Part shown: piece after piece, positions 1 through 64,000 of the stretch | Layout: each line of letters begins with the position of its first letter | How positions within the stretch are numbered: position 1 is the stretch's first letter | Source: Setoptus koraiensis | Lineage: Eukaryota; Animalia; Arthropoda | Direction: 5' to 3' | NCBI GenBank assembly: GCA_048013815.1 | Contig: CM106585.1 | Span: 20,460,001-20,524,000, forward strand | Length of the DNA stretch: 64,000 bases | Notes under the pieces: model-generated | Told to the model about the DNA's origin: nothing | The model's input: the letters and a program-made list of their open reading frames with translations, nothing else | Database searches by the model: none | Translations under genes and position numbers: made by a program

Positions 1-3000
1 GTGATGGGTGATACTAATACACAAGCCCTTCCAGGTGGAGCAACAATAGGTGTCCAGTTAACATCGAACCTACATGATCCTACGTCATCCTCTAACCTTA
101 TCCAGCTTCAAATAGAATCTCTCATGAAACAAATGCTCAAAACAATACAAGAAAATTCCAAATCAAATAAGAATAGGGGACAGAAGAGTGCAGCTGATGA
201 TAAAGTATCTAGTAATAGTTCGTTGCAAGACTTTGAATGCAATATGCGTCAATTAGCTCAATTGATTGCGGCTTCGCAAAGTCTTAATAATAGCCAGCAT
301 CATATAGCCAATTCACCAATGAATTCAATCAACTTTATCAATCTTGAATCAACGCAAAACAAACAAAATTCCAACCAGAGGGCTCAATCAGCCACTGGTA
401 CGTCCACAAGCAACAATAGTGATTATGGTAGTGATACTCAATCGTCTTCAGCAGATTGTCTTCTACAAGCAAATGAAGAAGAGGGTTTGCTGGCGATTAT
501 ACCATCTCATCATGATCAAGCGTTGTACCCATCACCACCTAATTCTAGAACCAATCTAAGTCAAAACCATCGCCAGAGTCGTCTTCAACAGCAACAACAA
601 CAACAGCAGCACCATTCTAATCGAAAATTACTAACTACGACTACAATATCTCCAATATTGTCAAAACAGTCATCACTGGCGGAACAAATGCCACCACCAG
701 TAACGGCTGCCAATAGCAATCAACAGCAGCAACATTCATCAGCTCCTGTAGCCATCGAATTGTGCCAGAAAATGATTGAATCTTTCAAGAAATTGACCGA
801 GCAACGAGACACGACTGTTTCGACATCAACTAGCACGATTGACGGATTTGCAACGAAATTGGATGTTACATCATCAGCGCCAGGTGTGCGACGAGAGGAA
901 ACTTGTGAACAGATGAAAAGCGATGATCGATCATTGTTAGAAAGAACCTCGACTATTAACGAACAGCAAAAAGTAAAAACTGTTTCTAGACAAGAGGAGA
1001 CGATAAATCCAGAGAGTGAAGAACAAAAGATGCAGAATGATCATCATTATGACCAGGAGCGCCAGTTAATAAAAGATGAGGCTTACGAGTATCTGAAAAA
1101 TCAGATCAATAATATCATGGATACAATTCAATTACAACCTAATCTATCATCACTCCGAGCGCACAATGATTCCGGTTGTAATAATTATGATAATAATCTA
1201 GAAGCTATAGCCAAAAAACCTGCCGCAGCGGCTTCTGCAATAGCTGACGAAGAGTCTAGTCATGATAATTCCTCTCACGATAAGATTATCATGAATGTGC
1301 AATCAAAGCAAGAACAGCAGCAACAAAAATCTAGGCCAAGCTTACTGTCTGAAGCCAGTGAGACTAGCGAGGATGGAGCACGCTCTGATCATCAGCGTAA
1401 AGATAAAGAGGACGGTAATATGATAATGACAGATTCAAAATCAAATCAGTTGAGTCATGAATCAAAGGATGAAGACCAATCAGATGATCGAGGTATTGAA
1501 CTGAAAACGACTATACAACCTTGTCCACAACCTAGGAATAAGCACAAGACCCGTATAAGCTACAACCAAAGTCCGTCACCTGTGGCTATGAGCTCTCCTT
1601 CCAAACCTGGACCCGTAGTGGTAACAATTGGCGGTGGTCCAGGCCAAGTAAAATCGAGTGGCTCACAAAGTGGCAGATTGAATATCATAAATCTTGTCAA
1701 TAGAGACTATTCAAGTCAAAACTCCGATAACAATAAGGCACCATCATCGAATAAGGCATCCGTGCTTGATTGTTCATCATCCACGCTGTCTATGGTCTCT
1801 CCAATTACCACCAGCAACACCACTGAATCTTCCTCTTCTCCTAGTATAAGCATGAGTGCCAACAATGACAAGGACAACAATGCATCTCTAATTACGTCGC
1901 CATTTCACAGATCTGCCATTAACAGCCGTGAACATGCCTCCAGTAAAGTCGGTATCGAAATAGACAACTCACTAGATGGAAAGCGGCTTGATGCAAATCA
2001 AGATGCCAAGACAGAGCTATCATCACAGCAAGAGTTATCATTGTCTAAAGAAGTTCAACATCCAGAGAAGCCACGGAGGACAACAAAGACTATGATAAAT
2101 GTTGCATCCCCCAATAGCACAGCAGCATCATACAATAATAGTGGTAATAATAGCGTAAGTGCGATCAATACATCTCCATTGACAGCCACTGTTCGTGTTG
2201 AATCACCATTATCTATGCCAATAACAAATCTGAATAGTAACAGAGAGAATACCAACAAAAATAACAATGGCAGAGTGAAATTAGATCATCACCATCAATG
2301 CGTGTCACAAACAACAACATCGAACAATGATGGTCATTCTGATAGCTATTCTTTGGATAGATCTAGTTTGAAAGAGGGTGTAGATCATGATAAGAGTAAC
2401 TCAATTACTGGAGAAAATGACAATCGAAAAGATAAAAATTTGGGAGAAACAACAAGCAACGGGAGCATCGATTCGATCCAAGCTGATCAAAGGCAGCATC
2501 TGCATCAAGATCAAAAGAGGTATCAACAGGAACAATTGCAACAAGCAAAACATCATGAAACAACAGCTAATAACAGTATCGCCAATAAGAATAACATATC
2601 ATCATCGATATCAAATCCTCAGCAGCAACAACAGCAATTGAAGCGCAAGTCTAGTTTCTATCGTCCTGGTTCTCCTGTGCCATCGCAATTGTCTTTAGAT
2701 TTAAGCAGCACAGATAAAACTGCACCTCCCACTTCAACTAGTGGTACCATGATACGCAACTTTGCTATGGGTGCCTTGTCGCCTCGTGTAGCAACATCAA
2801 GTAGCACGACTAAGATAAAGCAAAACTCTAGCGATGATGATGAAGGCAAGATCGATTGCGCCATTGCGACAGGAGGAAAAAACAAGGAAACCTTGAAGAA
2901 ATCAACGTCAGCATCCACCACAACAGTTACGGCACCATCAATAACTGCCACTGCTAAGCAACAGCAACAAGTGGCAATGTCAAGATCGGCGGCCAAGGCT

Positions 3001-6000
3001 TTGGCATTGGCTCAGAAGTATAACTATTCGCCCTCTCTACTGGTAGCCGGAAAGCTAGGAGATAATATAACTAACAACAGTGGCTCAGGTAAGTGGCACA
3101 CACACAAAAATAGCGGTGACTGAACTAAACAGAAGGGGGTAGTTAACTTTATGCAACTGGGTATTTTCGTCTATCTTATCTCTATCTTATCTAGGCCTAT
3201 CATTTGTTCTTTTGTTCACAATTTTTCTCAGTTTAGTCAGGCAGACATAAGACGCAAGCCGTCAAGGTTGTTTTCCCATTCTTTACTACACTCTCTACTT
3301 CATTGACTATGAATGAATATGTATCAGATATTATTCCAGCGAGAAATGAGAAGTGAGATAGAATGGTGAATGCCCACACAACAACCTGAGAGTAATGATG
3401 TTAAGTATCGTCTATCAATTTAGACACGACATCTCAAACTGTCTGAATGAGGTTCAAATTGTACAACAACATGACTGAATGATTCTATTGAACGTTGTCG
3501 TAGTTGTTGTTGAAGACTGTTCGAGAGTAATTCAGATGGCCGAGTGAATGCTAGATAATAGATACCGCTTCTGTTGTTGGTGTTGGTACATGCGATCAAA
3601 AAAGAAATATCAGACTGGCCACTTGTGTTGCTGCCATCTCGGCGGCGACTGATCGAGAGAAGAAAAGAAAAAGCTGAATAAAATGGCCAGAGAGAGAGAG
3701 AGAGAGAGGGAACGAACGATCAAGCGAGAGAGCGAGAGTTGGACAGCAAAAAATAAAACACAGAAGAGAGTCTTGGTAATGATGCAATCCTTGTAGTCGT
3801 CATGTCCTTTTAAAGTGTTAACTCTCTTTATACTCCCCTCTACTCTACTGAAAATGGTCAGGCTATCCAACAATGATAACAACAACAGCAGCTACAACAA
3901 TATCAACAGCGATTGCCATAGCTTATCTGGACAAGTTGTTGTCTCTTTTTTGGTCATATAATTGTAAAGCTTTTCTTTTTTGATTATTGCATACACACAC
4001 ACACTGGGCATAAAGTGAGAGTCAGGCATGGCATGGAGTGAATTAGTTTACCTATTGATTTTATATGGCGATCTATTTGTTCAATCTTGTTGTTCTTCGC
4101 TGTTTTTTTTCATTCCCCTTTAATCACTGTCTGACTACTTTAACGTATTCAGCATTCATGCAGCTGAATATTGCGTAATCTATGTACTCTAGCTTGCCAT
4201 CATCATCATTAATGAAGTAAAGTAATACTATTCCACTACAAGATAATTAGCACAAAAGCGTGAGATAGCTGTTAATAATCATGCATCTATCCACTCAGGG
4301 CATGTGTGTGTCCGTTATGCAGTTGGGTTGCAGCTCTGTATACGATACAGCCAGCAATGCTATATGAACTACCAAACTGAGAAACGATCTCAGCAAGCGA
4401 TTGACTTGAATTATATGAAGAAAAAGAGTATAGGATGGAAGAAAGGAGAGTAACTAGTTCTCTTATCCTTCCATATTTCCTTCGAACCCCTCTGTACAAT
4501 TTCTTTTTCAGCGGGACTCAGTAGAACCGTTTTTGTGAACTCATTTACGGTCGATAGAGCACCCAATTGTATGCTACCAACGAGACCATTGACCAACAGT
4601 TTTTGTTGAGCCGTGTTGTTGTTGTCGGACAACAAAATGACCCTCCAAAGAGAGTTTGCAACAGCGTTTACATATTTGTTCATATTTGTTGACCAAAGAA
4701 ATGGATGTACTTAGCACTACCCACAATCTAATTATATCCTTCTTTATCTCGTAACCACTTATATAATAGTTAGTTAGTTAATTAACTGACTGGTAAACTG
4801 ACTGGCTGGTCGGCTGGCCAGCTGACTAACTTGCTAAATAAGCGCAGACCTTGAATAGCTCAAGACAGACAGCTATCCGGCCATTCTTGTTTGATTCCTT
4901 TGTTGAGTGAACAATTTCAACAGGTCCTTAATGTAACTGCTGTTTGCGCTTACCAGAAAATCAAATGTTTCTTGATAAAGAGAGTCGGATTAAGGATGAA
5001 GTTTATTAATATGTACGTTAATAATATAATAATCAAAGTCCAACGTTTCGCTCTCCATCTCTAATTATATATTTGTCTCTGTTGACGTGTAGACGTCAGG
5101 TTCGTCAGATCAATGACTAAATAACAGTGACTTTGGCTTGCTTGTAAAGAGTTACAGTTCGACAGGACTTAGTTTAGTCGTAATGAATTGAATTAAATTG
5201 ATCGATACCATTTAGTTGAGCCTAATTTAAGCTATAAAAGTTGTTGCTATTATGCGAGAAGCATCATCTCGTGTCTTTGTGAGAATACAAAAACAGCAAC
5301 AACAGCACAGCAACGAGAATAGCAGCAACAACAACGAAAAAAGAGGAAAGAGGATTTGAATCTCATTAACTGTGCTCTCAAACTGTTAACTGAATCACCA
5401 GAGAGTTGTTGTGTGTCCATGTTTTCTCATTTTACCATTGCAAGTTTATTTTTTCTTTCTCAGCCTTATCTCAGTGTAGCGGCGAGGTGAGTGAGAAACT
5501 TGAGCTTGCAGGCCAGGCTGGTCGAAGCTAGTATCATTCTAAATTAAGTCAACAGCAGTTAACAGTTAATTCTGCCAGTCCCTTCTCTCTCCTACTTTTT
5601 CACCCTCATTGAAGATGGATGCAAACTCTCCAACGAACGGCTACAAAAGAGACGCCGAATCGGTTTTTCGTTTGAATCGACGGCGACCAGAATAATCTCA
5701 ATCAGATTTTATTATTTAGGAATCTCTCGCTTTCACCTCCACTTAAATCAGCTCTCTGAGAGCCGTTCTACACATTCCATCTGTTGTTGCCATCCATTAC
5801 TCTATCAGATATATATATATATATATATATATCTAGTTTCAATTAGATGAGCACAACAAGTTGGATGTGATGATGGGAAGAACAGTCAGAGTGAGAAATG
5901 GGATGGGAGAGTAAAAGCGTTGTAATCGAGTATAGATTTAGTCGAGGCTAATGACATATTCCATTTCATAGCGACATGGCTGCACTACAGTTAAGGCTTC

Positions 6001-7623
6001 GACCGGATTCAGATAAATATTTTATTATATTATACATAACCATGATTATTATCATTATGACTGAATATTTATAAAGTGTCCATGGGAAAGGATCAATTTA
6101 CTAGTCAATGCCATCTCGAATACAGGCTCACAATAGAGCCCTTTCCGATATGATGATAAAAATTATTGCTATTATTCATTTAAATTCATTCATTTATTCA
6201 TTCAACTCACTGATTGCGTAATAGTGCTGGCGCACAATTGTCTGCTGCCAGCGCCATTGGACATGGTTGTTGTTGCAGTAGTTCAGGGAACGAACTCAGT
6301 TGGCGGTCCACAAAGACCATCTCTTTGTGCCTTATGCGGCTTGGATAAGCATGTTGAATGATAGAGATTGATCGCTAGCGTGGTGGTGGGGTTGATAGAG
6401 CCCCAGCTACATGAGATGTACACACACAGCTGATGGCAATGTGATCATATTTAGATGATGTATGGCTGGCTGGCTTTGTTGGTCAGTCGATCAGTCAGTT
6501 CGCAATGGAGGTGGCGGCGACGCTAGTAATGGTGGCAACGCTGGTGGTCGCTCTATTTCGCACTTGTTTGTGATTATACTTATATATGTATATATATAAT
6601 ATGCCGACAAATACACACACACACATACATGGGAATAGCCGAACCAAAATTAGCAAAGCCGTTTCCATATAGATCCGTTCTTCCATCCGTGTGTTCTTAG
6701 ACGACGACGTTCCCGAATTGTTGTTATTACTTCCATACACTGGCAGAGGTCGTGATCGACCCTCTCTGCTTGGATTACCCGGTCGATCCAACCGACTAAC
6801 TAACGGTCTGACTAAGTGACTGAGTGGCGTTGGAGCTGAGCAAGCCGAAAAACGTTGCAGTGAGTTGTTGCATAATTACCATTTTGCAATCTAGTGATTC
6901 CTTTCATAATCAATCGGTTGCGCCATGTCCAACAGTTTGATGTTTAGACGCAAGCAAAAGCATAACTGTTTGCGTTGTGTGTGTCCAATTCGACGAGTTT
7001 ATCAAACAATCTCCACTACTCCTATCGCTTTCTTATAACAAATATTTTGCATTCATGTAACATGTTGATGCCGCGAGTCCTCAATGCCTGTTAACGTTTT
7101 TACAGTACTTTTAGGCAAAATAGACAGGAATAGATCGCGACGTCATGCAAATCATACTTGACGCTAATTGATTGTACATCGCATGTCTCTTACCATTTCT
7201 AAATGGTGCGTGTGTGTGTTGTGTGAGTGCGTAACTGCCCCTTTATCTTCCCTCGGATACAAAGTTAGATAGTGATAGTTGTAGTGAGAGCTGAATGAAA
7301 TTTGGCATAATTTAGCTTCATAATGAAGTGATCATGATCATCATCTTGCTTAGTCGAAACGCGAAGATACAACTACAACAGTATTAACAGACTCAGGCAT
7401 CGGCGACAAGACGAGACAAAAGAAGTCAGCCAACTGTGTCTACTACTCTCTCATGTAACAGGTACTAATCGTGATCACGCTCGAACGAACATCCAAAATC
7501 CCGAGGCGGCGAACGAGATGGTCATCCAGTGGGTCATGATGGTTCAATCTCTTTCTAAATGATGGTGTGTGACAATAAATAGATGATGCTCTCTATTTAT
7601 GAAGATGCAGATTACATAATGCA

Positions 7624-7688
<65 letters not shown>

Positions 7689-10600
7689 TGTAAGGATTGA
7701 TCCGATAATTTGTCCTTTGGATAGGCCAGTCGGTAGTACAATTGTTATAACTGTAGAGACAATCTCGATCTTTATCTGCGGAGCCAATGGTAGTAGCAGT
7801 AGTAGTAGTATGATGTAATGTGTGTCCCGTTATCTTTATTACAATCTATATTCATATTTAAGTCTCTTGCCAATGGCCAAAAATGATATAACCTTACAAT
7901 TATGTGTTCTGACAATTCGCTGGAAATGCACTTGTTGTGCGCCATGAACGAGAGACCGAGTGCTGAGTCTTGCTGAGACTTGGATAATAAAGGTCTATTT
8001 ACTACCCAGAGTTTATATAACAAAGAGGGGCTAACATGTTAGTGCAACATGTGATATTTGTTGTGACGTTAGATGGACTAAAATCATTAGCCGAAAATAG
8101 TGATACAGTCATTCGGGTTCGCGACTGCCCCACGAATGTCTAGACACGAGACAGGCCGAGATAAGCAACAAGCCTAATTACCACCTCCACTATTTGTACA
8201 GTCAATTTGTTATGTTCAATGTTCAATGTGACACACAAACACACATACAGTTAATGCTTGAAACTTATTCTAATCTGCTTATTTATTCCACTTGTCTATC
8301 ATTACTGTCACTAATCATTATTATAATTATCCTAAAAACCGAACCACACTAAATGGCCTGTCTGAAATCAATCAATGGCGCTCGTTTGGATACACGACTG
8401 TGTCTCTTGCCTGATATGGTCAAACAACCGGACACTCTCGAACACACACACACACACACTGGTCAATCATCGACTAACTGATACAACATGAATGACTTAT
8501 TTGATATATGCTATCATTATTACCATTGAAATTGGTATACATTAACAACAAATTCCATTGACCAAAACGAATGAATGTAAAACACATACAAACACATAAC
8601 GCAAACCAACAGGAGGAGTGGGAGGAAAACGAGCGGCGAACCAATTATCACCATTACAGCTAGAGGTGAGTCAACACACATCTGATATTAGACATAATCC
8701 AATGGCAACCTCATAAATACCATCCTATCTATCTGGTTGTTAGACTATCTGCCGCTGTTATTGCCTTTCAGGTTAATCCTGATTATTTGCCCTCGCAAGC
8801 TCTCTTCTCTGGCACTGCTTCAACTCATCTGGCAATTGTGAGATCAGTTGACTGCCTTTGGATAGTTGATTGGCGAGTCTGTCGGCAGATAGTTTGTCTG
8901 TTTGCTGTTAAGCAAGCCTTCGTGGGAAAGTGAACGAACACATTTAAATAAGATTGTGAATGTCGCATTCGGATAGTTGATACTGTAAGGTATCGATTTT
9001 TCACCATTTATTCACGCAATAGCTACTATAGCTACAACTACGACAGCTCAGTTGCAAATTGGCAGCAACAAAAAAAAACAACAACAACCGAGCCTTCTCT
9101 TTGTTGTTGTTTTTATTGTTGTTACTGCTTTGAATGAATAATCTCGTGACCTCTATTTAGCTTGCTTTTAGACGCCTGTTGTTATTTAGACGGTTATCAA
9201 TACGGTAGAAAATTGATTGAAAACACCGACAATAGACAGGGGCACAACATAAGTTAGCTTTCTGGCTTCCAACGATGATTGCTCTATCAAGCCGTCTTGT
9301 CTTGTTGACGTTCACTATCCACTTTCTCGATTGCGACAAAACACACGACCAAGGAGCGTCTTGTCGGCGGAAGGGGCTTGCCTTACATTCATTTCTATTC
9401 TAGAGGCCCTAACCAATCTGACCCAATTACTATTGTTATGAATGAGCTTGTCCTGTGTGACACAATGGAAAAAATATTCTGTTGCTTTATTATGGCGCTT
9501 TTATTCAATTCAATTTATGTGTTTATGAATGCTATAGCAGCAGTCCAGTCTATTAAGTTTTATTGCATGTATTCGAAAGGCGGTTTGCTAACAATTCTGT
9601 TTCTATCTCTCTAATCATGCATACAGACTAACAACATTTGTCCGGATTCGAATGGAGTTGCCATCAGTGGCTCTCAAGCGAGTGGCGGAAATGGCTCGCT
9701 GAGGCGCCAGGTAAATCAACACACCAATACAGGCAACACGCTTCTAGGACCCATAAGGGTAACTGGTGAGGTTTGTTTTAGCATTAGCTTCCAGGCCAAA
9801 ACAAACTCAATGGACGTGCATGTTGTCGAATGCCGCAATTTGGCGCCTGTTGACAAGAAGCGCCAAAGATCCAATCCGTAAGTTGTCAGAGAAAATGTTT
9901 GAATCGTGTAGATTGATAGATATAACCGCAACACTGGTCTGACGTTTACCATTTGAACTCTCTAACATCTTTTCAAATAACACAGCTACATAAAGCTTTA
10001 CCTGTTGCCGGATAGAAGCAAGAGCGGGAAGCGAAAATCAGCCATCAAAAAGGCCGATTTGAATCCCAAGTTCGATGAAACATTCACATTCTCTCAATTG
10101 GGCCTACGCGATCTAGAGCAACGAACACTGTGGCTCAGTGTCTGGCACAAGGATAGATTGGGCAGAAATGATTTCTTGGGCGAGATAATCTTGCCTTTGG
10201 AATCGGCTACACAGACTCTGTTGCAAACAAGCCGCGAGCACAAATGGTACAAACTGCAAGAAAGGGTAAGCAAATAAGCGAGTTAATTAATTATTATGTA
10301 ATTTACTTTACTCATAATCTCTTTCTCACAGCAACGTCTAACTCTGTCGTTCTAACGTCCTTATTATAATTATTTTCATTTTTGTGTATGATTTTTAGTT
10401 CGAAATGAGCAACGTTAAACGCAACTTAAACCAGGCGTCGCAATTCAATGGTGAACTGTTTGTTGCTCTCAAGTTTGTTCCACTGAACCCCGATTGTCGC
10501 ATCGACAGAGATAGTGATGGAGACCTGCATATCATCGTGAAAGAGGCGCACAACATCCGAGCCTTCAACAGACAGATCGGCCTACCTAATCCATATTGTA

Positions 10601-11454
10601 AATGTCAAATAATAACTAGTCGCGGCCATAGATTAGACAAACAAAAATCGCCCATACTGAAGCGAACCATCAACCCCAAATGGAATCATAAATTTATATT
10701 CAATCAATTGCTGTTTGGCCAACTCAAGGAATTGTGTATAGAATTATCTGTCTGGGACAGAGATTCTCTAGTCAGTAATGAATTTCTTGGAGGGGTTAGA
10801 TTATGTTTGAGCTCATTTAGCCAGGCTCATTTTAATCAGCAGCAACAACAAATACTATCACAGCACCACCATAGTGCAGATTTAGATAGCGATGACAAAC
10901 GCAGTATTTCCACAAATGGAGACACCACAAGTAATGAAGGTACAATAAACAGGAGAAACACCCTTGGTAAAGTCCAGCAACATCAAGCTAATAGTAACGA
11001 CGCCAATGAGCGACCCAATCAATTGTGGAATCAAATGTTGTCAAGACCAAATATGTGGGTTTATGGCGAGCTACGGCTTAGGAGGGGCAAATTGAATCAA
11101 TCATCATCGTCAACGCTCCCGAGTGTTGCCATTAACACTAACTATACTACCGATAAATCAGCAACCACTAATTATCAAGATCAATCAACAACGGACGCAC
11201 AATCAACTGTTGGCTCAGAAGATTTGCATAGTAATAATAACAACAATATGAATCTACACTATTTAAGTAGGACGAATACAATTGCTTCTCGTAGTTCAAC
11301 AGAATGTACAACTGACGATCGCGAATCAATTAATAGCGGTAGTGCTAGCAATATAAACATGGCAACAAATAATAGTAATACCGATAGTAGATTAGAACAT
11401 CATAATCAATCAAAAACCACCAACAAAATCAATGTCGACTCTAGTGGCAAGTGA
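1..11454 (+). CDS. btsz: Synaptotagmin-like protein (bitesize / SYTL4-5-like) with C-terminal C2A and C2B domains; 5' end lies outside the window
   Basis: Open low-complexity exon 1..3088 ending at a CAG|GTAAGT donor. Exons 9627-9877 and 9986-10265 give C2A (VTGEVCFSISF...VVECRNLAPVDKKRQRSNP|YIKLYLLPDRSKSGKRK...LWLSVWHKDRLGRNDFLGE). Exon 10399-11454 gives C2B (GELFVALKF...GDLHIIVKEAHN...NPKWNH...LSVWDRDSLVSNEFLGGVRL). Intron phases of the C2 exons are consistent. Linking exons between 3089 and 9626 are uncertain. Confidence 0.85.
7627..7686. repeat. (TG)30 microsatellite
   Basis: Uninterrupted TG run in a bitesize intron. Confidence 0.95.
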
Positions 11455-13279
11455 TTATACAACAGCGTTGCACAATAAGACTTGTGTTTTCGTCGGACTA
11501 ATTATCAGTAATTATTTTTGTTTCATCTTGTCTGGTATTATTATAGAAAGAGTTGAATTAGAGTCTCCTCTTTTTATACATATTTATGCATCCAACTATT
11601 CTCATGTAAACTATATTTAAATCCATGATGCTAGCACACTGCAACTACGGCTACTACTACTACTACGACCACTACTATAATAACTTGTTATGTAATGTGA
11701 ACTTTGTGATAATAATAATCTGTTGAACAAAATTTCAGCAGGAAACACTACTCTCCATCGGTATTGGAATGAACTCTACCAATTAATTCCACTCTAACAC
11801 GGCCTCACTTGCCAATAGTTGCGCCATTGTAACTGTATGTCGTTGCTAAGAGAATTAATTGTATACCACAGGTAGTTGGTAGAAGTATTAATCTGTCATG
11901 TGTAATGACAAGCTGCACATCAATCTTTCTTCTGGTCAAATTAATCAACAACAAAGCTCGGCCTTTTCCATCTATTCGCGCCACCAAATAGGCTGAATGT
12001 CTTCACCAAGCCAATCGCCTATTAGTTCGTTAGTCGCTGTGAACTAGTTAATAATTAGTACTGTTGCTGTGCTAATCCGACCAAGCTAAACTCTAGCTGA
12101 CAATCCAATTTATTTGCATTGATTTTTGATCGCCCTCGGCGAGCCAGGTAGCAGCTTGGAAAATTAGCTTGGCGATTATTATGAGACTAATTGAATGGAC
12201 TGTGCACACAACAGCCACTAGTTTAATGAAACATTCCCGGGCCAATCAATCATCCAAATTAACAACCGGCCAGCCAGCTACCTCAATATTTTCGTTACGT
12301 GTTGGTATCATTCATTTGTCTCGTCTCAATCTCGCTACGTCCTATGTCATCATACAATATTGTTACAAGCACTTAGATCGAATGGTTAGGATCAACATTT
12401 TTAAGCTGTATTGAATGAGAAAATGCACTCAACTCGCCAAGCTCGTCCAATCGACAAATATTGGGCTTGAGTCTCGAGAGAGTCTACCAAATATTCGGAT
12501 AGACAAAAAAATCTTACAGTCTTTACGCGTAGATGCATCAAATGTAGTCAGGAAAAGGGAAAAATATCGTCAAAGGCCCCGTAGTCTTCGATGTAGTCTT
12601 ACAGTGCTCTGAAGCCCAATCGAGACGGAGAAAAATGTCCACAGGTTGTCACATGTGATTGATTTGTGATTTTACACTGGCTCAGTTTATCGCAATGGCC
12701 CATTTTATTTGAAAAAGCAATTAAAATTTATTTATTTTGGAAAAAATTTATCATTCATTCGATTTTGGACGACTCTCAGCACTTATTGACTCCATTTTTA
12801 TTACATTAGAATTATTTTTCATATATTGCAATATATTGCTACATAAAATAAATGAATATAACGAACCGAAGCATGATACAATTTACATCGGCATCCTTCG
12901 TCTCGATGCATCGCATCCTCGTGATCTCGTGATTTGTCTGTTAATAGGGAACCTTTGCACGAAAATAGATAGATATAAAATATCACGTAACTGTGATCAG
13001 ACGAAAGAAATCATTATCACATCATACAGGTGAATTGGGTTGGATGTCATTCTCAATCATCATTTTAAGCCTGAATAACGAGTGATCCTGAAAGCGTACC
13101 TGGCCTTTTATGACAAATTGAACAAAAAATTCGTGATTTAAATCAACTGATAGCTCAAACTTGTTTAATCAATAATTTAATTCATCTAAGCGACAAAAAC
13201 GAACGCAAAGTTGCTCCCCTCTCACAGTTTGTGGTAACAAATGAACCGGGTTGCTAAAAAGAGCAAGAGTCTATTCAAT

Positions 13280-13751
13280 CTATTCTCTCAGTATCAGCTC
13301 CAATAGTTCATGCCCGAAGACATCATCCAAATTGATGGCTAGATTCAGAAGGGATCTGGCACCATTCCTACTGATCCAATCTAAAGATTGAGGCGTGCTT
13401 CTAAGATAAGCGTTCAGATCTTTACAGTCCTCGGTGAGTTTGAGTATAAGATTTTTGAGGCTAATCTCCATAATGGCCAATTGTTCTATATGACATAGCA
13501 AGTATAAGTAATTGCTAATTGTTAGTTGATTAGTCATGTCGAGTCAATTGCGGTGCTATCTATGATCGATTCTGATCGATAGGAGGACCAATAAGAAATC
13601 AATTGTGAAATCATATAAATTTAGCATAAAACTTACCCGAGTCAATCAAGACAGGTCTTTCGTTGGGGTCGGGTGGGTGCCCGCTAGGATAGCATGAACA
13701 ATTCAAGAATGACACAATCACTAATAATATGGTTATGACTATTGGTGTCAT
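13280..13751 (-). CDS. Small secreted orphan protein, 106 aa, two coding exons
   Basis: Exon 13751-13637 encodes MTPIVITILLVIVSFLNCSCYPSGHPPDPNERPVLIDS and ends at a G|GTAAGT donor in phase 1. The 151-nt intron has an ACTAAC branch site and a CATATAG acceptor. Exon 13485-13280 continues in phase (EQLAIMEISLKNLILKLTEDCKDLNAYLRSTPQSLDWISRNGARSLLNLAINLDDVFGHELLELILRE*). A further GTGAGT donor at 13875 suggests a 5' UTR exon. Confidence 0.7.
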
Positions 13752-15130
13752 TGTTTAAGTGCTCCTATTCAGTGCAACTTTGTGATCGAGTTCTGATTTC
13801 GTTGAAAATTTCGGTCTGACAATGGCGAATCGTGCGGATTCTTGCAAAATTTTGTGAGGTAGATGGAGAACTCACTTGAATGTGCCTTTTTGGGAATTAA
13901 AAACTTTGAGATTATCGAAATTGCTGCCGAATTAATAAGTTACAAATGTAATTCTGCCCAATATGCCGCGAGATATTCATTTTGTAGACGATGACTGCGA
14001 TGCTTGAAACCTTCCAAATCTGGACGAAAGCCACTATATGGAGCTTGTGCCAATTAACTAATTAGCTAACGAAGCTTTGAGCCTAGTTCTGATGGCAAGA
14101 AGCAATAGTTTTATGACATAGACATGCATATATAGTAGAGTTAGAATGGTCGTGGATACAAAACGGAAAGGACACACAGAGAGCAATAGTTAATCCTCAG
14201 ACATGCGAATCTCTTTTGCATTTATTTACACTAATAATAAAACAATGACGATGAGCCATAAAATATGTCTATGATTGTCTAAAACAAACAAAAAGATAAA
14301 CGAAAAAGTGAGTGGAAAATTGTCGAATGATCGTCATGTTATACACATGCTCGCCAGCATAAATAGTGGCTGTCTTGCTCCGATTTATTGGAACCACACC
14401 CTGTATGTACCTATCGACACAATGGCTGGCTAACCAGATTACAAGTGGAGCATGTGATGCCCACGCTGGCCTCGATCAATTGAGGCATCATCTCGCGCAA
14501 ATACAAATACTGACAGTGGGACTGTCAGTGGTTGTTGTGTTTTACATTGTGTCTTATTTACCTGGCTCGCATTTGTTGTTGCGCGTTGCGATGTTGCTCT
14601 GAACATGCTCACTGAATGAGTATCATCTTCTCACCTGAGCAACACGATGACAGTTTATCTCTGCAAGTCTATATAATATCTATATATATAAATCGTGTAC
14701 TATATCTAATATATAGTTGCACAACAATAGCGACACTTGGCGTGTGTGAGTGTTAGTGTTCCTATGCACCTGCATGAACTCGTTCATGCCAAACATTACG
14801 CAACATGAGGGTTGAATTGCAGAATAAGAATTAGCAAGCGAGCGAATATGGCAAGGAGAGAAAAGGAGATAATGTTGTCTGTCCGAATTATATTCGAGAC
14901 TTCGACACAGTTGTCGTGACAGTTGTCAGTTTATTGAATATCACCACTGCCAAGGTGAAGTAGTATCAGTTGAAAGTTTGTCTCGCGTATGCAAGATTCG
15001 ATTAGAGTATACACAATATACTTGTGCAGTTTGATTCACCTTGACAAAAGAGTTGCCAGCAGCTATTTAGCAACGGTTATTTTACAACAGCAACAACAGC
15101 AACAGCATCGCCAACAGCGTCAACAGAATA

Positions 15131-18100
15131 ATGGAGTCGCCAGCAGAGCCTCAAGTTGGTGGAAACAACAACAACAGTGCGACCATTAACGATGACCACA
15201 ATGGCGCTGCACTAAGACGGGAAACGCGAAACAGTGATGAGCCAGAGGTCAGTTCAACGAAAAATATTAACAGGTTATCTGTGGCCTGTGGTGGCGAGCA
15301 ACAGCAAGTTAGTGAACATGTCGAAGACAATCCAACTAAATATTTGTACAAGAGTCTAAGCATGATTGTCGATCCAATAAATTGTCTGGATCATCACCAG
15401 CCCGACTGTTCAGTGACCGACAGCAGCAACGCTCTGGCTGGCCATTGTGGTCGAGCGATGGCCACAGCCAGTGTTACAAGCAAGAACAACGATTCTATAA
15501 TAGAAGCAGCAAATAACGATCTAGAGGGCGCAACTACGACGCCTTACGATGACAACAATATTAAAAACAGAAAGCAATCTAATAGCACCAACGGTACATT
15601 ATCCACCAATAATACACAGCACACAAACAGATCAACGGAGTACGCCATTCAAAACTTGGACGTAGATAATTATGTTGTCGACGGCATGCACAATGTTGTT
15701 GTTTCCGACTGTCTGTTGGACGACGAGGACAACAACGGCGAATGTAGCCGACGAAACAGTCACTCTATACCTGAGCGAAATTTGTTATATTGTTCGCTAG
15801 AACGGATTAAATTGAAAGATTTCGGTTGCGAAATTAGAGCACTCATGGACGTGGAACAATTTGTGCATCAGGCCATATTATTGTTGGACATGGCCGACAT
15901 AGTGGTGGAAGACATTGTTGACAATATGCTGAGGAAGGTGAGTTGTGCGACATTGCGCATTTGCCAATTACCAATTACTAATTTACAATTACCAGTGATT
16001 AGCATGTCATGAGAAGACAAACGAATTGATTGATGTGCGTTTTGTTTTGCCGACTTTTGTTGACCACTGTCAACTGTCAACCGTCAACTGTCAACCGTCA
16101 ATTGTCAACTGGCAACTGTAACCTGCTCACCTGCTGCCACTGCTGCATCGGACACGCTAATGAACTCAGATTATCAGCGTCGATCGAGACATATCCGAGC
16201 GTGTGATCAACGAGGCCAAGAACGCGCTATTCATACACAAGTCCGGTAAGTGCCAGCAGTCACTGTTGAACAGTGCCCATTTCGTTACGAGTGACTCGTG
16301 GCGCAACGGCAACTCGTGGGTCAGCTCAACTTACGCAAATTGCGCTGGCCCACGAGTTGCCATAAGTGGTTGCCAGTGACCTGCATACGTAACTGGCTCT
16401 GCTGGTGCCAGCAATAACTGCCAGAGATCACCGCAAGGTGCAACTCGGCTTGTACTGGTAGCAGGCGACGTGTGGCCCAGAGAGAGAGGCACGGCGACAA
16501 ACAAACGGGACCAACCAACAATTTTTCCCGGTTGTGCCAGTAATTTAATTGAAAGAGGCGCCTACCAGCATCGATTGTTTGCTGCTTCGTTGGTTTCGCT
16601 CGCCCCTCATGCCTCTACGTGTCCGCGCATCTCTGCATCTCCATGTGTCTCTACATCTCCATGTGTCTCCATATATCTCTTCACATCTTCATATATCTAT
16701 ATATACATGTCGCCATCGCCGTCTTTTTATCTCGGGCGTCTGCGAGGGGCGCCATTGACACACTGTATGCGTTCGTGTCCTACGAAACTGTGCGAATCGC
16801 ATTCAACAATCACAACAACAACAACAACCACTGTTACGTGTGCGCGTACCTGGATGATTATGTAACGTGCGATGGACCGTGAATGGGTGCATGGCGTGGA
16901 TCGTGGCCAATCGTGGTGACGCACAAACAAACAAATGCAACGTTGCGCGCTCAACACAAATATTAGCCAGTCTATTATCGCGAACAATACAAGGCATACA
17001 AATATCAACAGATCCCATGATGCCCGGACTGGACTACGACCAATCTTGGCTGTGCTCAATGTAAGTTGTGTCCGGCCAGCCAGCAGCTGTTGTGCCGTTA
17101 TTGCCGGTTGCGTCGTTGTTGCCGGTTGCTCATTGTGGCCGCTCGGCGCTGACCAGCGGCCGCCGACCAGCGGCCGCCGACAGTTACTGACAGAGAGCGA
17201 CGCCCGTCATTATAATGACAATGAACACACAAATGTGGCACAATAATAATGATAATGACAATAATAGTAACAACAATAACACTGATAATAATGTTGATCG
17301 TCATGTATGTCAGGTGCAATCTGCCCACCATCAGTAAGCGGCACGTGGCCATAGCCAGACTGAAGCACTTTGTCAACATGGGCAAGAACGCGCACGAGGT
17401 GCGATTCTTCATATTGATCGTGACGCCCAGAAAAGAGGTATCGTATTGTGCGAGTGGAGAAACAATCTCAGCTTGTCACTTGAGCCATCTGGCCTCATCT
17501 CACATATTTACTTTTTTGCCGTGCTTGCATCAATTGTAATTAATTGTGTAATTATTTGTGCACAATTTCCATTGGCCTATTTCTATATGTGCTATATTGT
17601 TGGCTCATTTTGCGACAACCTGATGCCGGCCCAATGCCCACTCGCGATGCCCACTCAATGCCACAGAAAGGAACCAAGAACGCGCTAGAAACAGGAAGAA
17701 CCTTCGCCACAATATTCTCTGACATTGATTTTAGACAGGTGCTGCTGAACGCGCACAATGAAACGGAATTCAAGAACGCGCTGCTGAGTTATACAAAGAA
17801 ACTGAGCAATGTCAACACTAGCCTCTTGGACAGTGCCAATGAGGCCGTGCATACGCAGCCAACGATCAACGACGACAACTGCAACGGAGCATCGTCACAA
17901 GTGCCCAACAACAGTAACAGCGCCTCTGTTGGCCGGCACGGACAGTATCTTGTTGTGACAAACAACAACAACAGCAACCACCAACAACATCAGCAGCAGC
18001 AGCAGCAAAATCAGTTGATCACTATTGTCAACAAGGGCAAGTCGTCGTTGACAACATCCACGCCAACCAAACCGACCACCCAAACAACAACCAGCACAAT

Positions 18101-21100
18101 GCACACAGCCAAATTGATGGCCAATTCCAGTTCGTTTAGCAATCTTGCCAGGCCAAACAGCGCTGGCCAAACTGGCTTGCACGCAAACAATAACGGAACG
18201 GGCGAACGGGAAGTGCACGACGACCTGTCCAACGCCACCTACAGGCTTGTTATGCAGGCCGGCAAGAGGCCCGTCGCGCATCACTCGCCAAACAAGAGGG
18301 CCGTGTGCCTCAAGTTGAGCACGGCCGACAAGGTGAGTTGTCGACTGACCGAGTCGCACGTTCGTCGTGCGCCCAATAAACTGCCCAATAAACTGACCTA
18401 TCAACTGACCAATCAACTGCCCAATAAACTGACCTATCAACTGACCAATCAACTGACTAATCAACTCAACTGACCAATTTGATTGGTGTGTCCGCAGAGG
18501 CGCAAGTACATCATCGGCAACGGACTGTGCGCCGACATCAAGCGGCGCTTCAAGTTTTTCGCGTCGGACTTCACCGACGGTAAGTTGTGTCGTTGCGAAT
18601 CACAACTTGTGATACAACGGTTGTATGCAAGATGTGCAGCACAGATGGCGCGCTTGTTGTTGTCGCAAGAGCCTCATCAATAAATCAATTTCAATAAATC
18701 TCTCTCTCTATCTCTCCACATCGATCGCTCATCACTGTTGAGCCAGGTTTCGTGGGCCCAAAGACCGTGCACAAGACCATTTCGACAATCGTCTTCTTGT
18801 ATTTCGGCATACTGTTGCCAACAATGGCGTTCGGGGTGCTCAACACCACCAACACCAACGGCAAACTGGGAGGTAAGCCAGCTTGTTAGGATATTGTGCT
18901 AACACACACCGACCAAACATGCTCAACAATCAGACTAACTAACTGTGTGATCTACTCGCCGCTGCAGACATACGCAAGGCCATCATCGGCCAATCGCTGG
19001 GCGGCTTCCTGTTCGCCCTGTTCGGAGGACAACCGCTGGTCATCATCATGACCACGGCCCCGCTGTGCCTGTACACCAAAGGTGAGCGCTGCAGCACCAG
19101 TTGCAAACTTTTCTCAAGTCACTCAAAAGCGAATCTCGAGCCACTCAAAAGCAAATCTCAACTTGAGATTGTAAAGTCACTCGAAAGCAACCGCTCAACC
19201 CGTTTTCCTATTCAAATTTGTTTGCATTCCCAATTTTTGCTGCAAATTTTCAATGCAAATGCCAATGGAACCAACCAACGCCACGTGCAGTGATATACAC
19301 CATGTGCGAAGACTACAATTATCCATTTTTGCCTATGTACGCGGCGGTCGGCCTGTGGAACGCGTTCTTTCTCACACTGTATTCGGTGTTCGACGTCAGT
19401 CGGCTCATGAAATGGTGCACCAGATCAACCGAGGAGATATTTGCCCTGTTCATTGCCATAGCGTTCGGCGTTGACGCCGGCAGAGATCTCATCAAAAGTG
19501 AGTCAACAATGAGCACTGTTTGCGCTCAATCATACACAATCATATTTATATGAAACAATTATGATGTTTGATCATCTCAATGTTCATGTTTCATTTATTT
19601 CAACACCATTGTTGCCATGCTGTGGTGCCAATAAACCATTGGCAATGGTGCCACAACACTTACGCCCCCGACTTGGCCTTCGCCTCGTCAGACTTCAACA
19701 GATACTATTATTCGAATGCTTGTCTGCGCGCAAATTCGACCCTCATGACGACGACTTCCAATGGGTCCATTGTTGCGCAAATAGACAAACAACAGCTATT
19801 CGCATCGGCCAATGGTAATACTATTAGTAATGTTAGCAGCACGGACATATTAGATTTGGAGCCGATATGCCGACGAGAGTCCAGCCTGCTGTTCATAATA
19901 CTCATGTTCGGAACACGTAAGTGCCCAGTATTCCCATATATTCTTATTCGCTCCAGTTAACCCCATTATTCGGAATATGCCCCAATATGCCCGTTCGCTG
20001 CATTCAGCCGGCAACATTCGGCCCGGTGATATTCGATATCGGCTCACTGATATTATATGTTATTTATTATGACCGGCGCCGCAATATCTGGCAATATCTG
20101 GCAGTGTCCGACGATATCCGACAATATGTCTTGTCACAAGAGTCTTGTCACAAGAGTCTTGTGAGGCACAAGCGCGACGCGGCGCACAAGTTGACAAAAA
20201 CATTTGCACATTTTGTTTTTGCGCTCTGGCCCGATTGTCGAAATGGGCAGACTGATCGCGTTGCTCGGGGGCCATTCTGGAGCCCGTGTCATTTGATTCT
20301 AGCAAACGTCAGACACCCGAATCGATCCGCATTTGCAAGTTCGAGCAGCCAGACTGTCTCGGCTCGCGACTGTCGCCAATTGTCAGACTGTCTCGGCTCG
20401 CGACTCTCTGTCAGGCGAGTTTTGGCAGTCGGCCCGCCATTGAGCCAATGTCAACGAAGTGACAGGTCACATCGCATACATCGCATACATCGCATGCTTC
20501 TAATGCGAATCTATCTAGCGACCTGCCCGTGTGTGAGCCCGTATTTACGAGCAGCCAACGTATGATGTAATCTCATTATTGCAGCAGCAGCCGAACGACA
20601 GAGATAATATGATTTGGATTTGTTAGTTTGGCCGAAAGAACAGCCCAAACAACAACAACAACAGTGTGCGTCATTTGCTCAGATGTAGGTCGTTAAGCAA
20701 TTATTTGCATATGTTGATCATACATCATTTCTTTGTTCCTCTTTGCTGCCACCTCCAATCGCCTGCAATGGGGCGCGCACACAGTTTGGCTGGCCCTGGC
20801 ATTATACAACTTCAACAGGACGCCCTATCTTCAGGCCAGCAAGCGAGACATGCTGGCCGACTATGCCCTGCCAAGCGCCGTTATAGTGATGAGCTTCGTG
20901 GGATCCTATGTGTTCGAGGAAATTCACGGTGGGTTCACGGTGACGACACAGTCATCGTCATCAACTCTTGAAATTGCAAGATTACATCACAAATTCATTG
21001 CTTACTAATTCATCGGCTCTAAATTATCGCTCATTTTGTTTGCAATTTCGGCCTCTTTTCGGCCCGTTTTGGGCTCCATTTTGCCACGGTGCAACTCAGT

Positions 21101-22400
21101 GGAAAAATTCGCCGTTTTGGAGCAGCTCTCATTCAAGGCCGCCCCATTGTACGAGATGGCGCCCGTTGGCTTCTTGGTGGCCATGGGCCTGGGTTTCACG
21201 CTGTCGCTGCTGTTCTTTATGGATCAAAATATAAGTGCCGCCATGGTGAACAGTCCACAAAATAAGTAAGCACCGCGTTGCAACAACCAATTAACATTCA
21301 CTCGTCGTCTAATTACAGACATTTAATTCTAAATACGTTCTAAGCACTAATGAACAAACGTCTCATCGTTGAATTGTTTACATGGATGCACCGACAATTG
21401 ACAACAATGGTCAGATTGAAGAAGGGCTGCTCCTATCATTACGATCTGCTCGTCGTGGGCCTGTTAAACGGCCTGCTAACTCTGTACGGTCTGCCCATGA
21501 TGCACGGAGTGTTGCCCCATTCGCCATTGCATGTCAGAAGTTTGGCCGATGTCGAGGAACGAGTAGAGCAAGGCCACGTAAAAGAGATGTGAGTATAGCC
21601 AGATTTGCAAGATAATTTAATTTGCATAAAACTCATATTGCACACATCATATCATAGCATCTTAGCACAAGTTTACATAAATGTAGTTGCTGTAAATAAC
21701 TGGTTATGTTTCTGAATATAATATTTTTGCTTATTGCATTATTGCTAGCATAATCAATGTTCGTGAAACTAGAGTAACTGGCATCATATCGCACATACTC
21801 ATTTGTATGTCAATATTTTTGGTACCCTACCCAATAGCTTATATACCGACGGCCGTATTGGATGGTTTGTTCTTGTATATGGCCGCCACCTCGCTAGATG
21901 GATTGCAAATGTTTGAGAGAATAACGTTGCTATTCATGGAACAGGTGAGTCATTCCAATGACTAATTTATCAATATATCCGATGCAACTTACAACACTTA
22001 AAAACCGTTGGTAATTTGTTGGTCGTTTTGTATCGCAACTTGTGTCAACAGAGTGCCTATCCGCCCAATCATTATATTAGACGCTGTCCACAGAGAAAGA
22101 TTCACGAATTCACGCTGGTTCAATTGTTTCAATTGGTGGTTATGTGCTTTTTTGGCTTCTCGCCCTCCAACACAATTGAGATGTTCTTCCCTGTTGTCAT
22201 ACTATTGATGCTGCCCTTCAGGTGAGTTCCCGGTTTGTCCGGTTGTCACACGTAGTAGTTCGCTTGTTGTGTTTTGCTGTCCACTGACCTGGTTTGTCTG
22301 TTAATTTGTTTTACTCGTGTCGCTCATTTTATGCAGGAGCAAACTGGTTCCCTACTATATCGAGGACAAGTATTTAGAGGCTCTAGATGGCGAGCACTAA
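15131..22400 (+). CDS. SLC4A11: SLC4A11-like bicarbonate-transporter-family protein (BTR1/NaBC1-like), 16 coding exons
   Basis: Exons 15131-15937, 16170-16245, 16967-17060, 17314-17437, 17667-18332, 18498-18579, 18747-18872, 18968-19081, 19291-19497, 19692-19916, 20785-20928, 21100-21265, 21415-21588, 21749-21944, 22052-22221 and 22337-22400 splice in frame with GT-AG. Family motifs: [91 protein letters not shown]. Confidence 0.93.
18371..18466. repeat. 12-bp minisatellite (8 units) with 36-bp higher-order periodicity, in SLC4A11 intron 5
   Basis: Units gcccaataaact / gacctatcaact / gaccaatcaact repeated in A-A-B-C-A-B-C-C' order. Confidence 0.9.
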
Positions 22401-23344
22401 TCCTGGTTCCACCCGAGGAGGCTGTCCAGCGATACAAAATCGGCCGGTCAAATTTCAGACTGATGCAATGGGACAAGAGCGCACCAGAGCGGACAAGAGT
22501 GGCCGTCCCGTCAGAAGTGGGCCCCACTCTCTGGCGCTATCGCGCAGCTCGTTCACACCGGCCGGATATGGTTTTAGAGGATGAAGTAAATGAAGAACTT
22601 GCTGTTAGACAGCAAGGAAAGTGGCGAGTGTTGGAAACGAATTGGCCAGCCAACACTTATAAACGACGAGAAAACATACAATAAATAGAGCTGGCGAGTC
22701 AATTGAGCCAGCCACGACCAAATCCCCCAACAAATTCAATGCGGTCGATATGTTACTTATATCCGATAATATCTACTTATTATTATCCGATAACGAGCAC
22801 AGCGCCATTTGGGCTTCAACATTGATATCATGCGCCGTGATATGTCGCGTTTGTGCACTGCGGCAACAAGCTGGCTTCGATCTAGATCGAGAGGTGCGCC
22901 TGAAGTGTCTGTTATTTTGTGTTTTGAAACTGAGCAGCTATGCACAACAATCAACTTGCAAAATGGGCCTGCATCAGCGCTTCGAAAACAATACGCGGCA
23001 ACATTCATCCAACCGAGCCGAGCATCATTGTGTTTTCGTTTGGATGAACATTGACACACCGCGGATTAAAAGTGCTGCGAAATTCATGCGATAGCGATTT
23101 CGTTTGGCGGTGACTCAAATGCATTCGCGCAATATCTTATATTGTCAATATATTATATAGTATGTAGGCCGTTGTCGCAATCGACACAGGGGGCTACACG
23201 CTAATTAGAAAATGTTGATGTTAGCAGTTGCTCAATAGATCACTGTTGTCAGCTACCGGAAAAACTGGTGCTGTCAGTCGCTTGCAGCTTCAGCCAGTCA
23301 GTCGGCCTGTCAGTCAGTTGGCCTGTCAGTTATTCAGCCAGTTA

Positions 23345-23375
<31 letters not shown>

Positions 23376-24063
23376 CTGATGTTGTTGATGTTGTCGATGG
23401 TGGCAATTCTTGAAAACAAACAGTCGAACTTACGTAATAGTCAGACATAGTCGACTTGTTACGTGTGCAATCGGATAGAGAGAGAGAGAGAGAGCAACAG
23501 TCAACAAATCGTCCGTTATATGATAGCGTGCCCATAGGGCTGGCGCTGTTGTTGTTGCTCGCTGAATATCAAAATTAATACGTCTCTTGTTTAATCAATG
23601 GTGTATCACTAATGGGCGCACACTCTCATTGGCTCGGCGGCTAGGACAGTTGCAAGGCTAGAAAACTGTCTGACTAATGCTGCAAGTGTGACTCAATCAG
23701 ATCGCTCTAACTCTGACTTATCACTTAAATTTATACTATTTCTATTAGTATATCTGGCGAGACAACAACATTTAATACCTTGCTTGTGCGCTCATATGTG
23801 CAGCAGTAATTGATGATAAAATGTGTGAAATAATTGCATAGTCCAGATGGCAAAATGAATAAGTGTGTGTGTGTAAACATGATCAGAATCAACACTTTAT
23901 CCACAAGATTTCCCAACTATTTGCTTCACAACTCATTGCGCGCACTAGCATTTTTCAAGATCACCCAGCAACGCACCAACTTTTCCGTTGCATTTGCCCA
24001 AGTACAGCGTGAACCAGAACAACGAAAGAGAGAAAGCTGAATAAGCTAATTAACCAGTACAGT

Positions 24064-24142
24064 AATTGATCAACACGACAATTGATCAAGGCGACAATTG
24101 ATCAACACGACAATTAATCAATACGATAATTAATCAATTAAC
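24064..24142. repeat. 16-bp minisatellite (about 5 units) upstream of the orphan glycoprotein gene
   Basis: aattgatcaacacgac / aattgatcaaggcgac / aattgatcaacacgac / aattaatcaatacgat / aattaatcaattaac. Confidence 0.85.
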
Positions 24143-24255
24143 AATTATTGCTGCAGTGTCGGCAAAGTTGCTGCTGCAAAACTATTTCGAATAGGCGAAC
24201 AATAAAAGGCTTATTCCTTTATTATTGCCACACAACTCGTATACAACTGATCAGA

Positions 24256-25173
24256 ATGAAAGCCAGCAAGCTCATATTGGTGGGCCTGGTCGCCCTGTCG
24301 TGCATGTGCCTCATAGCCCTCATAATTCACTTGGCCTCTGGAAGGGGCGCAGATGAGCACCTCCAGTGCAAATTACAATCAGCGATGCCGTTGACCAGTT
24401 CGCACCAATTGAGGGCATTTAAAACGAAGAAGCGCGACGTTCTAGTTAGATTCTCGGGTTTCGTGGAATATTTCGAAGAGCCAACGGCCAAACAGGCACT
24501 GGGCAATAATAATACTAACAACAGTAATGACACAACCACCAAACGGACAATATCGGCCCTAATTGCTGCAACCGAATCATTTGTAAACGCAACAAACCAG
24601 CTAGCCAATCTCACCAGCAACGTTTCGCCAATGAGTCACTCAATCAATGCAACCACCACCACAACACAGTCGCCCCAATCGACCCAGCCGACGCAATCGA
24701 AATATGTTGCCCTGCAATTGGAATCGGTGAAATCTGAAACTCATTCGAATAAAAACGGCAAACATCACAGTGATCACAGTATGCTGATGACACGCATTAA
24801 ATTGCACACCTCTTGTGCCAAATTATCCTTTGATATGATGTCCCGATCGAGCGATAATAAACAGTTTGCAATTAATAACAAGATTAAATTATACAGATAC
24901 AAACAGCAGGAATTGGAATGTAAATTGGATAATGTGTCGCACGACGAGCTCCTGTTTCAAACCGACACAAGCCAGCATTATTATTGTCCAGATAAAACGA
25001 CATACAATTGTACAAAATTAGAAGATGACAAGAAAATAATAGCCAAATTGCACATTACCCACATAGAGTTAGAGTGGAATAGGCCGGAAAAGATGAAGGG
25101 CGATGAGTTTTTCACTAGGCAGAGTAAGTATATTACATATAATAGTAATAGTATCAGCAGTAAATGCAGATAA
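24256..25173 (+). CDS. Orphan secreted or type II membrane glycoprotein, single coding exon (about 305 aa)
   Basis: ATG at 24256 followed by a hydrophobic segment (KLILVGLVALSCMCLIALIIHLA), a Thr/Ser/Asn-rich stalk with at least 8 N-x-S/T sequons, and 6 ectodomain Cys; long uninterrupted ORF. Confidence 0.75.
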   Translation: MKASKLILVGLVALSCMCLIALIIHLASGRGADEHLQCKLQSAMPLTSSHQLRAFKTKKRDVLVRFSGFVEYFEEPTAKQALGNNNTNNSNDTTTKRTISALIAATESFVNATNQLANLTSNVSPMSHSINATTTTTQSPQSTQPTQSKYVALQLESVKSETHSNKNGKHHSDHSMLMTRIKLHTSCAKLSFDMMSRSSDNKQFAINNKIKLYRYKQQELECKLDNVSHDELLFQTDTSQHYYCPDKTTYNCTKLEDDKKIIAKLHITHIELEWNRPEKMKGDEFFTRQSKYITYNSNSISSKCR

Positions 25174-25771
25174 ATACAGTTGCATGAAATGAAATAGTAT
25201 GATTCTCACAAGCTGTTGGTGTCTCCCATCTCTTCAATGTCTCAAATGTCCCTCAGGTCGATGCAGGCAATAACAGCTACAGCAATTGATGGCCCCGTGA
25301 GATGGAGATCATCACAATCTCGAACAATGAATACTGCCAAACGATGTGCACTTGTCGCGTTTTTTTTCCTCTTGTCCAAATCCAAACAAATAACGGATTG
25401 AGAAGGCCTCACAAATCTGAGAATCAGAACATCATGTGGCGACGATGGATGGTCTGGTCAGCATGTTGCCATCGATTCTCACAGTTATATGTACCGTGCA
25501 GTTATATACAAGGGACATTAATTGAAGTTAGCAGTAAATATTGAACCGGATGCGGTGATCTTGTAGAATAATCAATTAAATGATGCTGAGGCCTGTCGTG
25601 GCCAATTTTCATCACTCATTCTGTCCTTGTTGGCCGGCAAAATGTTTTGCAGGTATCTGTCAGCTTGTACTGTACATACTCTTTTTGAAAAGATTGATTA
25701 TTATCATATTAGCCACAGACGGCCGATTGCCAGCTCTGATCTGAGATGACTAGGCCCAACACCATCGGTTG

Positions 25772-26237
25772 TTAACCGTGCCAGTTCCAAAAGGGTGCAA
25801 AATCGGGATATTCGTTTTTGAGGGATTTATGCATCGATTGCACAAATCTCCCAGAAATCTCTCTATCTTGCTGTCGAAGCACATTCGTTTCCCTCGAAAT
25901 CATTGAATTAAGCAGTTTTTCCTCATTTCTACCGAAATTCATCCCATTACTCGGAATAGGAATATAATGGAGTTCGGAGGTCTCTCTAAATTAACACGCA
26001 AGCAGATCTAGATAGACTTGCGTTGTGAATTAGAAAATGCGAGAGAATTTAATTCAGATGTTTGGGAGTATGGTTTGGTCGAGAACTGTTAGATCCACCT
26101 CAATTGAGTCGGCCAAACACTACATTTTGATATTTTATCTACCGAATTTCTAAAAAAACTATTATTTCAGTCTATTTAAAGCAAACTTACCGCAACTTTA
26201 TAGCAAGACAACCGCCGATTTTGTTAGCTCTAATCAT
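25772..26237 (-). other. Candidate small spliced gene (86 aa) or lncRNA divergent from the lipase gene
   Basis: CG|GTAAGT donor after 26191 and TTTAG acceptor before 25985 join MIRANKIGGCLAIKLR to a 70-codon open frame ending ...DFAPFWNWHG*. Confidence 0.3.
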
Positions 26238-26599
26238 CACTACCTGCTCATTGCTTAACTTGTAAACACTCCAGTGAAATCTATATAATTAGCAATCGTT
26301 AAGGTCTAGGTTGTGATTGCAGCAGCTCATAGTCACAAGACATGAATCTGTTTCAATTTACAGCGCCTGTAAGATGATATTGTAGGCCAAGGTATCTGAG
26401 CTTGTTGCCTGACTTGAAAACATCCATTGGTTCTATTTGGTCGCACTTGTCGGATTAGAGTCGATCCGGTTGATCAAATGAATTATTGCTAATCAATGAT
26501 AGCATGATAGCAATGTCGGAGCCCATGATTGACGATATTGAAAGAAAAAAGTATTCCCAGTATTTATTAGCAGTGTCCCTTTTGTAGAAAAACACAACC

Positions 26600-28494
26600 A
26601 TGTTACATCACAAAGTTTTTGTATTTATTGTATTATTGCAATGTTTAAAATTAGCATTTAGTCATATTCCTCTGATTGACCCGATTAAGTTAGGTGGTCC
26701 TAATTATTTGCATCTGAGCGTTGTGAGTGACTTATATCAATTGTGGTAGCTTGATGATAATACTGAGCAATATAAAATGAATATAAACCATTTTCCCTTT
26801 TTTGCTTATGTTTCTCTCCCTCCTCCTCCTCATGCATAACCATTGATCAATTTGAAGGCTCAAGTAGTTGAGTTGCATGGCTATCGGGCGAAAACTTATG
26901 ATGCCATCAGCGTCGATGGTTACATAACAACAGTGACAAGAGTTATCAATCCAGAAGCCGACCAGTCAACAATTAGTCGAACGGTGGTTTTTCATCATGG
27001 CATAACTCAAAATATACTAAGTCCCCAGATGTCTCTCTGTACCTATACTCGGCCGCAAAAACCAGTTAATACGACACAATTTTTAAGAAACTATGACAAA
27101 AGATTCACTGGCCAAAATGGCCAACTACCTATTATTGATCCACTTACAATTGGTGCTGCTGGTTTGTATGGCGAACTGTCAAGTTTGTTTAATATATCTA
27201 ATGTGATAGATAACGGGAACCCTTATACACTGACTTGTTTACCATTTCATTTGAGTAACAACAATTATGATGTGTGGTTATTTGAGGCCAGGGCTAGTAC
27301 ACCAGCCGCAACTAGGCATGTAAATCCATCCATTACCGTAGAGGAATATTTCAATTTCAATCTGCACGATGAGGCCACGAAAGATGTTCCCGCTCAGATT
27401 GCAAAAGTGAAAGAGATTAGTGGTAGAGATAAGGTGTCTTATATTGCTTTCAGTCAATCGACATCGTTTATGTTTATATTATTGAGCGAACAGCCAGAAT
27501 TCAAAGAAAATCTCATGGCTTTTGTAGCATTGTCACCTGTGGCATTTTGCTCCGAAACCAAGGGTGCATTGAGAGCTTTTTGGGATGTTATAACTCCAAT
27601 GCCCGGATTTGTAACAAACAATCTCAACATACCGTTCCCTTTTGTATATGAAGACGCTCAAACTTTGAACAATATTTTGATGCAGGTTTGCGAAGAGGAA
27701 GAGGTAGCCGCAACAGTTTGCCGTGAAGCTGTGAATTCCATCGTGGGCCCAGACGAAAATCAGAATGTTCTTGTGAGTATCGTTTGCATCTGCGATGAAT
27801 GCAGAAATATGACGGTATCGGCTAATCAACATCTCTCATATTATTCCATTGTTTTCCTGCAGAACATACCGTTCTTCAGTCGATTGACGTCGCAAACAAG
27901 CTACAAGGCCATTATACATATGGGACAATGGACCAAAAAGGGCACATTCAACAAATTCGACTACAAAGAACCCCATTTGAACCTTTTGCATTACGGACAG
28001 GTAAGTCACTGTTTGTTCGCGTCTTTTCAATATTACGCGTACTAACGTTATAAAGAATCAATTCAAAAATAGTCATTGCAATCATTGTTTGCTTTACTTC
28101 GTTGTTCACAACATACTCGACTGACTTTTACGATATAAGATTGAGGCACCCAATTATAATGTATCAAGGATCAGTTTTGATAAAATAATATTGGTCAGAT
28201 CGCCACAAAACGACTATCTATCGGCAGCACCTGATCATGAAGAATTAAAATCTCGCTTGAGAGGTTAGTATGAATAGCAATTTTTAATCCTTACCAAGGC
28301 CCTGCTTATCGTGATCTACTAACATCGTAACAAAAATTTGTCCATCACATATGCCATTATTAGTGCCCCTGTACAGGGACATAGTTACGCCACCATCTTA
28401 CAACCACTACAGCTTTCTGACAGGTGCTTCAAGCTATTGGCATGTTATAATACCTGTCACAAGAGCATTGGAACAAATTTATATGTCACAATGA
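26600..28494 (+). CDS. Secreted alpha/beta-hydrolase of the acid lipase family (gastric/lysosomal lipase, Lip3-like), 5 exons
   Basis: Exons 26600-26722 (signal peptide MLHHKVFVFIVLLQCLKLAFS), 26858-27772, 27863-28000, 28140-28263 and 28364-28494. Motifs: HGY..TY...DGYI, HHG, YDVWL, nucleophile S in IAFSQS, ALSPVAF, FNKFDY..NL.HYGQ..PNYNVS, triad Asp in QNDYL, triad His in YNHYSF. Confidence 0.9.
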
Positions 28495-31400
28495 TAAAAT
28501 AGTAACTGGCATTTCGCTCGATGGAAGCTTCGATGGGTGCATCACAGATTATCTGAAACTCTTAAGCAGTGGAAACAACAATTGAAGCTCTTACCCTAAA
28601 ATGATTCAATAAGTGGAGAAAAACTATGAAGTGAGGCGCCAAGTGAAATGTGACACGGCAAAGATACAAATTGCAATATTTTCATGTTTACCTCAACTTG
28701 TGATTAATGAAGCCCACTTCTGTTCCGACCCATCAACTAGAATTATCAAATCTTTTCGCAGGAAAACGGCCGCGAAAATCTTCTGTGACTCAGTTCAGGA
28801 AGTACGATCCGGACACAAATATTCTTTCGGGAATATTTACCCCACTGCCTCTCATTGTGCCAGCTGGATAAGATTCAATCCATAAAACATTGTTTTTTTC
28901 ATGTTCCATTTTTCATGGTCCGTCAATAGAAGATCAATTCATTCATTTAGAGTAAACAAAGAAGAGATTGAGGCCTCGCAAATATGTTTTTGGTCAATAA
29001 GGAAATAACTAAAACTCTTCACGACAGCTTCCATGTTGTGCGTTACTAATCATTTAATCAATTTTCTTGCAAGATTCCCGCTACCCGTTCATTTAATACT
29101 GCTAAGCCAAACCGTTTTCTGTATTTATGTAGCTGAATAATACAGGCTGTGCTAGATAAATCCGAGAGTTATTAGTCTCGGCAATATCTATCAGCTGCAT
29201 CTCTATTGTTGTTATGTATGCACGAGGGCTCGTTCGCTCACAGAGCCGGTGATAAGAGGACGAGAAAGACTAGCAGAAATGGAGATGGATCGCCTGAGAA
29301 GGGATCCTCGTGAAAACTTAATCTTCTATGATCTATGCCGTTCAACACAACACCGCATGCTAGACAGATCACGATACAATCAAGTTGAGATTGAACCTGA
29401 TCAATATCGACATACTCATTAGGTGTCAGTCAATTCCTCTATCATAGTATAACAATACAATACTAGGATCTTTATTTCGGAGCAAATCAACCATTCATGT
29501 AGAAATAATCTTTTCACAACTTTATCATTTTCAAATTTAGCAAGTCCTCTGAAATCCGTCATCTACTATGCGAATTCAACTATTCTTTAGCACATTCTTT
29601 GGCTGTGTTAGCAATTCCTAAATACTTTGCTAATCTAGCTCGTTCCTAAACCGTGTTCAGTTAATGTAGCAGTTAATGTGTCCGGTAGCATCCGTATCAT
29701 TCATTGGCGCAATAGGTTTCATGCAATGTACTAAGGCTAATATTTAGTTTCATCATAGCATCACCATAATCTTGTGAACGCCAGAATTTATGAGATGCCA
29801 GCGAAACTGATACCCGTCTTATGACATCATTGTGCGTGAACTGTCAACATAAGCATTCCATGTCACTTTCATTCTGGTATCGGATAACGACGGTTGAACT
29901 GTTGCGGCAAGCTAGGAGAGATTTTATACAGGGAGCTTGCTATAAGAGTGAATGACAAACTTCTTCATATCAACGATGGCAACCCTTTGAGATTCTATCA
30001 TCATGACTTATCAGACTTTTCGTTGTGCAATGCATTCATTGCAAACATACAGTGGAGACATTCTTGTACAGTATAATGATTGTTGATTGGAAATGTGACG
30101 AAAATCTTATGTGGCTGCGCTGATCAATAACATCAACTACAATAATAATAGTGCCAATAATAATAGTAATAATAATAATAATCACTAGCGTCGCGGTAAT
30201 GATGTACTAATTTACTCTTCTGTCGAGTATTATCCCCCAAATGCTGTTATTATTGACAATTACATAATGCAAGAGACAAGTTTTTATCGATTCACTCAAC
30301 CAAGTCGATATATTTATTTATTTATCACTCTTTATCGCAAATGATTTATGAGGTGAGAGACTAAGATTGGCTAGGGGATGGTAGAATAGAATTTGTTGCC
30401 TTCCTTTTAGTTCCTGGCGATGTCGATGGGTGGTAGTATCAGTGGTGATGGAGTAGAGAACAACCAGACATTTTGCAAGCTATTGATTTCTATCAAGATT
30501 AATCAAAGCTTACACTTGATTAGCTTAATAGAAATTTATACAGACATGTTTGTTAGGAATAAAAGCAAGAGACAGAGAAAGTTTTCAATCGCTCGCAAGG
30601 TGGAGCGAAGGGGTCGCCTTTTGCTTTTCTTCTTATACACGCATTACTACATTATGATGATTTAAAAGTTTGCACAGTGCAACAAGAGTGGCATGTCTAG
30701 AAAATGTTGATACATACTTGATTGAAAAATTAATAGCAATTTACAATTAGTTGATCTAGCTTTCGCTTAAGTTTTTCAGCGTATAATAGGTTGTTTTTAA
30801 ACAAACAAACTATCATACACAAGTATTAAGAATATTGCAACTTTCACTATTTTCGCTTACATCATAATCCAACGATTGGATTTTGTTGGTTCTGAGTTGC
30901 AATGTGGCGCTAGTGCTGCCAAGATTCAATTGAAAGAGATGAGCCACATCTACACAATGATGATGATGACGATGATGATCATGATGATGTAATACATGAT
31001 TTGGCGCCAAGCACACTTGTGACTGGTATTGGTAGCATCAGGACGGAACATCTAATGGATATGTCGTGCCGTGTAATGTCACTTGTGCCCAGAGTGGCTG
31101 ATAAGAGAGTTGCCGGGTCCAAGTTGCTGGCAGCAATTAATTATCGCCCTGCATGGAAATATTGTTGTAGTTATTCTCTTTATTGAACACATTGAGCATA
31201 ACAGATCGCAATTAGCGTCGGTCGAAGAGGACAGACAGACAGACAGAGTGAGTTTTGGACAGTAAGACAACGAAAGTGAGCGAGATATTCATCATTATCG
31301 GCCTGATAACCAATTGAGACTCGATGAGAGATAAAGCCAGTTAATGGCGCCTTAATTGGAGAGGCATCATCATCATTTTTTGTTCTCAAATGTTTTATAG

Positions 31401-32730
31401 CGTGCATTAGTTGTAGTTGTTGGCTTTCTACCTACTGCTTGCGAGCTCACTTGTTCAGCCAATTACTGATTAATTGATTGCAAGCGTCTCATTGCTCACT
31501 TGTTATAATTAAGCGGTTGCACGGAAGTTCAAGCAGTTGCAGCGTTGATGCCACAGCCAACAAATGACAACGGCGATATTATTATCTCTTCGCTTTACAC
31601 AATCAGGCTTACACAACGCTTTACCTTTAGTTGATCACCTGAGATAAATGACAATTTTGCGACTTGTTCCAAGGTCGGTTGTTGTCGCAATTGGACCGGC
31701 AACGGCAACTTTGTGCTATTGTAGTTCATGAAAACTGCCATAGAGGGCTGACTCGGACCGTCGGTGGTGCATTGCCATGCTCTATATGTTTCGGTAGACG
31801 CGGCCTGGGTCGAACGACAACAACGATCGCCTACTGTAGGCGGCCTACATGTATCTGGTTGAACCAGCGCAATATTTGAACACCCTTTTACACGCGCTGT
31901 GTGCGCTAATTGGATTTTCTCGCCGAGGCGTGGCAGGCTTGCTCTGTTGATTGTATAGACGGGGCATGGTGTAAAATACCCTGATGCGAGCGCAAATTTT
32001 GGCTAATCGGGTTACGTCCGGTTGGTTGGAGTGTGCGGCGTGCGCGCAACAATTCGATTGGTGCGTGCACCTTATGGTGCACAAACGCGATTATCAACGC
32101 AGCCATCTTGTTGTTGGATGCAATTACTGGCATTATCGTTGTTGCTATATATTATTCTTATTATTATTACCATTATTATTATTATTATTATTATTACTAT
32201 ATCGCTGTTATGTATCCATATATTGGACATTGTTATCATCGTTTATCATTGCATCAGTGCTTGTGCCAATTCTCATTGAAATTTGCATAAAGCCTCGGTA
32301 ACTAAACGGTGCAATCGATATCCCAGCGAGCGCACACACATATTACTAATTTCAAGCTTCACCGAAGAGGCCAAATGAAAATGGCCAGACCAGCCCTATC
32401 ACTTAGCACTGCAGCGGTGATCTTGAGAGAGCATCTTAGAGAACAAACCAGACGCAATTTGTTGGGATATGTTTGCACAAGCCGGGCGAAAAAATGCCCT
32501 CCTGCATAATGCAAATCCTTTGCTGCAACTCGGGTTACTGGTTGGCCTCACGTGGAGAAAATAAACTTATAATGGATCGAGCAGGCAATCTCCCGGCGAG
32601 CACCGCAAGCACACTATCATGGTATTATTGGCACAATGCCTTCACAACAGAGAGGATCTATGCGACTTATAAAGCAAAAAATGATTGCTATTCAATCCGA
32701 TCAATTGTGGCCCACTCACACATTATAAGG

Positions 32731-32759
32731 CTCACACACACACACACACACACACACAC
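32731..32759. repeat. (CA)n microsatellite
   Basis: CA run in an intergenic region. Confidence 0.9.
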
Positions 32760-33912
32760 TTGACGATAATAATAATCGATAATGGTGACACTCATTTGAT
32801 CAAGCTAATATACTCACTCGCTCGCTTGCCAGCCGTCAAGTGGGACACGCTCCAGTAAACAATCCAACTTGCTCACCAATGTCGAGAAGAAGCCAAGAAA
32901 ACGTGCCGTTCTAAAATTCAGCCTTCTTTAATGTGTGCCAAAGCAAACCATCCAATCCAGCCAATCAACCTTATCGGGCCAGACGTGTTAAGATCGTTTG
33001 CAATGCCGAACGCTAACAACTTTGGCAACTTTTACGCACCATCAAGCGCTGGCTGAAAATCTGAATGGAATCTGTTGTGAATTAAACCGTTCGCAATGAC
33101 AGACAACTCCAATCTCAAGTCGCATTAAACACCCCCCAACATTGTTCATATTTATTCAACACACCGAGCGTCTTCATGTGAGCGCCAGAGGCTCGGTAGA
33201 GGAAGGGGAGAATAAACGCACATTAATAAAGGCTATCTCGTCTTCCGTTTAATACACTGGCCTTATGCAAAGTTTACCTTGATTTGAGGGCCCGAGTCTT
33301 AAATCAAAACTCTCATCTTATCGTCATGATCTGCACTTAACAATTAGCATTGAATTAATTCATTTCCTAGTGTCATGACCTCACGAACAAATTTCTACCA
33401 TGTGTCAGATGGTTTATGACCATGTGAATCAAGTGTATGACACATCAGAGCATAATCATTTAGTCGGTCATCAGATATCTGTGAGCAGCGGTGCAATTTA
33501 GCAGTGGCCAGCAAAAAGGATCGAAAGAGGATGAATAAGACATCTTCTACATACGACTCCTGTTGGCTACGGTGTCAAACAGTGTGTCAATATTGAGACG
33601 CAAGCATCAGCGTGAAAAAAAAGAGTTATGTAAGCATCATCGGAGTCAATCATTATTCGCACCGTTGGACTTTACGCGACGTTATTCAGCGAGTAGCCAT
33701 GCTGGTTTTTGTGTCTGGGGCACTGATTAATTCTAGCAGATGGTTTTGAGACTAGATACTTGCCATATGGGCCTCCATGAATATGATTGGATAGTATGGT
33801 AATTAAATTAACACAATCAATATGTGTGCGTAGACGGTTGTAATTTCTACATGCACACATACTACAGCACATATTCATGAATATCGCATCAATATTGATG
33901 ATTGTATCAAAC

Positions 33913-34306
33913 TAGAGATGCATATGGATATCTTAGCCGGATAATCGATTCGCCCAGATATCAAAATTGTTATCCACATTCGATATATCCACCCTGGATA
34001 TTTGTGAAATTATCTATGGATACATGTATCCATATTAGCCGAATATTTGGTAGAGAGCAGATATCGGCACACACTAATCAAGGAAAAATTCAACAAAACA
34101 TTCAACTGGCAGTTGAATGCTTATATCGTTTTCAGCAAATATCTCTCGGAGCGGATATCCATCGATAATTGAGTTGGCGGATGCTCGCGCACTTTTGTTC
34201 ATGGATATCCATAATTTTCCGAATGATGTCCGAATTTGTTCATTGCCAGTACGGGAGGCCGATAATAGCAGAATATCCGTTCATGGATAAATTCAACGCA
34301 TCTATA
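33913..34306. mobile_element. Degenerate non-autonomous hAT-type MITE (394 bp)
   Basis: Ends TAGAGATGC...GCATCTATA (8/9 inverted match). The 8-bp flanks TATCAAAC and TGTCGAAC match at 6/8 with both differences being transitions, consistent with a decayed 8-bp TSD. The interior is dense in GGATA/TATCC motifs and has no transposase ORF. Confidence 0.65.
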
Positions 34307-35437
34307 TGTCGAACCAAACAAAATTTAAGACTCTTGTGGAGTGCCCGGGGTAAATTAGTGATTGAGAATGCATAAAATTACACAAAATAGAGTAACCCAC
34401 AATTGATTCAGTTACACTGTATATAAATTTTGGTCAGCCAGTCAAGTCTATAGGCTCACGTTCAGTTTCATTCGAGTGTATACGAGATGTATTGGTGATG
34501 TCACATATCTGTCAGAATTTATAATGGACAGTGAGACATAATTATTACTATATTAGTTTCGGACTAATATTACCACAGCTAGAAGAAACCATCGCCAGTT
34601 ATTAATAGATAGACACCAGCTAAACAGGCCGACTGAATGGCTCGGTCAACTAACTAACCAATAATAGTCTACGTATAGAAACGCATTATGGCACAGTTAG
34701 CTCATAACCATTGACTAGTCAGTTCAATCTTGTAATATTACATAATAATGACTCTCACAACTAACCATACAGTACTATGTAGCCACTACTACTACCATTA
34801 GTACTACTACAGCTCCTGATATTTAACTGCAGTGCCACAACAAACATCACCATTAATGATCCAGTGGTGAGGTGTTATGACGAATTGAGTGAAAGGTTCA
34901 TCGTGCAATCTACAAATTTCTATTCACCTACGAATAATTAGATACCGATCCCTCGGTGTATCTTAATTTTGCACGGTTCCAGCCTCAAACTACTTCCACT
35001 ATCACTGCTACATCAATTCCTACAACAACTACTACCACTACTACTGCTACTGTTACCACGAGACCATGTCGTCGCTTTATTGGGTAACCGATAATCTGCG
35101 CATCCTATGAAAGTAAGGTAGTTCAACTAATGTATTATCAATTTATTCTGTAATCAACAACTGCCTTAAACAGTTGGCAAGCTTTAAGTAGTAATAGTAT
35201 CCCTAGTGCAACTGTGTGTGTCGAATTGAATAATCTCCCATCAAAGCCAGGTACGAACAGACGGGTGTGTATTTGCGCTGTGAATAGTTTAAATTGAATC
35301 ATCGAGTCAAGTAGTCTCAATAAACTATGATGATGTAAATGGTAGCTCTAGGACAGGTGGCAGGAGCAGCGGCAGCAAGAGATCAAAAGCGCAGTCGTCG
35401 TAGAAAGCATGGTTTGACTTGGGGAGAAAGATAGAGG

Positions 35438-35441
<4 letters not shown>

Positions 35442-35490
<49 letters not shown>
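35442..35490. repeat. (GA)n microsatellite upstream of the aminopeptidase gene
   Basis: Uninterrupted GA run. Confidence 0.95.
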
Positions 35491-35495
<5 letters not shown>

Positions 35496-36603
35496 GAGAG
35501 GGACGAGATGAGATCAATTCCGATGTCACAAATAACGAAAGAAGAAGAAAGTAAATGAAAGTTTTCAATCAAAAAACCTTTGCTACTATCGAATTGGTAA
35601 GGCGAAATCTAGAGGAAAAAGTAACTGCCCACCGCACACTTACATTCTCCCTCCAATAAAGAAAAAAGAAACGAACAAGTTAAACTTGAGTGAAGAACCT
35701 GTAGTATTGGCTCGCCAGAACAAGTACAGCTTAAGTTTAGTTTAGTGGACTTATCCACACGCAAGCACACGAACAGAAAAAGGTGAGCCGTTGCTTATAG
35801 TTCATGGAGAGATCGAAGCATTCTTTTACTTCATTTGTTGGCTGCATTCTAATAATGAGCACTCATTGCCGCAAGTGATCGCACTCAACAAACAAATATG
35901 CCAAGTTATGGGCTCTTTCGATCAATACAGCCAGCAATAGTTTACATATAGTATCATTTAATCAAGTTTAGTACACGTGCCTGGTGACGATATTTCTTGA
36001 TTGAAAGAGCATTAGATGTTTGACATCTTCTGTATCACCACATTCCATGAGTGCCAGCTCACCATCACAGCAACACTCGTTCGAAGATTTTATTTGTGAC
36101 ATCACCTCAGTCAAAGTTCACTTGAAATCGATGACATAGTCAAGATACCTTCTTCAGACTGGATGATCATCGTCACTAGTCGTCACTTATGGGCATACTA
36201 CCAAGGGTCATAAGACATCAAGAATGCTTCAGTAACCTACACCTATCAAAGTTCTAACATCAATTCGCAAAATGACAAAATAGACAACGCTAGGCCATTA
36301 TTATTATCATTATTACTTCAGGTATATTCCAATATCCCAGTGAAAAATCACTTGTCAGTTCATCAAAAAGTTACAAAGTTTGCCGACCCTTAAGGCCAAC
36401 GCTACTCATAATATTCATAGTTCCATACTCAATGAAGAACTACATGCAGTAAAATAAATATTATTCAGGAGGCCAATAAACGAAAGAGAAGCGAGAGAAC
36501 AGCCTAGATGAGATATAGAGGGCCTATGCAAGGTAATCAATACTCATAAAACGCTTCCTCTTCCTTTTAAAATCTTTTTATTATCAAGATAAAAAATCTC
36601 GAT

Positions 36604-39600
36604 ATGGCGGAATTGATGGATAGTTTAACAGAATCCAAATCGGCGATAGAAATAACGTCAACCTCGAACGGTGTCCTATATCCCGTTTCATCTAATGATG
36701 TAAGCTCAAATTCTCGCGACCATCTAATAGTAGCCGACGATGCATCATCCGGTCGTGTTATCAATGTTAGACATAATTCGACCGGTTCTGAAGGTCAAAA
36801 AGGAGGACAAGAGTCTTCTGGTTCAACTTTTATAAATAATAATAATAGCAGCAACAACAACAACAACAACAACATGAGCAAGACAAGCACTAATATGAAA
36901 GATTCAGCAAATCAAGCTGATGTTGATTGTAGTAAGGTATTGCCAGCAAAGAGCGTTGATGTCGTTGATTCAAGATTTACTAGTATATCACTAGTAGATG
37001 TTGCTGAAAATGAAAAGAAGAATAATAATAATAATCCTGGAACCTTATCAGCCATGACTAATCAAAGTGATGATGTGCGACTACATCAGCAGAATACTGA
37101 TGTTGGCTCATGTTCGCGCGATCAAAGAGAATTTACGCTAGAGAGACCACAAGCTATTCATGGAACTCTAGATATAAGGCAACAAGATAAAGAAGTCAAG
37201 CAGCAAGATTGCTGCGGAGACATTAATTTGTCACACCAAGCTGACAACAGCAAGCCTAATCAAGCCAGTAGTTATAATAATACAACAGATAGAGCAAGCC
37301 AGCGAACCAGAAACAACAACGATCCTTCCAAAAAACTAAATTTGCCTGATCAAATCATAGTAGCCAACAATATATCACAGGTGGATAACGTTTCTAACAT
37401 CGGAAGTAACGGAGACATATCAAAAAATAGTCAAGATATAAATGCAACTACAACAATCAATCATGCAGTCCACTCATTAAATCACAATAATTCACTAAAG
37501 TCAAATCAAATTGAGCAACCACAGCAACAAGCATTTGAAAATAGTAACACTAACAACACTAACAAATCAAACTCTTTTAACAGTCTCAGCAGGCAGCATA
37601 TATATCCAAATCAAAATCAAGAAGATCTTCCATTCATTCAAAAATTATTTTTCACGCGTTGGCCCATATATGCCTTAACAATCTGTATAATGGCGGCTTT
37701 AATATTCGCTATATTTTCATCAGTATTATCAGTTTATTTAACGTGCGGGACAAATGCTTATTCACCATCAAGTAGTCTATCCAGCCGAACATCAGAGGCA
37801 CTCATTGATACAATTGATGTAGCGGCATCCTCTTCTTCTGCGAATGTGAACAACTTCACTCGCTTACCATCTTCACTATGGCCAATACACTATGATTTGT
37901 TCATCCAGCCCTACCTGAAAGAACCATTTGATTTTGATGGAAAGGTCTGTTGTTCTCGTCGAATCAACAAATCATTGCTGATGTGTTTAGTCGAAAACAA
38001 AACGCAACAATCCGACACAGCATATCAACAATCATGTTAACGAAAGTATTCATCCTCATCTTTACCGCAACATTTTCTATTTACAGGTCTCCATAAGGAT
38101 CAAATGTACTGTGGCAACAAACAACATTTCATTGCATGCTAGAGATTTAGAACTAGACAGAAAGAGTTTAAAGTTAACTTTGGCTCCGAATCAAAATAGT
38201 AGCATATCTCTGGGAAACACGAGAGTGCCATCGATCGTCGATCTAACGCAAGACAAACAGTTGCAATACTCGATTATTCATTTAGACGAAGATCTGACTG
38301 TTGGACGCGAATATATAATTTCCATTGATTTCAAAGGTCTCCTAAACGATGATCTTGCCGGCTTTTACAGGATCAAATATGACGATCAAAAAGGCCAAAC
38401 AACGTAAGTTACAAAGATAGAATATAGATAGATAAAAAACCAAAGCTATGGCGTCTGTGATGACAGATGCTGACACAATCGCACAAGTCATTACACCGAG
38501 GAATTTCTAGATCGGTGTTTGTTCGATCCAGTTAGAGATAGCGTGAGTTCATATGTTTGTTGTTGAATGTTCAGCTAATATAATAGACCATTTATTCCGA
38601 ATAGACTGTTGCCATCAGTCACTATGATGGTCCGATCGACAGACAAGGCGTTGATCTTGATTTATTATACGTAACTAATTAGTAATTCTTGATGCCGAGC
38701 GACAAGCTTCATGAATATGTATAGATAATCTTGAATGGAGGCAGCAGAGTAACAAACATACACTCTTATGAATAAGTGGACCACTTATGTGAGCCAGTTC
38801 AATCCTGCCAAATTAGTAGTTCGTCAATTTTTATTGATACAGAGCACGGCGTATAAATTAAACTCCGAATTGAATTGTCTGCTGATGCAATATGTTCTTT
38901 AGTTCTATGACCTTAGGAATTTCAGCCTTCAAAATCTTGATCGCTCGATAAACACTATTCATTTTTCAGACTAAGATCGATATATGAGGCACTGCAGTGC
39001 ACTCAGAAGTTTGCCTAATCGAGTCCACTGGTACGGTCTATCATTCACCGACCGTTAAATATCGAAAGATATGACGATAAGAACGCTTCGAAACTGTTAT
39101 TTAATGTTTTTTTTTGCAATACCTAAAGCATAAAGTTTAACGTTAGTGAACTAATAAAAGGTACCAGCAAGAAAAGTCAGAGAAATTACAATTAGATACA
39201 TAAATATTTACTCGCGGAAGAGCTTGATATATGTACCGCATGCCGAATTGTCTACGGTTATTCTTTGCTCGAGACAACATGAATGAATGATGCATCATAA
39301 TAATGAGAATCTAGATTAGAAGTAAGAGATGAAAAGGAAGTCTACAGAGTTTGCCACACGAGAGAAATCACCATTGAACAATGCTTTTTCCGGTCATCTC
39401 CTATCAATACATCCATTTAAGCATGTTTGTATTGAATGGGCAGCACCATTAATATTAGTAAATATATTTATAAAAAATTAGATGCAGTAGGCACACTTTC
39501 ACTGTTAATATGCATACCAAAAGAATATTTTAAAAACAAGTCTATTCACACCAAGCTGGAAGTGGTTAGGCGCGATGAAATGATTCAGGTGTGATCAATA

Positions 39601-42600
39601 TTGTGTGTTTCTTTGAGGATATAAACATACTATTAAAAAGCTGACGCTTAAACAATGAATGATCATTAGTATTCTGCGAATCATAGGCCATTAGTAAATA
39701 AGTTTTTTGTTAACATTTATAAACTTTTCTGTTATCACTCGACCGATGATGTTCTTTTTTCTTCTTTTAGATGGATTGCAGCGACCCAGTTTCAAGCAAC
39801 GGATGCAAGGAAGGCATTCCCGTGTTTTGATGAACCATGTAAGTTATAGATATCAATGATGATGTAGTTGCAGACTATTACCGGGCTAATCGTTTCAATC
39901 AACAGTTGTGTGTGTGTGTGTCTAGCCAGTAAAAGTGTTTGGATCTATCAATCAATTGAAGAGATTTCCCATGATTTAAGTGACTCAACAAGAAAGCATC
40001 AATGTATATTTATATGTATTTCTATTTCTATTAAGAAAGCAAGTTTGCAAACTATGAGAAACAACCCGACTAGTAGCCGGTAGGAATAGGTATCATTCAT
40101 GCTTAGGTTGATGAAAGAATATCATGAAAAATGAATAGACGAATAGTCTACTTGAACTGAACATGGAGATCACTGAAATCGTCGTTTCACTATGAATAAC
40201 TTTCTCTCACATAAATGAATCCTGTTAGTAGGGTAGTAAAGTTGGCAGCCGGTAAAAAGAACGAAGATCATTGATCTATGTTATATAATAATCAACAAAA
40301 CCATCATCGGCATAATAATAATTCAAGCATATGAAATTAGTGGCTTCGGCCAACTCATCTCATCGGACCGTAACTAATTACCTAAATATTTTATCTCATG
40401 TATCCACGCACATTCAACATGGACGTTGATCTCGTCTGCATCCTTGCCAATACAAATAGTATACAAGGCAACATTTGGTATCACCATCAAACACTGGACT
40501 AACATGACTGCTCTCTCAAACATGCCCCTCGTTAGCTCAAAGTAAGTGCAAACAACTATGCCTGCAATCCCATCATAGATTGGCGCAAAGGTGCCAACTA
40601 GATTGATCATCGTTTTAGTAAAGTGTTTGCATAATATCCTTGTCCAACAACAGTCACTAACTAATTTCCTACTTCTCGATGTTAATCTGACTAACCAACT
40701 CTGAAACTACCCATTGACCATAATGATATGATACAATAATGATCCTAAATATAGTAATGATGAGCCAGGATGGGTTACGGATAAATTTGCTGTGTCTCAT
40801 CGTATGTCCACATACCTTGTAGCTTATGCTGTGACAAATTTCGAGTCTAAGACTCTCGGAAATGTGAGTGATGATGCCCATTACTTAAAATGATAGATTG
40901 TCTATTGTTGTTGTTGATGAAACTAATCTACTAACACTTATATTTCCTGATTGAATAATACGCCCACAAACTAGATCACTGTCTGGGCTAGGCCTGCGAT
41001 GATTAATTCAGCAGATTACGCTTTAAATATATCCGGCAAGATATTGAAACACTATGAAAAGTTTTTCGGTATTGATTTTCCGTTACCCAAGATGGACATG
41101 ATAGCTTTGCCTGACTTTAACGCGGGTGCCATGGAAAATTGGGGCCTAATAACTTATCGTGAAACTGCCATGTTGTATGATGAGAAAATATCATCTCTCA
41201 GCAACAAACAACGTGTGGCCACAGTTGTTGCCCATGAGCTTGCTCACCAGTGGTTTGGCAACTTAGTAACACCAAAATGGTGGGATGACCTATGGCTCAA
41301 TGAAGGTTTTGCTTCGTACGTGGAATACATTGGCGTGGATCATGTTGAACCCGATTGGAAGATGCTAGATCAATTTGTTGTTGAAGAGAATCAAGATGTG
41401 CTAAAGGCTGACTCATTGTCAACATCGCATCAAATTTCTATACCGGTCACTAACCCTGATGAGATCACTGAAATATTCGACAGGATATCCTATGGTAAAG
41501 GAGCCTCAATTATCAGAATGATGAACCACTTTTTGACTGAAGATGTTCTCAAGGCAGGTCTGAGAAATTATTTGGCCGCTCTCAAATACGGCAATGCAGA
41601 GCAATCAGATCTCTGGCATTATCTGACTGAAGTACAATCCGAAATGAACGTTAGTAAGATAGTTGATGTTAAAAAAGTTATGAACTCTTGGACATTGCAA
41701 ACAGGATTTCCATTAGTTACTTTGACACGAGATTACAAAAAGAATAGTGCCAATCTTGAACAGAATAGATTTCAAATACTGTCCAAGGAGGGAACAGCAA
41801 TTGATCTTGTTAGTAAATGGGAAATACCCATCACAATGACATCAGCGAAAAACCCAAACTGGGAGCCACGTACCAGATTGTGGATGCATCAGGACGATGA
41901 TGGTCCCGTTCCAGTAGATTCCAGTCTTGTGCCAAATACAAACCAATGGATGTTGATAAATGTAGATCAAGTTGGTTATTACAGAGTCAATTATGATGCC
42001 AAAAATTGGCAATTGCTGATAGAGCAACTAGTCGTCAATCACACCGCTATCAATCCTATCAATCGAGCTCAAATATTAGATGATATTTTTGATTTAGCCA
42101 AAAATAGTTTAATTGATTATAAGTTTGCCATGAACGCAACAAAATATCTCAAGAAAGAGACAGACTTTCTAGCTTGGGATACCATACTTAGATCGTTTGT
42201 ATTTATTGATGATATGCTTCAAAGGGCCCCTATTTATGGCGAATGGAAAGAGTATGTTTCCGAGTTGATTGAAGAATTCTACAACAAATACAAAGATCAG
42301 AGTTGGACAATCGACGGAATGAAAGAATCACATTCAAAGAATGATGTTTTAGCCATGTATAATCGTGTTAATGCTATCTCTTGGGCATGTACAGTTAATC
42401 AGCATTGTATTAAGAAGGCTCGAGTTTTGTTTGATGAGTGGAAGAATACTGGCGTAAACAACATCGACCCGAGTCTCAGAGGTATTCTTTATTGCAATGT
42501 TATTGAGAATGGAGACAAGTCAGATTGGGAATTCTTGTGGAAGAAATATGTTGTAGAACAAAGTGCAAATGAAAAAGATAGATTACTCAGATCTATGGCT

Positions 42601-43221
42601 TGCAGTAAAGAACTATGGATACTATCCAGATATTTGGAATGGATATTTGATAAAACAAAACCCATTCGACGACAAGACGGTAGCTTTGTGTTCAGAGCAG
42701 TCGCCAGGAATAATTACGGAAGAGATGTAGCATTCAACTTCTTGAGAGAGAGGTGGCAAACAATCAAGGACTAGTAAGTATCACAATGTGAATTACAAAT
42801 TGTAAGAACTGGAATATTCAGCAAGCTCAAAACTAATCATCTACTATGCTTAATACTCTCGCACAGCTATGGTAAATCGTCATTCTCATTCAGTGGTCTA
42901 ATTAAGTCAGTATCAAGCTCTTTGAATACTAACTTCGAACTGCAACAGGTGAGTAACAGCGCTAAGAACTTGATCAAGCCCCATTTGACTAATCAGAGTG
43001 ATACCATAGTTCATAATTAACATGAGCATCTCTACCTTTCCACTTCCACACCCAAACAGCTCATTTCTTTCTATAAGAGCATTCGAAATGATGTCGGGAC
43101 AGCTAAGCGATCCTTCTTGCAATCAATAGAAGAGGTGGAGAGCAACGTTGCTTGGATGTCTAAGTATTATAAGACTCTAGAGAGTTGGATCAGAGAAACC
43201 AGAGGAAAACCTCATTTGTAA
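36604..43221 (+). CDS. M1-family zinc aminopeptidase (aminopeptidase N-like), type II membrane protein, 8 exons
   Basis: Exons 36604-37944, 38087-38403, 39771-39838, 40460-40541, 40755-40863, 40975-42773, 42867-42948 and 43060-43221. Motifs: [54 protein letters not shown](x)[20 protein letters not shown]. One TM segment near aa 353-381. Confidence 0.93.
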
Positions 43222-43313
43222 ACTAATGAATTTGTATTCATAAACACTAATTAAATATTAATAGTAGACAAGCACGCACAACAGAACACGATGGTGTCAT
43301 AAAAACTTCAATT

Positions 43314-43319
43314 AATAAA
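43314..43319 (+). terminator. Polyadenylation signal AATAAA of the aminopeptidase gene
   Basis: AATAAA about 90 nt after the stop codon, in the 170-bp gap to convergent XPA. Confidence 0.55.
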
Positions 43320-43390
43320 TATTGAATTCGTCACAATACTAACACCAGTATTATTATTGATGACATTAAGAATTATCAAAATTGATATTG

Positions 43391-44011
43391 CTACATTTCT
43401 TCATAGGTGATTTTGTGATGACAAGTCTTACATTCTTTTTCGTAAACATCGTCATCTGGAATGTAGGTAGGCTCACCAAACTCATGTTCGTGGGCGGAGG
43501 TAGATTTCTTATATAAGCTTGATCGTACTTCCATCCTGAGGCTTTTCATCTTTTTGTCATAGTTTTTCTGTTTAGCAGCAGAGCGCCTTTCTTCTCGTTT
43601 TTCTAACTCTTCCTCTAGGTTATCTTCGGAGCCATGAACCATTAGAGCCCTCTCCTCAATTTGTAACTTCAAGTACAACTTCATATCACCTCGCTGTGCG
43701 TATGGATTTTTTTTGAGTATATATCTGAGGGGTGGCTCTCTTAGGTCAAGATCGCAGTCTTTGAGAAGATATTTTGTTTTGGCTTCAGTTCGAGTTATTA
43801 ATTGGTGAACTTCTTGAGAGTCTCGACAATCATCACAGACATTCATACCAAAATGTGAATACAAATATGATCTAAGAAATCCAATGTGACAATCTTCACA
43901 ATCCTTGAGGCTGTTTTCATCGAGTGGGGGGAAAGAGCTTGATGGTAGCTTCATTGGTTGGTTGGTTATGGATGATGATCCAACAGGACCACCCGAGCTC
44001 GACGATGCCAT
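43391..44011 (-). CDS. XPA: DNA repair protein XPA, single exon, N-terminally shortened
   Basis: C4 zinc finger CEDC...VCDDC, LITRTEAK.KYLLKDCDL..REPPL, KKNP...GDMKLYLKLQIEERA, LRMEVRSSLYKK, HEHEFG, C-terminal CKTC...YEEM. Confidence 0.95.
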   Translation of the reverse strand: MASSSSGGPVGSSSITNQPMKLPSSSFPPLDENSLKDCEDCHIGFLRSYLYSHFGMNVCDDCRDSQEVHQLITRTEAKTKYLLKDCDLDLREPPLRYILKKNPYAQRGDMKLYLKLQIEERALMVHGSEDNLEEELEKREERRSAAKQKNYDKKMKSLRMEVRSSLYKKSTSAHEHEFGEPTYIPDDDVYEKECKTCHHKITYEEM

Positions 44012-44414
44012 TTTGTTTTTGACTTCAGCCTTATCGATTTTAAAATTAGGTGATAGCTATATGTGAATATGGCTGATCTCATTTAGGTCAAAAATCCTAA
44101 TGAAACTGATCTTTACAACTGTTGGGAGCAAACATCGGGACACAAATGCAGTTCAGATGTAAACAAAGATCAAACAGCTGATTCTTCGAGCACGCAAATC
44201 TCAAAATGCGGCATGAGTTCAATGTTTTTATGGCAGGATCTCAGAATATTGTTGCAGCAATCTAAAGCACCATCGACTATTTATTTATTTTCTTGTCTTG
44301 TATTACTGGACGAAACCTAGATAAAGACTGCAACATTCAGAGTGTCAGGATATCAAATGTATATAAATTAAATGTAGATACGAACAAAATATTCATCCTA
44401 GAACCATCTCGAAA
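44012..44414. promoter_or_regulatory. Compact bidirectional promoter region of XPA and SNRNP40
   Basis: 403 bp between divergent ATGs; contains DRE-like TATCGATT near 44032 and an E-box CAGCTG at 44175-44180. Confidence 0.6.
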
Positions 44415-45691
44415 ATGACGAAAAGAGTTTCAGAAAATGAGCCGGATTTATCTATGATATTACACAAGAAATCTAAAAACTCCCCACTTGTACCCCAACC
44501 TGGAGAACAAGAATGTAAAACAATATCAGAATCAACGGTAATCATTTCGATTCTTTTTGAATAATAGATCTCAACACGGCTTATCAGCAATTGTAATCAT
44601 TTTCACCTGACATTTTCTCTTATTCATTTTCTTATTTTCTCATTGATTTAGGCCCCACCACAACAAAAAATTTCGAGCCTGAAAAGTCCAATCATGTTAC
44701 TGACAGGACACGATGGTGAAATATTTTCGACTAAATTCCATCCGAACGGGAAAACCCTAGCAAGTGCAGGAAGCGACAGATCAATCTGTAAGTAGTCCAG
44801 AAGTTAGCTCAGCGAATCAATCAAATCCAATCTATTATATAATAATCTTAATTCTATTCGACATGTCATCCAGATTTATGGAATGTACACGACAAGTGTG
44901 AAAACTATGCTATCTTGAAGGCTGTCCACTCAAACACAATATTAGACCTTGCTTATTCCAGTGATGGAGATAAGATATTTTCTTGCTCTGCTGATAAAAC
45001 GATCATTGTATGGGACACAGAAACAGGTGGAAGAATCAGAAAACTAAAGGCTCATTCGTCCATAGTGAATGCAATTGGAACTACAAATTCTGATTGTAAC
45101 CTCTTGACTTCGGTGGGAGACGATCGTCAGATCAATATATGGGACATAAGAAAAAGAAACTATGTTCACAGTTTCAAAGATACCTACCAATTGACCTCAG
45201 TGACGTTCAATAAGAATGTCGATCAAGTGATATCTGGCGGAATCGAAAATATAATTAAAGTCTGGGATATCAGAAAGAACGAACTGGCCTATCCGATGCC
45301 GTGTCACTCTGATACAGTAACAGGTCTCAGTTTGAGCCCAGATGGAAGATCCATAGTGTCAAACTCCATCGATAATACTATTCGCATATGGGACGTGAGG
45401 CCACTCGCTCCAAGAGGAAGGTTGCTGGCAACTTTGACCGGACATCAGCACAATTTCGAAAAGAATCTACTCAGGTGTAGTTGGTCGCCCGACGGGAATT
45501 TTGTCACTGGAGGTTCGGCCGACAGAATGGTGTATATTTGGAACGTCGCCAAGAGGCAAGTCGTATATAGATTACCGGGACATAGAGGGAGCGTCAACGA
45601 AGTGGTATTTCACCCTTTTGAGCCTATTGTGCTATCCTGTAGTAGCGACAAACAATTATACATGGGCGAGCTAGTACTGTCGAACGACTGA
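44415..45691 (+). CDS. SNRNP40: U5 snRNP 40 kDa WD40 protein, 3 exons
   Basis: Exons 44415-44537, 44652-44787 and 44874-45691. SSLKSPIMLLTGHDGEIF..KFHPNG..LASAG.DR, seven WD repeats, HNFEKNLLRCSWSPDG, YRLPGH.GSVNEV.FHP.EPIVLS.SSDKQLYMGE. Confidence 0.95.
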
Positions 45692-45751
45692 CAGCGCAGC
45701 TCATAAGTTGATCGCGAGACTCGTAATCATTAATTGTTTCCAATTGGACAT

Positions 45752-46155
45752 GGGACTCAAGAAAATGGGTGTCAAATGTGACATGGTACAGTAGATCTCT
45801 TTCGATAAAGGTCGGGTCACTGCCAGTGGAAATTAAGTTCCAGATGATACAAAGTCCTTATCATGCTGACATGACGTTTTTTTTTATTTTTACAGTGGAC
45901 CAGGTTTCCATTGGCGTACCATTTCTACACTCGAACTTCTCTGAAACAAGGCTAATGTAAAGTAAATTGTAAGATGATTATATTTTAGGAAATATTAAAT
46001 CACCAAAGTTACGGTCAATCTCTACAAGTGGCCCAGCTCAATATGATTGCTCCTATCAACTGTCAGCGATGCTATGCGCGCTGAAATCATTTCGCCACCT
46101 GCCGAGCGATTTTTGTCTAACTTGAGTTTGTCATCGAGCGTCTGCGTATTGGGCA
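45752..46155. repeat. 404-bp direct repeat, copy 1
   Basis: Identical to 47732-48135 (offset 1980) except at 46034/48014 and 46090/48070. Confidence 0.95.
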
Positions 46156-47490
46156 ATTTTAAACGTTACGGCCCAATCGTAAGGGAACAACTAGACAATG
46201 ATCTTGTTTTTCTTCATTTATTCGATCCCAGTGACATCGAATCTCTCTTCAGACAGGAGGGGCATTTCTTGAGACTGAAGGGTCATATCCTCATCGAAGA
46301 TCACACAGGGCTTTGCTGAAATACCGTCTTGACAGGCCAGAGAAATATAATGATGGAGGTTTATTTCCTGAAAACGGTGCAAATTGGTATAAACAAAGAA
46401 AAAGATTTAACCATTTGCTGATGGCCAAGTCTAACGTTTCACGCTATGCCGACATCATAGAATCCATAACAACAAAATTCATTCCTTATCTAGTAAGCAA
46501 TAGAGATAGCAAAAGTTATGGGGTTACCTATTTACAAAAGTATTTATATGATTGGTCTATGGAGAATTCTCTTAAGATCATACTGAATACTCATGATGAT
46601 CATTTTGATAGCAAGCACTTGTCTAATATCAGGAAATTGATACAAGCCAATCATGATACGTTGGAATCTATAGCAAAAACTGAGACATCTCACAATGAAT
46701 TATGGAAAAATGCCCCAGCTAAATGCCCCATCAGAAATTATTAAGATCACAAGAAACCGTATATGATTTTGTCTTTAATCAAATCAATAGAACCAGGGCA
46801 AATAGTGAGGGCAAGTCAACCAAAGAATCACTCTTATCTCAGTTTTTGACGTTGGACGGCGCCGATGATAAAGATATCACAACAATGACCTTAGATCTTA
46901 TTCTTGCTGGTTTACACACCACCTCATTCTCCGTCGCTTTCGTTCTCTACCATTTGGCTCTCAATCCAGCAATACAAGGAGAGCTTAGGAAAGAGATTCT
47001 TCTCCATTTGCGACCCAACAAGTCTAAATTCACGAAGGAGTCATTTGACAAAATGACATTCCTTCACGATTGTGTAAAAGAAAGTATGCGATTGCAACCT
47101 CTGTCAGTTGGAACTGGCCGATATTTAGATTATGAGGCTACGGTCATACGTAATTACAGTATTAAGAAAAATACCAGGGTAATTACTCATAATCAAATAG
47201 CATGCCTGGACGAAAATACTTTCGAAGAGGCCTCACTATATAAGCCGTATCGATGGCAATCTTATCGATCCGGGCCACCGCAGAATAAACCTAATCCATT
47301 CGCATTGTTGCCGTTTGGTTACGGCGCAAGGATGTGCATAGGTCGAAGATTCGCCGAGCTCCAAATATGTCCTCTTGTTGGCCACACTATAAGGGATTTT
47401 AGGGTGGAGTGTCAAGATATAGTAAAAACAAAGACAATGTTGATAAATTTCCCAGAAAAGCCGATAACTATGAAATTTATCGATATATAG
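46156..47490 (+). pseudogene. dib: Mitochondrial-clan cytochrome P450, CYP302A1/disembodied-like; 5'-truncated with two frameshifts
   Basis: KRYGPIVRE...LFRQEG / SYPHRRSHRALLKYRLDRPEKYNDGGLFPENGANW (dib-like signature), I-helix AGLHTTS, ExxR (ESMR), heme motif PFGYGARMCIGRRFAE. Frame breaks at about 46260-46282 (20-nt excess) and about 46710-46730. The native N-terminus is not recognisable. Confidence 0.75.
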
Positions 47491-47625
47491 CTTCTTTATT
47501 CAGAGCATGGAGGATGTGATACATATATATGCGAAGGAAGTCGATCAGGTGAAAAAGATATAACTTAATACATGCATGACGTGAATGCAGCAAACTCTTG
47601 ATATAAATGAAATCTACTATTATAG

Positions 47626-47631
47626 AATAAA
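47626..47631 (+). terminator. Polyadenylation signal AATAAA downstream of the P450
   Basis: AATAAA followed by T/GT-rich genomic sequence with no templated poly(A). Confidence 0.5.
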
Positions 47632-47731
47632 CTTTTGATAACTTTGTATAAGTTGTGTATATTTGTCATAATCAACTCTTTGGTTGCTTACAAGTTTTTT
47701 TGTGCTGAAACCAGTCGATCTTTTGACATTC

Positions 47732-48135
47732 GGGACTCAAGAAAATGGGTGTCAAATGTGACATGGTACAGTAGATCTCTTTCGATAAAGGTCGGGTCAC
47801 TGCCAGTGGAAATTAAGTTCCAGATGATACAAAGTCCTTATCATGCTGACATGACGTTTTTTTTTATTTTTACAGTGGACCAGGTTTCCATTGGCGTACC
47901 ATTTCTACACTCGAACTTCTCTGAAACAAGGCTAATGTAAAGTAAATTGTAAGATGATTATATTTTAGGAAATATTAAATCACCAAAGTTACGGTCAATC
48001 TCTACAAGTGGCCAAGCTCAATATGATTGCTCCTATCAACTGTCAGCGATGCTATGCGCGCTGAAATCACTTCGCCACCTGCCGAGCGATTTTTGTCTAA
48101 CTTGAGTTTGTCATCGAGCGTCTGCGTATTGGGCA
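47732..48135. repeat. 404-bp direct repeat, copy 2
   Basis: 402/404 identical to 45752-46155. Confidence 0.95.
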
Positions 48136-48931
48136 TGCCTCATAGCGAGCGCCCAAACAAAACTCTTTAGCGGGGCGGGAGCGACCATCGGTAAGATGCG
48201 TCCTTCTGTGCCCCTTTATTGTCATCATTGTCCACGCCTCTTGGGCATTGTCCAGCCTAGGCAGGTTGCAGCAATTTGTTTATTGCAAGCGCAGCGTTAT
48301 GTCTGTTGACAAGCGATCGGCTGACATTGTTGCAAGTTGATCTCAAGGTTATGTAAATCTCGAAAGGAATCAAAGCGCCTCAAGCTGATAATCATGATTG
48401 TACCTAATGTGCGCGGTTCGGTCGGTTCGGTCGGTTGGTGTCGGCTGTGGCCAAGTGGGCGGTAATTGGCGCGTATGTTTGTCCTTGTGCCAGTTATCTC
48501 GTGCGCGAAAACATGTTTGGTTTTGTATTGGGCTGGTTCTCTGCGAAGATTGTTTTACATTCTGTATGCTATAGAATGCCAGAATCTGCCAGTACATGTG
48601 ATGATTTGATACGAGGGAGCGCGATGTGTGTGTGCACGCTGTATTATTCGAGCCGCACAACAATACAGCGTGAAACAAGACAGTCGGTATTCCATGCAGT
48701 TTGTGCATTTTAGGGCACACAAGTGTGACTAACAAAGTGAATTGCTTTAGCATTTGAGGCGCCCAAGAGCACAAAATTGCATCGCAGGCCATGCATACAG
48801 GCGCTATTCCTGCACAACCTGTGACTGCTTGCAATACTGTTTACTGCAACTACCACTACCACTGCAACTTCCACTACCATACCATACTACCAGAGCTATA
48901 TAATGGTATATAAATGATCATCAGATATTGA

Positions 48932-48933
<2 letters not shown>

Positions 48934-48971
<38 letters not shown>

Positions 48972-49218
48972 TGTGTGTGTGTTGTGTTGATGTGTGAATC
49001 TGGTGGCAGAAACGAGAACTGCGAAAGGCCTTCAGAACATTTGTGTGTATCGTGAGCGATTTTATACTCTACCGCTGTACATACTGGTATGCTGGTGTGT
49101 GTGCCACCGCTGTCACACACTGTCTGTTTGTGTGTGTGTCTGTGTGTTGCACACAATGTCTGTGTGCGTGCGTGTGTATGTGTGTGCGTGAGTGTGTGCG
49201 TGTGTGTGTGTGTGTGTG
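48934..49218. repeat. Compound (TG)n microsatellite region
   Basis: Perfect and interrupted TG runs at about 48934-48982 and 49120-49218. Confidence 0.85.
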
Positions 49219-49384
49219 CGTTGAAACGAACGAACGAACGAACGAACGATGTTGTGTGCAAGCCTGTGCGCACTTTGCGGGCGCTCATTGGACATCGAAG
49301 TCGAATTGAGAATCTCATCCATATTCCGGGTCGTCACAAGAGTTCTTCCAACAATCTCGTAGCGCTTTCGACCGCGCCGCGGCG

Positions 49385-49581
49385 CTACCTCCAATCCAAT
49401 GTGCCATTCCCAGCCGGCTCACTGTCATCGGCGGCCGCGTGGCGGACAAAACCAGTTCTAAATAGTGACAGAGAATCTTCTTTGCACTCGGTGCCATTCT
49501 TGAGCGAACAGCTACTCACCCAGCAGCACAAGCACAAACAATAACTACTGCTAACGCACAGAGATCGCATCGAACAGGCAT
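49385..49581 (-). other. Candidate signal-peptide-bearing small spliced ORF divergent from BCL9
   Basis: MPVRCDLCALAVVIVCACAA followed by a GG|GTGAGT donor, a 62-nt intron and a TTTAG acceptor, then in-phase GTGFVRHAAADDSEPAGNGTLDWR*. Confidence 0.25.
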
Positions 49582-49872
49582 TGGCTGACGACAAAGGACG
49601 AATGCTGGCGGACCAGCGCTCACAATTGAGCAAACAGCACCAGACAGGCTCGTTTCTCCTCTCATTTTAGAACGAGAGAGTTATCAGATATGATTTTTAT
49701 TAGACATAGTCACATAGATAGCCGACAGATACACACTAGACACAGAGGCTCGCCATCGCACCTCTTTTACTTAATTTTAACCACATTATTAAAACTCTCT
49801 CATTACACAACACTATACATACGCTAAAAGGCGCTAAAACAGAGCAAGAGACAGCAAGAGAGAAGGAGAGAG

Positions 49873-49875
<3 letters not shown>

Positions 49876-49914
<39 letters not shown>
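49876..49914. repeat. (GA)n microsatellite upstream of BCL9
   Basis: Uninterrupted GA run. Confidence 0.95.
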
Positions 49915-49916
<2 letters not shown>

Positions 49917-50393
49917 TGCAAGCGTTCAAGGAAGAAGAAGAAGCAAGAAGATATTTATCTTGGAAAAAGCGCTATCTTTGTCATCATTTCTCACTGAAGA
50001 TTATCTGTCTCTCTCGCTCTTTTCACTCACTATGTCGGGCTATCTGTCTGTGTATGTATCTGCATCTATCGCTATCGTCATTATGTATGTTTATTGACAC
50101 TATTTATTCGTCTAGACACTTGCACATACATACAACAACGATAGGGAATCAAGTTGGTCTCAAATCTCCAATAATAATTATAATTACATCCCATTGTACT
50201 GTTAAGCCATTAAGCCAGCAACGACATTATCGAGCTTTAATTAGCGCACAACAACAGCAACAACAATAATAATACTAATAATAACAACAACGGCGGCAGC
50301 CAGCAGCAACACAATAAAACTACCCCCCCTCCCCTACTATACAAGCCAAATCAGACAATAAGATCAAAAAGTCATCATTAGCTACAGTTTCAA

Positions 50394-51863
50394 ATGACAC
50401 AAACCAGTGTTTATGTGTTCAGCTCACAAACTGCTAATGAGGCTGCCAATGCTGTTCACGCTGGCCAATATGAATCCATTATACAGTATCATGTCAATAA
50501 ATATATGCAACATCAACAACAGCAGGGCCCCATGACACAACATCCACTACCTCCAACCCAACAACAACAAAAACAACAAAATCATTATGCTACTCAACCA
50601 CCACGGCCCAATTTATCACAGGGCCAACAACAAAGTCATCCGCAATTACTTGGACAGTCACCTCATTCTCAAATGCAAATTCAACCCAATGGCCCTCCTC
50701 CACCACAACCACCACTAATGCAACACCCTCCTCCTGTCAATTATCCACAGGGCCCACCACAAAATCAACCACCACATGGCCAATGGATCCTCAATCATCA
50801 TGGGGTCCCAATAGATCATCCACAATCACCTCACAATCAGCATATTAAATATGATAATCAACCAACTATGAACAATCAGTCTGTCAATAATCATGTTACT
50901 GGACCACCCTTACAACAAACGAGATCCTTACCACATAATTTTGATCAATCAGCCAATCTTCTACCACAAGTTAAAAAAGAAACAAAACTCAATAATAACG
51001 GACAACCCCCACCACAATTTCAACAGCAACAACCTCCAATCTCCTACCAAAATCAAAACATTCAACCAAGTCAATGGATGAATCACCCTGGCCCATTAGA
51101 GCATCCGCAATCACCTCATCAACAACATATGAACCAAATAAAATATGACCAACAACCAAATTTAAACAATCAAATTCCGCCAAATCATGTAGGACCTCAG
51201 ATTAGACCAAATCTGCAGCAATCTATTTTTGATCCTAATGCAGCACAACAGAAGAAAGATCAAAAGCTCAACAGTGTACCGCCCCCTCAACAGATGCAAC
51301 AACATCCCCCTCCTGTTCCTTACCAGAATGTACCTCAAAATTCTCAACAACAATGGATGAATCATCCTGGAGTTTTAGAGCATCCTCAATCCCCTCATCC
51401 TCCAACTATGAATCACATCAAATATGAACCTAGCATGAACCAGATGCCACCAAGTCATATAGTACCTCCTCCTACTAGACCAAATTTACAACAGTCTCAG
51501 CAGAATTTCGAATCTAACCTCACACCTCAACAAAAGAAGGAACGCGATTCAAAACTAACTAAATTAGGTCATTTAGCTAATGTAATTTCGATGAATTCAT
51601 CCGCTCAATGTGGTCCCATACAAACAAATATGACTCAGCATCAGATGTCACAACCTCCTCAGCACCAGTTACAAACGCAACATCAAATTATGACTCAGCC
51701 TCAACATATGCAACAAGCACCAACGCAACCACCCCTTAGTATGAAGCAAGACCACCAAGGGTTGGATCCACTATCATCAATGGCTGCAATGAGCGAATCC
51801 CCCAATATGTACGGACATACTATTCACCACCATCCTCATAGGCAACAGCATCCTACTAATTGA
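50394..51863 (+). CDS. lgs: BCL9/legless homolog (Wnt/beta-catenin co-activator), 489 aa, single coding exon
   Basis: HD1 VYVFSSQTANEAANAVHAGQYESIIQYH (aa 6-33); HD2-like LTPQQKKERDSKLTKLGHLANVI (aa 376-398); DPLSSMAAMS motif near the C-terminus; Q/P/H-rich. Confidence 0.8.
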   Translation: MTQTSVYVFSSQTANEAANAVHAGQYESIIQYHVNKYMQHQQQQGPMTQHPLPPTQQQQKQQNHYATQPPRPNLSQGQQQSHPQLLGQSPHSQMQIQPNGPPPPQPPLMQHPPPVNYPQGPPQNQPPHGQWILNHHGVPIDHPQSPHNQHIKYDNQPTMNNQSVNNHVTGPPLQQTRSLPHNFDQSANLLPQVKKETKLNNNGQPPPQFQQQQPPISYQNQNIQPSQWMNHPGPLEHPQSPHQQHMNQIKYDQQPNLNNQIPPNHVGPQIRPNLQQSIFDPNAAQQKKDQKLNSVPPPQQMQQHPPPVPYQNVPQNSQQQWMNHPGVLEHPQSPHPPTMNHIKYEPSMNQMPPSHIVPPPTRPNLQQSQQNFESNLTPQQKKERDSKLTKLGHLANVISMNSSAQCGPIQTNMTQHQMSQPPQHQLQTQHQIMTQPQHMQQAPTQPPLSMKQDHQGLDPLSSMAAMSESPNMYGHTIHHHPHRQQHPTN

Positions 51864-52134
51864 ATGAACCAATTTTGGATTGAGAGGAATAGCTTGCGAT
51901 TGCTATCGTTGTGCAAACAATGATTTATAATGTTAGTCACTCATCTGTAGACTTTATTGAAGTTACTTCGCGTATCCGTAACCGTTGTCATGGCTTTCAG
52001 GAAGCCCGTGACGGGACTCAGGATGTTATGTTGATCTCATTATAGCGGGTAATAATTACTTGAATTCTTGAATCACTTGAATGTTAGTCAGAGAATCATA
52101 AGCATCATCAGTATCTACCGACAATTTCCGAAGG

Positions 52135-52639
52135 ATGCCTTACCAGTCACAAACTTTGGACCATCCTAAACAAGGTTGGTGCACCAAAGAAAATTTTGGT
52201 GCTGTATCGATATGCGCTTTATCAATGATAGTTATTGGTATCCTCATGATGGTCGGAGGTGGAACACTCAGTTTTATCTATTATACTGAAATAACTCCAC
52301 CCAATTATGATGCCTACTACCAGCGCTATGTGGGTTCCAGTCTTCCGAGGATACTAGGTAAGCACTTTCCTAAAACTAAATGAAAGAAGGTTACTCAAAT
52401 AACTATACGAAATAACTATCATAAATGGTTTTCCTCAATTCCATTTTCAAATAGGTCCCTTGATATTGATTGCAGGATTGACTTTGTTTTGGGGAAGCGG
52501 CATCTTTCTAGTTTGGGCTTACCGCCAGAGCAAGAAAAATCAATCTAATACATTTCTATACAGCTCTCAACTGCACATGCCCTCAGCTAACTTTGAACCG
52601 ACTAATGTCAAGGATATCTACAACGGTCAAGTTGATTGA
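52135..52639 (+). CDS. Small two-TM hairpin membrane protein (135 aa), PIRT/TMEM100/TMEM174-like architecture
   Basis: Exons 52135-52357 (G|GTAAGC) and 52455-52639 (ATAG|) splice in phase. TM1 GAVSICALSMIVIGILMMVGGGTLSFIYY, short loop, TM2 RILGPLILIAGLTLFWGSGIFLVWAY. Confidence 0.75.
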
Positions 52640-52853
52640 AACTACGCAACATTCAAACGGATCTAGACGTGGAAAAAATGCCTTTTTCAGAAATTCGAAT
52701 TGGTCTAGTTTGCTGAAACCTGGCCACGTATGAATAGACCCCCAAGAATAGAACAACTCTCTTTCGAAGCTATGATTTGAACGAAGGGGGGCAAGACTTC
52801 CTAGATCTACCATGCCATACCAAACTATCACAGAATTAAAGAATTTATTACAA

Positions 52854-53888
52854 TTAATGACGATGTTGCATATTCTTTTTGAATTTTCCTAAATAATAGT
52901 CATCGCTTGCTCTGCCCTTAGATGGTCCCTTTTCATAAGGTATCGGTTGCCGAAATTGTATGGCTTGCGGTTCTTCGCCTACAACAACAATCGGCTCTTC
53001 GATTATTTTACACGGTGGATTGTTAGGGTCTATCCTAGGCCTTTTAGTCTGTTGTGCAGGATCATTTATTCTATATCGATTGTGCTGGCTGAAATTGCTG
53101 GCTATGTTTACAGGAACCGTAGATCTTCCTAATTGTCTCTTATAGTCTTTTTTGGATAAATTCTGTTTTGCTTCCTCTGTCGCCTCTATAGTACGGATTT
53201 TCTCTTCTAGCCCTAGATCAACCTCAGGTATTCCCGTTAACATTTGACTGGACAACATTTCCTCGCTTTTTTCATCTGATACAGAGGTCAATAAATGTTT
53301 TGGTAACGAATTCAAGAGGAGGTCATCAGTGAGGGCACTTATTTTTGTGTCTGAAGGTAATGTTGCTGTGCTTCTGGTAGGTTCTTCATAGCTATCTATA
53401 CATTGATTAAGCTTTTCTTTCTCCTTGAGGCTTTCCAACCTTTCCTTTTGAAGCTCATCTTCAATAAATTTCAGCATTTCAGCGTCCTCGTACCTTCTAT
53501 TTGTTTCGGCGGAGAAAGTATTATTCAATGCAAGCTCTTTTTCTAGTTGCTCGACATCCTTCAGACCCTGTTTTTCGGCTGCAGTCATATTTTTAATGGA
53601 TGTTGTCTGCATTTTACTATCGAGAGAGGAGGCATTAAGCTCGTTAATATTTCTGCCTCCAGAGGTGGGTTTCTTAAGTTTCTGTAGTTCGACCAATATC
53701 GGGAGTATCTTTGTTCCTTCATCTTCTCCATCTTTTTCTTCCTCACCTACTGAATCAGCAGCACTGCATATTGGTTGTCTAGCGGGTTTAGATCTTGTTT
53801 TGGGTTTGAATACGATTTTTGGACTTTCGGTCATGTTCCTGTCAGAATCCATTTCCATGTAATATTTAATGTTACAATGTTGAACCAT
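52854..53888 (-). CDS. C9orf78: Splicing factor C9orf78 / TLS1 (HCA59 family), single exon
   Basis: FSAETNRRYEDAEMLKFIEDEL, SEEMLSSQMLTGIPEVDLGLEEKIRTIEATEEAK, PVNIASNFSQHNRY, ASDDYYLGKFKK. The true start may be the second Met (MEMDSD). Confidence 0.92.
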   Translation of the reverse strand: MVQHCNIKYYMEMDSDRNMTESPKIVFKPKTRSKPARQPICSAADSVGEEEKDGEDEGTKILPILVELQKLKKPTSGGRNINELNASSLDSKMQTTSIKNMTAAEKQGLKDVEQLEKELALNNTFSAETNRRYEDAEMLKFIEDELQKERLESLKEKEKLNQCIDSYEEPTRSTATLPSDTKISALTDDLLLNSLPKHLLTSVSDEKSEEMLSSQMLTGIPEVDLGLEEKIRTIEATEEAKQNLSKKDYKRQLGRSTVPVNIASNFSQHNRYRINDPAQQTKRPRIDPNNPPCKIIEEPIVVVGEEPQAIQFRQPIPYEKGPSKGRASDDYYLGKFKKNMQHRH

Positions 53889-53966
53889 AAAATTAAAATT
53901 TGCCTCTGCAAGAGAATGTAAATCCGATTTATTATCTAACCAGATAAGAGATGTAGATTTCTTAGC

Positions 53967-53980
53967 CGATCAGCTGATCG
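53967..53980. promoter_or_regulatory. Perfect 14-bp palindrome CGATCAGCTGATCG (E-box core) upstream of C9orf78
   Basis: Seen directly about 80 bp upstream of the first ATG. Confidence 0.5.
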
Positions 53981-56016
53981 AAATTTGTTTTCCACTAGCA
54001 TTACATGTGAGAGGGCACCAAAATCTTGCCTGCGCTCTATCAGAGATGTATAGTTTCATTGAACCTTTTGCCTGTCACTGATCTTAGCGCCTAGAAAACA
54101 AAAGTAAGAACTACGAACGATATCGAGTCTATATCATGATATTAGGAATAAATTGAGAAAGTTCGAGAAGGTCTCAAATTAGAATCACAATCCCTGTCTG
54201 TTCATCGGGTGTCGCTAGAATTTGCCAAAATAGAGCTGCATCTCAACAAGCCAGTTGGACTTTGTTGCGATTTCGTTGTCGTCGTTGCAAAACTAATTTG
54301 ATTTAGAAAATCAAGGGGTGCGATGGTGCTGGTCCAATCAATACACCAGACAATAGCTTACAGGAATCACGGCAACGAAATCATCTCTACACAATGATTG
54401 CGATAATATATGAAAATCTCGTATGTTTAGGTATGAGTACAACCCTCATTGCAGTTACTTCTTATTCACTCTTTAGAAGGCTATATAGGGATGATCAACC
54501 TGAGAGGAATCGTCATTGTTTGGTCTAAAAACCGGTTCGATATAGATACACGTTGACAGGATAGGTCATAAAGACTAGTGCCTGTTACGAGTGTGTGAAT
54601 GTCTCTTCGATAAATGAAATCTGTCTGATTAGGTGTACAAGAGGTGTTTGATTCTAACACACTAGCTTGTGTTTTTCCTGGCTAGCTCAACTTGATGAAA
54701 TCACGGATGCACTAACCATGAGCACAAAAGTGCAGCGAACCCGCTCACTGAGCTCAAGTGTATTTCATCATTCGACGAAATCAAGTTGATCTCTATGAAT
54801 TTAATTCAGCTTTCAGGTATTGAAGCATCTCACCGACAGCTCTGAATCATCATAATGTCGCCTCGCGACTCGTGGGCTTTGAGCATTGTGCCGAGATTTT
54901 GTTTTTTTCCAGGGTGTAAGAAGCTACTGAAAGATGCGCTTTGTGCTGCACATTATCACAAAACGTGAAATTTTATGGGATGTGCCGTAAAGACTCAGGA
55001 TATTTTGCAGTGTTGTACGCTGCACAGTGTGCGCTAAATTGTTATAAAACTAAGGACAAATTTTGTGTCTAATCACAAATTGTGCTTTCACTGCTCATTT
55101 AGAGAAATGCAAGCTACTATGCGGCCTAGGCTTCACAGTGGAGCGCGAGTGATTTGTTGTTTGCACCCTGTATATACAGAGAGTACGAGACAAAATACAC
55201 TAACGCAGCGTAAACAACAAACAGATCGAGCATAGGGTGATGCAAACAAATTCGAATGATGCACTGATTAAGTTAAGTGCCTTCAACAGTGCATTCTCCC
55301 AAATGAATAGTGAATGCAACGTAGGCACGAATGGCGATAACGCACATTCTGCGTCGAACACACTCGAACGCAAGCAATCGGCACAAGCTCAGCTGTTTAG
55401 TGGTCCGTGCTGTAGTGCTGCACAATGTATTTTGCAGTATCCACATTTTATTGCGCCACCCTGTACAGAGAAAAAAATATAAAGGGAATAATCGCACTCT
55501 TGAACTGGGCTGAATGTTGTCCAGTGAGCAAACGAAATAAAAGTACAGGGTGTGCATTTGGATTGGTTGCCGACAGTGCACCGCCTTGCTCATGACATCG
55601 CCTGTGTATACAGAATGAATAGTGGATTGTTGTGGAGGGCGCAGATCGTACCTAGGCACATCTAATCAGTACAAACAGTATTAATTACTAGCACACACGC
55701 AACACACATAAAATCCTGAGCTCAAGCGCACAAACCCGTCTATTGAATGTTCTGTGCTCTTGTGCGGCACAGGCTACTCTAGCACCGGCCCAAAAGACGT
55801 TTTCCATGTAAAGTTTACACTCTGTATACTGGTGATGGCAAACACACACACACACCATCGCACAAGCACACACACATAGAGCCGAAACGACGACGACGAC
55901 GGCGGCGGCGGCGATGACGGTGACGATGATGAGAGCAAACCAGCAGCTATAGAGCATTGGGGGAATAAGCGATTCATATGTGCTGTACAATACACATTCA
56001 TTGCAACGCACACACT

Positions 56017-56020
<4 letters not shown>

Positions 56021-56056
<36 letters not shown>
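56021..56056. repeat. (CA)n microsatellite upstream of VCP
   Basis: Uninterrupted CA run. Confidence 0.9.
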
Positions 56057-56059
<3 letters not shown>

Positions 56060-56226
56060 ACCAATTCATATATCATCTTGTGAGATAGCTATCATCATTT
56101 TCTCTAGTTACATCTACCATTCTACATCTCTATCACTATTAATAATTAAAAATATTATCATCATCATTAACGGAGCACCAAATTTAACATTCATCAAGAC
56201 ACCTCTCGAATAATATATATAACACA

Positions 56227-58952
<2,726 letters not shown>

Positions 58953-59048
58953 GATTTATTTAAGTCTTGATATTGTCTGTCTCTTGCAAGCAAGTTCACG
59001 AAGTAGTTGGAGAGATGTAACATCTTGAGCTCAAAGAAACTAAATTCA

Positions 59049-59054
59049 AATAAA
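59049..59054 (+). terminator. Polyadenylation signal AATAAA of VCP
   Basis: AATAAA cluster about 100 nt after the stop codon. Confidence 0.6.
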
Positions 59055-60257
59055 TAATAATAAATACATAAAGTATCCTTTACTTATTTACAATTACTGT
59101 GATTGCTACAGATTTTCATTTAATGTGTCAGTTCGACATCACCACTGGTTTGCAGTGAAGTTCGAAAGGTGTCGCTTCCATAGATTCTGTCTCGCAACTG
59201 CAATGTTATTGAGAAAAGCAGGTTGAACTTTTAACATACCGCCCACCAAAGTTTGTCTAAAGTTTACCTGTGCTTTTGTTTGAGCATGGGTTGAATCGAA
59301 ATGGATATTGATTGATACCTTTTTACTTCACAAATCACTTCTTCTTCGATGATACACCGACACACACAATCTGGAAATATCCCTCCGAGAATTCTGTTAA
59401 ATCATGTTATACTCTATTCGACTGACTTCGTAATCAGTCATGTGATGTGAATTTCAAGAATTAAATCAAAAATTTAAAGTTGCCTTCATCTCGGAACAAA
59501 TAAAAATGCATCGTGTTAAATGACTGAAAATAACATCGAATTAATTCAAATTTTTTTCGTAGGATCACCTGAGTTCCCATCATGGGTAAGTAAATAGAAA
59601 ACCACCTGTAAGCATTTCCGATTACATCATAAGCAGCATTGAATGCAATTTTCTACCTTCTTAGCGCAATTGCATTAGTGTTGATATCGCTCTGAAGTAG
59701 GAATTTATTAGATTCAATGATTGCACATAAAACCGTTGGAGAAATTGATTTTATGCTCAGCTCTATCTATAAGATTATATCAGATGTCTAGCAGAACGCA
59801 CGAAAGAAGTTGTTTGATTAATAATCTACCTCATGAATCAAGTACGAAGATTAAGACAGTTACGTAATGTTTGTGTCCAAGTTGAGACCGACATGATGTG
59901 ATCAAACGATATGCATTTGTCACTTTCTTATGACACTATTATAGTCCTAGTTGCGGCGATATAACGTTGGTCTAAGATTTACTTATGCCTGTACCCTCAA
60001 TCGCAGTTGAATATAGCAGAATAGAATATTAATATTATCTCATGAGTTGTATGACGTATATGATAGATAAGAGAGTTGATAGGTATTTACAACTTTTTTG
60101 ATATAACTTCATTCTTTTGATTTGCACGGAACGCCATATTGCCTCTCGCAAAAAGCACCCTGTTGGTGTCAATTCATTTTTGATATATCTTTAGTTTGTA
60201 GAAAAACTGCAGTGTTGAAAAAGTCTAGCTTTCGCATAAGTGCATCGATTGGATTTG

Positions 60258-60648
60258 CTAGTATCTCCCGTGATCAGACTTTTGTTCCAGTTGTCCGTCG
60301 CCGGACCAGATAGTAAAGATGATGTTTAGGATTGCTGCTAGATTTCTATTCGATTGCATTCGCCGTCTAGCATTCGAACAAAGCAGGTATGACATTTCGA
60401 CATTATGGCGACTGCATGCATAGAAAAAGAAAAAAGACAGTTCCGTAGATAGAATCATTTCGCCGATAATGTTGGCACAATATAAATTGCGTCATTCCCG
60501 TTACAAATGTAATTTATTCTTTCCTCAACCAATTTCGCAATCATATATGCTTGTTCCTTACTTAGGACATGCATCTAACTCACTGATTTTGCAACAGAAT
60601 CATTAGAAGAACCGAATAGATTGCGTAACTTCCAGTTGCTGTTGGCAT
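60258..60648 (-). other. Candidate small spliced secreted-protein gene or decayed pseudogene
   Basis: Signal-like exon 60648-60584 (MPTATGSYAIYSVLLMILLQN) ending at a CA|GTGAGT donor; strong polypyrimidine acceptor before 60411; upstream GTAAGT donor at 60824. Confidence 0.3.
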
Positions 60649-63103
60649 CTTATGCGTGCTCATGCAATTTAGATCATTTTACATTGAAGAAGGCATTCTC
60701 TTCTAGTCGATTCCTTCCAGAAATGCCATAATCAGATCTTAACATGTGACATTATAACGTACTGAAGGTTCAGCCCGGTTTGTGTGATATCGGCGGTTAG
60801 ATAATAAACAATGGAGAAACTTACATTGCTGTACAATGCGATCAAGTAAAAATCTCCTAAAGCGTATGAACAGAGTTCAACTGGATTATTTGTTAATCTA
60901 ATTAAAGTGAAGTAGGTGAAAGTCGTCCATCTCTCATAGTAACGGAATGTGTCATCAATTGATCATAAGATTAGTTGCTTGAAACCTATCATTGAGTATC
61001 AACTAATTGTTGTAATCATTAAATGACATTGAACTTGAAAAGCTTCATCATCACTTTCATAATCAGATTGAACAATAACAATAATAACAACAGCAACAAC
61101 AATATTGTTAGCAGAGAAAGTGACAGTTTTTAAGTAGCGATAACCTTTGTGCAGCAACTTGCCCTTTGATAGGTTGGTCGATGTCAGTTCTTATTGTTAT
61201 ATTTTGACAGTGCTTCACTATTATGCAACAACAGCAACTACAACAATTGATCCTACACATGACTCTTACAAGCTGTATCAAAGCTAACTATAGAGAAGAA
61301 TGAGAGAGGCGAAGAGATTTTACATAGCGCAACCATTCATTGAGAGATCTTGTTGGTTGTCATCAATTAAGAAGATATCTAATAGCATAATGAGTTTAGT
61401 GAGAGTTTCTGTCAGAAGTTATTGGCAGCAGGTAAAGGTATATCAAGTTCTAGGTCATTATAATTATCGACATAAGATAGAAAGAGAAGAGAATTTAAGA
61501 GAAAATAAGATGAGATAATATAAGAGAAAGTAGCAGCATAATGACCAACTAGACATATAGCTGATATAACATAACCACTATGATATTAGACACATGACAA
61601 TGATTATACTTGTCATCAGTTCAGGAATCACAAAAGAGTTTTTATTGTTCAAGATAAACATTGCTAGTGTCTTCAAGTGCAGGTGGTATTGGAAAGATAA
61701 TTCTGGGTTTGGCATCAGTCATTGATCATCCACAACAGCAACAGCTACAACTACAGTATAACCTCCAACGAATTCAACAACAACGAACCTTCTATCTATC
61801 ACTTGTTATTGAACATCCGTTACTTCTTTTTGTCTATCAACTTTTGCTTGTTACGTCTTTTATGTTGCTACGCCATCGATGATATCATTGGTCCAATCTG
61901 CTAGTTAAGCGAACACTCAAATAGGCGGTTGAGAACAATGACAATGTCATCCAGACGCCACTAGCTTAAATTGACGAGACTGATTTACATTTAAAAGTTG
62001 TCATATACGTACACTATATGTATGTTAGTAGACAGATCAGACCGACTGCAACGGCAATAGATTGAAAGAGTTTATCCAAGTTTTACATACAGAGAGCGAT
62101 CAATCACTCTCTATACCGTCAGTTACATACACTATCACTACACTTTCTTCCGGTTGAGAAATTATGTGTTTGACAATAGTGTGTTCTTGACTGAGTGAGT
62201 GAGTTTTCTAAACTGTGTAGCAGCACATACTCTGCATCAATTTTATTTTATTGAAACTTGTATTATCTCACACAGATACACACATTCAATCATGAATGAT
62301 GCAATTCATCGAATCGGATGTAACCTAAGCTGTCACCTCTTTAATAGATCACATGCAGCTATCGGGATAGATGTTTGACTTATGTTATTGACATTGGATG
62401 CTCGCTTGCTTGCTGTAATTGACTAGTCATGTCTGCCCCTACTACTTCTAGTAGTAAACAGTTGGGCAATCATTGTTGGTGTTGTCGTTGTTTAACTCGC
62501 GCACTATACTGTGTCTTGTTGACCAAAAAATTCCCTTCTACTATACCTCTACTACTGTATAATACATCCGATATCAGATCAATTACATAATAGGTACGTT
62601 ACTAGTCATATTATATACTTGAATATGTATCTTTATAAGTAAACAACAACGTACAATAGCCATTGGTTCTGTTAGGAAAATACATACACATTCCTTCACT
62701 AGATTTGTGTTTGAACTTGATCTTGTTTTTGTTCCATTTTTTACACACTACGATTATAATTATTATATCTTGAGCGCTTGTTGGTGTTCATTTAAAATCA
62801 AAATCATAACAGCGACAGCAGCGAATACATTCTGAGAACTCACGGTATTCATTTTCTATGACCACTGATCATTTCTAACGGGCCACACAGGTAGTAGAGC
62901 AGCAGAGATGGTTACATGTTTTAATGACTTATGCCTAAAATGTTTACAATAACTAACCTAGTGCAAGTAAAGTAGCGTACATTAGTACAAATCAATATAT
63001 CAGACTTTTTACCTGTAGATGCGTCTCGTCAATCTTATAGATAACACGTGAGTTGGTCTTATCTCTCTGCGTATTTTAAGTATAATGATAAATGTGTAAT
63101 TGC

Positions 63104-63107
<4 letters not shown>

Positions 63108-63139
<32 letters not shown>
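63108..63139. repeat. (TC)n microsatellite followed by (CTA/CCA)n trinucleotide runs
   Basis: Seen directly. Confidence 0.9.
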
Positions 63140-63141
<2 letters not shown>

Positions 63142-64000
63142 TACTACCGCTACCTCAATGACCACAACCACCACCATTACTACCACTACTACAACTTCTG
63201 CTACTACTACTACTATTGCTATTACTAATACTATTACTATTACTTTGTGTGACATGCAATGAATAATCTTACATAATGTCCACATATGTAGTTGCAGTGA
63301 CTCATTTAATTTTGTGGCGTGATGGGTCCTGAGTGCTATTCTAGCCACAAATTGCCATCACAATCTACTTCTGTAAACTTCCAAACTAATGTCGTGTGTG
63401 TCGTCGACCACCTCAGCGTAGATACACTTTCTGCTTGAATAACTTGATCGTATCGTAGCTAACAGTTAGGTTTGAAAGATGACTCACACAACTCAATAAC
63501 ATTTGTTTGATTATTTCATCTTATTCTGAGAGAAACGTTTTTGATGTATAAAGGTAAACTACTGAGAATTGCTGTTCTTTCTGTTCTGATCTTATTTGTC
63601 GAATTACTTCTGCATCATGATGAGTGTGATTCTCTCCATACAGACAAAGAGATTATTATTCTCCTGTTCTTTGTCACAATTGTCTCTGTCGTCTCTATTT
63701 TATCGCAATAATCGATTTGGCTTCAACACTCATCAAATGTATGCGCTACATAAAACAATTCCAACAATCCGTTATACATGATGTACGCCAATATGTTCGC
63801 TCAGCAATCAATTCGCACATATCGTCAGTTTATTTAACTGCCAAGATTTGCATAAAGTCTAGACACTGATATATAACTATATAGTCATAAATTTTGCAAT
63901 AAGAGCAACGACGCAATGTACGGTGGCAACCAAGAGCAGTCAAACTAGAACATAGAGGATGGGAATCGATCAACGAAGCTTGCATTCCTACCAGGACTAG

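Follow-up and report, generated by a model that had tools for sequence, protein, structure and literature searches.

The scars left by templated insertions have mostly been documented in tumours and in human copy-number disorders. Li et al. 2020 (PMC7025897) used the term "cycles" for those templated insertions in which the copied string rejoins the host chromosome and part of the latter is replicated a second time, and ascribed such structures to replication-based template switching. Here, we compare with these structures a locus in a 64,000-nucleotide stretch of scaffold C1 of the phytoptid mite Setoptus koraiensis (the window), in which a damaged P450 gene lies between two long direct repeats. 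The P450 belongs to CYP302A1 (disembodied, dib), the mitochondrial C22-hydroxylase of ecdysteroids. The feature is an ordinary pseudogene that came from a known type of rearrangement, and the gene is intact elsewhere in the genome.

The original prediction described a 404-bp direct repeat with 99.5% identity around the P450, and this layout was recovered with exact coordinates (see the table). The two repeat copies, A1 and A2, lie at an offset of 1980 in the window and differ at 2 of 404 positions (0.5%; positions 46034 and 46090 only), and their similarity breaks off at once beyond either end. Between them are 1576 bp in which a P450 can be read in three frames, and the P450 homology sets in at 46154/46156, i.e., at the exact end of A1, as had been predicted. 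On their outer sides, A1 and A2 pass into native flanks. On the upstream side this is SNRNP40, an assignment that held up, with the U5 snRNP 40 kDa protein (U5-40K) as the top full-length PDB matches (E 5e-101, about 1e-100) and with WD40 matches in Pfam. The SNRNP40 stop codon is separated from the start of A1 by 60 bp, and the sole poly(A)-signal candidates behind the gene, AGTAAA at 45961 and ATTAAA at 45994, are both situated in A1, which probably holds the SNRNP40 3' UTR along with these candidates. The duplication therefore probably left the SNRNP40 3' end, as well as the DNA downstream, intact. Beyond A2, the DNA is rich in GC and contains microsatellites; the first large plus-strand open reading frame (ORF) after it is found at 50394.

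Features of the SNRNP40-P450 locus, in window positions
Feature	Position	Strand	Remarks
SNRNP40 last coding exon (U5 snRNP 40 kDa WD40 protein)	44915..45691	+	258-aa open frame, WD40 Pfam matches
A1, left landing-site copy	45752..46155	.	404 bp; repeat comparison and genome search
Left microhomology CA	46154..46155	.	common to the end of A and the parent just before codon 68
CYP302A1 pseudogene body	46156..47490	+	parent codons 68-513 plus stop; 41 substitutions
Frameshift 1	46284..46285	+	1-bp deletion relative to parent, AA to A
Frameshift 2	46727..46728	+	4-bp deletion after 46727 relative to parent, adjacent T to C
Copied parent 3' flank	47491..47731	+	241 bp, 10 substitutions (4.1%)
Convergent ankyrin and MYND gene, last codons and stop	47672..47731	-	same C-terminal peptide in window ORF 47672..47800
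A2, right landing-site copy	47732..48135	.	runs on into native downstream intergenic DNA
Right microhomology GGGACT	47732..47737	.	common to the start of A and the parent flank; imperfect extension, 11/13 bases

When all 48.76 Mb of the genome, in two scaffolds, were searched at the DNA level, the 404-bp repeat was found at two sites, both at the SNRNP40 locus. Because it is confined to this locus, we regard the repeat as landing-site DNA and not as a mobile element. A reading of the repeats as LTRs or parts of a transposon was rejected on the same grounds, i.e., two copies only, both at one locus, and no terminal inverted repeats at the repeat-insert-repeat structure. In the 64-kb window, no further structure of this type was found, and there was no Rfam match to a structured RNA between positions 44000 and 50500. 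Among the metagenome contigs scanned, no exact match to the end of the repeat was detected.

The disruption of disembodied had led to the suggestion that, if no intact copy existed elsewhere, this lineage would need an altered moulting-hormone pathway, while an intact paralogue would make the window copy only a decayed duplicate. The latter proved to be the case. A six-frame genome search with the C-terminal 255 codons returned a 94% match on the other scaffold, C2, within a 538-codon stop-free frame. At the DNA level, window positions 46154-47747 align to C2:21619088-21620687 (minus strand) with 96.4% identity over 1600 positions, and the whole-genome DNA search gave no other close copies of the insert. 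The C2 gene at 21.62 Mb encodes a complete protein of 513 residues, is uninterrupted and intronless, and has a full-length match to Pfam PF00067; no long flanking repeats are present at this locus. Thus, the C2 gene, and not the window copy, has a complete ORF with presequence and hinge.

Best hits and trees agreed with the predicted CYP302A1/disembodied-type identity. The top named matches to the C2 protein were without exception CYP302A1 (38-44% identity in mites, 32-35% in insects) and ranked above CYP49, CYP301, CYP314, and CYP12. A P450 phylogeny, which had been suggested as a check, was made as two quick maximum-likelihood trees, the second without the rows OWN_L004, L006, L007, L010, L012, Platus_302b, and lgn_P0002; the C2 protein was placed inside the CYP302A1 clade (SH-aLRT 99), as sister to Aceria tosichella and unnamed eriophyoid-like sequences, a position that suits an eriophyoid that branched off early. 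The protein keeps the ExxR, PxRW, and heme-Cys motifs, and the last of these, FGYGARMCIGRR, is present in both the window copy and the C2 parent. The AGLHTTS and PYRW residues of the window copy had been considered non-canonical. However, AGLHTT and PYRW both occur in the intact C2 gene, AGLHTT recurs in the closest orthologues from eriophyoids, and mites differ among themselves at the second residue of PxRW (E, D, K, C, or Y). Motif decay was therefore rejected, and these residues are traits of the lineage. Judged by its sequence, the C2 CYP302A1 is the putative working dib gene of the lineage and a predicted C22-hydroxylase.

With an intact 513-codon CYP302A1 on C2, loss of disembodied was rejected. 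In the quick trees, a gene at C1:6.48 Mb grouped with CYP314A1 (shade), and in the second of them a near-identical pair of genes on C2 grouped with CYP315A1 (shadow; SH-aLRT 88, with CYP315A1 as best named hits). The genome accordingly has all three mitochondrial Halloween genes, shadow in two copies. This removes a false alarm, i.e., disembodied is not lost and nothing indicates a changed moulting-hormone pathway. The eLife paper on the Aculops genome contains no text about CYP302 or ecdysteroids.

Relative to its parent, the window copy begins at codon 68 and lacks codons 1-67 (the presequence and the PGP hinge) as well as the promoter, in line with the missing mitochondrial targeting peptide and N terminus of the original prediction; the 600 bp that precede this part in the parent are found on C2 only. 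In the other direction, homology to C2 extends 258 bp past the stop codon, and the last 77 bp of the copied C2 stretch are the coding end of a convergent gene with Ank and zf-MYND Pfam matches (end of the neighbour's ORF at L016:1577, homology to L016:1501). The comparison thus points to a copied unit that is a stretch of the C2 locus reaching into the coding sequence of the neighbour. Two larger reading-frame pieces of the copy still match PF00067 (E 3.9e-6 and 9.1e-49). The two frameshifts that had been claimed were seen against the intact C2 paralogue as losses of 1 and 4 bp, and disembodied is indeed broken in the window, by truncation and by these frameshifts. The 1-bp frameshift at 46284/46285 could be a consensus error; by its sequence the copy would be a pseudogene on truncation alone, frameshifts aside. 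In annotation, the open frame of 255 codons at 46723-47490 is not to be entered as a P450 gene.

The structure has two new junctions only, and a three-way comparison of both loci and the repeat revealed microhomology of 2 bp at the left and 6 bp at the right junction. The probability of at least 6 bp of microhomology by chance is about 2e-4, and the boundaries of the duplication coincide exactly with the ends of the insert. We consider it probable that the 1576 bp of C2 dib DNA were pasted behind SNRNP40 on C1 in one copy-and-paste cycle of templated insertion with a single template, a type of template switching also known as FoSTeS/MMBIR; in this reading, we infer that the mechanism was replicative and that the template was DNA and not RNA. 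A nascent strand copying the region downstream of SNRNP40 would have departed from its template at window position 46155 and re-primed on C2 through the 2-bp microhomology. It would then have copied C2 from dib codon 68, past the stop codon and on into the convergent neighbour at its 3' end, and returned to C1 by the 6-bp microhomology, 404 bp behind the point of departure. Because re-entry would lie 404 bp behind the exit, these 404 bp would have been copied twice, giving A1 and A2. Without a promoter, a start codon, and a mitochondrial presequence, the copy would have been dead on arrival, and the two frameshifts and the damaging substitutions would have been gained later, with the C2 gene left untouched. 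Of two histories put forward earlier, the insertion of a genomic P450 fragment with an unusually long target duplication is the correct one, while replacement of the 5' end of a resident gene by a copy of nearby DNA fails, the P450 being the newcomer. The insertion is a fixed or a segregating germline event and could be polymorphic.

The insert differs from its C2 source at 51 of 1576 positions (3.2%); 41 of these substitutions fall in coding sequence and 10 in the flank. The coding substitutions are spread nearly evenly over the three codon positions (10:15:16). With dS of 0.064 and dN of 0.023, dN/dS between copy and parent is 0.36, a value that rejects omega of 1 (P=0.002), 0.2 (P=0.03), and 0.1 (P=3e-5), and that is compatible with neutral evolution in one lineage and constraint in the other (expected value about 0.55, P=0.14). 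At the sites with informative outgroups, the derived residue was in the copy in 12 cases and in the parent in 5, and the copy carries Y261H, at a position where Tyr is invariant across 14 orthologues. Because of the dN/dS pattern, this comparison indicates that most of the 3.2% divergence would have accrued after the copy was dead.

The divergence of the insert is significantly higher than that of the two repeat copies (51/1576 vs 2/404; Fisher P about 0.001). An extra assumption is needed here, because one event predicts equal divergence of both pairs. The likeliest is gene conversion between the repeat copies, which are 1.6 kb apart, as this would keep them near-identical. Alternatively, the insert may have come from some other donor than today's C2 allele, since the assembly omits about 6% unplaced sequence; a two-step history may also account for the gap. 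A recent insertion from a divergent functional allele was disfavoured, given the rejection of the two lower omega values.

A second case was found at shadow. The two CYP315A1 copies on C2 share exactly 1600 bp with 99.8% identity, in inverted orientation. The copy at C2:23.2 Mb is bracketed by two direct repeats (1092 and 1093 bp) that are 99.6% identical, with 2-bp microhomology at each junction, and no direct repeats were found at the CYP315A1 source, 3.5 Mb away. The copied stretch starts 1 bp upstream of the ATG, ends 72 bp beyond the stop codon, and, as in the case of dib, enters a convergent neighbour, which here is an mTERF-like gene. This young second copy is intact and differs from its source by one amino acid; at this locus, the divergence of the repeats (0.37%) and that of the insert (0.19%) are in agreement. 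Of the three mitochondrial Halloween genes, two were verified to carry this scar. In a 200-kb sample of the genome, no repeat-insert-repeat structure was detected, only an older split duplicate. Whether template switching with landing-site duplications of 0.4-1.1 kb is a main route of dispersed gene duplication in this streamlined eriophyoid genome is doubtful, and we put this forward only as a tentative suggestion. If true, the lineage may have an unusual toolkit for replication restart or lesion bypass, and flanking duplicates may evolve in concert, which would account for the young-looking 404-bp repeats.

The extents of the two copies also bear on the nature of the template. A 5'-truncated dib transcript could have been used in break repair or reverse transcription, which would make the window copy an atypical retrocopy. 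The copy is 3'-complete, 5'-truncated, and promoterless, the shadow copy likewise begins and ends close to its coding sequence, and the parent is intronless, so that retained introns cannot speak for DNA. Furthermore, the convergent genes are very close to each other, and their 3' UTRs may overlap the coding sequence of the neighbour. Against this, the copy ends inside the coding sequence of the neighbour, a poly(A) tract is missing at the 3' junction (47731), and the 100 bases that precede this junction contain no poly(A)-signal hexamer. The hexamer nearest to it is AATAAA at 47626; the C2 parent has AATAAG there, so that this motif arose in the copy and is not the signal of the gene. In addition, the target duplication is 404 bp instead of 5-20 bp, and there is microhomology to the genomic source at both ends. 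We therefore regard an RNA template as improbable. A retrocopy had also been disfavoured in the original prediction, and for a classical retrocopy this holds.

Other DNA-based routes would give the same structure as template switching. Both a 404-nt staggered break that captured a dib fragment and was then filled in, and a single crossover, within the repeat unit, with a chimeric extrachromosomal circle of that unit and a dib fragment, yield a repeat-insert-repeat structure with two microhomology junctions. However, each takes more steps, i.e., two distant nicks plus a free fragment in the former and circle formation plus recombination in the latter. The donor is intact, which fits copying over cutting, and the duplications vary from about 0.4 to 1.1 kb, which fits a polymerase with variable return points. 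Such routes thus seem unlikely to have produced the locus, and one cycle of template switching is preferred.

The assembly was made with Flye from PacBio CLR reads of >100,000 pooled wild mites, with about 1.1% heterozygosity and short-read polishing. Noisy CLR reads from a wild pool, a 1-bp frameshift that might be a consensus error, and scaffold gaps elsewhere (2000 N in the 200-kb sample) could be taken to mean that the repeat-insert-repeat structure or the frameshifts are assembly or polishing artefacts, absent from the animals. The window, however, contains zero N, and the junction partners share 2 and 6 bases only, so that an assembler needs spanning reads to join them. The insert is a distinct locus, with 51 differences and a 4-bp deletion relative to C2, the repeat copies can be told apart at two positions, and the same clean architecture is seen at the CYP315A1 locus. 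Collapsed overlaps cannot account for the junctions, the 4-bp deletion, the 51 substitutions, or the truncation, and we consider it very unlikely that the structure or the frameshifts are absent from the animals.

As a templated-insertion cycle, the window locus is a clean, base-resolved germline example. Together, the dib and shadow cases illustrate the dispersed copies of a compact genome, some of them whole and potentially useful and others dead on arrival. The parts worth attention are that the scar recurs in this genome and that the duplicates on its flanks apparently evolve in concert.

Compared with CYP302A1 proper, the window copy retains 96% DNA identity but is without codons 1-67 and the promoter and has two frameshifts. 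With processed, LINE-mediated retropseudogenes it has in common that it is promoterless, 5'-truncated, 3'-complete, and intron-free and that it resides on another chromosome than its parent, although the lack of introns is uninformative when the parent is itself intronless; it is unlike them in having no poly(A) tail, in its 404-bp duplication, and in entering the coding sequence of a neighbour. The position of a gene fragment between direct repeats is also reminiscent of Pack-MULE or Helitron capture, or of an LTR-bracketed element. Here, in contrast, the repeat is found at a single locus, there are no terminal inverted repeats and no element-like ends, and the source and junctions are fully accounted for without any element. 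The cycles of templated insertion (PMC7025897) were defined in somatic cancer genomes and mostly involve larger segments, whereas the insertion described here is a 1.6-kb germline event, with flanking duplicates that look younger than the insert. Nevertheless, the locus resembles these cycles in that the donor on the other chromosome is intact, the host segment (404 bp) is re-replicated, and there are two breakpoint junctions with short microhomology.

The two "contigs" that carry these loci, C1 and C2, are gapped scaffolds, since a 200-kb sample of C1 (2000001-2200000, loci L022-L041) contains 2000 N; the 64-kb window contains none. Within the window, an XPA-type DNA repair gene lies upstream of SNRNP40, and long microsatellites occur within a GC-richer region (47.5% GC) that lies between A2, the downstream landing-site duplicate, and the next large ORF.

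Coordinates of the features described
Feature	Position	Strand or orientation	Remarks
XPA-type gene	window 43391-44011	-	206 codons, intronless; Pfam XPA_N + XPA_C
(TG)n and (GA)n microsatellites	window 48918-49240 and 49831-49924		long
Next large ORF past A2	window 50394-51863	+	Q/P-rich
Duplicated segment	C1:2160309-2161330		1022 bp; within C1:2152884-2161330, loci L037-L038
Inverted repeat	L021:4715-5004 and 8777-9066 (C2:19.69 Mb)		290 bp; arms 97.6% identical
shadow (CYP315A1), source	L021:5998-7597 = C2:19689997-19691596		
shadow (CYP315A1), second copy with bracketing repeats	L020:4639-8419 = C2:23215638-23219418	inverted relative to source	

On C1, the 1022-bp segment has a second copy 5-7 kb upstream (~95% identity), which is interrupted by 2.2 kb of extra DNA. 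This pair is not a scar in which a copied insert lies between direct duplicates of its landing site; it reflects an earlier duplication, one copy of which carries an indel. A further stretch resembling CYP302A1, at C2:18684683-18684782 (L019), shows 72-75% similarity to the I-helix region over 100-150 bp; it belongs to a different P450 or else is an old gene fragment.

The 290-bp inverted repeat encloses the source copy of shadow together with the convergent gene next to it, which is mTERF-like. One arm of the repeat overlaps the beginning of that convergent gene, and the repeat is possibly a further pasted fragment. The second shadow copy (1.6 kb) is intact and 99.8% identical to the source. 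Two direct repeats flank it, one 1092 bp and the other 1093 bp in length, and they are 99.6% identical to each other; both junctions show 2 bp of microhomology. Its scar is the same as that at the CYP302A1 fragment in the window, but here it is young and the gene is whole and open.
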